Shown here: piece by piece, positions 1 to 64,000 of the stretch
Layout of the letters: each line of letters opens with the position of its first letter
Position numbering within the stretch: the stretch's first letter is position 1
Source of the DNA: Glaucostegus cemiculus
Lineage: Eukaryota
Direction of reading: 5' to 3'
Assembly: GCA_976551045.1 (NCBI GenBank)
Contig: CDPCPM010000025.1
Location: 4,774,001-4,838,000, forward strand
DNA length: 64,000 nt
Notes under the pieces: model-generated
Told to the model about the DNA's origin: nothing
Database searches by the model: none
What the model saw: the letters and a program-made list of their open reading frames with translations, nothing else
Translations under genes and position numbers: made by a program

Positions 1-355
1 CGACGACAGCCGTTTTACCTGGAACTTTACCCTTGCCGCCATTGCCCAGCCAGTCCTGGGAGCCGACTTCCTCCAGGCCCACAGTCTGTTAGTCGACCTG
101 TGAGGGAAACGGCTAGTGCACTCTAGAACCTTCCAAACTTACTCTCTGGGAGAAGCCAGCCTACCAGCCCTGCGCCTGGACTCCGTTTCCCTGTCTGGCA
201 ACGAGTTCACCAAGCTCCTAACCGAGTTCCCATTGGTTCTGGCACCTCAGTTCACAAATTTGATGCCCAAACATGGGGTGCGGCACCACATCACTATGAC
301 AGGGCCACCCCTTCACACCTGAGCATGACAACTACCGCCAGACAAGCTCCACCTG

Positions 356-2546
356 GTGACGGAGGAGTTCCGCCGCATGGAGGAGCTGGGGATCGCTCGC
401 AGGTCAGACAGTCCCTGGGCCTCCCCCCTGCACATGGTCCCCAAAGCCGCCGGCGGGTGGAGGCCCTGCAGCAACGACCACAGGCTGAACGATGCCACCG
501 CCCCAGACCACTACCCCGTCCTTCATATCCAGGACTTTGCAGCAAACCTACACGGGGCCCACATCTTCTCCAAGGTTGACCCCGTCCGGGGATACCACCA
601 AATCCCGGCCCACCCTGACGATATCCCCAAAACTGTGCTCATCACTCCATTCGGCCTCTCTGAATTCCTTCGAATGCCATTCGGTCTTAAGAACGCCGCA
701 CAGACCTTCCAGAAGCTGAAGGATGTGGCCGGCTGCGACCTGGACTTCGTGTTCATTTATTTAGATGACATCCTAATTGCCAGCCATAACCGCCAAGAAC
801 ACCTTTCCCACCTCTGCCAGCTGTACTCCCGCCTCAGTGATTTCAGCCTCACCATCAACCCAGCCAAGTGCCAATTCGGCCTCAACTGTATCGATTTTCT
901 TGGCCACAGAATCACCAGCGAGGGAGCAGCACCTCCACCCACCAAGGTAGACGCTATCCGTCATTCTGCCCGTCCTAACATGGTCAAAGGACTGCAGGAG
1001 TTCATTGGGATGGTCAACTTTTACCATCGTTTCATCCCTGCAGCAGTCCGTATCGTGCGCCCTTTGTTCTTGCTGATGTCTGGCAAGGGCAAGGACATTA
1101 CCTGGGATTGCGAGGCTGCGGCTGCCTTCGTTACGGCCAAAGAAGCCCTAGTAGACGTCGCGATGCTGGTACACCCCAGGACCGACGTCCCAACCGCCCT
1201 CACGGTGGACGCATCCAACACCGCAGTTGGTGGGGTACTGGAACAACCAATCGAAGCCGTTGGCAACCTTTGGCATTTTTCAGCAGGCACCTGAGGCCAC
1301 CTGAACTTAAATACAGCGCCTTTGATCGAGAACAGCACTAGTAGTTTACGATCAAAGGCACTTCCGGTACTTTTCAGAAGGCAGACCTTTCACCGCTTTC
1401 ACTGACCACAAGTCATTGTCTTTCGCCTTCTCTAAGGTCTCAGATCCCTGGTCAGCCCACCAGCAGTGACATTTGTCCTACATTTCCGAGTTCACAACAG
1501 ATATTCAACATGTCTCCGGAAAGGGCAATGTCGTTGCTGACGCGTTGTCCAGACCGACCATCCACAGCCTGTCCCTGGGTGTAGACTACGTGGCCCTGGC
1601 TGACACACAGCAAGCTGACGATGAGCTGCCCAGCTACAGAACTGCAGTCTCAGGACTGCAGCTCCAAGATTTCATCACGGACCCTCCTGTGCGACGTTGC
1701 AACAGGTCAGCCCCGCCTGATAGTTCCTGCAGCCTGGCGGAAACGCGTTTTCGACTCGGTACACGGGTTGGCACACCCGTCCGTCATATCGACTGTCCGA
1801 CTAGTCGCCAGCCAGTTCATTTGGCACAGCCTGCACAAACAGGTCAGTCAGTGGGCCAAGACTTGTCCGCACTGCCAGGCATCAAAAATCCAACGACACA
1901 CCAAGGTCCCGCCGCAGCAGTTCGAGCCTACCTGTAGACGGTTCGACCACATTCACGTTGACCTCGTTGGTCCCCTGCCTGTTTCAAGAGGAGCGTGATA
2001 CCTCCTTACCATCATGGACTCGTTCACGAGGTGGGCAGAGGCAACCTCTCTCTCAGACATCACGACCAATTCCCGCACCCAGGTGCTGCTCAAAACTTGG
2101 GTCTCGCATTTTGGTGTTCCGGCCCACATCACTTCAGACAGAAGCGCCCAGTTTACCTCCAGCCTATGGTCTGCATTAGCAAACATGGTGGGAACGCAGC
2201 TGCACACCACCATGGCCTACCACCCCCAGTCAAACAGGTTGGTAGAACATTTCCACCGTCAGCTGAAATCAGCCCTGATGGCCCACCTGACAGGTAGTAA
2301 CTGGACATGCCTTGGGTCCTGCTCGGCATACGCACTGCCCCCAAGGAGAAGCTCCATGCTTCATCAGCTGAACTCGTGTACGGTGCGCCCCCGGTCATCC
2401 CAGGGGAGTTCATAACCGCCCTCAGGGGGCAAGAAGAACAACCTGTGGCAGTCCTGGGAAGACTGCGTGAGAGGCTTGGCAGCTTGGCACCAATTCCCAC
2501 TTCACAACTTGGTCAGTCCCCATCCTGTGTGCTCAAGGAACTCTGA
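356..2546 (+). pseudogene. pol: Disrupted Gypsy pol (RT-RNase H-integrase)
   Basis: Consecutive ORF fragments 356-1294, 1473-, 1621-1998, 2014-2415 and 2307-2546 are collinear with the pol of the copy at 53230-56208. Confidence 0.93.
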
Positions 2547-2827
2547 GACTGTAAGTTCATTTTTGTTCACAGGGGCACACCAAGGGCACTGTTACAACAA
2601 CCAAACAAGGGGCCTTTCCGGGTTTTCAGAAATAATGGGTCCAACTTTATTTTGGGGGCAAGGAAGAAGTCTTCATGACAGACCACTTCAAACTGGCCCA
2701 TGTAGGCCTACAACAACCAGTCAAAGTCCCAACACCGTGAAGCAGAGGCTGACCACCCAAGCAACGGCTAGCACACCCTGCGAACTTTGGGGACTGTATC
2801 GCTGGTTTGGCGGGAGGGGGGTGGTTG

Positions 2828-3111
2828 TTTAGCGACTCACCGTCTGTGCAAGCGAACCGGCTCGGCGGTTGGGGCATGCGTCGTCAGAGCCGCGAGGCCC
2901 AAGATGGTGCTGGGCCTTCGTCTACCCCGAGCAATGGGGGAGAACTTGCGGCGTGAAAAGTTGATGACGTATCGTGTATGTCATTTCTGAGTTCGGAGGG
3001 CGGGAACTGTACTTCTGAAAAGGCCTGCACAAGGCAGGTAAATAAATCAGTCTTGTTCAACAGCTCACAGACTCGTGTCTTTATTCTCACATCATGGTAG
3101 CAGCCACTACA
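2828..3111 (+). repeat. 3' LTR of the first Gypsy copy (~284 bp)
   Basis: Begins tttagcgactcac (the second copy's LTR begins TGTAGCGACTCAC) right after the PPT, contains AATAAA at 3041 and ends cactACA at the switch to AT-rich host DNA. Confidence 0.85.
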
Positions 3112-3841
3112 CATTGTTTTATGACAGTATTCTGCTGATTGGAATATACCTGATTCCACTTCAATAGCACATTTTTTAATATATTGTTACACATTTATAA
3201 TAAAGGTGACAAATGGACTATGACATCACTACTTTCTGGTTTGTTTTCAGAATATATTATTACTGGATCTCATGGCACTGCATATAGAAGTATAACCACA
3301 AGTAGTGTGCAAAACTACCAGGAAGAGAAAGCATGTAGGAACTTAAGAAGTAACCACTGATTTGACAGTTGCCACTAATTCTATGTTCCATTCAACCCAC
3401 TTCCCATTCTCCCTCACCCATCTGCATAACCATCTATTCATTTACCCTCAAATGTTTATCTAGCTTCCCCTGAAATGCATTTATCTCATTTACTACATTT
3501 CCACATTCTTTCTGCACTGTGCGTTATCAAGATTTACGTTGCCTATTTGATTTTTGTTCTTGTATCTATCTTACATCAATTGTAGAAGGAGAAACCTGAA
3601 AAATTGAATGATTCATAGTATACCGTATTTCCTCAGTTTGTGATGCTAAGCTATAGACATTTATTTTCATAAATTCTAATACAGTAAATACTGTAAAGCA
3701 TTGGAATAATCATTAAAGTCATTCAAATCTGCTCATATTTGTCAAGGCATGTCTGAGATCTTTTTAACTAATATAGTTATATAGTTAGGAACCTTTCCCC
3801 TCAGCAGAGATGTCTATAAACAGAGGATATATGAGATAGAG

Positions 3842-4206
3842 ATATTTGTCTTCATTAGCAGGGTATATTAGACAAGGATGGTACAACTTTATAAAACATT
3901 GGTTAGGCCACAATTAGAGTACTATGTGCTTCTAGTTGCCATACTATAAGAAGGACATGATTACACTGGAGAGGATGCAGAGGAGGTTCACCAGGACATT
4001 ACCGGGGATGGAGCTTTTCAGTTAGGAGGAGAGACTACATCAGTTGGCTTTGCTTTCATTAGAATGGAAGAGATTGAGGGGGATCCTCAAAGATGTACAC
4101 AAAATTATGAAGGGAATAGGTAGGGTAGAGAGTAAAAACTTCTCCACATAGCAGAGCATCTGAAACTGAGGGCATAAATTTAGGTTAAGGAGTGAGATCT
4201 GAGGAA
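3842..4206 (+). mobile_element. CR1 LINE ORF2 3' fragment (continues at ~5575-5810 after nested insertions)
   Basis: Degenerate 'LYKTLVRPQLEY...LERMQRRFTR' coding pattern shared with the other CR1 copies; resumes after a duplicated gatctgaggaa. Confidence 0.8.
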
Positions 4207-4235
4207 AACATAAGAGAGACTACAGGCGCTGGTGT

Positions 4236-4274
4236 TGCGAGAGGTCCCGGGTTCAAGTCCCGGACGAGCCCCCA
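4236..4274 (+). other. Copy of the 3' 39 nt of mature tRNA-Pro including CCA (extended primer-binding sequence on the minus strand); not a tRNA gene
   Basis: t-gcgag-aggtc-ccggg-ttcaagt-cccgg-acgagcc-c-cca matches vertebrate tRNA-Pro positions 38-76 with one difference. The minus strand begins TGGGGGCTCGTCCGGGA, the MLV-type tRNA-Pro PBS. Confidence 0.93.
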
Positions 4275-4278
4275 ATTT

Positions 4279-5112
4279 TGTTACGAAACCAGCAACAAAA
4301 GAAGCACACCAATCCCTACTTCAGTGTTAAAACTACTTTATTAATAACTACATCCGATAATACGTAAAATAAGAATAAAAAGTTAGTATATTAGTACACA
4401 ATAAAATATTAGAATCTTAAACTATAACCCCAAAACTACTCGTCGTGTGTGCGTGTCGAATTCCTAAACTCAAAGTCCAGGAATTAGTTCTTAAAGTTCA
4501 GTTTAATAAGCCGTAAAATGAAACACGAATAAAGGCTTCTTCACAAGCACCGTCCACCGAAGACAAAACATAGATATAGAGAGAGATTAGAGAGGAATCA
4601 CGAAATCCAAATGTTCCACTCAAAATTCAAACGACACTTCAGGGCTAACTCGGTAGTGACTTTCTCACCCTGAAAACTCCTGGATCGTGACTGTCCATGC
4701 AAATACCTGTGTTCTTCTACAGGTTAGCAGCAAAGTGAATTCCGTCACTTTGTTCCACAGTATCTGCCACTCTGAAGAGCATCCAAAATGTGGTTATCCA
4801 TGTAAACACCTGTGTCCTTCTACAGGTTACCAACAAAGTGAACTCCACTGGACTACTCCAGGAATCCATCCATGGATTTTAGTGTCAAACACAGTTACTG
4901 TCCTTCATCCATCGACAGAAACAAAACAGGCTGCCATCTCTCCTTCTTCTATCTCTCCATCTGTTTGTCTCTCTCTCTCTCTCCTCTCTTTTTCTTTCTA
5001 GTAATGACCTCATTTCGTTCATCTTATCTTCTGTTGACGTAATACGTTGCACACACACACACAATGTCCCATCTTAAAGGGATATTTGCCAATAGTAAGC
5101 TACTTCATAACA
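4279..5112 (-). mobile_element. Solo LTR (~834 bp) of a tRNA-Pro-primed ERV/LTR element
   Basis: Minus-strand termini TGTTATGAA...TTCGTAACA (inverted repeats); AATAAA ~60 nt from its 3' end (tttatt 4337-4342); internal direct repeat at ~4701-4745 and ~4803-4847; followed by a tRNA-Pro PBS; 4-bp TSD CTGG at 4229-4232 and 5113-5116. Confidence 0.88.
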
Positions 5113-5574
5113 CTGGAAATCTGGAGCAACACACACAAAATGCTGGAGGAGCTCAGCAGGCCAGGCAGCATCTATGCAGGGAATGAACAGGGTTTCATGC
5201 CAAAACCCTTCATCAGGACTGGAAAGGAAGAGGGAAGAAGCCAGAATAAAAGGGGAGTGAGATGGGGAGGGGCACGAGCTGGTGGTGATAGGTGAATCCA
5301 GGTGAGAGGGCGAAGGTAGGTGGGTAGGGAAGGAGAGGTGAAGGGGAATGATATGAGAAGCTGGGAGGTGACAGGTGGGAGATGCAAAGGGCTGAAGAAG
5401 TAGGAATCTAATAGGAGAGGACAGTAGACATGGAACAAAGGGAAAAAGATAGACAGGTCATGAGGGCATTTGAGGAGAAAGAGAGAAGGTGAAAGAGTCA
5501 CAGGAATGAGGGAAAACAAAGGGGGGGGAAGGAAAACAAAGGGGATTGGCTACCAGAAGTTAGAAAAATTTGAG

Positions 5575-6092
5575 GATCTGAGGAAGAATTATTTTCCCAT
5601 TTCGAGGATGGTTGGAATCTGGGAATGCACTGCATAAGGAGGTGGAGAAGCCAGAGACTCTCACAACATTTATTGCACTTAAATTGCCATGGTACAGAGG
5701 GCCACAGGAAGTGCCGGAAGTTGGGATTAGTATAGATGGGTATTTGATTGTCAGTATGCACATCGTGGGCCAAAGGGCCTGTTTCTGAGTTGTACAACTG
5801 ACTCCATGATGATACGGTATGGGTTTAAAGTAATGGGCAGGAGATTTAGAAGGGATTCAAGGAAGAGTCTTTACATCCAGAGGGTGGTGGAAATCTGAAA
5901 CACACTGCCTGGTGGATGCAGTTACTCTCCCAACATTTAAGAGATATTTAGATAAGCATCTGAAATGCCATGCAGTAAAAGGCTTTGGGCTGAGTGCTAG
6001 AAAATGGGATTTGCATAAAGAAGTACTCGATGGTCAGCATGGACATGGTGGGTCAAAGAGCCTGCTTCTACTCTGTATGATTCTGTGACTCT
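5575..6092 (+). mobile_element. Two tandem CR1 3'-end fragments
   Basis: Each ends in the CR1 3' UTR motif gggccaaagggcctgtttct...tgactc. Confidence 0.75.
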
Positions 6093-6937
6093 TTAACAAA
6101 TTTTCTACTTTGCAATGGGTATCCAAAAAGGAAGGTCATGGTTTCACTACAGGGGCTTGACCACCCTGAACTGAAAGAGAACAACACCATAGGAAGTGCT
6201 GCTTTTGGGTGATCCTTTAAATCTGAGGCCCCTTCAGCTTTTTCCTTTGATAAAAGATTCCACAGTATTATTTCAAAGAGCATGAGCCCTTTCCCTGGCA
6301 TCCTTGGCAGGATTATCAGGTAATTCATGCAGTGTGTTTTGAGACATGAAGCAGCTCTTACTGCACCTAATGATCCCATGACATATTATCTTTTCCACAT
6401 TCCACTCATGAATTATTCATAGACAATATGATAGACTATTTCTCATGATTTCTTTTCCATTGGCTGTGGCACATATTACCACAGGTTTTTTGATTGGAAT
6501 GTATTTCTTTGACAAAATTATACAACAATTTTGACTCAGTATTTCAGAGAGATGCTTACTAGGTTCTTTTATAAGTGTATTGTTCGGCTTTCAAACACAT
6601 GCCTTTAGGTAACATTTGTAATATCAATTTAACTTTCAATTCCTAAACATTGAACATGCAATAATTTATTATTGTAATTGCAACATTTTATTCTATTGTT
6701 AAAATTATCCTCAGATTTGACAGGGAAAATTATAAGAAAAGAGACAAGGTTTCAAAATGAAGTTGATTTACATGGGATGAATCAGAAATTGGCCTCAATT
6801 TATCTATGCAAAATTAACAGATGAAATGGTGAATAACCAGTGAAATGTGGTTACAGAAGTATTTCACACTATCTGACGACTTTATTTCCCCTGTGAGCAA
6901 AAAGTTTACTTTTACAGTTTGTTGTCCTCCTATTTTT

Positions 6938-7590
6938 AGGCAGTCCCTCGGGGTAAGGATACTTGCTTTATCTCCAGCCTTGTGAGCTTTGAGGTGTCTG
7001 ATTGGGCTAATGTGAGATATACAGAAGTGCTTGATAAGGCAGGTGGGTCAATAGTTTGGGAGGTACTTCTGAGCTGGTGCTGGCTTTCTGTGTAGTCCTG
7101 GTGAATGGACATGAGGGTTTCATGCCATCCCAGAAGCTCTTTCTCTATTTAGATAGATCATAGAACACCTACAGCACAATTCAGGCCCTTCGGCCCACAA
7201 AGCTGTGCCGAACATGTCCCTACATTGGAAATTACTGGGCATTCTCACAGCCCTCTATTTTACTTATCTCCATGTACCTATCTAACACTCTCTTGAAAGA
7301 CCCTATCGTATCCGCCTCCACCACTGCTTCTGGCAGCCCATTCCATGTACTCACCACTCTCTGAGTAAAAAACTTACCCCTGACATCTCCTCTATATCTA
7401 CTCCCCGGCACCTTAAACCTATGTCCTCTTGTGGCCACCATTTCAGCCATTTGTAGTGGTTGTGGGCCAGAGTTCCCATGTGTTGCTTCAAGGAGGCTTT
7501 AAGACCATCCTTGAATCTTTTCCTCTAATAATCTTTTGTCCTGACAGAGCTCAGAACAGAGTGCCTGTTTCAAGAGTCTGATATCATCAT
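6938..7590 (-). mobile_element. RTE (BovB-like) LINE 3' fragment, split by a CR1 insertion
   Basis: Minus strand near 7490-7585 reads approximately RLLKQALCSELCQ..KRFKDGLKASLK, typical of the RTE C-terminus; the 3' UTR ggcagtccctcgg.. is shared with 50880-51010. Confidence 0.65.
7155..7450 (-). mobile_element. Young CR1 3' fragment
   Basis: ORF 7232-7450 TRGHRFKV...RGKFFTQRVV..WNGLP is the CR1 ORF2 C-terminus, followed by the 3' UTR. Confidence 0.9.
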
Positions 7591-7667
7591 AAGGAGATAA
7601 GAGATAGTTTAAAGTGAAAGGACAGTGTTTATATAATTGGAAAGAATGATGTAACCGCAGGCAACTT

Positions 7668-7813
7668 CTCTCATCTTCAAAATGTGGAAGTGTCCCATAG
7701 TAGGAAGTCGCACTCAGTCCTGTTGTAGAAAATCATCTTAGATATGGGCTCAAGTCCCTGAGGTGGAGCTTGAACCATAGATTTCTGATTCAGAGATGAA
7801 AAAGCTACCATTG
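7668..7813 (-). mobile_element. Old DeuSINE-like (SacSINE1/AmnSINE1-type) relic
   Basis: gctcaagtccctgaggtggagcttgaacc...ttctgattcagag resembles the reverse complement of the tRNA-like head and Deu domain as recalled; highly diverged. Confidence 0.45.
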
Positions 7814-9921
7814 GCAAAAGGTAGACTTCTGCACAGAAAAATTAAGCAATGTTAAACTTTTAAATGGCATTGCTTGACTTGACATTAGAATACACAATGC
7901 ATTTTGAGCACCTTATTTTAGCAATATAATCAATTCATGGCAAGGATTCAATGTACGTTCAATAGAAAAATGTCAAAAATAAGAGGCAATAACAGAGCTT
8001 CAAAATTATGAAAAGATTTGAAAAAGTGTCTACTAGTTGACAAAATTAAGCATATGGATTCCAGATCATAACAATAAAGTGGTAAATTGGAAAATATTTG
8101 TTCAAAACGAAGATTATTAGAGCTCTATATTTAATGGTCTTGGAGACTGATTATACTGTAACTTAATTTATAAGAGAATTTATTTAGGAAGAATGCTCAG
8201 GTAAATAGAGAAAATGAGATAAAAGTAAATAGCAGTAGTTATGGCAATGGCACCATCATAGACAAAATAAATCAAATCAGAACGTTTACCTTTTTCACTT
8301 ATATTTAAAATATGTTCCAATTCTTAACCTCTCTTTTTAAATCCATGTATATAACTTTGACTGCTTGGTTTCACATAAATCAGTATTAAATTCTAACTTG
8401 GTTATTAGATATATTTATAGACTGAGTATCTATTCATTTTCTTAAAGGTGTATCTTGCTCTTTTACATTATACATTAACCGAAATAACTTTTGATGTAGA
8501 TTTCTTTGTTTTCTTACCAGAGTTTAAGATTACGAAGATTTATTCTTACATCTACAGCTCTTAGCCTTTCATTTTATATTGTGTGCACTTCACTTCCAGA
8601 TTTATATACATGATGAGTTGCTATCATCCACATTATATGTTGTAATACAGTGTAAACTTCAAGTTCAATGTAAGTAATACATATTAGATCACAATGTAAA
8701 ATGCAAGGCACCCTGTATGCACAAATAAATATAGATACAAAAGCAAATATATGTTTTGCCTAATTATCATTGTTTTTCCAAGCCATTAAGCAGATCTGTC
8801 TAAACATCTACTGAACACCACTATTTATCTTTCTGGATTTGAGCTGTCCTATCTTTTCAGCCACCTATCCAGCCCTTTTGAAGTTCCTTGCCCTTGACCA
8901 TTTGTGCTGCATAACTTTCCTACTTCCTCATTTAGATCCTACAAGCTTACAGTTAAGTCTTCCAACAAGCCTGTAGTTAAGTCTTCCAACACAGATTATA
9001 CTGGTTGTAAAGGCTCTACATTGAAGGCTATAGTATATGTGATTATATGTGTTACATTTTACTCTCCATGACTTTGCCCTTTACAAACATTTACAGATTG
9101 CTCTTCATTCATTTCAATGTTCTACTTAGCTGTTCTTGTTCCTTTGGCCATCTATCAATTGTTTTCTGCCTTTCTATTTTCTCTTTCAAGGTAGAATTCT
9201 TACTTTTCTGCGTTTTGAGCTAAGAGTCCTCTATTTCTCTGTGACCAGCTGGTTGATTCTCAAACGCAATGTTTTGTGGATTGTATTCCACATTCTTATA
9301 CATAATAGGAAGGCAAAATGGGGACATGAGATAACTTTGGTAGAGAAGATTAAGGAAAATCCAAGGAGGTTTTATATTAAGGGAAAAAGACTAACCTGAG
9401 CAAGAAGATGCCCCCTCAAATACCAAAGGGGACACTTTTGTGTGGAGCTGCAGGAGGTGGACAAGGTCCTTAATGAATATTTTCCTCTGTTTTTACCATG
9501 GAGAAGGGCATGAAGACTTCAGAACTAAAAAAAAATAAGTGGGGAAGTCTTGGGGGTAGTCTGCATTATAGTAGAGGAGGTGCTGGATATCTTAAAGAGT
9601 ATGAAGGTAGACAAATCTCCAGGGCCTGAACCAGTTTATCCAAAAACACTGTGGGAAGCTAGAAAAGAAATAGCGGGAGCCCTGGCTGAGATATTTGCAT
9701 CATAGTTGGCCACAGGTGAGGTGCCATAGACTGGAGGGTAGCAAATGCTGTGCCATTATTTAAGAAGGGCGACAAAGGAAAACCTGGTCTGTAAGTCTAA
9801 CATTTGTAGCAGGTAAGTTACTGGAGAGGATTCTGAGGGCTAAGATAGACATACACCTTGAAAGACAGGGGTTGACTAGGGGTAGTCAGCAGGGCTTTGT
9901 GCATGGGAGATCATGTCTTAT

Positions 9922-10195
9922 GAACATAGAACATTGAAAACCTACAGCACAGTTCAGGCCCTTCAGCCCATAAAGCTGTGCCGAACATGTCCCTAGCTTA
10001 GAAATTGCTAGGCTTACCCATAACCCTCTAAGCCCCATGTACCTATCCAAAAGTCTCTTAAAAGACCCTATCGTATCTGCTTCCACCACTGTTGCCGGCA
10101 GCCCATTCCACACACTCACCACTCTCTGAGTAAAAAACTTACCCCGACATTTCCTTTATACCTACTCCCCAGCACCTTAAGCCTGTGTCCTCTTG
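9922..10195 (-). mobile_element. Young CR1 3' fragment nested antisense in an older CR1
   Basis: Same subfamily as 7155-7450 (WNGLPATVVEADTIGSFKR; tail ctatgttc). Confidence 0.9.
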
Positions 10196-11133
10196 ACTGA
10201 GTTGTTTGATGAGGTGATGAAGAAAGCAGATGAGGGCTGGGCGGTAGACATGGTTTATATAGACCATGTCTACTGCCTTTGATAAGGTTCCACATGGTAG
10301 GCTGCTCTGGAAGGTTAGATCACATGGAATCCAGGGATAGCTGGCTAATTGGATACACAGTTGACTTGATGGTAGAAATCGGAGGGAGATGGTGGAAGGT
10401 TGCTTCTCGGACTGGAGGCCCATGACTAGTGGTGTGCCTCAGGAGTCAGTTCTGGGCCTATTGTTGTTTGTCATCCATATCAACAATTTGGATAAGAATG
10501 TACAAGGCAAGGATAGTAAGCTCGCAGATGACACTAAAATAGGTGGTATAGTGGACAATGAAGAAGTTTATCAAAAATCACAGTGGGATCTTGATCAGCT
10601 GAGTAAATAGGCTGAGGAATGGCAAGCAGAGATTAATTCGGATATGTGTGAGCTGTTGCATTTTGGAAAGTCAAATCCAGGAAGGACTTTCACAATGTCC
10701 CTGGGGAGTGTTGCAGAGCAGAGTTACCTTGGAGTACAAGTACATGGTTCCCTGAAAGTGGAGTCACAGGTAGACAGGGTGGTGAAGAAGGCTTTTGACA
10801 TGCTGGTCTTCATATGTCAGGGTACTGAGTATTAAACTTGGGAGGTCATGGTGCGGTTGTACAGGACATTCTTGGAGTATTGTGCTCTGGTTTGGTTGCT
10901 CTGTTATAAGACAGATGTTATTAAACTGGAAAAGGTGCAGAAAAGATTGATAGGATGTTGCCAGGACTTGAGGGACTGAGTTATAGGGAGAGATTGGACA
11001 CACTAGGACTTTATTCCTTAAAGCATAGGAGACTGAGAGGTGATCTTATAGAGGGGGATGGTGCATGAGGGGCATAGATAGTGTGAATGCACTCAGTCTT
11101 TTTCCCAGAGTTGGGGTGTCCTGAACCAGAGGG

Positions 11134-11210
11134 CATAGGTTTAACATAGGTTTAACATAGGTTTAACATAGGTTTAACATAGGTTTAACATAGGTTTAAC
11201 ATAGGTTTAA
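11134..11210. repeat. Perfect minisatellite (CATAGGTTTAA)x7
   Basis: Seven exact 11-bp units, derived from the CR1 'GHRFK' codons. Confidence 0.97.
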
Positions 11211-11659
11211 CACGAGAGGCAAAAGATTTAAGAGGAACTTAAAGGGCAACTTTTTTTCACAAGGAGTGGCATCTATGTGGTATCAGCTGCCAGAGGAAGT
11301 GGTTGAGGCAGGTAAAATAACAACTTTTAAGAGACAGTTGGACACATACATGGATTGGAAAGGTTTAGAAAGTTATGGGCCAAAAGCTGGCAAATGGGAC
11401 CAGCTTGGATGGGGCATCTTGGTCAGCATGGACCAGTTGGGCTGAATGGTCTGTTTATGGCTCTATATTTCTACCTATTGAGATCATGGCTCTTTACGTA
11501 AGTATCAAAAGCTATTTGCTGAAGATTTACAAATAATATATGCTGGAAACATTCAGTGTGGCAAACAGAATGTGTTGAGAAAATGATGGAGTTAATGTTT
11601 CAGAAGTAAATCCTTTACCTTGTCTATTGCCCAGAAACTTCTCCGCACCTTAAAATGGT

Positions 11660-12278
11660 AGTTCCACAAAATGGCAACTGTTGCATTCTTGTTCAAAAAT
11701 GGTGCAAGGGCATACCTAGCAACTACATATTCTTCAGCTTAAGCTTGTATTTAAGCTTTTATAAATAATGATCAGGGGATATCACCCCTGAGGGGGTAGC
11801 AGTATTTTCCAGGGGTCTGGGAACTATTGCTATTTTTGCTATGTACTAGTAGTTAGGTGTAGGTGTGCAAGGTCAAATTCTGAGAAGACACAAAGCCTGG
11901 ACATGTGCTAAACAGTGAGTAGGATAGCCCAAGAGGATGCATATAGGCTGATGGAGTGGCCAGATAAATGACAGACGAAATTTAATGTAGAGAAGTGTAA
12001 AGTGATATATTTTAGCTGGAAGAAGGGGAGACAATATCAACTGAGTGAGATTGTTCAAAAGGGGTGCCGGAACAGAGAGACTTGGTTGTATGTTTGCATA
12101 GGTTTTGAAAGTGACAGGGCAGGTTGAGAAAACTGTTAATAAAATACATGGGACATGAGGTTTCTCGAGAAAGGCATAGAGTACAAAATTGTGAGGTTAT
12201 GTTGAACCATTATGCACACTAGTTAGACTTCAAAAAGCATACTGCATCCATTTCTCTTCACCACATTTGAGGAAGGAC
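11660..12278 (+). mobile_element. Highly degenerate CR1 RT fragment
   Basis: Remnants of 'FNVEKCKVI.F', 'EQRDLVV' and 'YCIHFSSPH' coding patterns. Confidence 0.6.
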
Positions 12279-12825
12279 AGTAGAGTCATAGAATCATACA
12301 GCATGGAAAGAGGCCCTTTGGCCCAAATCATCCATGTCGACTGTGTTTCCCAAGTGAGTTAGTCCCTTCTGTCTGTGTTTGGCCCATAGACCTCTAAACC
12401 TCTCCTACCCATGTACTGATCTAGATGGCTTTTAAATGTTGCTAATGTGCCCACCTCAACCACTATTTCTGGCAGCTCATTCCAAATATGCACCACCCTT
12501 TGCGTGAAGCAGCTGCCCCTGATGTTCATTTTAAATCTCTCACCTCTGATCTTAAACCTATGCCCTGTTGTTTTTAGCACCCCATCCCTGAGAAAAAGAC
12601 TATATGCTTTCAACTGTCTATGCCCATCATGATCTTATATTCCTCTATTAGGTCACCCCTCAATCTCCAACATTCCAGGGAATAAAATCCTTGTCTATGC
12701 AACTTCTCCTTGTAACTCAGGCTTCCAAGTCCAGGCAACATCCTGTTAAGTAACTTCCTCACTGCTTCTAGTTTAGTAATATCTTTCCTATAACAAGGTG
12801 ACAAGAACTGTACACAATACTCCAA

Positions 12826-15823
12826 TCCACTCCAGGTCTTATGGGTCTGACCCTAAACAATAACTTACCTTGAGGCTCCACTTCAGGACCGAAGAGTCGC
12901 CGCCGCGTATCTCGGAAATGTGGCAAGAAGGCTGGGCTGCAGGCGAGGCTGAAACAACGTGGTTACAAGATACCCCTCCCAGCATACTACTAGCTAATGT
13001 CCAGTCCATTGAGAACAAAGTTGATGAACTAAGGGCAAGACTGACTTACCAAAGAGAAGTGAGGGACTGCTGTGTGCTATGTCTCACCGAAACGTGGCTC
13101 ATACCTGCCTCACCTGACTGTGCTATTCAACCTGCGGGCTTCTCAATTCATCAAATTGAGGTACGGCATCCTCGGGCAAGGTTAAAGGCGGAAGGGGTCT
13201 GCTTCTTGATCAATAACTTATGGTGCTCAGATGGGATGGTCCTGGCGAGCTCCTGCTCACCCAGCCTGGAATATCTAACGGTGAAGTGTCGACCATTCTA
13301 TCTGCCAAGGAAGTTCACTTCAGCTACCCTGATAGCAGTCTACATCCCACCACAGACAGACATGAAGCCTGCACTCAATGAGCTATACTCTGTGCTCAAC
13401 TACTTTGAGACAGGATATCCTAAAGCCCTCTTCATCATCGCAGGTGAATTCAACCAGGCCAACCTCAAGAGTGTGTTACCAAAATACTACCAACACATCT
13501 CCTGCTCCACCAGGGGGGCCAACACCCTAGACCACTGCAATACAACCATCAAAGGTGCCTTCTGAGCCACCCCTCGTCCTCACTTTGGGAAATCAAACCA
13601 CCAGGCTGTGCTCCTTCTCCCTGCATACAAACAGAAACTGAAATGGGAGGACCCGGTACGGAGAGTCGTGCAGTACTGGTCTGAGGAAACAGATGAACTC
13701 CTACATGACTGCTTTGAGAGAGTGGACTGGTCCAAGTTCAAAGACTCAGCTGCCAGCCTTGATGAGTATGCTACCACTATCACAGACTTTATCAGCAAGT
13801 GTGTGGAGACTGTGTACCAAAGAGGACAATACAGGTGTTCCCAAACAGAAAACCATGGCTGAACTGGAAGATTCACTCCCTACTGAAGGGGAGGACTGCT
13901 GCACACAAAGCAGGTCGTCCTGATCTGTACAAGAAATCCAGATATGACCTGTGGAAAGCTATCAGGGATGCCAAGAGACAATACGAACTCAAAATAGAGT
14001 CCCTGACCAGCCGTCAGCTATGGCAGTGCTTACATGCCATAACAGGCTACAAGACAAAGTCGGGCTGCATAGTTAACGACAGTGCATCCCTTCCTGATGA
14101 ACTTAACGCATTCTATGTGTGTTTTGAACAGATGGGAAGTGGATTGTCACCATCCATCCTGACAGCCGCCAGTGTAACTGAACCTATGATCACAGTTGAG
14201 GACATAAGATCAGTCTTCCAGAGAGTGAACACGAGGAAAGCACCTGGTCCAGATGATGTCCCTGGCCGTGTGCTCAGATATGGTGCTGATCAGCTGGCAG
14301 AAGTACTTGCAGACATACTTAATCTCTCCCTGCTTCAATCTCAGGTTTCCACCTGTTTTAAGAAGACCACTATCATCCCGGTACCAAAGAAAAACAAGGT
14401 AACACGCCACAATGACTACCGACCAGTGGCTCTGACATCCACCATCATGAAGTGCTTTGAGAGGCTGGTCATGGCACGCATCAACTCCAGCCTCCCAGAC
14501 AAGCTCGACCCATTGCAATTTGCCTATCGCCGAAACAGGTCTACAGCAGACGCCATCTCCCTGGCCCGACACTGAGCTCTGGAGCATCTGGACAGTAAAG
14601 GCACCTATGTTAGACTATTGTTTATTGACTACAGTGCTGCCTTCAATACAATAATCCCAAGCAAACTTGTCACCAAACTCCGAGACCTAGAAATCAACAC
14701 CTCCCTCTGTAACTGGATCCTTGACTTTCTAACAAACAGATTGCAATCAGTGAGGATAGGCAGCAATCCCTCCGGCACAATTATTCTCAACACTGGTGCC
14801 CCACAAGGCTGCGTCCTCAGCCCTCTACTCTACTTCTTACACACTCATCACTGTGTGGCCAGATTATGCTCTAGCTTCACCTACAAGTTTGCAAATGATA
14901 CCACCGTTGTAGGCCATATTTCAAACAGCGATGAGTCCAAGTACAGGAAGGAGATAGAGAGCTTAGTGGAATGGTATCATGACAACAGCCTTTCCCTCAA
15001 TGTCAAAACAAAAGAGCTGGTCATTGACTTCATGAAAGGGGGTGGTGCACATGCACCTGTTTACATCAATGGTGCTGAGGTCAAAAGGGTTGACAGCTTC
15101 AAGTTCCTGGGAGTGAACATCGTCAACAGCCTGTCCTGGTCAAATCACGTAGATGCCATGGCCAAGAAAGCTCACCAGCACCTCTACTTCCTCAGGAGGT
15201 TAAAGAAATTTGGTTTGTCCCCTTTGACTCTCACCAACTTTTATCGAGGCACCATAGAAAGCATCCTATCTGGATGTATCACAGCTTGGTACGGCAATGG
15301 CTCTGCCCAGGACCGCAAGAAACTGCAGAGAGTTGTGGACACAGCCTAGCACATCATGGACACCAGCCTCCCCTTCTTGGACTCTGTCTTTACCTCTCTC
15401 TGTCTTGGTGTAGCAGCCAGCATAATCAAAGACCCCACCCTCCCGGGACATTCTCTCTTCTCTCCTCTTCCATTGGGTAGAAGATACAGGTGCCTGAGGG
15501 CACATACCACCAGACTTAAGGATAGCTTCTACTCCACTGTGATAAGACTATTGAATGGTTCCCTTATATGATGAGATGGACCCTGACTCACGATCTACCC
15601 TGTTGTGACCTTGCACCTTATTGCACTGCACTTTCTCTGTAACTTTGACACTTTATTCTGTACTGTTAGTGTTTTTACTTGTACTACCTCAATGCACTCT
15701 GTACTAACCCAATGTAACTGCACTGTGTAATGAATTGATCTTTGCGATTGTTATGCAAGACAAGTTTTTCATTGTACCTCAGTACAAGTGACAATAATAA
15801 ACCAATACCAATATCAATACCAA
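12826..15823 (+). mobile_element. Near-full-length Rex1/Babar-clade LINE (APE endonuclease + RT), decayed
   Basis: PSILLANVQSIENK..CLTETWL and GEFNQ..TRGANTLDH (APE); [37 protein letters not shown] and FKFLGV (RT); 3' tail AATAAA + (CCAATA)n. Confidence 0.93.
12870..15349 (+). pseudogene. Rex-Babar endonuclease/reverse transcriptase ORF broken into four pieces
   Basis: ORFs 12870-13565, 13608-13862, 13799-14575 and 14618-15349, separated by stops and frameshifts. Confidence 0.9.
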
Positions 15824-18800
15824 GTCTGGCTTCAACTATGTCTTACGTAATTGCAACATAACTTCCCAACTCCTATGCTCAATGCCCTGACTAATGAAGG
15901 CCTTCTTCACCACTCTTTCTACCTGTGTCACTGCTTTCAGCGAACTATGCACTTGCACTCCTAGGCCCTTCAGTTCCATAACACTCTGCAGTGTCCTACC
16001 ATTCACTGTATAAGTCCTACCCTGGTTTGATCTCCCAAAATGCAATACCTCACATTTATCTGGATTGAAAGCCATTTATCAATCCTCAGCCCACATACCC
16101 AGCTGATTAAGATTCCCCCTGCAATTTTTCATAACTTTCTACATTATCTACAACACCACCTATTTTAGTATCATCCGCAAACTTACTAACCAGAACTCGG
16201 ACATATACATCCAAATAGTTTACGTAAATTGCAAACAACAAAGATCTCAGCACCAGCCCCTGTGGTACATCACTAGACACAGGCCTCCAGTTGGAGAAAC
16301 AACCCTCAACATCATCCTCTGCTTCCTACCACTGAGACAATTATGAATCCAATCTGCTATCTCCCCCTGGATCCCATGTGATTAGGGCCCCGGAAAGGAT
16401 CAAGAAATGATTAAAATATTTCCAATGACAGAATAGAGAATCTAAAACCTAGGAATCTTGAGAAGAGAGTTAGTGGAACACGCACAAAAATCTTGAGTTT
16501 AGAAAGGGTAAATGGAGATCCACATAATGGAAGGATTAGTGACCAGAGATCACTAATCTAACGTGATTGGTGAAAGTCTGAGGAATGGTGTTCTAAATAA
16601 TTTAAGCAGTGAACAAATAGGCACTGGAATGCCACAACTTGAATATCTGATGGATCTAGTTTAATTTGTTGCGTATAAAAAGGTTTTGAATGACTATCTG
16701 AAGGTTAAAAACGTATGGGCCTTTTGGGATAGAACAGTGACAAGGGAGCTGATTGGATTGCTCTATAAAGAGCTGCATAGTTTTAATAGACCAAATGGAC
16801 TCCTAAGCTGTATTATGACATGCTGGCAAACCAGAGTAAGCTCCAGAAACCTAGAGGAAGCAAAAAACAGGATGATCCAGCTCAATAATTTAGTAAAGAA
16901 TAGAGATATTACATTCATCCTTTTTGGAAATTTTAGCAAGTTTACTTCAAATTACACTGGTTAGGTTACTGTTTTGATTTCCACTGAAGTTCTGAACTGT
17001 TTCTTACATTCATTAATGTACTGTGAATAGCTTTTTAGTAAATTATGTATTTCTTGATATGAACAAAACCTTTCAAAGCTGCCCAGTATCTAAAAAAAAA
17101 TGTTCAATTTGAAGGAACTTTCCAAACTGGTGTAATTGAAAAACCTTTGCAATTTCAAACTTTAGGGCATGGTTAGTTTTATGGGTGTTACCAGATTTGA
17201 CTGAAACGATCACGAGTGAAGAGTTTTCCAATAGTAACTTACTTTGGTTTAGAATTCCTGGATCTTTTGCATTAGTTCAGGGGACATAACTATTCTAGGG
17301 AAAGGAATACTTACCCAGAATCAATGTAACATTTCCCTATCAGTGACACAAGCACTTCCTTATTAACATAACCTGACACCTGCTTACACATGCAAAGCAA
17401 ATCAAATACCTTTTGCTAGTTTTCCTGGAAGTCAAGGCAAAATGCAGATTTATGTTTTCATTACTCTGGGATAATGATTATCTGAGGGCTTTCTTGTGTT
17501 AGTGCTTTCTATTTTACACCATCTTGTGGTCTGCCATTGTGTGCATAAGTCCCTCCTTTATTAATAATATGATTTGAATGTGATCTGGCTAAAAGGAAAA
17601 CCAGGCACATCTTACAACATAAGTAATGAAAATATTTAACTAAGCAGCATGTGAATTGTATGCATTAATTTCTGTATCTACAGTCACTCAGGAGACTCAG
17701 TAATATCTATTAACATAGTTTAGTTTACTTAACTTTGTAACTATTTCCATTGAATATTAAATATACAGAACAACAGTTTGGTTCTGTGGATTTAACTTCA
17801 TCATGTGACTGATATCAATTAACTTATGCAAACCGAAAGGTGAGGATATCTTATCTGAATGTTCTTGGTACTCCAGGCTGATCTGTGCCTCGTTCCATTG
17901 GTTAATATCTATGCCACGTACTAATTTTACTTCAGGAATTTTTGTACTGAGCTTGACATGCACAGTGAACTTTAAGCAGCATGATAAGAAAGTTTAAGAT
18001 AGTGTGACTTTTAAATTATTCATTACCTTCCTAAAAGATGAGTGTACAGGATTATGCATTTATACCTTTGTTAACGTACAAGCACCCTCTGCTTCTGACT
18101 TAATGCCAATGCATGAAAGAGCCACACAGTAGGATTTCACCAAACATAACCATTTTATAATCATCTGAAAAGAGAAAAGGGAGACTACGTTGTAAGTGGT
18201 GCCTCTCTCCCACAACTCTAATGGAAAAAGAGAAAAAAATAATGCTGGAAAGAGAATGCATATTTACGAAGTGGAGAAAGTTTTTGTTGAAGGATCACTG
18301 AATATCGTCAAGGGCAATATAAACATTTGAACAGATTGTGTTAGATTTAGCCTGTCCCAGGATTTGCCATTAACTGGATACTACAGTTAAATGGTACTGA
18401 GGCCAGTGAGTGCTCTGCAGAGAAGGCAGCAATGTCGTAGGTGAGTTGTTACATGGTTGCCTGCAAAAGGCCCGCCCACCCATGCTAATGATTGATATGG
18501 CCTGGAAATGCCCCCCAAAGCACCTACAACTTCACTAGCCGAAGAACTGAAGTACTTGAGTCAGTGGATGGCAGTGAAGTTTTTTTGTCAAGGGAGCAGA
18601 GGAAACATTTTACCTGACATCAGGGAATGATATTTGAGTGAGAGTTTCAGATATGGTTCAGCGTCCATGTATTGCCATGATTTTGGTCAGAGAGTGTATG
18701 AAAGACCTACAGTAACACAAACTCAAAGTGTTTTTCAGATATTGGTTTTAAAATTTACCTTGCTATCAGCAGATATATATAAAAAACCCTCAACGCAAAA

Positions 18801-19269
18801 AAAGTCTTTCTGAATGCTGTGGCATCAAGCTGACTATGGAATAGATGTGTCCCAACTTCTGATATACTTTATTCAAGCTCCAACTCTGGACTGAATTGGT
18901 ACTTCAGTGGCAGAGTGCAGTAACACATGTTGAGCACAAGGCCCAATCACTCAAATGCTACAATGAAAGCATCAGCAGTGGCTTGGAGCATATGCAAACA
19001 CAAGTATCCTCTGCATTCTGCATCTCAGCTACTGAAATGTGCATAACCTTGGTTCTGGAGTATAGTTACTGGGTGTTGAACAGGTGCCCATTAGTTCTGA
19101 AAATTAGCTCCATTCCTGCAGGATGTTTGTTGGAGGTGAAGTGCGATATTGTGGCAAGAAAGGTTCAGAAAAATGTTGGGTCAGTGACACCACTTGTTTG
19201 AGACTGGTCTTCAGTAAGATTGAGTAAAGTGCCAGAGGCAATGATGCAGCCTAGTTTGACAGTGGCTGG

Positions 19270-19625
19270 GCTCCCTTATATGGTTCCATGCTCCACCTTC
19301 CTTGCCAATCAGATTTCATCATCTGCAGCCTTTCATTGCCTCCACCTATCATCTCCCAGCCCCTATTGCCATTTCCACCTTTCCCTCCTCTGTCTACCAA
19401 TCACCTCTCCTCACCTCAATCCACCTATCGCTTGCCAGCATTTGCCTCACCCCTTCCCCTCACCTGTTTATATTGTCTATCTCCCTTTTACCCTTTCAGT
19501 CCAGATGAAGGGTCTCAACCCAAAACATAGACTGCCCATTTCCTTCTATGGATACTGCCTGACCCACTGAGTTCCTCCAGCATTTTACTTTGCTTCAGAT
19601 TCCAGCATTTTCAGCATCTTGTATG
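19270..19625 (+). mobile_element. Penelope-like 3' fragment
   Basis: Pyrimidine-rich tract then gatgaagggtctc..gactg..ggatactgcctgacccactgagttcctccagca, as at 38690-39833. Confidence 0.7.
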
Positions 19626-19709
19626 TATTGAGAATAGTTCTGTTGTAGACCCATTGCTTAATATTATGATTTGTGTGCTATTGTGGAACATGTGTAAGCT
19701 GGAGATGAA

Positions 19710-20900
19710 CCTCAGAATCTTGTATGCTTCAATAAGATTACCTTTTATCCATCAATACTTCAATGAGCAGAGATCCAACCTGCTCAACCTTTTGTCATAG
19801 GTCAACTCCTTCATCCCAGGAGTCAACCTAGGAAACAGTGATGTCATAAAATATATCAATATTATGAAAGAGGAGGTATTGGCAGTTTTGAGGCTCAGAA
19901 AGGTGGATAAATCCCTGGGGTCTGACCAAGTGTATCCTAGGAAGTGATGGAAAACAAGGAAAGGAATTGCTGGAGCTCTGGCAGAGATTTTTCTATCTCC
20001 CTTAGCCATGGTTGAGGTACTGGAAAAGTGGAAGGTGACTAATGTTGTGCCTAAGAAGGGCCGCAAAGACAAAGCAGGGAACTACAGGCAGGTAAGACTA
20101 ACATCAGTGGTGAGTAAATTACTGGAGAGGTTTCTAAGAGACAGGATCTATCTGCATTTGGAAAAAAACTGATTAGTGATAGTCAGCATGACTTGAGTAT
20201 GAGAACTAATATCTCACAAATTTAATTGAGTATTTTGAAGAGGTGACCAAGAGGACTGACGAGGACAGGGCAGTAGCTGTTGTCTACATGGACTTTATTC
20301 AGGCTTTTGACAAAGTCCTGCATTGTAGGCTGGTCTGCAAGGTGAGATCACATGGGATCCAGGGTGAGCTAGCCAATTGGATATAAAGTTAGCTTGGTAG
20401 AATAATTAATAACACTTAATAATTTGCTTTTACATTTTTCTTCCAAAGTGTATAATTTCACATTTTCCTACATTATGCTCCATCTGCCAACTTCTTTGCA
20501 GGCTGCTTGTGTGGCCTTCGCAACTTGCTAACCCATCTGTTTTTAATCATCGGCAACTTTGGCTACAGCACACACAGCCCTTTCATCCAAGTCAATAATA
20601 TAGATTTTAAATATTGAGGCCTGATTATAGATCCTTGTGCTCCCCACAAGTTACAGATTGTAAATCCAGAAATTACCCATTTTAACTGACTCTCTGTTTT
20701 CTGTTAGTCACCTACTTCCCTATATACTCTATGCCTATTGCATTCAACTTCCTCTGTTCTCATCCTGTGCAGTAACTGCTAATTTGGCATCCTATCAAAT
20801 ACTCTCTGAAAATCCAAATGCACCACATCTAATGATTCTCTTTCATCTACCATATTTGATAGATCCTCAATGGAGTTTAGCAAATTTTTTAAACATGAGC
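19710..20900. mobile_element. Cluster of CR1 fragments (minus 19710-19830, plus ~19850-20400, minus ~20430-20900)
   Basis: DKSLG.DQVYPR, NYR..LTSVV.KLLE and VYMDF..AFDKV patterns on the plus strand; flanking antisense pieces. Confidence 0.75.
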
Positions 20901-21059
20901 TGAGGTACAAGATCAACTATGGTATTATTGAATGACAGAGCAGGCTTGAGGGCGGAATGGTCCAAATCTGCTCCTATTTCTTATGGTTTTAGTTAGCATT
21001 GAGACTAGAAAGAACACTTTGGATTCAAGGACAACTTCTTATTTCAAGATTTCTTTGTG

Positions 21060-21240
21060 GTTTTGTTTGTAAAATACTCTGATTATCTCTTTGTCTTTGA
21101 TAATCTCTCCTCTGCTCATGGCAAAACAGGATGGACTCTTGAGTGTTTGGGCCAGAGATGGTCTTGACAGTGCTGAGGAATCCAGATGCATTGTGCTTTT
21201 CAGCCAGTTGCTGGACCTTCTGCGCTCTTTCTGTACACCA
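21060..21240 (-). mobile_element. RTE LINE fragment
   Basis: ORF 21025-21288 ..KVQQLAEKHNASGFLSTVKTISGP resembles the RTE linker region. Confidence 0.5.
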
Positions 21241-24200
21241 TCTGTGTTTTGGAAAAGGAATAAAAGGATTAGTTAGTCTTTCATCCATGGTATGGCTGTG
21301 CAGTCACGGTAGCTGTGGATTAGCAAACCAGGGGTGGTGAATTGAAATACCTAGCATAGCAAATTGTTAAAAATAAAGTCCTGCAAGCTGCCAGATTGTT
21401 GTACAGTATAAAGAAAAAGGAAACTAGCTCCCTAATGTCTTTCAGGGAAAATAATCCACCATCCTTATCTGGTCTGCTCTGGGTAAGTGCAGACTTTTCC
21501 TCCAATACCAATACTACTAACTTCCCCTCTAATATCGTAATTAATGAATCTAACCTAAACCCATTCAGATGGGATAAAACTGATCAAAGTTCACAAAGCA
21601 GTACAATTCAATATTCCTTTAATAGTTTATAATACTTGCAAATATTGCACAAAATCTAAGTTATTATTCCCTTTAACAGACCCTTCTTTTAAACTTTAAG
21701 CACCACTTATGTTTTAGCGCTACTTAATGTGATTCTGAACACTATTCAATATACTTTGTGTACAGGTTCTGACAAAATTCCCTTGCAATTTACTAAAGTT
21801 CTCTCTGAAAACTCCTTTTCAATAAAAAATTACCACTGAGACAATTTGACTGATGAAACAATCCCTCTATTCTCTTCCACCACTACAACCCACCACCCTC
21901 ACCCCCTCAATACCCCACCACCAAGGTGACCCTCCCACCCCCAACTCCAATGCTTCCATCCTTGACTTTCCAATTGTACCTTTTTTCTCCTGTTGGTTGT
22001 TGTAAGTCCATGCATTGTTGATTCAATGAATGAGTTCCTTGTAATTGGTGGAACAGTGGTTGCTATGAATCTGTTAAGTTGTAACTTGTGCTGACAGGCT
22101 GACCACAGGAGTACACTGAAAAAAACAGATTAAGTTCCAATATGACACATGTCCTTGGATTAGCGTCATGTCCATCTTGTTTGCATTTCTGTATGAATGA
22201 CTTCTCCTGAATTTTGTTTGGCTTACATCCCCTTCTCATAATCCATTTAAAAATCCCTTTAGCACCTTATGGCATGCTAGGATATGATGCCTGGTTAATT
22301 TTTATGATGTGAAGGCTACTAACTTCCTTTATGCTACAGGTACCCATTACCTTTAATACTGGCCTTTTTTGAGTTAAATTATTCTTGCTGCAGTCCTGGA
22401 AACACTTCTCTCCAATGTCATACCATATAGTTCCATTTTTGATCCTGATAATTAATAAGAATTATGTTTCTGCACTGATAGGAAAAAAAAATGAGATGGA
22501 GTTGCAGAGTGAAATCTGGAAGTCAAACTGACATCTTGTTTTCTCTGATTTCAATTTGACTGAGAGAATAGATTTTGACCTTTGTGTTTTGCATATCCAA
22601 GGTGTGCAATGCTTTTGATGCGTGGCACACTTCTGATGAAATTCTTCTCTATTTACAGGGGCAGCACTGAAGCATAAATTGGAGGCTCCAGGAGGCACTT
22701 ACATTGAATCTCTGAAGGACAGGAGGCCCTGCAACTGATGTGGTGCAGCTCTAGTGTGCAGTCAGGAATAACAAGGACAGATCTTAATTCAGCCTATGCC
22801 TCCCACCAGGTTAGACATGTTCGGAGGTAGGTCAGGAGAATCAATCTGTTAGATCCAGATCTTGGATACAGTGCAGAATGTGTTTTAATGATCATGTGAG
22901 AAGAAGTGAGTAATTTTTTGGATTCACCAGTATCCTGGGTCTTTAAGCACACCCCATCTTTCACTTTGCCTTGTCAAATGTATTTCTCACTTGTACCAAA
23001 CTTTTAGTTTTCTCCACCTGCATGGTTCTGGCTGAACTCAGAGGAAATAGGTTAGAGGAATTACTTACAACATACTGTTGTCTTAAACAATAGAATAGGA
23101 AATTGTTCTCTTCAATTTTAAGTTGGGTATTAAAATCGCTAGTGCACAATGTGACAGCACAATGGACTGGCACATAAAAGATCAATGTATCAGCTTTTAA
23201 ACATTGCCACATACTGTTGGAGCTGCCAAACACTGCCATATATAGTGTTAAGTAAACAAGGGAATGGAAATCAGCTTAAGACTTCTTGATAAATTTTATC
23301 AGAATGTTCATTCCTAATAAATCAAGATGGACATGACGCTAACCCAAGGACATTTGTCATATTGGAATTTAATCTGCTTTTTTCAGAGAACTCTTGTGGT
23401 CTGCCTGTCAACAAATCATTCTTTGGATTTGTAAATCCAGAGGCATTTTCTACTTAATTTAAGTAATCTGTCACAGCTTTTCGATCTAATGTGAAGCCTT
23501 ATTATAAAACACAAGTGAATCACTTGTTGCAGTGTCATTTGTTCTCTGCCCACAGTAGATATAATTCACTGCACAGTTTAGAATTGTGTTGATGAAGTGG
23601 GATCAGCAAGCAAACAATGTGAAATCCTAAATTCTATTGTTGGTTGTGAATGTTCAGTTGATGAATAGCTCAATTTAACCCCACTGTGCATATCAGAAGG
23701 TAAAATATTGAAAAAGATGTATATGGCTGGATGGTTTTGTGGTTGTTTAACACTGCACAGGTAATTTCTTTCCATTATCTAACACTACCATGATGTACCA
23801 TTTGAAATATTTCTCAATGATACTCAGCTACAGATAATAATTAGTTGCTTGTTATGATTTTAGAGAAACATATGCTCTTTTTTTGTTCCAGGCTAAATCT
23901 TTTAAGGGGTGCAGTTGCATGAGCTTTGGCCGCTTGCCAATGCCTCTCTGAGTCAATGGCTTCTCTCATGTGTGAGCCTAATCAGCTAATCAGTATGTAT
24001 TGGGAAGCCATGCAGCAATAAATATATTAGAGCGAGTCTAGCTTGCCTCTTTATTTTGCTTTTATGTATTAGTTCACCTTGCAGGGAATGCAAATTGACA
24101 ATTAGAGCACATCCTGTTCACATTTATCTGACCATTTATTGGGAGATTATACACCCAAACTAACCAGATTAATTACAATCTTGTCAAACCAGCAGGAAGT

Positions 24201-24921
24201 CCATTGAATTGGATTTCCTGATGGTCTCTCTCCTCACCTGATTTTACCCTTTATTGAATTCATAGAAACAAAATCGGATCAGATACAAAATGCGATCTTG
24301 TGAGGTTCTCACACTGGGTTGATTAAATTCAAATAATCCATCTGATAGGCACCACCAGTAGGTGAGGATTCCTATCAGTGATGCAGACTGGTAAAATTTC
24401 CACTGAATCGAGAGCATGTAGAAATCCCTAGCTTTTTCCATACCCTCTATTGCATCAGAGCAACAGGACCAACAGTAGTGGCCCTAAAGCAACCTTAAGT
24501 TTACTTACTATTACAGCATAGAAGGAGGCCATTCAGCCCATCAAGTCCATGTCATTTTCTAGCAGAGCAATCCCATCATTTGCATTTAATTTCCCTCTGT
24601 AGTCCTAAGTTATTCTTTCACATGCCCATCAACTAGATTGATAATTCATTCAGATAAAGGAGTAGAAATATAATTATGTGGTACATGACATTTATGTGCT
24701 ATGCAATTGACTTGAAGAGGAAAATTGATCTCCACTTGCATTTGGAACCTCTGTGTGTACACTTAGGATTGATGTGTCTATGCAAAGAAGCCTCTTTTCA
24801 TGCAGCAGTGATGTCAATTGACATGTGATGCAAGTTTGGCATAGCTGCAAATCAAACACGAGCACATGCTGAAGAAATTGCACTGGATCTTGATTGGAAA
24901 AGCAGGGTATATTGTAAGTTA

Positions 24922-25145
24922 GAGACATAAGAGACTGCAGATTCTGGAATCTGGAGCAACACACAAAAAGAACAAATTTCATAACATATATCAGTGATAA
25001 TAAACCTGATTCTGATTCTGATTCAATGTTTTGGGTTAAGGCCCTTTATCTAGTCCAGATGAAGTGTTCCAATCCAAAATATTGACTGTACATTTTCCTC
25101 CATAGATGCTGCCTGACCCACTGAGTTCCTCTAGCTTTTTGTATA
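24922..25145. mobile_element. Inverted pair of Penelope-like termini with an intervening short LINE tail (AATAAA + (CTGATT)n)
   Basis: agactgcagattctggaatctggagcaac (minus orientation) and tagatgctgcctgacccactgagttcctctagc (plus orientation). Confidence 0.6.
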
Positions 25146-27404
25146 TTGTAAGTCATGTGTCCTACTCTTACCAGAGCCACTCTTGAGGAGTCTGTCATTG
25201 AAGCCATCCATAGAATTCTCACAGATGTTGCAATGGTCAATATAGAGCCATCTTCTTTATGGAAATTTGGGTTCGGCTGACTGCACTGATATTTACCGCA
25301 GATCTCCACCACTGACGCCATGATACCTGATTATCCTTTGAAAAAGAAAGATGCCCACACCTGTCTCTGACCTGCTACTTCTGGTTCAGGCTTTCCAATT
25401 GATGCTTACTATTTGAGACAATAGCTCCCATTAAGAACCACTTATTTATGATCAAAGAAAATGGTCAGAAATCATACTTGTAAGATTGGATTACTTGAAT
25501 CACTGTGCTTTACCTTGCTGAAGATTTGGGAATTCCATTGTTTATGGGCATAGCTCTTTCAATGTTGCAAGTATCAGAGAAATTGGTGTGCTTGAAGTCA
25601 AATTTTATTTCATAATTTTCCTGAAAACCATCAACGTCCTTGGGATCCCTTGCCAATTTAAAGTTTTTGTTACTGGTCTTTCAATCCTGCGCTATAGAAT
25701 AATTTACTGAGTCATTTGGGAGAGACTCTGGTATACCCTGTGTTCAATGAGCTCAGGGTGCCTTGTAATCTGATGAGTGAGTCTGATTGTGACTTATAAT
25801 TATGTACCTCAGTTACAGAGCCAAGTATTCACATCAGACAGTTCCTCATGATGAACTCCAGGTTGCAACTAAGAAGATGAATAGTTAAAAATCAGATCTC
25901 TCTTTCACATTGCATGTTTATCTAATGAAGAGCTGATCCAGCTAGATAGTAAAAATTCAGCATTTGTTTTGTACTGTTAGTATATCTGAGCCAGACAGTA
26001 GTTACATGCTACAATTAACTTCAATAGCTGGGGTAGAACAACATCCAGAATTATCATTCTGATTCATTCTCCAGTAACCACTGCAAGGGAAATACACTTT
26101 AATGCTATTGGACCACAAGATTTTGCATTGGTATGAGACACCTGGGGTTAAGTATACCACTGACACTCACTTTCAACTCACACATGAATATTAACCTCAG
26201 ATAGGGTAATGTTTGGGACTTGGTGTCCAGTGAATCTTACTTAAATTGTGCAACACTTTCAAGGAAGAAAGTAGGAAAGAAATTATCAAGAGCTAAGAAA
26301 TAAAACAATGAGGTCTGAATAAAGAGGTTCAGAAGTTACAGCTAAAACTGAGTGCAGGAATGGGATGTCCCTGATACAGAGTCTCATTTAAATGGGACCT
26401 GTGAGCTATGATATCTGTTGGGCATCCTCAGCAGTCTGAAGGGAAAGTGGCTTTGAATTACAGTCCAAGTATCTATAGTGTGAAAACATCCAAAATCAAA
26501 ACTTCATGAAGCAAGTGACTCTTCAAGAAATATTTATGAAGCTATCAATCCAATCAATCCTATCAATCCAGACATGATACGTCTTACAACTAACATTTAA
26601 TGACTATATTGGCTACAAAATAAACAGATTTATGGTCTGGATTTGTCCACAGTCTGAATAATGCTCAGTCCTAAGGAATTTGGATAGGAGATCTTTGATT
26701 ATACTTTAGCCTAGAGCTCCTAAACCCCAGACAGTATAGATCCAATCTGCTTAATCTCTCCTCATTTGACAAACTCACCATCCCAAGAAATCTTGAAGCC
26801 AGGATTATGCCCCTTAGCACCTTCCACACCTCACCCTGGAAAGCAGATACAGTGTGGAATTGTGACAATGAATAATAGAAATCAATCAGCAACCAATCTG
26901 TATGTGTATGATGTTTCTGTTAAATTGCACAAGCAGGCAGAGCTGTTGCTGAACTTGTTTTAAGTTGTGCACAGAGAAATGCAGGAGTTAGTTGGAGTGT
27001 TGAACTCTGAAAAGGTAGATAGAGGTGCATCAGATCAACATTTCACATCAATTCACATCACGATCTGGCCACACTGTATACTTTTGACATACTACATGCT
27101 AATGTTGTTCCTAATTTGCAGCCAACATGGCTCATGCCATATGTCTATGCTTCAGACCCCATATTTAAACCAATGTGTAACCTTAGTGACAGCTTTGACA
27201 ACATGTGAGCTGGTGAGTGTGAACTCACTGGCCATCGGAACCATTCAGGGATCCTGGGTGGTCACTTGCACTCAGCAAGTGAAGCACCCTGTGATGTGTT
27301 GGGACTGGTTGATCAGCTGGAGGATGGCCTTCTACGAAAGGACCACCCCCATGACCAAGCTGGAAGAAACGTTGTGGTTCTCAGGAAGCGTGGGCAGGTA
27401 TATC

Positions 27405-27705
27405 AAATTATGAAAGGCACAGATCAAGTAGTTAGCTGGTGTCTGTTTCCCATGGTAGAGGTGTCTAAAACCAAAAGGCATAGTTTTAAGGTGAAAGGGA
27501 TCTGAGAGGTAAATTTTTCACACAATAAGTAGTTAGTATCTGGAGACAGGAACAGAACCAGCATTAAAGAAGCATCTGGACAGGTATTTGAATGAGGAGG
27601 GCATAGAGGGAAATGGAATTAATGCAGGCAAGTGGATTTGTATAGATAAGGATAGATGCTGTGGGCTGAACTGCCAGTTTCTGTGCTGTCCAACTCAATG
27701 ACTCA
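27405..27705 (+). mobile_element. CR1 3' fragment
   Basis: 'KIMKGTDQV..LFPMVE.SKTKRHSFKVKG' coding pattern and 3' UTR gtgggctgaa..ttctgtgctg. Confidence 0.75.
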
Positions 27706-28465
27706 TCAGTCAGCAGATCTGGCCCAACATGTTATATTATATACATGGTGGTAATTCCTTTTTAGCTATTCCATGCTTAGCTGTGTGGTATTGGAACACA
27801 AAATAAATCTTTTGAATGATGAGGATTAAATAGATTTCCTACAGTCTGGTTCACTGACTTTCCTTTCTAATGAAATGAATTTTGCTTTTTCACAATCAGC
27901 CATTTCTTTACAGTTTAATTTTTATTTTTCAACTCAGACAGTTTTCAGCTTCAATTAATTTTCATTCTGACACAGCAACTGACCTAGAAATAGCAATCCC
28001 AGCTATGATGCGTGTCTTCCAGCTTACTCAGTTCCCATCCAAAAGACATGTAACTTAGTGCAAGAGCAGGTGTAAAGGAGAGGTAGCAGGACAAAGCACC
28101 CATCAATATATCAATAAGCAGGAAAATGACACATGGCCCTAACTTGGCAATATTTCAACAAGTTGTGAGACTCTGCCACCCACCAGTGCTCAAAGAAACT
28201 TACCAAAATTGTGTTCTATTCACCTGAATCACTAACATACTTGTAGATTAGACCAACAGCAAAGAGAAGGGGACATAAAGTCCATTCATGCTCATTTTGA
28301 TTTTATTCCTTAAATGTGTGATTGACTAAAAGTTTAAATTTTGAGACTTCCATGAATTATTCTAAATGTCACAGTAGCATTCCTTGCAGGAACTACTCAG
28401 CTCAAGCTGATAACCCAATTTCAATTTGCCATATGAGCTGAAGGAATGAACATATAAAAATTAAA

Positions 28466-28873
28466 TGTCACAATGTTGATTGAAGAACAAGCTCACAGAG
28501 AACCCAAATGCAGCACACTGGTACAAGACTGGAGTCAGGATACTTCCTCAGGACCAGACACAGGCAACACTGGAAGGAATCTTGCCTCAGAGATCTGAGT
28601 AGTAATCCCAACACAAACTGAATCTTCAAGCAGGACTAGAGAACATAGGACTGCTCTGGAGTAGACCACTCTAAGCAGCTAGGAACCAAACTGGATCTTT
28701 ACAGTTGACCAATCCTCTGGCAACTAGTACTAGAGAAACCCAGGTACTTATGCTAGTCCCCTGATGGGGCTCAGGTGTGTGTCATTATGCAATCAGTCCA
28801 GCATGGAATCCATGTGCTGTACAACAAGGCATCTAAGGAACCAAACCAAGGGCCAGTACTCAGAATCATGACA
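28466..28873 (-). mobile_element. Solo LTR (408 bp), probably Gypsy
   Basis: TGTCA...TGACA termini flanked by an exact 5-bp TSD TTAAA (28461-28465, 28874-28878). Orientation inferred from a ctgcatttgggttc motif near the minus-strand end. Confidence 0.8.
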
Positions 28874-29158
28874 TTAAATGTGAAAGCTAGTAAATACAAG
28901 TATAAAGTCCTGCACATAGGAAGGTGACATGCAAACTTCATGAATTCCAGTGAAATTGTTAATGATAAATCTAAACAAGAACAAGAAATTTTGATGGAAG
29001 GAATATGGCTTAACCAATGCATAAAATCCATCAACATAGTTATATTGGATGTAGAACTACATGGGTGACGCAATATAATAAACATCAGGGCAAAAGTGAT
29101 TGCATTGTATACCTTGAGTATTCTCTTTGAGGCCATAAAAACCAAAAACGACATTCAA

Positions 29159-29460
29159 GGGCAGGCACAGTAGTGTAGTGGTTAGCATAATGCTATTACA
29201 ACAACAACAACCTCCGTTCAATTCCGGCTACTGTCTGTAAGGAGTTTGTACATTCTCCCCGTGTCTGCGTGGGCTTCCTCCAGGTCTTCTGGTTTCCTCC
29301 CACATTGCAAAGATGTACAGGTTAGGAGGTTGTGGGTTAGGAATGTTGATGCTGGAAGCATGGCAACACTTGCGGGTTGCTCCCAGAACATTCTATGCAA
29401 AAGATATATTTCACAGTGTGTTTTGATGTACATGTGACTAATAAAGATATCTCTTATCTT
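29159..29460 (+). mobile_element. tRNA-derived V-SINE (HE1-like) with non-CR1 tail
   Basis: A/B-box-like head (tagtgtagtggtt; gttcaattcc) and V domain ggagtttgtacattctccccgtgtctgcgtggg..tttcctcccaca; tail gtacatgtgactaataaag. Confidence 0.85.
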
Positions 29461-30622
29461 AAGAACTGAACATGCCATCTTCAAGAGGAAGAGGCATAGG
29501 CAAGTGCCCAATATTAGACGTCTGAGCTTTGAGGGAAAACAGGCCAGAGCACCTATAGTGCAACTTCTCAAGGTAGTCTGAAATATGTATGAGTCCATCC
29601 ATTTGTATACATGCCTACATAACAGGCACAATACCACCCACATTTTAGGTATATTATGCTTGTTTTTGGTCCAGAACAATCCAAAATAAATCCACCATCA
29701 TCAAAGTCCATGCAGAAACACACACCGAGTAGGTTAAATGGCAAGAGGTGTTTGGTTAATGCTTGACTTGAAAACAGTAGGACATTTAGCAATTGGAAAC
29801 TTTCAGAATAAGCATGCTTGTAGAGGTAAGAGTTTCTAAGCTTCAACAGATGGCAATTTTTTTCCTCAGTCAATTTCATGTCGAGGTTAGGTTAGATTTG
29901 ATGAAATGATTGAGAACATTGTAATTAGATGTGTGATTTGGCGGACTGGCACCGAGATGTTTACATTTACCTAAAGGTAAATACATTGCTGTTTGGTATA
30001 TTTATATACACACTTGAAAAGTGTTGCATATTGTTTTGTCATCAAAGCTGTGGGCAACTTAGTTACAAACCTGAGAGCTCTGAGGTTTGCTACCTACACT
30101 GCTTTGATTTAACTGACTTTAGCTAAGTTGGGAGGAGTATAACAGTTGATTCAGTGCTTCCAAGGCAGAAAGAAAATAATCATACATTTCACTCCCTATC
30201 AAGTGGTATTGTTAGAAGTGTGCATTAGTGGATGTTAGGGCTTTGTTATTTTGCTTTCAGGGTAAAACAGTTTGGCCATACCCATTGTTCTTTTCATTGC
30301 AATGGAATAACTCAAACAGACAGGTGACAAGGGGAGTGAAATTAATATTGGAAATGAGTGGACAAGAACTCAAATTTATAATTTTGTCTTTTGAGAATGT
30401 AAACAAGCAAGTCTAAGCAAGTATTTAAATAGTGGCAATAAATAGAACAGACGGTACTTTTAGATGAGTAGTCCATGTTGAATTTATCTTAGCTGTTGAT
30501 TATTCACTTTAAACTTAGCTGTTGAATATTCATTTTAATTTCCGCCTTTGGTTATAATGAACCAAATATTTTTGGCATTCACTTCATAATCACCAGTTTA
30601 GTAATATTGTGTAATAATAACA

Positions 30623-31367
30623 TGCTGAGAACCAAGTAATGAAAAATGCACTCATCTCATTCAGGTGTTTTCTTTCCCCTACTGATGATGCTGTTATGTA
30701 GATGTACAAGCAAAGAAACTTGGTACATCTCTGAAACTTAATCACCTGTGTAGTCCTGTCTTTCTGCTGTGCATGTGAATAGATCAAACAATAATCCACT
30801 CGGAAAATATCCTTTATATGGTCAAAACATATCTGCCTAGCAATTCTGATGTAGCTATACAGGTGCACAGAAAAGTACAGCAAGGGGACTTTGATGATCA
30901 TTACAGTCATTAATGCCCCATTGTAAACTTCATAGAGTCATACAGCACAGAAACAGGTCCTTCAGCCCAACTCGTCCATGCTGACTCAGATAGACTTCAT
31001 GGTCAGCATGGACGAGTTGGGCTGAAGGACCTGTTTCTGTGCTGTATGACTCTATGATGTTTACAATGGGGCATTAATGACTGTAATGATCATCAAAGTT
31101 CCATTGCTGTGCTTTTCTGTGCAACCTTATTCTAACATTAGAATTGCTAGGTAGATATGCTTTAACCGAATAAAGGATATCTTTCCAGTGAATTATTGTT
31201 TGATTGATTCATATGCACAGCAGAAAGACAGGACTACACGTGATTACGTTTTAGAGATCTATCAAGTTTCTTTGCTTATACATCTACATCTACATAACAG
31301 CATCGTCAGTAGGGGAAAAAAACACCTGAATGTAATGAATGCATTTTTCGTTACTTGGTTCTCAGCA
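30623..31367. repeat. Long inverted repeat/palindrome: arms 30623-30985 and 31002-31367, 16-bp spacer
   Basis: The arms are reverse complements over ~365 bp; the inner 98 bp have one mismatch. The ORFs 30590-30910(-) and 31188-31391(+) mirror each other. Confidence 0.97.
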
Positions 31368-32452
31368 ATAATCCTAAACCAGGAATGCTAATGTGCTGAT
31401 GATGAAGGAACAAGGGGAAGGCGTGCAGTGAAGGGTGAGTGCAGTTGGAACAAACCCTTGCTGCCACTTACACAACATTTTCATTTGGAAGTTGCTGTGG
31501 GGATGGGTGGGGTGAATGGGAATCATTTGGAATATGCAGAATAGATACATGCTAATGGGAAAGAAAAATTCCAAGAGGAAGACCCATCTACTGTGTTTAA
31601 CTAAAAAGAATAAAGATGAAAGCAAACTTAAAGAAAAAGACATATTGTTGCCCAAAGAAAGGTGGAAGGTCAGAAGATTAGAGAAAATATAAAAAACAGC
31701 AAAGAATGACTGAAAGATTAATAACAGAAAATTAGAGTACAAGATAAAGTCAGCTACAAATGTAAAAACAGGTAGTAAAAGTTTCTTTGTGTAATTAAAA
31801 TAAAACTAGTTAAAAAAGTGACAGTTGTAATAAGTGGGTCTGGGGAATTAGTAATGGAGACTAAGGATATGGCAGGAGAATTAAACAAGTATTTTGCTTT
31901 GGTTTGTATGATTTATCAATGTTTCCAGTCATCTTGTGTATTCAGTCTTATGTGCTGGAAAATGTCCCTAGAATTTCAATGTGCATCTATATTATCATTA
32001 ACCTGTGTTGTGTCCTCTTCGGAATCCTCTGAAGCAGTATGAATAATAAGCCAGCACATAGATTTTCCTTGACTTCTGTTTGGCTGTGGTTCCCTAGTTC
32101 CAAATATCTCTCTTAATCTATGACATATTGGAAGCAGATTAACTAGACTGATACCTAGAATGGCCAGATTGTCCTCGTGGTACCAGTATGTGAACTGATG
32201 CTTAGCAAGCTTTGACCTAATGACTCTGTGTGTATTTTTATTCAACTCTTCATTCAAGAGTTTAAATGGATCCCACCTCTTTCTCCACCACCTCTTCTTT
32301 GTATGTTTGGGTTTGCAGTGACAATGTTTCTCTCCAGAAAGCCCACAAAAAACAACTCAAAAGCAATAAAATGACAGTCTGCATTCCTCACCATTACGTG
32401 GCCAGTGGCTAGCACAGATGAAGTTTCTAAGACGGAATGATCATTTCAGTAA

Positions 32453-32712
32453 GGGGCAGCACAATAGCGTAGCGGCTAGCGCAACGCTGTTACAGCACCA
32501 GTGATCGGGGTACGATTCCCGTCGCTGTCTGTAAGGAGTTTGTACGTTCTCCCGTGTCTGCGTGGGTTTCCTCCGGGTGCTCCGGTTTCCTCCCACATTC
32601 TGAAAGACGTACGGGTAGGTTAATTTGGGGATTTAAAATGGGCGGCGTGGACTCGGAGGGCCGAAAGGGCCTGTTACCATGCTGTAAGTAAAATTGAAAA
32701 TTAAATTAAATT
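32453..32712 (+). mobile_element. Young tRNA-derived V-SINE (HE1-like) with CR1-type tail
   Basis: CpG-rich head, V domain, tail gggccgaaagggcctgtt..(aaatt)n. Confidence 0.9.
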
Positions 32713-33774
32713 AAGGTAGGATATGATGAGCTGATAAAGGATGTTTGCATCCTAGGGAGAATGGTCACTTCCTCAGCTTTGGTCTGTGTATGCATGAGTG
32801 TATGAAGATGCACTGCGTTAACTATGTGGCTGAGTGCTGGCCAGTGAGCAAAGTTGAAATGATTACAATAGTCATGAGTGCAGTCTCCCTTATTTGGAAG
32901 CATTGTCTCATAAAAATGCATTTGCTGTTTTGCGCCCAAGCCCACATTTGAAAACTACTACCCTAATGCTGCAGCATAAATCAACAGAGGGAAATTGTCC
33001 AATGACTTTAACTGCCCTATTATAAATCAATGAATTTTTAACATATTATGGATTAACTTTGAATGCACAGCTCTGATGTTGCAAGATTGCAACTTTCAGG
33101 AGGTTTCTGTAATGTTGTGAAATATTTGACTTCGGTAAATACATCATCACTGCATTGTCAATTGTACAATAAAAATGAGGCTAAATTATGCCTATGACTC
33201 ATGCAAGTTGGTACATTGCAGTAACGTGTTAGTGATATCGTCTAGTGTATTTCCAGCAATTCACCCTCCAGCAATGTTGAATGTTACATGTGGCTGTAAA
33301 TAATCTAACATATCAAGAAAAATGCTAAATGTTTTACCACAACTGGACTGACTAGTACATACTACCAGTCACAGAGCTTAGAAATGTGATGAGTTTGTTG
33401 GGAAATAAATATTTTGAATATGGGAAGTGCATGTTATGAATAAGGCTATCAGCAGACATGTGATTATATTTTAGATTCCAAGATCATGATCAGTCAACTG
33501 CACCAGGTATAACAGGTATGCTCACTATTATTATGTACATCTGTACCTCTGTATTTGACTCCTACGTAGTTAAATCAGAGAGAGTGAAAAGTACTGTGAA
33601 TCATATAATTGAGCAATGGGCAATGATTCAAGATGTCATCAACTTCTGACCTGAGGCGTACTCTTTCTCCTTCCCCTAAACAGCAGAGAAATAGGTCGTT
33701 GGCCCACCATGCCCACTCCAACCATCAAGTCCTATCTATACTAATCCCATTTACCAGCTCTTGACCAATAGACA

Positions 33775-33930
33775 CTGAATTTCTCAGTGTCATCCAGAAA
33801 TGTCTTCCTCCATCTTGAGTAACCACAGGCCAGACATTCCCACGAGTCGGAATGTTACACTTTTTCAAAGAGGCCTTGAGAATGTCCTTAAATTGTTTCC
33901 TCCATTTACCTGGTAATCTTATGTCACGTT
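33775..33930 (-). mobile_element. RTE LINE 3' fragment
   Basis: ORF 33725-34000 contains RLPGKWRKQFKDILKASLKKCNIP. Confidence 0.7.
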
Positions 33931-34519
33931 CAAGCAGCCTTCTTTGTGATGCTGCATTCTGCAGAAAAATGTACTTCAAGTATGCAGGTATGATAGACAA
34001 ACTGCTATCTCCATTACCATATTCTACGAATAATATTGCCTCAGTTGTTTTTATAAAAAATTAGATATCCAGATTTTGAAGCACTTCAAAGACAATTAAA
34101 CTAAACTCATAGAAACAAAATTTCTCCATGAAATATACTTCTAGAAATGGTACGTGTTGACTCCCAATGTCTTCATCTCAATCAAGGTAAGGCTTGAGAG
34201 AGACTGAGGGCTAAATCTGTTCCAAGAGGCCTTCTCAGATGCTGATTAGATCACCATTAACATTACTATCCACCTTTAAAACAATCTTGTGTATATACCA
34301 TTTCTATCACAATATCAGTTTTCAAGGAATTATATCTTCAGTCTACATCCCAAGGTGTTCTGCGATTCAGGATAAATGATTCTAACCTGCCAGTGTGGTG
34401 GAAACCAACCAACATTGCTAGTATCCTGCATTGCTCTTATATTCTACAACTTTAACTCTCACTGCAAACCAGCAAGGGGAATGCTGTAAACTGATATGGT
34501 TTTCCTCTATGGTTTTCCT

Positions 34520-34720
34520 GCATGGAATGGGCTGCCGGAGATGGTGATGGAGGCGGATACATTAGGGTCTTTCAAGAGACTGTTGGATAGGTACATGGAG
34601 GTAAATAAGATAGAAGGCTATGGGTAAGCCTAATAGTGTGGGGACATGTTCGGCACAGCTTTGTGGGCCGAAGGGCCTGAATTGTGCTGTAGGTATCTAT
34701 GTTCTATGTTCTATGTTCTA
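34520..34720 (+). mobile_element. Young CR1 3' fragment with (CTATGTT)n tail
   Basis: Near-identical to 62949-63146. Confidence 0.9.
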
Positions 34721-34734
34721 ACTATCTGGGTCAG

Positions 34735-36188
34735 GCTCTGATGAGGATTGGAAGGTGGCAAATGTTGTCCCCTTATTCATAAAAGGTAGAAGGGAGTCCA
34801 GGGAATTATAGACCAGTGAGCCTTATGTCTGTGGTGGGTAAGCTGTTGGAAAGGATTCTTAGAGATAGGATCAATGAGCATTTAGAGAATCATGGACTAA
34901 TTAGGGACAGCCATCATGGCTTTGTGAAGGGAAAATCATGTCTCACAAGCTTGATAGGATCCTTTGAGGAAGTGACCAAGAAGATTGATAAGGGTAGTGC
35001 AGTAGATGTGGTCTACATGGATTTTAGAAAGGTGTTTGACAAGGTTCCACATGGTAGGCTTCATCAGGATGTCAGAGGGCATGGGATCCAGGGAAGCTTG
35101 GCCATGTGGATTCAGAATTTGCTTGCCTGTAGAAAGCAGAGGGTTGTGGTGGAGGGAGTGCATTCAGATTGGAGGGCTGTGACTAGTGGTGTCCCACAAT
35201 GGTCGGTTCTGGGACCTCTACTTTTTGTGATATTTATTAATGATTTGGATGAGGGGGGGTAGAAGGGTGGGTTATCAAGTTTGCAGACAACACAAAGGTC
35301 AGAGGTGTTGTGGATGATGTGGAGGACTGTAGGAGATTGCAGATGGATATTGATAGGATGCAGAACTGGGCTGAGAAGTGGCAGTTGGAGTTCAATCCGG
35401 AGAAGTGTGAGGTGGTACACTTTGGAAGGACAAACTCCAAGGCAGAGTACAAGGTAAATAACAGGATTCTGGGTAGTGTAGATGAGCAGAGGGATCTAGG
35501 GGTTCATATCCATGATCACTGAAAGTTGCCTCACAGGTGGATAGGGTAGTTAAGAAAGCTTATAGGATGTTAGCTTTCATAAGTTGGGTGATCAAGTTTA
35601 AGATCCGCAAGGTAATGATGCAGCTCTACAAAACTCGGGTTAGACCACTTGGAGTATTGTGTCCAGTTCTGGTCGCCTCATTATAGAAAGGATATAGAAG
35701 AATTGGAAAGGGTGCAGAGGAGATTTACCAGGATGCTGCCTGGATTGGAGAGTATGGGTTATGAGGGGAGACTAAGGGAGCTAGGGCTTTACTCTTTGGA
35801 GAGAAGGAGGATGAGGGGAGACATGATAGAGGTATACAAAATATTAAGAGGAATAGATAGAGTGGACAGCCAGCACCTCTTTCCCAGGGCACCAGTGCTC
35901 AATACAAGAGGTCATGGCTTTAAAGTAATGGATGGGAGGTTCAAAGGAGATATCAGAGGGAGGTTTCTCAACCAGAGAGTGGCTGGTGCATGGAATGCAC
36001 TGCCTGGGGTGGTGGTGGAGGCAGGTACATTGGTCAAGTTCAAGAGATTGTTAGATAAGCATATGGAGGAAGTTAAAATAGGGGGATATGAGGGAGGAAA
36101 GGTTTAGATAGTCTTAAGCAAGGTCTAAAGGTAGGCACAACATGGTGGGCTGAAGGGTCTGTATTGTGCTGTATTGTTTTATTGTTCT
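34735..36188 (+). mobile_element. 5'-truncated CR1 LINE (RT domain to tail)
   Basis: ORFs 34816-35262 ([21 protein letters not shown]), 35310-35522 and 35649-36107; 3' UTR and (TATTGTTC) tail. Confidence 0.95.
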
Positions 36189-36409
36189 AATTACATTATT
36201 GGGGTCAAGCTGCTATTTTAATGGTGACGTTGATTGGGGAAGTGGCTGTGATTTCCAACTGGTCAATCCGGCAAAGAGTAGGGTCCAGAAGAGGTTCAAG
36301 ATTCCCCTTGTGGTTAACTTTATAGGTTAACTTTATAGGTTCAGACAGGAGGAGCAGAAGCAACTACTCCCTATCTTGCTGTTACATTAGGATGAATATA
36401 GTAGGTTTC

Positions 36410-37020
36410 AAAGGTATCACCTTCAGTCTTCTAAACTTTAGAGAATACATGACTGGTCTCTTCAATATCTCCACAGTTGGCAAACTCACCATTCCAAGGA
36501 CGAGGTTAGAGAATCTTTGTTGCATTTTCTCTATAGCAAGTACATCCTCTTTTAGATCTTGAAACCAAAACTGTAAGCAATACTCTAGGTCTGGTTACCA
36601 AGGCACTATGTAATTACATGAAGACCTCTTTACTCCTCCACATCAATCTTTTTGCAATAAATGAAAACATACCATTTTCCCTCCAAACTGCTTGCTGCAG
36701 CTGCATGTTACCTTTCAGTGACTTGTGTACAGAGGCACTGAGGTTCCTCTGAGCATTAACACTTTCTCATCTGACATCTGCTTTTCTGTTTTATGCACCA
36801 AAGTGAATGGGCTCACATTTTCAAAAATTAATTTCCATTTACCATGTTCTCACCCTTTCACCTCTCAATCCCACCTAGTTGGAAATATGACATTTGGTCT
36901 CCTCAGCCAAATAATTGATATAAATTGTGAATAATAAGGCCCAAGCACTGATCTCTGTGATACCTTATTAGTCACAGCCTGCTGACCTTAGAAAGACCCA
37001 TTTATTCCGTCTCTTGCTGT
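36410..37020 (-). mobile_element. Degenerate CR1 fragment
   Basis: Reverse complement of the CR1 RT and C-terminal region (ccaaaactg..caatactc; ggcccaagcactgatc). Confidence 0.6.
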
Positions 37021-38099
37021 GTATAATTTTAAGAGCTAGTTGTGTGTAAACTGTGTAAGCTGTGAAATATGAGTTTGAAGTTTGCAGCAATGCTGTATGT
37101 TTGAGGATCCAATGAAGTAAATAAGTCCTGATTGATAAAGGTTGTTGTAGGTGATTGACAGATATTGAGAGGTCAGTGATACTCTTGGTGGTATACAGCA
37201 TTTGAAGATGCTTTCACTTGACCACACACTTGGGAACATTGAATTATCTATGAACTGCATCAAGGGTTGACCTTGGAGAGTTACCCCAGGAATTGACCAG
37301 TGCCTCCTATTGATTGCTGATTGTGGGCCTTGAGGGCCTTCTAGGCCCCTGCAGATTCAAGACTTTTATAGTTCATTGCACTCCCTGCATCAGCACCCCA
37401 GTGCAGATTCAGGGAAGTCTTTCTTTTGCATCACTCTTGAAAATCTCACATGTCAGAATGATAGAATGCTGCTGCTACAGTACACTGCCCCTTTGAAAGA
37501 TGCACCTTGCTTTAAGTGGTGCCAGTCTCTCACAAATTGGTACACCTGTTGAAGCATTAAACCAATGAACATCATGGTTGTAATTGGCATGCTGCTGATA
37601 TTGTAACACTGCTACCTGTTTTAGGGAGCTTTCTAGTTTAGTGCCTACAATGTGTTGAGAACAGTATGCATTATGGTCACCCTTGTGAGTTACAGTCCTC
37701 AGCGAAAGGAAGAGGGGAGTAAAACAAGAGAAAAGATTAAGAACAGAAGCATGGTTGGAGTCAGTGATTTGAAATAAAATGATGCAAATAATAAATGCAG
37801 TCATTTCTCCAGTGATTCACAGGATTTCCACAGAACTATGAGGGCAACTCTGAACTTTTGCGCGTTGGAAACACAGCATTAAATACCAGGAATACATATT
37901 AGAAAACTGGACATGAAGTTTGTTTGCCATTAAGAAGCGGAAGTCAGGCAAGCCACAGTATTCAGGTACAATAAGGAAAAACCTGCGTTGCTATAAAATT
38001 TTTCGTGACATCAGACATTACAAAACATTTGACAACCAAAGAAGTTGGGTTTCTGAATTGCAGTTACTTTGCAGATAACAAGCTCCCTCAATTAAACGC

Positions 38100-39833
38100 G
38101 GCCTCCTGTACATTGGTGAGACCCAGCGCAGATTGGGTGACTGCTTCGTTGAGCACCTTTGCTCCATCTGCCACAACAGCCGGGACCTCCTGGTGACCAG
38201 TCATTTCAATTCCACATTGCACTCCCATACTGACATGTCTATCCATGGCCTCCTTTACTGCCACATTGAGACCAGGCACAGATAGGAGGAACAACACCTC
38301 ATATTCCACCTTGGGAGTCTCCAACCTGATGGCCTCAACATCAATTTTTTTAACTTCCAGTAACCCCACCCCTTCTTTTTCCTCCTTCCCCCCCACTCCT
38401 TTGTCTCCCCTTTTTCCTGTGGCTCCCTCCCTGCCCCCCCACCTTGATAACCTGCCCATCTCCTCTCCTTCCCTCCCCCATCCTTTATTCCATGGTTCAC
38501 TGACCTCTCCTGGATTCCTTCTTCAGCCCTTCTACCTACCACCTCTCACTTATTACATCTTCTCCCCCTTCCCCACCCACTACCTCCCCCCTCTCACCTG
38601 GACTGTCTTGTCAACTGAACTCAGTTGCCTGTGTGTGCTCCTCCCCCTCCCCCCACCTTCTTATTCTGGCTTTTGCCCTCTTCCTTCCCAGTCTTGATGA
38701 AGGGTCTCAGCCTGAAACATCGACTGTCTATTAGAACAATAGAACAATACAGCACAGAACAGGCCCTTCGGCCCATCAAGCTGTGCCATCCTACAAACAT
38801 CTCCCAAACTAACTCTTTCCACCCTCATATCCTACTATTCCACATTCTTCCATGTGCTTATCTAACAATCTCTTAAACCTGTCCAACGTATCTGCCTCCA
38901 CTACCACCCCAGGCAGTGCATTCCATGCACCACCACTCTCTGGGTGAAAAACTTCCCTCTGACATCTCCCCTATACTTTCCACCAATTATCTTAAAGGCA
39001 TGCCCTCTCGTCTTGAGCATCTGCGCTCTGGGAAAGAGGCGCTGACTATTAACTCTATCTATTCCTCTCAATATCTTAAACACCTCTATCAAGTCCCCTC
39101 TCATCCTCCTCCTCTCTAATGAGTAGAGCCCTAGCACCTTAAGCCTCTCTTTATATTCCATACCCTCCAATCCAGGCATCATCCTGGTAAATCACCTCTG
39201 CACCCACTCCAACGCCTCCACATCCTTCCTATAATGCGGCGACCAGAACTGAACACAATATTCCAAGTGTGGCCTAACTAGAGTTTTGTAAAGCAGCATC
39301 ATCACCTCTCTGCTCTTGAACTCAATCCCTTTATTTATAAAAGCCAACATCCCATAAGCCTTCTTAACAGCCCTATCCACCTGCAAGGCAACTTTGAGTG
39401 AACTGTGGATATGAACCTCCAGATCCCTCTGCTCCTCTACACTGCCAAGAACCTTGCCATTTACCTTATACTCTGTCCTGGAGTTTGTCCTCCCAAAGAG
39501 CACCACCTCACACTTCTCCGGATTAAACTCCATCTGCCACCTGTCAGCCCAGTTCTGCATCCTATCAATATCCCCCTGTAAGCTCCTACAGTCCTCCACA
39601 CTATCTACCACACCACCGATCTTGGTGTCATCTGCAAACTTACCAACCCATCCCTCCACTCCTTCATCTAAATCATCTATGAATATAACAAAGAGTAGAG
39701 GCCCCAGAACTGATCCCTGCGGGACTCCACTAGTCACACTATTTCCCTCCATGGATGCTGCCTGACCTGCTGAGTTCCTCCAGCACTATTTGTGTATTGC
39801 TCCAGATTCCAGCATCTGCAGAATTTCGTGTGT
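38100..39833 (+). mobile_element. Penelope-like element: GIY-YIG endonuclease C-terminus plus 3' terminus, split by a CR1
   Basis: 38100-38360 translates GLLYIGETQRRLGDCFVEH..SHFNS..EEQHLIFHLGSLQPDGLN (GIY-YIG second half). Flanked by a 13-bp TSD ctcaattaaaYgc (38087-38099, 39834-39846). Confidence 0.9.
38733..39738 (-). mobile_element. Young 5'-truncated CR1 LINE
   Basis: ORFs 39192-39752 (SGVPQGSVLGP, KFADDTK) and 38901-39182; tail (TATTGTTC)n; flanked by ctatt (38728-38732, 39739-39743). Confidence 0.95.
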
Positions 39834-39869
39834 CTCAATTAAATGCATAATCTGACAGAGGATTTTAAA

Positions 39870-39990
39870 ATGCTAGATCCACCTGAGAGAGACATACAGG
39901 ACCTTACTTTAATACATTAACTGAAAAATAGGGCAGTAATATTGTGCCTTCAATACTATATTATGTTTTGGTGCTCAAGTATCTGGAGAA
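39870..39990 (-). mobile_element. DeuSINE-like relic (probable host of the Penelope insertion; other half ~37985-38090)
   Basis: atccacctgagag...tgctcaagtatctggag resembles the reverse complement of the Deu domain as recalled. Confidence 0.4.
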
Positions 39991-40444
39991 GGCTGATTAA
40001 GCAGGCAAGAACAGAACCTCAGTTAAATGTGCCAAAATGAGGTTTGAGTATGGGTATTCTGCCCTGATTGTTTTAAAGCTTGAGGGTTATGCTTGAAATG
40101 CTGACATACAAATACAATAACTAGGATGAAAACTGAATGGAATCTGTAACCACATCAGAGTTCTACTTTTTTGACACATCTACACACAGCATAAAGAAAA
40201 TATTTTTCTTCTCAGCAAGTCGTTGATTCTTCAGTGCTGTCATAAAGTTTCAACCCAAAATATTAGCTCAACCCATGCTGATCCTATTGTTCTGTGTATA
40301 GAACATTTCTGTTTTTAGTTTGGCTAAGTTTATTTTTCCTCCCAGTTATCTCTTCATCACATGTTTCAGTTCCTCTTCTAAATCAGAGCCAGAAGCAAAT
40401 CAACAAACTGGATATGTTCTAATTCACAGGAACACTCAAAAATT

Positions 40445-40635
40445 GATAAAGCTGCAAATGCTACAAATCTAAAATAACATCAGAAAATTCTGGAAATACA
40501 CACAGGTCAGGCATCAACTGTGGAAAGAAAATCAAAGTTAATGGGTCTGACGAAGGGACTTTGAGCTGAAACATTAACCCTGTTTGTCCTTCTACAAATA
40601 TTGCCTAAACTGCTGAGTCTTTCCAGCATTTGCAA
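40445..40635. mobile_element. Old fold-back pair of Penelope-like termini
   Basis: aaattctggaaatacacacaggtcaggcatc ... tgcctaaactgctgagtctttccagcattt form a diverged inverted repeat. Confidence 0.55.
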
Positions 40636-40829
40636 GTCTTTTATTATCAGAATCTCGTGGTCATCTCTCCCAGTGAAGCATAAGTTACGAAATGATTCAG
40701 AGTATTTAGAGGATAGAATTTAGAGAAGTTCAATCTGTAGGTCAAATATCTAGCAGAATTTTACCATATTTCATAATCCCTTTTCTCAACTCTTGCAAAA
40801 ATATGATAAGAAAATTCAGTTGGTACAGA

Positions 40830-41090
40830 GTCACATGACAAGATGCTTTGATACCACACTCAGTCAAATACATCCTTGTTGTCAAGGGCGTCACTCTCAC
40901 CTCACCTCTAGAATTCAGCTCTTTGGTTCATGTTTGAACAAGGGCGCAGATGAGCTCTTGACTCAAATGGGTTTGACGTCTGTGGGTAAGTTATTGGTGA
41001 GCCTATGCCACTTGATAGTACTGTCAATGACTTTGCTGATGATTGAGGCTGGATTGATTGGGTGGTAATTAGTCAGGTTAGCTTTGCCTT
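40830..41090 (-). mobile_element. CR1/L2-superclade LINE RT fragment
   Basis: Minus strand shows NYHPINPASII SKV..S..KWHRLTNNLPT and ALDIK-like RT patterns. Confidence 0.5.
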
Positions 41091-41574
41091 GTACTATTAA
41101 TGTTTATTAACTATTAATCATTTGCTTAAAATATAAACTAGTCAATAAAAATAAGTTGTTTTGTTAACATTATGTGTCATGCACTTTTATGAGATAAATT
41201 GTTAATATATATACTATTTGATGCTGTATTTTCCATTTAAATTTTGCTTTAATTTTAACAGAGAAGGCATTTTGATTATGCAATAGTATACAGAGTATGA
41301 AAGCAAATAGGTGGCCTGTTTAACATCAATCATTTATTTTCATTCAAGCTTAAATGACCCTTCATGTATGGTGCAGAACCTTTAATCAATTATTCTGTCA
41401 ATAATGTCTATAAATTCCTGTTATTACAATGCTACACACCCAAAAGTTGCTTTATTTATTGCAGTGCAAGATAAAGAAAAATAAATTGTTTGATAAGGTC
41501 ATCACTTATTGGTGGGAAAAAGGTCCTTATGTGATTTTCAGGTCATTAAACTTTATACTCAGTCTTTAGAATTA

Positions 41575-41870
41575 TGGCCATAGAGTTTTACAGCATAGAA
41601 GCAAGTCCCTTGGCCCAGAGCATCTAGGCCGACCACCAAGCCTATCTATGCTAATCTGACTGGCCTGCATTAATTCCGTATCTTTCTGTGCCCTGCTCAT
41701 TCTAGTACCTATCCAGATGCCTCTTAAATCCTGTCACTGTTCCTGCCTCCACCACCTCCTCTGGCAGCTCATTCCAGATACCAATCAGTCTTTCTGTGAA
41801 AAATTAACCCTCAGATCCCCTTTAAACACTCTCCTTCACACTTTAAACCTACGCCCTCTAGTTTATTCCC
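41575..41870 (-). mobile_element. CR1 3' fragment
   Basis: Reverse complement of TRGRRFKV..WNELPEEVVEAG and the 3' UTR. Confidence 0.8.
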
Positions 41871-43119
41871 TCTTCAATTTGTTCAAAAGTAAAAAAGACA
41901 TTAAAACTATCATTTATCTCTTTCTGTTTTAAATGGAGGTTGCGCTGTCCAAATATAAAGTTCCAACCTTACAGCAAAATTTCTCTTCAGGTGAATAGGG
42001 TAATGAGGGCTTAGTTATTTGTTGAATGATTGTAGGCTGCCTTCTAATGACAGGGTTAGTGGGCAAAGTCATTCTTTATTACTTGCCAAGGCCTTCCACG
42101 TGACCCAAACACAATGCAAATATTAAGGAATGGCTGAAGGGCTGCAGCTAATGTAAACACGCATTGAGGACAAACTTTAACTTGACTTTGGAACAGAACA
42201 CAAAGGACATACCAAGCTGGCAGAGCCTGCTGCACTTACGCTTTTCCTGATGTACCATTAAGTTCTCTGAGGTAGGGAATGTAAAATGATGGGTTACAGG
42301 CTGCAGTTGGGTCACCAGGCAACTATCACTTGAAAGTGTACAGTGATTCACAGCATTTGATCTATAATACTGAAGCCTGCTTTTACCAAATGGTATTATG
42401 ACAGATTTTTAAAAATAGATTTCAGACACAGTTCAGCTTCAGAAGTACATGCTAGGGGATGCACTAAAACTTGGTGCAGTCAATGCAAAGTCTTTATGGA
42501 GAAGGACTGCAGTCTAAGGTCTTGTCACCACCAGACATTGAGAGGCTAAATCCTATGTAAAAGTCCCTCAGATCCCTGATTTGCATATTGTCTAAAGACA
42601 CCACATGAGTGACAATGGTGCCTTGTACATGTAATGTGCTGACACTGCAAATGTAAAGACCCTATAACATTATGAATGTACAGACTGGATAGTGCTATGA
42701 ATATAAAGAAAATCATGCACTGTTTTTGCATTTCTTGTATGTATTGCTTATGAATAAAGTCTGCTTTCAAACTAAAAGAAGATATTGAACATTCATTGTA
42801 TTTGCAACCTGCTCCCTGGATCTGCTGATTTCTGGGAAAGGAATCTCCTCCTAATACCTAACCATTCTTCTACATACCCATGACCTCACTAGCAACTTTA
42901 TTTGAAAATAAACTATCATCATGAATGCAATCTATTTATTTAATCTTACAAACCTTGATGAAAAACACCACTGAATGTGATCTTTAAGCCCATCCTACCG
43001 GCCCATAAAAGCAGTGAACAAGAGGACCGGGAACATTGTTCAATTGATCATTAGCAGATCAATTGAACAAATACTTTGCATCTGATTTCACAAAGGAGGA
43101 CTCAAATAACCTCCCAGAA

Positions 43120-44480
43120 ATACCAGGGAACTTGGGGTCTAGTGACAAGAATGGAACTGAAGGAAATCACTATTAGTAGGGATAAGGTGTGAGGGAAATT
43201 AATGGGATTGAAGATCAGTAGCTCCTTGGGGCCTGTTAGTCTACACACCAGAGTAAATGGCCCTAGAAGCAGTAGATGCATTGATAGTTTAAAATATATT
43301 TTAGACTTTGGATCAGCTCTTATAGAACAGTGGTACTTGTAGTAGATTTGCTGCCTCATTCCAGTGACCAAGATTTAGTCTTGACATCTGATACCCTCTC
43401 TGTGAATTTTGCATGTGGCTGCATGGGTTTCCCCTCAGCACTCTGGTCTCCTCCCTGGGAGGTTAATCGACTACTGTAAATTGCTCTGTATGTGAATGTG
43501 GGAGGACATGAATGGAATGTGGGGAGAATAAGTTGTTAGCGTAGGATATGGGTGCTCTATGGTTTGCATGGACTTGATCGGCTAAAGGTCCTGTTTACAC
43601 ATGGTACAAACTCTATGACTCTCTCTGAGGCTAATCTAACTCAACAATTTAAAAAAACAGACTGGAGACAGTAAACAGGGTATTATAGTCTGGTTGGCCT
43701 GATATCAGTAGTGGGGAAAATGTAATAGCAGAGCACATGGGAAAACAGTGACAGGATCAGTCAAAGCAAACATAGAATTATGAAAGGAAGGGCACATTTG
43801 ACAGATTTACTGGAATTTTCGAGGATATAACTAGCAGAGTGGATGAGAAGACCTAGAAGTCATGTTGGATTTGGACATTTAGAAGGCTTTTTACGAGGTC
43901 GCAGGTAGGGATTAGTGTGCAAAATTTAAAGCACTTGGGATTAGAGTAATGCATTGCTATGGATAGAGAAATGGTTGGCAGACAGAAACAATGGGTAGGA
44001 ATAAATGAATCTTTTACTAAGTGAAAGGCAGTGACTCGTGGGAAAATGTTTGAACTCAGCTGCTGACAATATATATGTTACTGATTTAGATCATGGACTT
44101 AAATATAATCTGACCAAGTTTGCAGACAGCAAAAAGCTGGCTAGGTATATAAACTGCGAGCAGGATGCATAGAGGCTCCAGAGTAATTTATATTGAGTAA
44201 GTGGGTAAGTGCATGGTAGATACAGTGTAATGTGGATAAATGTGAGGCTATTCACCTTGGTGGCAATAGCAAGAAATCAGATTAGCATCTGAATGGTGGC
44301 ATATTAGGAAAGTAGGTGGTGCAGTGAGATCTGGGTGTCCTTTCGAAGGTAAACATGTGGGTGTTTAAGAAAGCAAAAGATATGTCACCCTTCAGAGCCA
44401 GAGGAATTGAGTAAATGTGAAATGAACAAAATGGGATTGGTGCAGGAGTAGTGTAAATGAGTACTTGATGGTCAACACTA
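43120..44480 (+). mobile_element. Degenerate CR1 containing a V-SINE relic at ~43330-43622
   Basis: LLEFFEDIT, DI.KAF and KFADSKKL patterns; the inserted segment has ttgcatgt..gggtttccc..cactctggtctcctccc (V domain) and a CR1-type tail. Confidence 0.65.
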
Positions 44481-44619
44481 ATGTGTTGCAGGTGGACAAA
44501 ATAATTATCCATATATATGTGTTTCATACAGCTTTGTTTCCAGTTTAAGTGCAGTAATAATTCCAGTCAAAAAAAAAGGCAAAGTTGGAGAGTTTCAGGC
44601 ACCTGGAGATAGTGAGAAT

Positions 44620-45128
44620 GAAAGGAAGGATGTGGAAGCTTTAGAGAGGGTGCAGAGGAGATTTACCAGGATGTTGCCTGGATTGGAGAGCATGTCTTAT
44701 GAGGATAGGCTGAGTGAGCTAGGGCTTTTCTCTTTGGAGAGAAGGAGGATGAGAGGTGACTTGATAGAGGTGTACAAGATGATAAGAGGCACAGATTGAA
44801 TGGTCAGAGACTTTTTCCCAGTGCGACAATCGCTGACACTAGGGGACATAATTTTAAGGTGATTGGAGGAAGGTATAAGGGGGATATCAGGGTTTTTTAC
44901 ACAGAGAGTGGTCGGTGCATGGAATGCACTGCCTGCTGTGGTTGTTGGGGCAGATATATTAGGGACATTTAAAAGACTCTTAGATTAACAGATGAATGAT
45001 AGAAAAATAGGGGGCTATGTGAGAGGGAAGGATTAGATACTGTAGATCTTGGAGCAGGATAAAATGTTGGCACAATATTGTGGGCTGAAGGGCTTGTACT
45101 ATGCTGTAGTGTTCTATGTTCTATGTTC
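44620..45128 (+). mobile_element. CR1 3' fragment
   Basis: RKDVEALERVQRRFTRMLPG...WNALP and (CTATGTT)n tail. Confidence 0.92.
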
Positions 45129-46139
45129 TTATATAGGTGTGTCAGATCATGGTAGACTGCCTCTGAAACTTATTCCATTTGAGTTAATGCAATGAGTTTT
45201 GGAAGCAGAGTGCAATGTGCTGATGCTACTATATAACCCATTCAGTGATGAATTTCTGGGCATATAAATTTTGTCTTGCAGTGAATTATCCTATACCTGC
45301 ACTCTTGCACTGTTTCTTTACATGGTATGGTCATGAACAGTTGGAGAGTTCTGCCCTAGAACTCCCGATCTGTTTTGTTGTCTAGTAGGTTTGGTACTTT
45401 CCTCTAAACCGTATGATCTGAATTTACCCTGCTCATAAGCACACAGTGGACTTCAGCACATTCATTTCAAACTGCTGCTGATAAAATCTTATCTCCATTT
45501 GATTTATAGAAAAGGTGGATTAAACACTCATTAGTATTAGAAAATAGTATGTAAGCTGAAGTGATCTATTTGCAATTGTTGAGTCAATTGATACTTTTAG
45601 TTCAGTGAAGTTGTTATTTTCTTAAACAACCTTTATCAAAAAAAGCATTAAACAGTCAAATTAAGCCTTAACTATTAATACAAATTGGCATAAAAATTGC
45701 TAATTAGCAATTATTAAGACCTGTTACATATTCAATAAAAAGTAAAACTGTTTATCTTTTGATATTCAAACATGATCATCATCCAAAATGGGTTGACATA
45801 TAAACAGGAGTGAAGTGAATTTGATGCAGACCCATGGTTAGCTTAAGCTTTATTATTAGCCTGACAAAGGAACTTGAACTGTAAAAGGAGTGGTGAACTG
45901 GAGGCCTGGAATAATGGTTTGGAAAAAGGATTCAAGTTCCACTCTGGCAAATGGAGAATTAAATTCAATTAATTAAACGCATTAAAGACTAAAAAGCTCT
46001 ATCAGTAATGGTGGCAAAGAAACAGCCTGATTATTGCAAAACCCCACCTGGTCCTGAAAATGTGACACGATAGTTGGTCAATTCTTATCTTCCCTCAGCA
46101 AGAATCTAGCAAGTCACTCAGTTCAAGAGCAACTCAAAG

Positions 46140-46830
46140 AATTATAGAAAATTTATGTTGCAGAAGAAGGCCATTTGGCCCATTGTGTTTATGCCAGTCG
46201 ACAAAGAACCATGCAGCCTATCCTACCCTCTAACACCAGGTCCATGGCCCTATAGGTCATGGTTTTTCAGGGACATGTCCAAGTCCTTTCTAAATGTGTT
46301 GAGGACATCTACATCAGCCATCCCTTCAGGCAATAAGTTCCAGACACATAATATCATGAAATCTTTAACCCAGCCCCCTCTAATCCTTCTATCAATTATT
46401 TCAAAATAAGCTCCTTTGTTTTTGACCCACTACTAAGAGAAGTATCTTTTACTTACTTACTCTATTTAGGCTGCTCATAATTAAGTTTCTCAGCTTCAAT
46501 TGCTCAAAAGAAGACAGCTAAGTTTTCTCTCATAGCTAAAGTATTCCCAATTCCTAAAACATTCTCATAAATCTTTTCTGCCCTCCTCTCCAGGGCAATC
46601 ACATCATTTGTCCAATGTGGTGGCTAGAAATGTAACCAGTACTCAAGCTCTGCTAGTGCTGTATATAGTTCTTGTACAATCTCCTCAATCTTGTTTTCTG
46701 TGTCATGGCTACTGAAGGAAAGCATCCTGTATGCCTCTTTAACCACCTTAATGACCTACCTGGACACCACTTCGGGTGTGTGGATAGACATTCGAGGTCC
46801 CTCTGTTCCACTACTCCTCTTGGCATTTTC
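46140..46830 (-). mobile_element. Degenerate CR1 3' half
   Basis: ORF 46653-46859 GVVEQRDL..; antisense 3' UTR gaaggccatttggccc. Confidence 0.7.
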
Positions 46831-47540
46831 CACTTATTGGTCTGGAATATCCGACCCACAGACCGATTGTTAACTACCAGTATTTACCTGCACTTCAGGT
46901 TGAAAAGTGGCTGCCTCAGTGGAGGTACTCACCAATCGCCAAACCATCAATTTTCTGACTGCTCCATGCATTAATCAAACCAATCCCTTGTGTACTTACA
47001 TTTGCCACTGCAGTGGACAGTGGGAAAGCCATGGAGGTAATGTCCTGCTCTCTGCTAATTTCAGGTGTTTTGATGATAGGACTGGCCTGAATACTTTTAC
47101 GGAATGATATTCATCTGAGGCTAAAAGATATACATATCACACATTCTTTACAAACAAACATTTTCAGTTTTCTATTTATCACATAACAATTGCAGAGTGA
47201 AGTTTTGCAACAAACCATATTTGTTCTGCCTTTGTCCATTCATATTTGTAATATGAAGTTAATCAGAAACTATTAAATTAGTCATATTGGGTGTTGTTTG
47301 TTGCTACATTTACATTGTTTACTTAATGATAAGTAAACTCCAATGAATGCAGCATGCACCTTAAGAACATGGGATCGTAGGAATTTGTGGATTAATGCTA
47401 AACTTGCAAAGAATGTGGTTTATTTATTTATAGACAAAAAAATGCATACATGTAAACAACACACTACATTAGCAGTCTGCCACTTCTCTGGCACCACTCC
47501 TACAGCTAGGGAGAATTCAAAAATGATGGTCAGAGCTTCT

Positions 47541-47609
47541 GTAATTTCCTCCCTTGCTTCTTTTAATAGCATGGGAAATGCTATTAAAAGAAGCAAGGGA
47601 GGAAATTAC
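47541..47609. repeat. Perfect inverted repeat, 32-bp arms, 5-nt loop
   Basis: gtaatttcctcccttgcttcttttaatagcat-gggaa-atgctattaaaagaagcaagggaggaaattac. Confidence 0.98.
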
Positions 47610-48139
47610 TCTACCAACAGCCCTACCAACATTAATTCTTGAAAGATAATAAACCCTTTAATATTTTCTCTTTTACTGTGTTCATCACATCCAATGTTGC
47701 ACATCCTTCCTCTATAATAATAATGTTGTTATTGTCCCCTTCCCTTGTGAACTCAGTCACAAAAATTTAATTAAGAACTTTACACTATAGTTTGAGCACA
47801 GTGGTCTTCAGAGTGGAGACTTTGGTAGTAAGGGTGCAAGTTTATTTTGTTTTAAATTTATTGGTTAAAACCATTTAGTTAACTTTTATGCCCTCTCAAC
47901 TTTGTAGCTTACAGTTGATGTTTTTTGTTATGGTTGTTATCAGTTAATTGAAGTCAATTGACTCACTAGTGTTGCTAACTAAGGCCTGCTGGAGCACTAT
48001 GATCCTGAATGTAGACTTTGGTGAGTTACGGACTGGCGGTGAATAGGTTTGGTAGGAGTGATAGGTTTGGTGTGATGCCACAGTTGATGCCATATTGATG
48101 TTGATGGAATGCGGGTAATGGATTGGTGAGTATTTTCTT

Positions 48140-49460
48140 ACTAGATTTCATATGTAACGGTACAGCTTGGCAGAGCTATTCATCTGAGGGGAATGTGCAT
48201 CCTATGTCATGTGGAAAGTTGTGTATGCTTCCAGTGACTGAGACAACCACAAATACAGGCGATGTCTTCAGTTACAGGAGTTTGAACTCTGGGTTTTGGA
48301 ACTGGAGTAGTGGCTGGAATCACTCTGACAAAACCATGAGGGTAAGGACATTGTGGATAGCACACCTGGGGAGCTGGTCACGTTTCAGGCTGAGGGGGAA
48401 TGGGCGATCGTCAGGGAGACTGAAAATGCATGTTATTTTATCCCTGTCTTTTTTTTATAACTATGGTAAATCTTACTGAATTATGATCACTACCACAGAA
48501 GTGTTAAGCTCATTAATACTACTTTAACCTGCCTCACTTCAGTCCCTAAAATTAAATCAAGGATTGTCCCTCTCTCTGGCTTTCTGTATGCTGGCTTAAG
48601 TATTCCCCTGAATATAATTTAGGAATTCTGTGGTCTCCATACCTTTTACAATGTGCCCCAGTTAATATTAGGATGACTGAAATCCCGACACTACACTGCC
48701 TTAGTTTGCTCTCTTGACGTTTCTCTCCTTGTATAGCTGAGCAAGTTATGACAGCACTCTGGCTGCACTCCCCAGGGTATAACTCTACCTTGTCAGTGTT
48801 TAGAACTGAGAGCTGGCTGGAGAGCAAGATTTCATCAGGAGACTCTTGGACTACCCACATATTCTTTTTGTGTCTGTCTAGCCATCACCCAGTCGACATT
48901 GACTGGGCTCTCTGGGCCATCTCCTGAAACATTTCCATGAAGCACTTGGCCTCATGAATGGATTGCAGTGATACTAGCTGTTGCTCAACTTGAATTTCAG
49001 GCTCCTCCAGCTGACGTAATCTGCTCCTGTGGCTGTTCATCTAGGTATCCAGGAGTCTCAGCCTGCCAGCCAGAGTGAGATGTCTTGGAGCTATGCTGCC
49101 AATTCATTCGCAGTGATGTTGGTTGAAATGGGCAGGTGTGGTAAGATCAGCAACACTTTCGCCCTTTCCTTCTTGCTGGATATCACCCTGACTGTGTCAA
49201 GACTGATGTTGCAGCAGTTTCTGGACATTAAAATATTAAGGAATTTGGTAATTTTCACAGAAACAGCACTCAGCCTTTGACTAATGTTACTATTGCTCAA
49301 GAGTCATATAATTGCATCATACAATTGCGTGGGACTCCAGAGTAACAGAATGGAGGGTCAGTCCATGATTCATGTTCAAGTTGAGTGGAGGTTGAAATCA
49401 ATAAGCTATTGTATAGTTATCATGTCATTAAAGGCCTTGTTAGCTGAGGGAAGCTTTACA
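48140..49460. mobile_element. Mosaic of old LINE 5'/ORF1 and endonuclease fragments (CR1-like)
   Basis: Plus-strand CGK..QLQEFEL..LELE CR1 ORF1-like pattern at 48200-48310; antisense CR1-like endonuclease pieces further on. Confidence 0.45.
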
Positions 49461-50879
49461 GATGGCTATTTTTCTTGGAATATATTTGTAATTTAAAATT
49501 AGGAAATATCCTTGCATAAAATGACCAAACATCCATGTGTCAGAGTGGGGAAGGAAGAACTTAGTGTTTCAGCTGGGAGTGGTTCCATTGCTTTGTGAAA
49601 ACCAAACTTAGTAATATTTAACTGAATTCATCCTGGGAAAATGTTCATCTCTTGACCATCTGCAAGATCATATGATGTTTGGGGATAACAAAGGCAATTT
49701 ATATTAATCATCCATCTGAAACAACCTTATGTTTTCTCCAGTTCTTCCACGTAATTGTTGTTGAAATAATTTTGGACCACTTGTCTGTCAATTCCAATTA
49801 TTGATCACTGTGTCAGGAATAACTATATCAGAAAGTTATTTTTTATCATTTTAATCCATTTATTTTAGCTGCTGTTTAGCTGCAGCAGCTCTCTTTGCCA
49901 CGCTGAAAATCAGTCCTTCTGATGCTTCCTAACAATTTAGATCCTTGATTTTAGGCAGCATCTTCATATCTTTTCTCATAGCTTTCAGCCAACTTCCTGG
50001 ATGACGCCACAGTCCCTGAGTATGTTCACTCCCACTGCTTGGATGGACCTACCAGACGTGGTGCCACAAAACTGCACAGCTGATCCTCAAAGCTGACTCT
50101 GAACCTAATAAATTTTCATTACATCAGGTCAAACATGGGAAGAAAACTTCCTGCTGATTACCACCTGATGCCCTCAGCCGGTTGATAAATCAGTACTCCA
50201 TATTGAACACCACTTAATTTAAGGGAATGCAGTAAGGGCATACGTAATCTGGATGCCAGTTGTGACCTGTGGCAGGTTGAAGAAATCCTCCTATTTATTT
50301 GAACCAGCATCACTTCAAAGTACTCAGTTGAGTGTAAACTACTTCAGGATGCTCTGAGGTTGAGAAAGGTGGTATGTGCATCAAAGTTCTTTCTTCGATT
50401 GTTATTTACTAGGATTTTCTTGTCTCAAGTTTGCTCCTTATAATTCTATTATTTCACATAAATTATAATAAAACCAGTGGATCTGAAATTGTCTGCCTCT
50501 GCTCAGTCACCCATTTTGACTGTGGGAAACACAGTTGCCTGTTTCCAATTGGTATGTATCTCACAAAAAATGTCCATTCTCTGTGATATTCTTCATTGGT
50601 TTTCTCAGAACACCCTCTGCTAAATATTAGTTATCATGGGCTTTTGTTTAAGCCCTTGCCGTGGATTTCTGACCTACTGATACCAAATTTCTGAATTTTG
50701 CCTTGGCATTCATTTTGAGAAGTGAACATTTCTTGTTATCATCTCCTGTGAAAATCAGTAATTATCATATCTTCACAGTACACTGATATTTGATTTAAGG
50801 GTGAAATTAAGATGAAATTCAAAACAGCTTGAAATTATTTTTTGAGTTACATATTTGGGTGATTTTTAGCCCCACCAGT

Positions 50880-51010
50880 TCGTTACAGGCAGTCCCTTGG
50901 GATTGAGGATGACTTGTTTCCAGTGCTGTGGGTTCTGAGATGACTATTGAGGTCAATGTGGGAACTGCAGATTCTCCCACAGATGGGGCTGAAGACGATT
51001 GACGGGGTGG
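50880..51010 (-). mobile_element. RTE LINE 3' UTR fragment
   Basis: ggcagtcccttgggattgaggatgacttg.. is homologous to 6938-7020. Confidence 0.55.
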
Positions 51011-52191
51011 ATGGATCACAGCTGACAACCCTGACTAATTTGCCTTTATATTGACTTTAATAAAGATGTCTCATTGCAAAACCCATAATTAGCTTTTTCT
51101 TATTCACTTCAAAGTAGAGGACACAACCCTCTATTTCACATGTTCTAATAAGGAAGGAGTTGTACACTATCTGATAAAGAGTTCTTTACTGACATAGGAA
51201 ATCCCAAAAGTAACCACCGATATGTTGATTCAACATTATTAAAGTAACAATCCATTACCTTCAAATTTTACATGTTAACATCATACAGTTAATTGAAACA
51301 TATGGCTGAATTATAATTCCATGCCAGTTAATCCCTCATCAGTATGGCAGAACATGAACAGATACTTAAAAGGTATTGGAATTGTACCGAGGTATGTTGA
51401 AAAGCTTGTCTTGTATATCGTTCATACAGATCAATTCATTACACAGAGCATTGAGGCAGTATAAGGTAAAACAATAACAGAATGCAGGATAATGTGTAAT
51501 AGCTACAAAATGCAATGCAGGTAGACGATAAAGTGCAAGGTCATAATGAGGTAGATTGTGAGGTCAAGATTCCATCTTATAGTACTAGGGAACTGTTCAG
51601 TAGTCTTATAACAGTGGGATAGGAGCTGCCGTTGAGCCTGCTGATACGTGCTTTCAGGCTTTTGTGTCTTCTGGCCAATAGGGATGGGGAGAAGAGAGAA
51701 CATGTGGGGTGGGTGGGGACTTTGATTATGTTGGCTGTTTTACCGAGGCAGCGAGAGGTTTAGACAGAGTTCATGGAGGGGAAGCTGGTTTCCGTGATGT
51801 GCTAAGCTGTGTCCACAACTCTCTGCAGCTTCTTGTGGTCTCAGGCAGAACAGTTGCCATACCAAGCCGTGATGCATCCAGATAGGATGCTTTCTATGGT
51901 GCATCGATAAAAATTAGTGAAGGTCGATGGGATATGCCAAATTTCTTTAGCCTCCTGAGGAAGTAGAGGCACGAGAGAGCTTTCTTGGCCATGGCATCTA
52001 CGTGGTTGACCAGGACAGGCTATTGGTGTTGTTCACTCCCGGGAATTTGAAGCTCACAACCCTCTTGACCTCAGCACCATTGATGTAGTCATGAGCATGA
52101 GCATGTGCACTGCCCCCCTTTCTGAAGTCAATGATCAGTTCTGTTTTGCTGACATTGAAAGAAAGGTTGTTGTGGCTAATAAATAAACTAC

Positions 52192-52427
52192 TGTAGCGAC
52201 TCACGATATCAGGATCTGAAACGCCGTCGGCCATCGCGGGGCAAACGCGCGAGTTCCTGCGATAGTGCCGGAAGGCGGGACTTCCGGCGGGAGTATGGCG
52301 TCACTTCTGCCGGCCATGTTTTTTGTAGTTCGGGATATGCGCGGCTTTTGGTGAGTTATTAAAAACGTGCTCAATCGAGTCTCCGTGTTCTCGTGTTCTT
52401 TTAAGTCGCACCCTGCTGGCTGCTACA
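52192..52427 (+). repeat. 5' LTR
   Basis: TGTAGC...GCTACA; direct repeat of 56204-56439. Confidence 0.97.
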
Positions 52428-52429
52428 TT

Positions 52430-52443
52430 TGGTGACCCCAATG
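52430..52443 (+). promoter_or_regulatory. Primer-binding site, tRNA-Trp
   Basis: tggtgaccccaatg versus the canonical tRNA-Trp PBS TGGTGACCCCGACG; both differences are CpG-type transitions. Confidence 0.85.
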
Positions 52444-52465
52444 ATTCCAGACAGCATCTGGAATC

Positions 52466-53158
52466 ATGGATACTGACTCCCACAACGCCATGGTACTCAA
52501 GCTTCCGGTTTTCTGGACCTCGCAGCCTCAAGTCTGGTTTGAAAAGGCAGAGGCCCAGTTCAGCGTCAGGGGCACCGAAGCCGACGCCACAAAGTATTAC
52601 TGCATGGTCAACGCCCTCGACCAGGACACGGCTGGTCGCATCATCGATTTCCTACGCCAGCCACCGACGGAGGACAGGTACGCCCGAATCAAGGCTCTCC
52701 TCATCCGCACGTTCGGCCTTTCCCTCAGCGACCGAGCCACGAGGCTCCTCCATGTGGACGGCCTAGGCGACCGCAAGCCCTCTGAGTTGATGGACGAGAT
52801 GCTGGCACTCATGGACGACCATCAGCCATGTTTCCTGTTCCGGCAGCTATTCCTCGAGCAACTCCCGGATGATATGCGCCCCCTCCTCGCCGACGGAGAT
52901 TTCAGCGACCTGCGTGCCCTCGCGGCCACAGCGGATGTCATTTGGTGCAGTCGGCGGCGAGGAGTGGCCTCCGCTTGCGTAGCGGCAGCCTTGCAGCCTC
53001 TGGCTAAGGTTCCGAAACCCAAACCGTCAGGGCCCGCAGAGGACAAAGACAAAGGCCCAGGGCAGTGGTGTTTCTACCACAAGAGGTGGGGAACAAATGT
53101 GCGCCGCTGCCAGCCGCCATGTTCTTTCCCGGGAAACGCCGAGGCCGGCCGTCATTAG
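52466..53158 (+). CDS. gag: Retrotransposon Gag (230 aa, open frame) with CHCC zinc knuckle
   Basis: LKLPVFW..PQVWF..AEAQF, LGDRKPSELM and C-terminal CFYH-x9-C-QPP-C. Confidence 0.9.
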   Translation: MDTDSHNAMVLKLPVFWTSQPQVWFEKAEAQFSVRGTEADATKYYCMVNALDQDTAGRIIDFLRQPPTEDRYARIKALLIRTFGLSLSDRATRLLHVDGLGDRKPSELMDEMLALMDDHQPCFLFRQLFLEQLPDDMRPLLADGDFSDLRALAATADVIWCSRRRGVASACVAAALQPLAKVPKPKPSGPAEDKDKGPGQWCFYHKRWGTNVRRCQPPCSFPGNAEAGRH

Positions 53159-53192
53159 TGGGTTCGACGGCTGGCCAGCGAGACAGCCTACT
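53131..53192 (+). promoter_or_regulatory. Putative -1 ribosomal frameshift signal (G GGA AAC + stem-loop/pseudoknot)
   Basis: The heptamer is in gag phase and pol is in the -1 frame. Stem 53143-53153/53166-53176; loop 53157-53164 can pair with 53185-53192. Confidence 0.8.
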
Positions 53193-56100
53193 CTTCCTTT
53201 GAGACCGGATCACTGGGCGGCGTTTCCTGGTGGATATGGGGGCCGAAATCATCGTCCTTCCCCCCTTCAACATGGATACCCGCAACGCAGTCAAAGGCCC
53301 TGAACTCACCGCTGCGAACGGCTCTACCATCCGCACCTACGGCTTGCGCACCATCCTGTTATGTTTTGGGATCAGTTCATTTACCTGGACTTTCACTGTA
53401 GCAGCGGTATTGCAGCCACTGCTAGGGTTGGATTTCGTGCGTGCCAACCGCTTGCTGGTCGATCTGAAGGGCCGGTGTCTGGTCCATGCTGAGACTTTCC
53501 AAAGCTACCAGCTCGGGAAGGCCCGGTCACCTGCCCCCCACCTTGACTCTGTTGCACCCTCCAACAACAAGTTTGCTAAGGTGTTAGCAGAGTTTCCTTC
53601 CATTATCACCCCGCAATTCTCCGCTGCAGTCCCCAAGCACGGCGTGCAGCACTACATCACCACACAGGGACCTCTGCTACACGCCCGTGCCCGCAGGTTC
53701 CCGCCCGACAAGCTCCGCCTCGCCAAGGAGGAGTTTCGCAGGATGGAGGAGTTGGGCATCATCCGCCGTTCCGACAGCCCATGGGCATCCCCGCTCCGCA
53801 TGGTGCCCAAAGCAGCGGGGGGCTGGAGACCCTGGGGAGACTACAGGAGGCTCAATGATGCCACGACTGCCGACAGGTACCCTGTGCTCCACATCCAGGA
53901 CTTCACAGCGAACCTCCATGGGGCGACCATTTTCTCTAGGATTGACCTGGTCCGGGGATACCATCAGATCCCTGTTCACCCCGACGACGTGCCCTAAACA
54001 GCCCTCATCACCCCCTTTGGGCTGTTCGAATTCCTCCGAATGCCTTTCGGCCTAAAAAACGCCACCCAGACTTTTCAACGGCTAATGGACTCAGTGAGCA
54101 GAGGCCTCAATTTCACTTTTGTGTACCTGGATGACATCCTGGTAGCCAGCAAGTCGCGCAAGGAGCACTCAGCCCATCTCCGTCAGCTCTGCCAGCGCCT
54201 GAGCGACCACGGGTTGGTGATCAACTTGGCGAAGTGCCAGTTCGGGCTGCGGGAGATCGACTTCTTGGGCCACAGGGTGAACCAGCATGGCGCCGCCCCG
54301 CTACCCGACAAGGTACAGGCCGTCCTCCAATTTCCCAAGCCCTACACGGTCAAGGGCCTGCAAGAATTCGTGGGAATGGTGAACTTTTACCATCGTTTTG
54401 TGCCCGCAACAGCACGCATCATGCGGCCCTTGTTCGGACTCATGGCCGGCAAGGCCAAGGATGTTGTTTGGGACACGGAGGCCTCGGCAGCTTTCGATCA
54501 GGCTAAGGAGGCACTGGCCAAGGCAACACTTCTGGTGCACCCAAGAGTCGACATCCCCACAGCGCTCACTGTCGACGCTTCCGACACGGCGGTCGGTGGG
54601 GTCTTGGAACAACTCGTTGAGGGCCAGTGGAGACTGCTTGCTTTTTTCAGCCGATATTTGTGGCCGCCAGAGGTCAGGTACAGCGTTTTTGATAGGGAGC
54701 TGCTGGCTCTTTACCTGGCTGTCCGCCATTTCCGTTATTTCCTTGAGGGGAGGTACTTTACCATCTATACGTTTGCCCTGGCAAAGACGTCGGACCCGTG
54801 GTCGGCTCGGCAGCAACGGCACCTCTCCTTCATTTCGGAGTTTACCACCGACATTCGCCACATCGCTGGGAAGAGCAATGTGGTCGCCGACATGCTGTCC
54901 CGCTCCCACATCCATTCAGCGACCACCCCAGCCACAGGCGTCGACTACACAGTGCTGGCGCAAGCGCAGCAGGCAGATGACGAGATCCCGGCATACTGCA
55001 CCTCGCTCTCGGGACTCCGGCTGGAAGATGTTCCTGTTGACCCTACGGCGATCCGGCTCCTGTGTGACATGTCTACTGGCAGACCCTGGCCGGTGGTGCC
55101 AGCAGCGTGGAGACGACTGGTTTTCGACGCCCTGCATAGCCTGGCCCACCCGCCCATCAGGGCGACTATCAGGATGGTGGCAGAAAAATTCGTATGGCAT
55201 GGTCTACATAAGCTGGTGGGGCAGTGGGCCAGAACCTGCATGCACTGTCAGACAGCCAAGGTCCAGCAGCACGTGAAGGCTCCCCTCCATCATTTTCAGC
55301 CAACGCTTGGCAGGTTCCAGCACATTCACGTGGACATCGTCGGACCACTGCCAGTTTCCCGGGGCGCCAGGTATATTTTCACTGTGGTGGACAGGTTCAC
55401 CAGGTGGCCAGAGGCAGTGCCGCTGGCAGACACGTCCACCACGTCCTGTGCCAGAGCCCTCATTGCCCACTGGATTGCCCGGTTTGGCCTCCCAACGGAC
55501 GTTATCTCCGACCGAGGGGCGCAGTTCACGTCCGGCTTGTGGACGGCACTGGCGCAGCTCTTGGGTTCCCTCCTGCATCACACCACGGCATACCACCCGC
55601 AGGCCAATGGTTTGGTGGAGCGTTTCCACCGGCACCTCAAGTCCGCCCTGATGGCTCGCATGCAGGGACCTAACTGGACAGACGAGCTCCCCTAGGTCCT
55701 GCTGGGCATCTGTACGGCCCCCAAGGAAGATTTGGGCACCTCCTGAGCCAAGCTGGTCTACGCTTCCCCCCTCACGGTACCGGGCGAGTTTGTACCAGGG
55801 GCTCAGGACCCAGCAGGGACCCCGGCGGAAGTGTCAGCGAAGCTGCGGGCCAAGGTGGGGACCTTGGCACTGATCCCGGCCTCCAGGCACGGCACAGCGC
55901 CTTCTTTCGTTCCGAAGGACCTCCAGGGCTGTGAGTATGTTTTCATCCGCCGGGGGGCACATGGGTCACCCCTGCAGAAGCCGTACGAGGGGCCTTTCCA
56001 GGTGGTTCGGCGCGGTGGTTCAACATATGTCATCGAGGTTGGGGGTCGTGAGCAGACTTTCACAGTGGACTGCCTGAAGCCGGCGCATCTGGACATTGCA

Positions 56101-56208
56101 CACCCGGTCAGGGTGCCTTCGCCACGCCGGCGGGGTAGGCCTCCCAAGCTGGGCGATTGGGTTGATGGCCCCGTGCCTCCGCTGGGCATTTCTGGGGGGG
56201 TGGTGTAG
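53131..56208 (+). pseudogene. pol: Gypsy pol (protease, RT, RNase H, integrase) with premature stops
   Basis: FLVDMGAE (protease-like), YLDD, VDASD, H-H-C-C Zn finger, HIHVDIVGP..SDRGAQF..VERFHR. Stops at ~53200, 53995 and 55693; the RNase H DHKPL motif is deleted. Confidence 0.93.
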
Positions 56209-56439
56209 CGACTCACGATATTGGGATCTGAAACGCCGCCGGCCGTCGCGGGGAAACGTGCGAGTTCCCGCGATAGTGCCGGAAGGCGGGACTTCCGGTG
56301 GGAGTATGACGTCACTTCCGCCGGCCATGTGTTTTTGTAGTTCGAGATATGTGCGGCTTTTGGTGAGTTATTAAAAACGTGCTCGATTGAGTCTCCGTGT
56401 CCTTGTGTTCTTTTAAGTCGCACCCTGCTGGTTGCTACG
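56204..56439 (+). repeat. 3' LTR
   Basis: Direct repeat of the 5' LTR; terminal CA mutated to CG. Confidence 0.97.
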
Positions 56440-58364
56440 CTACAGTGGTATCACTAGCAAACTTGTAGATGGAGTTAGAGCCAAATCTGGCCACACAGAC
56501 ATGAATGTATAGGAAGCAGAGAGGGGGCTGAGGATGCAGCTTTGTGGGGTACTAGTGTTGAGAATAATCGTGGCAGAGGTGTTGCTGCCTATCCTTACTG
56601 AATGTCGTCTGTTGGTCAGGAAGTCAAGGGTCCAGTTGCAAAGGGAAGTGAGGGGTCTCAGGTCTTGGAGCTTGGTGATGTTTGTTTGGAGTTATAGTAT
56701 TGAAGACGGAGGTGTAGTCAATAAACAATCGTCTAATGTAACAAAGGTAGACCTTTAAACTCCACTGAGTTTCCCTGTGCAGCATCTGGGCTGTTGTAGC
56801 AGGCAACCATTCTGTGTGTGATCTCTGATTGCCACAAGCCCCTTTATTTTGTTGGGTGAGGTCCAATATGGTTGACACGTGCTTGGGGGCCATTCCCTTA
56901 GAGCTACATTGGGACTTGAGGCAACTTAAAGGGGTGCATGAAACTCAGCCTTAACAAAAGTGCATATGATGTAAGTGCGGAGGAGTGCAAGTAAATCTCT
57001 CCACAATTGATAATACTCCTGTCTATTAATTCTGCTCATCCTCGAATTGCTGTGCACCTGCTTAACATTGGCATTCATTATTTCCTGTGTTGCTATGGTA
57101 ATTATAATGGATAATATAAAATTTGACACACTTCTATGATCTCTACCCTATTTGGTTACACCTGCTCAATTATGTGCAGATGCTTACATTCCCCTGTGAA
57201 AAAAGGTGCTTAAACCATGGCAGGCAACAATGGGGCAGAATCTTGCTACACCAGAAAAATAATGTGACTGCTCAAGAGCAAAATTCACCCTATAATTTAC
57301 ATCATCAGTAAAGCAAGGGTTAAGGAGGGAATTCCATCCTAATTTGAGTGTGATTAAAATCAATGTATCCAAGAGGCTAGAACTGATTCATTTATTATCA
57401 GCTAAACAGTATTCACAATTTATAGAGGTAGCAGCCACAGTGATAGCATTACAATTAAAGAGTGATTTTTTTTCTGGGACTGGCCAATGATGTGATCTAA
57501 TTTCCTGAGCAAGAAGGAAGAGCAAGAAGGCACACAATGATGACTTGTGACCAGGGACACCCAGTCAAACTTCAAGAATGGAGTGATTGAACTCAGAAAT
57601 GTTCGCAATTGCACCCCACTTTGAAAATATCCAATTTTCTGTTATGTAATGTGGCAAAAGCAGCTCTATACATCTGAACACGTACATATTTAACATAAGT
57701 TCATAAGAAACAGACGTAAAAGCAGGCCATTTGGTCCCTAATGACTGTTCTATCATTCAGTAATATCATGGCTGATCTAATCTTGACCTCAACTCTATCT
57801 TTCTCCTTGGTTCCTATAACCATTGACTCCTCCAGTGTGACCCCCCATACAGATGCTGGATGTAACCCACTGCTGGACAGTGAAGCGGGGCACGTGAAGA
57901 TACCAAATACAAATTTAACAATTATATGTCTAGAAATTCATCCTTTTTTGTTAAGTTGAGATATTGTTACATTAGGCACCAACACCAAATCGGGTACCAA
58001 TAGAAAAATAAATCATAATATTGGCCAAAATCAGGTCTTAAATAGCATTGGGATGGCTTAGACCCAGAAACAAGCACCGAAACAGGACTGATATGATGCC
58101 AGTGCTTTGCCCTTGATGTAGTACTGTGTGGCAATCAGAGAAGGAAGTCAGCATTTGAAGGTGCACTCTGTATGGCAGCCACACAGCAGCACGACTGCCA
58201 TAAAGAAGACAGAGGCTGCAAGGAGAGCCTCCTCATTCACTTAAAGAGACATGCAAGTCCTGGTAAATGAGGAATGTGTCAAAAGTGAGGTCTATGTGAC
58301 AAATGGTGGGAGACCAGCCAGGACGTGGCTATGGTAGTCTCTTCTGGTTTTTTCCATACATCCT

Positions 58365-58630
58365 AGAAAGTAGCCATTCGGCCCATCAAGCCTGTTCTTT
58401 GAGCAATTGCATCATTCCTCACTTATTTCCTTTGCACTTTCACATGCCCAGAAACTACCTCTAATTCTCTTACCACCAAGCTGCGCGCGGGACAACTTAC
58501 AGGTGGTAATTACCTTCTAACCAGCATTTCTTTGTGATGTGGGATGAAACCGGAGGACCTGAGAGAAACCCACATCCTTACAGGGAGAACATGCATTGGA
58601 GGTTGTTACCACACCTGGGTCACTGGGAGG
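58365..58630 (-). mobile_element. Degenerate V-SINE
   Basis: gtgggatgaaaccggaggacctgagagaaacccac..gggagaacatgca is the reverse complement of the V domain. Confidence 0.7.
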
Positions 58631-60914
58631 TAACAGCTTTACCGGTTGCAGCACTTTTCCTTCCATGAGTGAGAATCCCCACATAATGGAGAGATGTACA
58701 AAGAAGTGCCTACAAAATGTCAGTGTGATTTGCACACTGTACTGCAAAGTGTACTGCAACCATGGATCTGAATCCTTTAACCAGGGTGCCAAGCATCAGG
58801 AGACACAGAAGTGCTGCACCAAGTCTTTTAGTAATTGGAGCAATGATGTGTTAATTGATGTGTTATAATCATTGAAGTGTGCCTACAAAACAGCATGTGA
58901 GCAAGTTTTATGCATCATCTATGCTCCCCTGCCTGATTATTGGTAACAAGAGGAATGTGGAGAGTGTTTCTTGGGACTGTGCTTTTGTGGGCTCCTTAGC
59001 ATAAATGTCCCTCTCTATTAGGGAGCTCCTTAGAGCGTGCATCATCAGTGTTTGCCTCCTCAGCTCAGCTGGAAGGCAAGGCTGTGGATGCTGAGCAGGA
59101 GCATGCCCTGGTGGTCACTTTCTTTTAGTCCTTTTGCTTCTGCTGGTCTTCAGACTCTGCCTCATAGAATCAAGCTTAGGACCTCCTTGCTGCCCTTCAT
59201 CTGACACTGTCTACAATTTTTAGACTGTGCAGAAAAGTCCATATCTTCCTGGCAAGTACTGCAGGGCACCCACAGAATAAAGCAGGTGACAAATTTGCAT
59301 TAACGTAAGGCAATTTTCTCATGATCCACAGTGAGCTACACGTTGTGAAGTTTGAAACCTCACAGGTAAAGGACTGTACAATAGGTGAACTTATTTCCCT
59401 GCAGATAGTATAGTGCCTACATCAACACCCTAATTTAGCAGTGAGTAACAGATTGGAAGGCATGGCAGAGATCTGCAGCAGCTGGTTGGAATAATCATGA
59501 GGTAAGTACATTGATAATATGATCTTGTCCTCCTCAGAGAGACTAGTCCAGACATGAGAGGAGGGCCAAACGTCATCCTTCAATGTCACATATCTCAAGG
59601 ATGACAACTTTGAAAAGTCTGAGCTTGCAAATGCATTGGCTGCCAGACAGGTCTAGGGAGCATCTGGCTTCATTGAAGATTCTTTGCCTGCCCCCAGGTC
59701 TTCAACCCAGCCTCAGTGGCTTTCTGTTGACATACTGAAGTTTCCAATAACAGGGAGCTATTGACAGTATCACAACTAAGCTACTCATTCATCCACTAAA
59801 TCCTGAACAAAGACCCACTCAGTTGCAGCACAGTCTATGGAACTTGTGTAGTCTGAGAGCCTGCAATGAATTTTGAAGCTGCCCAGTCAAGTCTCCTGGT
59901 GTCTCTTTATATAGAGGGGAAAGCAAAAAATTTGTGATATGTGCTTTCAGTTCTGCTGAGACTATTCCACAACAGTTATAGTATTAGAGGTTTGAATTCC
60001 AATTTATATTGATGTGGATGGAAAAGGGTATTAAGCAAATATTGATGCTTTTAGGTGTACACTTAATGCCAGGAAAAGGTCGGGTGTACTAACATGGTTT
60101 ACAAACAAAGTGCCTGGTCCAGTTTTGCTATTGGCCCAGTTTCACCCAGAAATGATCTGTTTCAACTAGAATTGAATTTTGCCTGATTAGTAATTAAAAA
60201 TAGAATCCTATTCAATCCATTTTCTAGGCATCTGGATCTTTTTTCTACTGATTTTTTTTTTGTTTTGTTTTCCTTATCTTGATTTCATAGCAGTTTAATT
60301 TCCCACTGCACTAATTACATTTACTTCAAGGAGCTTGGTACTATTCCAATTAAGTGTAGCAAATTCTGTCCAAGTAGTCTCTCCCATTCAGACATTGCTC
60401 TGTGTCCAGGAAAGATGAGAATTTACTTTTTATGTGTTTTGTCATACATTAATTATCTAAGTTAAGGAGGAATGGATCTGAGAGGTTTCATTAGGTTCCC
60501 AGGAAGTGAACTAGTACCAGATCATGTTTGGACAAGAGAAACATTATGCTGATTTCCAGCTACAACCTTGCATTGCTTCTCCATATTGAACACCACTTGG
60601 AAGAAACACAGAAAGGAGAGATCTAAATTTATACAGTGCCCTTCTCAACTTCAGGATGGCTAAAAATGCTTTACAGTTTCCAAAGGCTATTTGCTACACC
60701 ACAGTATCATGTTTTTGTTCTTGGTTACCAAAATGGAACTGAGTTTTGCAAATGGAGCAGCCACTATTATAACACATGTTTAGCACAAACAACCAAGGAA
60801 AAACTTCTACTTTTTTTGTGGATTTGTCGTTTTACTCAATATAGTTGTTCACAACTGTACACTTCTATATAAAGTCTGGTCTCTCAGGACTTTCTTGTAT
60901 AAATCCCCAATTTA

Positions 60915-61340
60915 CAGGTCCTCCTCAGCTTATGAACACCTGAATGATGGACACCCCATACCCACAAACAATTATTTGGGAGATTGGCCAGATGGATTTG
61001 CCATCTGCTGTGGGGCTGCAGGCATCTTCAGCTGGATGAGATCGGGGCATTTGAGTGTGCTTTCTCTCCACCCCTTCCCTCCTCATCCCCTAAAATTTGC
61101 TGCTATTGGGGCTGGGTTGAACCAAGCAGAGCTGGGAGTGCTGAGCAGGCTCACTTAGTCACTCATTAACTCAGTGAGGCCGGCTGATGGCTGCTCTTCC
61201 TGCACCTGTTTGTTCTCCCATCACAGCTGTTGCTGTGATCATCTCCCACAGCCCGTTTTTGTTCATTTCCAAATTACAAACAGTTCCGGTTACGTAAAAT
61301 TCTCAGGAATGGAACCTTGTCGTAACCTGGGAACTGCCTG
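60915..61340. mobile_element. Non-autonomous Tc1/mariner (Tigger/pogo-like) DNA transposon/MITE
   Basis: TA|CAGGTCCTCCTCAGCTTATGA ... TCGTAACCTGGGAACTGCCTG|TA: imperfect TIRs of the CAGGYAGTCCCCGRCTTACGA type, with TA TSD. Confidence 0.7.
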
Positions 61341-62374
61341 TACTCTTCTGGGGGAAAGTCATTCATTTCCCTCTCTTCCTCCTCATCTGGAATGACCACT
61401 TCACAGAACGTATCTCTGCTGTGTTTTGGGATAATGTTCCACAGAAAATGTTTTAGTTTGAAGAATTTAAGGCAAAGTAAGATTTTCTAAATTGTTGAGG
61501 GAAAAGCTGTTTAAGATTGTTGAGGGACCAGAGATTAAAGTTGCTTTGATGAAATCTGAAAATAATAAGCAATTTGTTAGTCTGTTTTGATAATGAATAA
61601 AGACTTCATCCACTCTTTTGGGAGGTGCCTAGTCCCTGATGACTAGCAAGATCTGGAGCTCCATTCTGTTTGTGAACAGATGGTGGTGAAATACGTAATA
61701 AAAGACACACGGCAATCTGGTGCTTTAATCAGAATTCTTCAAAATGCAAGGCTTTGCTGTTTTTAAGTTGTGCAAGATGACACACTGATATTCATTATGT
61801 TTTGATGTTACTTGCTGACATATTAGGGAAGTATCTGGCCTTGTTAACATCTGTTTGGGTGCAATTGTAGTGCTTGGGTGCAAATTTTCACCTCAGTGGA
61901 AGAGGAAGCTATACTGGTGAAGTTGTCACTGGTAACTCCTGACAGATATAACTAGAGCAGCCAGATCTTGACATTAATCATTACATAAACCTGATTTATT
62001 GCTACACTAGTGTGTTGGAGCTCATCTCGCTAGTATGAACTTTACATGAATGAACAGGAGTTAAACAGCACAGAAGGACAAACCTTCCTCACCACCTTGG
62101 AGGCTATTTAAGGATATCATATCAATTGCTGTTCAATTTCTTCAGATGTTGGTACAATTCTAGGATTGTCTTGTGATTTCCAGAGTTGCCTCAGGTTGCA
62201 GAGGTCTGTAGGGATTTAAGGAGTTAAGGAGTGGTGTGGCAGGTGCTGAATGAGTTGCTGTTGAATTTAATGCCTCTTCATAAGCCAGTTGCAGCCAGAA
62301 ATGGGTGCATTAGTAGGTATTCCCCTTGGAAACTAGCATGACTACAGCGGAAGCAGGTCAGATCAAAACACAGA

Positions 62375-62780
62375 ATGATAAAGTTGTATAGCCCAGAAAG
62401 GGACCCTTCATCCCATCACGTCCGTGCTGACCTTTTTTCCTATCGGTACTGATCCCATTTGCCTGCACTAGGTCTGTGTCCTTCCATGCCTTTCCTACAT
62501 AAGTGTCCGCCTAGATGTCTCTTGTCAAGGTGATTGTATCTGACTCCACCGCCTTCTTTGGCGGCGGGTTCCAGATATTAACCATTCCTTTGCAAAAAAT
62601 GTTCTCCTCAAATCCCCTTAAAATTTTTTCCTCTCTTGGAAGGAAATCTATACCCTTTTGTTTTTGACATCCCCACCACGGGAATAAGGTTCTATTTTCT
62701 ATCTAAATATTCTATCTATGGCTCTTATAATTTTATATACCTCTGTCAGGGCACCCCTCAGCCTCCTTCACTCCAGGAAC
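62375..62780 (-). mobile_element. CR1 3' fragment
   Basis: Antisense CR1 C-terminus and 3' UTR (gggacccttcatcccatcacgtccgtgctgacc). Confidence 0.75.
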
Positions 62781-62799
62781 AACAAACAATACAACACAA

Positions 62800-64000
62800 C
62801 AGAGCAGCTGAGTTTACGAATCTAGAATTTAAAAATCAACTAGTCTTAGTAATAGTTAGCACAAAACTACCAATTTGTTGTAAGAACCCATCAAGTTCAC
62901 TAATGGCCTTCAGAGAAGAAAATCTGCCATCCATGGTGGACTGTCTTACATGGAATAGGCTGCCGGCGGAGATGGTGGTGGAGGCGGATATGTTAGGGTC
63001 TTTCAAGAGACTGTTGGATGGGTACATGGAGGTAAATAAGATAGAAGGCTATGGGTAAGCCTAATAGTGTGGGGACATGTCTGGCATAGCTTTGTGGGCC
63101 GAAGGGCCTGAATTGTGCTGGAGGTATCTATGTTCTATGTTCTATGTGATGCCACACCCTCAGCAATGGTGTATTTTAGCCACTCAAAATAGCTACCACA
63201 AAAACAGAAAGGGAATAAAATTGGACTGACCATATGGCTAGGCACCAAATTCAGAAACCTTGCATTGTTGTTCTCAAAAACATCAGGGGACAGGTGTCAA
63301 AACGGGGAGAGCTGTCCCACCGATTAGACAAAACAGCACCAGTAAACAGCTGTAGTCACAGATTCATATCAGAACCAACGCATCTGAGTCCTCCAACACA
63401 ATCCCTGAGTATGCTCTGTCTCACTGACAGGACAGAATTGCTGGAGGACGAAGCACAGTGGGCAACAGATTATGAGTGAATCAATATGGGAGATAAACCT
63501 ACTGGCTCTCAACCTTATTAATCTATCTGGTGAAGATACACCTGTCCATAATTGTCTTAGTAGAGATATCAACCATACAGTCCTTGTAGATACAAAATCT
63601 CATTACAAAGTCACATCAAAGACAACTCCTTTGAGTTTTGTGGCACAGTAGCTTATAACTGGGCATCCATGAGGCACAGTGGACAACCAATGGTGGAGAA
63701 AACACCACAATCAGTAATTTCATGACCCTGTCACTCTTCCATTACGATCAAGCCAGGGAATCAACCCATATAACCAGAAGTGCTGAATGAATGATCCAAC
63801 TCAGCTTCTTTTTGATATCCACACCATCACAGAAGCTAGCCAGTTCATTTCACCTGAAATTATGTCAAAAAAATGGCTGAAAGCACTAGATACTGCAGAA
63901 GCTATGAAAACACACATCATCTTGATTGCAGTCAGAAAGCGTGCATTGAGGAAAAAGTTGTCCTTCCAGCCAAGCTGTTCCAGTTCTGTAACATCATTGG
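62800..64000 (+). mobile_element. 5' part of an old CR1/L2-superclade LINE (5' UTR + APE endonuclease), containing a young CR1 3' insert at 62949-63146
   Basis: ORF 63234-63479 NIRGQVSKRGELSHRL resembles an APE N-terminus; the 5' UTR motif (ttcactaatg..cttcag..gaaaatctgccatcc) recurs at ~21430-21480, and a related upstream segment at ~45930-46060. Confidence 0.55.

Follow-up and report, generated by a model that had tools for sequence, protein, structure and literature searches.

An LTR extended by part of its primer tRNA

At positions 4229-5116 of the window (the whole 64,000-nucleotide stretch of Glaucostegus cemiculus DNA analysed here, contig C25, 4774001-4838000), the minus strand reads, in this order, an 834-bp LTR (5112 to 4279), the spacer AAAT, 39 nt complementary to tRNA-Pro positions 76 to 38 and the trinucleotide ACA, with CCAG on both sides of the unit and no internal element sequence beyond the tRNA copy. 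The LTR (4279-5112, minus strand) is a complete U3-R-U5 unit of Gmr1-like Gypsy type with 90-92% identity to both LTRs of full-length copies, and the 4-nt spacer that leads to the primer binding site (PBS; spacer at 4275-4278, minus strand) is the same in ordinary family members (30/30). The adjoining 18 nt (4257-4274, minus strand) represent a normal PBS copied from tRNA-Pro 76 to 59, CCA included, with one substitution, at position 59; they run on into a 21-nt read-through primer copy (4236-4256, minus strand) of positions 58 to 38, whose last base adjoins G37 and coincides with the modal stop of the family. Primer sequence past position 59 is found in register with the LTR, as in a plus-strand strong-stop read-through product, and 38 of the 39 letters at 4236-4274 agree with the tRNA-Pro genes of the host with CCA added, position 59 being the sole difference. 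ARAGORN called no tRNA gene over the whole window and Rfam yielded only a tRNA-like match below threshold, as expected for half a tRNA.

The unit is enclosed by a 4-bp target-site duplication, with one copy (CTGG, or CCAG on the minus strand) beyond the U3 end at 5113-5116 and the second (CTGG) at 4229-4232, and it interrupts a host repeat (minus strand, 5117-5190, resuming at about 4195-4228) that is delimited by its paralogous copies. Because the 4-mer is single and ACA is missing at the corresponding place in other copies of this repeat (window 39740-39900 and loci L097 and L154), the duplication is real, and the condition of an unduplicated CTGG, which the first-pass annotation had named as refuting its reading, does not hold. 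The first-pass annotation had placed the LTR, the AAAT, the tRNA-Pro copy down to position 38 and the duplication outside that copy, all of which holds, as does the lack of internal sequence; the comparison with the host's tRNA-Pro genes that it suggested gave the match described above. Its term solo LTR is not supported in the usual sense: in a solo LTR derived by recombination the duplication directly flanks the LTR, whereas here 46 extra bases intervene, and nothing points to LTR-LTR recombination. It took the end of the unit to be derived from the tRNA, which is correct for the 39 nt but not for the final ACA (4233-4235, minus strand), since the tRNA would go on with G37 and the anticodon. 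As judged from a series of sibling loci (see below), these three letters likely represent the terminal bases of a U3 end in inverted orientation, supplying a CA-3' attachment end. Elsewhere on the plus strand of the window lie an RT-RNase H fragment (329-1294), a LINE-like RT (13766-15349) and Gypsy remains in the order RT-RNase H-integrase (52445-55695).

Assignment of the LTR to a Gmr1-like family

By domain order and a SCAN gag, the LTR at 4279-5112 is assigned on sequence grounds to a Gmr1-like Ty3/Gypsy family. Pfam searches gave the order SCAN, zinc knuckle, integrase, RT, RNase H, with Integrase_H2C2, rve and p58_C ahead of RVT_1 and RNase H in L178 and L176, and PF02023 (SCAN) in 4/4 gag-containing frames. 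In the portions of the literature available, integrase upstream of RT is the Gmr1-like arrangement (PMC8220671) and a SCAN-related gag is tied to Gmr1-like elements (PMC8321522); the family shares both features, and LTRs, with these elements, and differs in that 4229-5116 is an aberrant, LTR-only product of a kind not mentioned in those portions. Full-length copies have two direct LTRs, a PBS, a polypurine tract and a short duplication without env, their pol ending near the purine tract and the 3' LTR, and direct LTRs with a 4-bp duplication were present in 10 of 12 fetched long stretches. An integrase-core deletion is common to several full-length copies (L171, L180 and L182, compared with L178), from which it follows that non-autonomous sublineages have spread.

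Exact matches to the LTR end plus PBS number 3219 in the genome. In 30/30 unselected copies (the first 30 places found) the PBS is 18 nt long and leads into a shared leader, which departs from the tRNA sequence directly after PBS base 18; the 39 nt are hence not ordinary internal leader, contrary to the condition that the first-pass annotation had named as fatal to its reading. In a separate set of normal copies (first 100 places), the base that opens the leader, directly after the PBS, differs in 10/100 (G in 5, T in 3, A in 2); successful transfers may here have misincorporated one base opposite m1A58.

Read-through junctions in the genome

The locus is one of about 200, a fact that the first-pass annotation overlooked. 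Genome-wide searches with patterns of equal length returned 206 read-through against 2715 normal LTR-PBS junctions (7.1%), and a slightly different pattern returned 228 read-through junctions, the first 100 of which were tabulated and fetched. A script recovered 99 of these 100, and 88 were kept after removal of one duplicate and of 10 without a full family LTR match; the latter 10 are also omitted from the stop counts. The dropped rows comprise L073 and L089 (true genes), L123 (a likely duplicate of L121) and the second match in L091, and the count at position 34 omits L151 and rows with indels. The first 30 loci were chosen for the extension and enter the frequencies only if they are among the first 100. 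Contigs C1, C3 and C4 are rich in normal copies (36 in ~10.5 Mb of C1) and have no read-through copy among the junctions listed.

The ratio of 206 to 2715 argues for a recurrent accident and not for a captured terminus, which had been the second option of the first-pass annotation. A fixed terminus or leader of the family or a subfamily, carrying half a tRNA with its B-box in the manner of a TRIMp3-like capture, might account for a number of loci as large as about 200, and at L110, L149 and L124 the copy runs back into the leader in the sense orientation, which might in principle permit transcription with an extended PBS. We nevertheless hold this to be very improbable: end points vary by locus from 52 to 1, three isoacceptors are represented, downstream junctions differ, repeated junctions sit on LTRs about 4-8% apart, the tRNA sequence is external to the LTR and runs antisense to it, and normal junctions make up 93% of the total. 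The available part of a description of the Helenus, Ajax and Cassandra TRIMs (PMC10886601) likewise has LTR elements with tRNA-derived sequence and a 4-bp duplication in animals, but there the tRNA-like part is a fixed LTR component that lacks complementarity to the PBS. In contrast, the sequence here is that of the primer, lies beyond the LTR and varies between loci, and instead of a fixed small-RNA sequence inside both LTRs, as in Helenus and Ajax (TRIMp3), we find a variable one at 7% of junctions. Two other candidates were rejected: a bipartite PBS, with the element complementary to the 5' half of the tRNA, gave no match >8 nt in 3/3 copies, and a re-mobilised chimeric subfamily is at odds with shared junctions on LTRs that are 22-65 differences apart in ~820 bp.

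The absence of internal sequence at the locus, together with the LINE-like repeats that are common in the window, could also suggest that the interior of a provirus was deleted or that a LINE-made tRNA pseudogene landed beside a solo LTR. This explanation is highly improbable: the tRNA copy is in exact PBS register at every locus (206), the normal leader is unlike the tRNA right after base 18, and a single 4-bp duplication encloses LTR and tRNA copy together.

Signatures of a mature tRNA template

Two signatures in the copied sequence argue that the read-through copies were templated by mature tRNA. First, base 34 among the unselected copies reaching position 33 (n=22) was G in 19, U in 2, C in 1 and A in none. 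In the source as available to us, inosine is read as G and tRNA-Pro-GGG is absent from eukaryotes (PMC8062790); G, never A, at position 34 therefore points to a mature, inosine-bearing template. The genome contains 37 matches to the anticodon arm, and among the 33 examined, those with a GGG anticodon lie against an LTR (15/15, three of them identical duplicates), whereas those with an AGG anticodon are free-standing genes with T-run terminators (3/3). Second, position 58 was miscopied at 50 junctions (A>G 33, A>T 17, A>C 0), as counted from a listing of at most 228 junctions, and within the first 100 junctions miscopying affected 22/100 at position 58 versus 3/100 at position 59 (p=6e-5). Heteroduplex repair could account for part of the A>G class, as the leader of ordinary copies starts with that letter, and only the 17 A>T cases escape this caveat. 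The modification m1A58 is present on human tRNA-Pro according to the available text of PMC11251516. Other recurrent mismatches in the copies sit on CpG sites.

These family-level signatures at positions 34 and 58 bear out the earlier proposal that reverse transcriptase read past m1A58 into a mature primer. At 4229-5116 itself, base 58 is unaltered and the stop precedes position 34, so the case for a mature template at this copy rests on its CCA and on the family. As separate repeats with tRNA sequence, we noted a dispersed repeat with a variant tRNA-Pro-CGG and near-identical flanks (L067, L076, L078, L081 and L084) and a similar repeated tRNA-Gly unit (L187-L194).

Stop sites in the tRNA

Position 38, at which the copy in the window ends, is the mode of the family: of 55 copies extending this far, 23 stop here, whereas the other positions in the interval 46-28 together have 46 stops in 842 position-passes (p=2e-13). 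Further peaks at 40 (11/68) and 42 (7/79) are not accounted for by a known blocking base, and five of the copies ending at 40 go on as a fold-back on themselves. Among 16 copies none stops between 27 and 15 and the remainder end between 14 and 4, and L066 carries a copy of the whole tRNA-Pro-CGG. At four loci (L125, L134, L165 and L170), whose LTRs are 22-65 differences apart, the copy switches in register onto tRNA-Gly-GCC exactly between 38 and 37.

tRNA-Pro carries m1G37, and the stop at 38 and the switches onto tRNA-Gly fit a block at a presumed m1G37. The first-pass annotation had placed the halt at or near this base; the preferred halt agrees with it, and m1G37 is a candidate for the block. 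Copies that pass position 37 are mostly of the IGG isoacceptor, which would suit an isoacceptor-specific m1G37. Alternatively, the IGG excess among these copies may reflect a priming preference. In human mim-tRNAseq data, as given in the accessible portion of PMC8062790, tRNA-Pro-AGG is without an m1G37 signal and Pro-UGG has one; the lack of signal on Pro-AGG also counts against the presumed m1G37.

Second ends of the insertions

Among 98 unselected loci, the left end was intact in 71 and lacking in 27. Forty-four of the 71 finish in an inverted U3 end with a duplication (41 exact), two in an inverted U3 end without a duplication and three in a short ACA end; 10 leave the fetched stretch inside element sequence, four contain element pieces but no end, and eight have neither, the second end being left unassigned in 24 of the 71. 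A sense U5 end with a duplication occurred at none of these 71 loci; L008, which lies outside this set, has one. The duplication at the short ACA ends is exact at 4229-5116 and has one mismatch at L117 and L003, the assignment of L003 probably being due to chance. At sibling loci the inverted U3 ends span 12 bp to >2 kb and form a graded series (842, 480, 193, 91, 42 and 12 bp, and 6 bp at L117 with its one-mismatch duplication). These second ends, and an ACA that the tRNA did not template, lead us to abandon the claim of the first-pass annotation that integrase used a tRNA-derived attachment end.

Divergence between the two arms of a locus has a median of 1.35%, versus 6.0% to other loci (47 pairs), a similarity that gene conversion could have raised; five arm pairs have 0 differences over 571-839 bp, and a locus's own arm was the nearest in 42/47 when set against up to 8 random other loci. 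For normal LTR pairs the difference is 0.1-1.7%. The position of 87 of the 127 junctions could be established; 50 are direct and 37 have inserted letters, some being A-runs. Short homology of >=2 nt was present at 24/50 direct junctions (two-sided null 18%, p=1e-6) and of >=3 nt at 12/50 (null 6%). As shared junctions lie on LTRs that have diverged by 4-5%, the read-through events are independent.

Several loci show other kinds of join. At L111, L132, L016, L161, L143 and L071, A-runs link the tRNA copy to the natural minus-strand 5' end (spacer plus one PBS base), which suggests slippage or tailing before end-joining. At L091 (contig C7, 9178205-9182705), two opposed primer copies are joined, inside an inverted LTR pair, via a CCA-ended copy of another tRNA, which we take to be tRNA-Asp. 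Read-through copies rejoin the leader in sense at L133 as well as at L110, L149 and L124, giving elements with an extended PBS.

The ACA at 4233-4235 is probably a minimal switch onto U3: of the final six letters derived from the tRNA, four agree with the inverted U3 end, which then continues with ACA. On the other hand, with homology at just four of six letters, ACA might have been added untemplated after the same read-through, by reverse transcriptase or by host end-joining, its chance CA end then being accepted by integrase. We think this unlikely, even though A is the commonest base to follow a stop at 38 (14/27), inserted letters, including A-runs, are frequent at the located junctions (37/87), and L008 and L016 likewise go on with ACA before other sequence. 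A terminal dinucleotide can moreover suffice for Ty1 integrase, which in the part of the study available takes foreign DNA merely ending in the right dinucleotide (PMC2939329). What speaks against untemplated addition is the graded inverted U3 series itself and the exact match of the three letters to the inverted U3 terminus.

A proposed model for insertion of read-through DNA

We propose, with a probability of roughly 0.85, that the LTR with its 39-nt tRNA-Pro copy arose when plus-strand strong-stop synthesis ran past m1A58 of the mature primer, stalled before a presumed m1G37 and was integrated via a minimal inverted U3 end. tRNA-Pro primes the family at its 18-nt PBS, and at ~7% of LTR-PBS junctions the plus strand, as its sequence signature shows, entered the mature, modified tRNA. 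Plus-strand transfer would then fail because the extra tail could not pair with the leader. From the junction pattern, the 3' end would next move, through short homology or end-joining, onto another DNA or RNA present in the same particle, and the product most often terminates in an inverted copy of its own LTR 5' end; the chemistry of this joining may be fold-back, tail-to-tail joining or both, and fill-in would give a duplex with two U3 ends. Integrase would insert this duplex, as the 4-bp duplication implies. At 4229-5116 the second end would amount to three letters only, probably the extreme of the inverted U3 series.

Primer copying into element DNA has precedents, as tRNA sequence occurs at the LTR circle junctions of MLV and Ty1. 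Those junction products are extrachromosomal circles and not integrated U3-U3 products. For HIV-1, the available portions of two papers describe read-through to the position-37 modification as a minor product of no use for transfer (PMC13191261) and the read-through DNA as one that "cannot be integrated" (PMC8599865), and the P3-P5 read-through products stop at ms2t6A37 of tRNA-Lys3. Whereas the HIV-1 products are biochemical or from cell culture, those described here are heritable genomic insertions with integrase-type duplications, made by a tRNA-Pro-primed Gypsy element. Sequencing of Arabidopsis particles found inversion circles from autointegration, with no mention of read-through in the part of the report available (PMC7197481). 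Our literature search, which covered mainly recent and freely accessible papers, returned no report of genomic read-through fossils; read-through itself is known from HIV-1, and genomic insertions of such products are apparently undescribed.

Implications

On balance, we lean towards regarding these loci as a fossil "tRNA-seq library" that records I34, m1A58 and an isoacceptor-specific m1G37 in vivo, and as the outcome of an undescribed salvage of read-through DNA into integrable two-U3 palindromes at ~7% of PBS-bearing insertions. If so, hundreds of independent germline insertions would hold a record of primer modification, and a side product known in vitro and called non-integrating in HIV papers would become a countable in vivo outcome. 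Primer-tRNA modifications and isoacceptor use would be readable from genome sequence alone, including in lineages never profiled, and the role of m1A58 as a stop would become testable family by family. A practical caution is that GGG-anticodon "tRNA-Pro genes" in such assemblies are retrotransposon products. For the elements themselves, the same events supply young inverted repeats as well as sequence derived from tRNA, and would offer whole or chimeric tRNAs a direct entry route into LTR elements.

What the first reader, a model, noticed from the sequence alone, without database searches (positions are those of the whole stretch)
30623..31367. ~745-bp palindrome with a centre-to-edge identity gradient, centred on a CR1/SINE 3' tail
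Seen: two ~365-bp arms with a 16-bp spacer. The inner 98 bp differ at one base, while the outer ~265 bp are roughly 85-90% identical with indels (hand count). The innermost ~55 bp of each arm is a CR1-type 3' end (gtcagcatggacgagttgggctgaaggacctgtttctgtgctgtatgactctatg); the rest is not a repeat I recognise. Inference: an old fold-back inverted duplication seeded at a retroelement end, whose centre has since been re-homogenised by arm-to-arm conversion or cruciform repair, or kept paired by selection on a hairpin RNA. Long palindromes with short spacers are normally unstable. If transcribed it would give ~350 bp of dsRNA (ADAR or endo-siRNA substrate).
Basis: partly seen in the sequence, partly recalled or inferred. 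Interest (0 to 1): 0.7.

Follow-up and report, generated by a model that had tools for sequence, protein, structure and literature searches.

The report
Fold-back duplication with a re-copied core
A short stretch of a fish genome was copied backwards beside itself at the broken end of a jumping-gene fragment, and the middle of this mirror repeat was later re-copied to near perfection; this looks like an ordinary DNA replication or repair accident rather than a gene.

Summary
The palindrome is real: arms 30623-30985 and 31002-31367, 16-nt spacer. Arm identity changes in a step, not a gradient: 1 difference in the inner 98 bp, 33 events in the outer 274 columns (permutation p 0.0025). The spacer continues the LINE 3' end (11/16 to a mixed family consensus), so the centre is one 72-nt LINE 3' fragment folded back at its 5' end. 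It is not a MITE: outer-arm depth is about 1.2-3.7 times flank depth in three relatives. New here: all four runs laid hold a third copy elsewhere (183 bp of arm, reaching the LINE tail in three runs), ending at exactly 30747 and about as diverged from the left arm (6.5-11%) as the arms are from each other (9%). Five left-arm mutations private to this lineage run up to the core edge, so the core was probably re-copied after the species split. Best reading (0.7): a small snap-back inverted duplication, later corrected by replication template switching, with no function. No host gene, RNA family or G-U bias was found. Both processes are known; interest is modest.

The parts
30623..30985 (.). Left arm (363 bp)
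31002..31367 (.). Right arm (366 bp); own-species contig X1 record 7 shows the 18 substitutions and 2 gaps expected of it when laid on the left arm over 30702-30852
30986..31001 (+). 16-nt spacer; the upstream continuation of the LINE 3' UTR on the + strand (11/16 ungapped to the loose-end consensus; 7/16 in the other orientation)
30986..31057 (+). 72-nt 5'-truncated LINE 3' end (CR1-type by recall), tail pointing outward
   Evidence: (thousands of contigs pile on its mirror copy)
30930..30985 (-). Inverted 56-nt copy of the LINE tail, identical to 31002-31057
30888..31099 (.). Near-perfect core: 98-bp arms (56 LINE + 1 mismatch + 41 non-LINE) around the spacer, 212 nt in all
   Evidence: DNA hairpin -122.3 kcal/mol
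30747..30967 (.). Segment that also exists as a third copy elsewhere; outer boundary at exactly 30747 in 4 of 4 runs, reaching the LINE tail (30967-30971) in the 3 relatives
   Evidence: table 8 (X1 rec 8, X3 rec 30 and 32, X10 rec 16, X13 rec 24); depth bookkeeping
30578..30622 (.). Possible older outer rim pairing with 31368-31410 (30 of 44 columns); borderline
30622..30624 (+). ATG at the left junction, also at the tail/flank junction 31057-31059: possible 3-bp target duplication or microhomology; weak, and at odds with the rim if that is real

Best explanation
A small inverted duplication made by snap-back synthesis, later corrected in its centre by replication template switching; non-functional. 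Step 1 (inferred): a DNA 3' end lying 72 nt inside a LINE 3' UTR (a truncated cDNA during target-primed reverse transcription, or a broken or invading end copying an older LINE fragment with its flank) folded back, leaving a 16-nt loop. It copied 56 nt of tail and about 307 nt of flank in reverse, then rejoined the upstream DNA. The third copy elsewhere is either the donor of the tail plus 183 bp or a slightly later copy of the new locus; my data do not separate these. Step 2 (timing partly shown, mechanism inferred): the arms drifted to about 9% substitutions. After the split from the relatives, the central 212 nt formed a hairpin in single-stranded lagging-strand DNA and one arm templated the other over about 98 bp, erasing the differences there. 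If the outer rim is real, this re-copying happened more than once with nested tracts.
For: Step in identity, p 0.0025; the core extends 41 bp beyond the LINE part (P of 0 events 0.005, or 0.02 on substitutions only), so it is not just two similar repeat copies. Spacer is LINE sequence. Both arms share non-majority LINE bases (7 of 56 positions differ from the majority of 14 other window tails; A at 31029 in 1 of 14). Outer arm low-copy. Five sites (30733, 30803, 30848, 30876, 30884) where every covering contig of X3, X10 and X13 carries the right-arm letter: left-arm mutations private to this lineage, up to 4 bp from the core (table 3). At 7-8% flank divergence 7-8 arm differences are expected in 98 bp since the split; 1 seen, P 0.003-0.007. 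Precedents read as passages: snap-back on the cDNA itself at R2 5' junctions (PMC11204384); L1-linked inverted duplications by self-annealing (bioRxiv 10.1101/2024.12.14.628481); arm homogenisation by template switching (PMC8604942); 100-200 bp lagging-strand gap (PMC7999016); inverted duplications of median 284 bp are the commonest inversion class outside mobile-element insertions in 1,019 humans (PMC12350158).
Against: No empty (pre-duplication) site was seen. With the lowest local divergence estimate (3.3%, X13 rec 22) the post-split test is not significant (P 0.17). The spacer differs at 5 of 16 from the family consensus, more than a fresh insertion of this age should (P 0.001-0.04), which argues against snap-back during a fresh insertion, although that consensus mixes subfamilies (agreement about 0.55). 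Template switching can invert spacers, so spacer orientation does not show which arm is the original. The core in relatives is unresolved (161 rows of table 3 hidden). The homogenised arms in the yeast paper's passages are 7-16 bp, far shorter than 98 bp.
Confidence: 0.7

Rival explanations
1. Later LINE insertion into an older palindrome: the tail landed in one arm near the centre, and a single 98-bp conversion copied it with 41 bp of flank into the other arm.
For: The left-flank-linked contig of X10 (rec 15) and X3 rec 31 stop matching 6 nt into the tail, with 29 and 13 loose letters. A possible older rim suggests the palindrome predates the 9% tier.
Against: The third copy carries the same tail/flank junction and is as old as the arm split. 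The LINE part is decayed, not young. Six matching tail bases before the loose letters fit a tail-repeat variant better than absence of the tail (inference).
Confidence: 0.1
2. The core is kept paired by selection on a hairpin RNA (miRNA-like or endo-siRNA source against the LINE family, or an ADAR substrate).
For: A transcript would fold into a very long duplex; the core is LINE-derived, so its small RNAs would have many targets; template switching has produced miRNA hairpins (PMC10710096 passages).
Against: No G-U bias (11 against 6, p 0.33); no Rfam match at gathering score; no host exon found (0 of 299 ORFs at Pfam cut-off); 97 of 98 pairs is more perfect than selection on a stem usually needs (my knowledge); X10 shows no second outer arm.
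Confidence: 0.08
3. A low-copy mobile element (foldback or MITE type) whose long terminal inverted repeats are the arms.
For: Long inverted arms; a third related copy exists.
Against: Depth only about 1.2-3.7 times flank in relatives; the third copy is partial; no target-site duplication outside the arm ends; no other copy in the 64-kb window; no protein homologue of the 115-aa frame on the left arm (lengths 63-202 only).
Confidence: 0.06
4. The near-identical core is an assembly or polishing artefact.
For: No read spanning the centre was available; the own-species run X1 has no unique cover of 30860-30929 among listed records.
Against: The right arm's outer part is reproduced by count in an own-species contig (18 substitutions, 2 gaps), which may be the source sample; differences look natural (17 transitions, 8 transversions); flanking 88%-identical arms would anchor reads uniquely (inference).
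Confidence: 0.06

Closest known systems
Small germline inverted duplications (human long-read SV class; PMC12350158, passages)
   Same: Size (363 bp against a median of 284 bp) and a local reversed copy.
   Different: This one is old, apparently shared with relatives, hinged inside a LINE 3' end, and has a re-homogenised core.
Snap-back 5' junctions of R2 insertions (PMC11204384, passages) and L1-induced inverted duplications (PMC11702581 and its 2026 version, passages)
   Same: A retroelement end self-primes, copies in reverse and rejoins upstream DNA.
   Different: In the passages read, R2 snap-back copies the cDNA or nearby rDNA and the L1 inverted duplications lie on the reciprocal end; here the copy would run through the whole cDNA and about 307 bp of downstream flank. 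No empty site was seen here.
Quasi-palindrome correction by template switching (PMC8604942, PMC10710096, passages)
   Same: One arm overwrites the other next to a short spacer, in one step.
   Different: Tract of about 98 bp against 7-16 bp arms (yeast) or 30-55 nt stems (primates) in those passages.
Flank-derived 5' extra nucleotides of zebrafish ZfL2-2 (PMC4245944, passages)
   Same: An L2-clade LINE whose 5' junction carries sequence copied from its flank.
   Different: Those are described as several nucleotides; here it is hundreds, inverted.
MITE / foldback DNA elements (recalled)
   Same: Long inverted arms.
   Different: Not high-copy, no target-site duplication at the arm ends.

Membership tests
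Small inverted (fold-back) duplication | Adjacent reversed copy of local low-copy DNA with a short unduplicated loop | tested here: met
Small inverted (fold-back) duplication | Ancestral allele with a single arm | tested here: inconclusive
   X10 shows one outer arm only, but loss or assembly effects cannot be excluded; no joint from 30622 to 30928 among the 15 joints shown (165 hidden)
Snap-back product of LINE insertion | Hinge at the 5' truncation point of one LINE fragment | tested here: met
   spacer 11/16 to family upstream sequence, p 0.0006
Snap-back product of LINE insertion | Target-site duplication or microhomology and an empty site | tested here: inconclusive
   3-bp ATG at both junctions; no empty site seen; possible rim conflicts
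Snap-back product of LINE insertion | LINE fragment no older than the duplication | tested here: inconclusive
   spacer 5/16 off a mixed consensus; third copy may be an older donor
Template-switch homogenised quasi-palindrome | Contiguous near-perfect tract abutting the spacer with a sharp outer edge | tested here: met
Template-switch homogenised quasi-palindrome | Sister taxa with imperfect arms, or concerted changes in both arms | tested here: inconclusive
   private left-arm changes reach 30884, none seen inside; relatives' core letters not shown
MITE / foldback transposon | Many dispersed full-length copies | tested here: not met
   depth about 1.2-3.7 times flank in 3 of 3 relatives
MITE / foldback transposon | Target-site duplication flanking the arm ends | tested here: not met
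   junction contexts
Hairpin RNA gene (miRNA / endo-siRNA locus) | Expression and processed small RNAs | not testable with these tools
   no RNA data were available to lay
Hairpin RNA gene (miRNA / endo-siRNA locus) | Strand-biased G-U tolerance or known family match | tested here: not met
CR1 clade (identity of the tail) | Tail belongs to RT-coding non-LTR elements | tested here: met
   matches at 36146-36174 and 38739-38775, the 3' ends of fragments with RVT_1 hits
CR1 clade (identity of the tail) | Clade placement by RT phylogeny or repeat library | not tested
   name recalled; no repeat library at hand

The most novel reading that the evidence does not exclude
The fold-back put unique DNA upstream of an intact LINE 3' recognition end. 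A germline transcript through the left arm was then reverse-transcribed from that end, and the third copy is its 5'-truncated retrocopy (truncation at 30747). The locus would be a snap-back-born, SINE-like mini-master and a source of long double-stranded RNA against its own LINE family, kept symmetric by repeated nested template switches (tiers of about 99%, 88% and 68%).
Probability: 0.12. Interest if true: 0.65.

Novelty: new member of a known kind. Interest (0 to 1): 0.3.

Why it matters
As most likely read, it is a clear fossil of two known processes in a slowly changing vertebrate genome: snap-back duplication at a LINE end and template-switch correction of a palindrome over an unusually long tract (about 98 bp, close to the size of the lagging-strand gap). 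With assembled relatives it would let one date the correction and test whether tract length is set by that gap. If the third copy proves to be a retrocopy, it would show one route by which SINE-like elements are born.

Tried and rejected
No whole genome is held, so no direct copy count. Sequencing runs: 13 listed, no RNA holder listed; this says nothing on expression. Rfam: 0 matches at gathering score in 64 kb. Host gene: 299 of 371 stop-free frames of 42 aa or more outside repeats were scanned against Pfam (72 not scanned, 71 of them beyond 50462); 6 weak hits, none at cut-off; short exons would be missed. Protein search with the 115-aa frame on the left arm: no candidate. Two exact patterns from the arm in metagenome contigs: 0 and 0. 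Earlier findings of the scan: nothing. Rejected: smooth gradient; G-U strand bias; reading the records that stop at 30747 as right arms clipped at the 2-nt indel (X1 rec 8 has 11 differences where a right arm needs 17, overlaps rec 7, and none of the four lays its remainder on 30623-30746); a splice-donor origin of the 30747 boundary (a donor-like site lies there on the - strand, but the match stops one base short). Nine paper searches listed no report of a LINE-tail-hinged palindrome with a stepped core in cartilaginous fish; the library lacks most subscription papers, I read passages only, and no supplements were opened, which may hold matching junction examples.

Full report
Observation. 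The inverted repeat is present as described: left arm 30623-30985, right arm 31002-31367, 16-nt spacer. Alignment gives 25 substitutions (17 transitions, 8 transversions) and 9 indels in 372 columns. One event lies in the inner 98 columns and 33 in the outer 274 (Fisher p 0.0004; cut-point-corrected permutation p 0.0025; p 0.005 after merging clusters). The profile is a step: 0, 2, 8, 8, 4, 6 events per 50 columns from the centre and 6 in the last 72, with no trend in the outer part (KS p 0.19). The single core mismatch sits at the junction between the LINE tail and its flank. The core therefore has 56 identical LINE bases and 41 identical non-LINE bases, and the latter alone are unlikely at the outer rate (P 0.005 on events, 0.02 on substitutions). 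A further 45 bp outside the arms may pair weakly (30 of 44 columns; anchored p 0.04, local p 0.17); I treat this as borderline.

The centre. The inner 56 bp match the 3' ends of many repeats in the window, two of which end LINE fragments with RVT_1 hits. Contigs of other family copies continue beyond 30985 with a consensus whose first 16 letters match the spacer, read on the + strand, at 11 of 16 without gaps (7 of 16 the other way; p 0.0006). So the centre is a single 72-nt LINE 3' fragment (30986-31057) folded back at its 5' end. Both arms share bases that depart from the majority of 14 other window tails at 7 of 56 positions, so one copy was made from the other, or was overwritten by it. 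Spacers can be inverted by template switching (PMC8604942, passages), so orientation does not prove which arm came first.

Public data. No genome is held. Thirteen runs from five coded organisms hold part of the region. The output was cut (40 difference rows shown, 161 hidden; 32 pieces shown). X1 is the same or a very close species: a 197-nt flank contig has no difference, and record 7 shows the 18 substitutions and 2 gaps predicted for the right arm; it may be the source sample. X3, X10 and X13 differ by 7-8% in long flank contigs (3.3% in one short one). Depth over the outer arm is 36-49 against 13.4 (X3), 9-20 against 7.7 (X10) and 9-14 against 5-6 (X13), while the tail draws thousands of contigs. 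The outer arm is therefore low-copy and no MITE family. A left-flank-linked arm is present in all three relatives. A second outer-arm piece is inferred from unexplained depth in X3 and X13 but not in X10.

A third copy. In X1 it overlaps the right-arm contig and has 11 differences where a right arm needs 17, so it is neither arm. It differs from the left arm by 6.5-11%, like the 9% between the arms. It is not in the window. Either it is the donor, from which tail plus 183 bp were copied here just before the fold-back (one event, equal ages, and an older LINE fragment, which fits the 5 of 16 spacer differences), or it is a later copy of this locus, possibly a 5'-truncated retrocopy primed at the LINE tail. 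I could not read its sequence.

Timing of the core. At 30733, 30803, 30848, 30876 and 30884 every covering contig of X3, X10 and X13 carries the right-arm letter, so these are left-arm mutations of this lineage, the last 4 bp from the core edge. At 7-8% divergence, 7-8 arm-to-arm differences should have arisen in 98 bp since the split; one is seen (P 0.003-0.007; P 0.17 with the 3.3% estimate). The core was thus probably overwritten, or constrained, after the split. Against a simple picture: the unbroken left-flank-linked contig of X10 carries right-arm-like letters at 30818, 30860 and 30863, which could reflect an inversion or conversion between arms, or an assembly mosaic; and it, like X3 record 31, stops matching 6 nt into the tail. 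The relatives' core letters are among the rows I could not see.

Mechanism. Shown: structure, step, LINE hinge, low copy number, third copy. Inferred: snap-back origin and template-switch correction. Precedents, all read as passages only: R2 cDNA 3' ends prime synthesis most often on the cDNA itself before joining upstream DNA (PMC11204384); L1-induced ends self-anneal by 2-bp microhomology to give inverted duplications (PMC11702581 and bioRxiv 10.1101/2024.12.14.628481); ZfL2-2 5' extra nucleotides derive from flanks (PMC4245944); template switching homogenises arms (PMC8604942) and creates hairpins (PMC10710096); the eukaryotic Okazaki initiation zone is 100-200 bp (PMC7999016), close to the 212-nt core; 277 inverted duplications of median 284 bp were found in 1,019 humans (PMC12350158). 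The same window holds a perfect 32-bp fold-back at 47541-47609, so such events are not rare here.

Function. A transcript would fold strongly, but nothing points to an RNA product: no Rfam match, no strand bias of G-U-compatible changes (11 against 6, p 0.33), no host exon among 299 of 371 frames scanned, no protein relative of the one long frame. Expression could not be tested.

Verdict. Real and well above chance; a new member of a known kind (small inverted duplication with a template-switch-corrected core), most likely neutral (0.7). Nine paper searches listed no description of this arrangement in these fish, within the limits of the library. Interest 0.3; the most novel open reading, a snap-back-born mini-master that spawned the third copy, has probability about 0.12 and would deserve 0.65.

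Noticed in passing
window 47541-47609: Perfect palindrome of 32-bp arms with a 5-nt spacer and no outer similarity by eye; looks like a recent template-switch fold-back.
   Followed up: partly
window 22089-22182 and 23320-23413: Inverted pair of 94 bp, 89% identical, 1.14 kb apart; old terminal repeats or another inverted duplication.
   Followed up: partly
window 43036-43070: Short perfect inverted repeat, 14-bp arms, 7-nt spacer.
   Followed up: no
window 52192-56438 and about 100-2900: LTR-retroelement copies with RT, RNase H and (first copy) integrase hits; the first has 236-bp terminal repeats 92% alike; frames are broken. Gypsy-like by recall.
   Followed up: no
window 12864-15787, 34783-36191, 38730-39785: Decayed non-LTR (LINE) fragments with RVT_1 hits; 35178-36191 and 38730-39738 are inverted copies, 81% alike, 2.5 kb apart.
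   Followed up: no
window 30851-30863: Cluster of changes between the arms; the right-arm form looks derived, since the third copy in X10 and both X13 contigs lack its indels.
   Followed up: partly
window 30483-30534: Two tandem 26-nt copies, 85% alike, 90 bp left of the palindrome.
   Followed up: no
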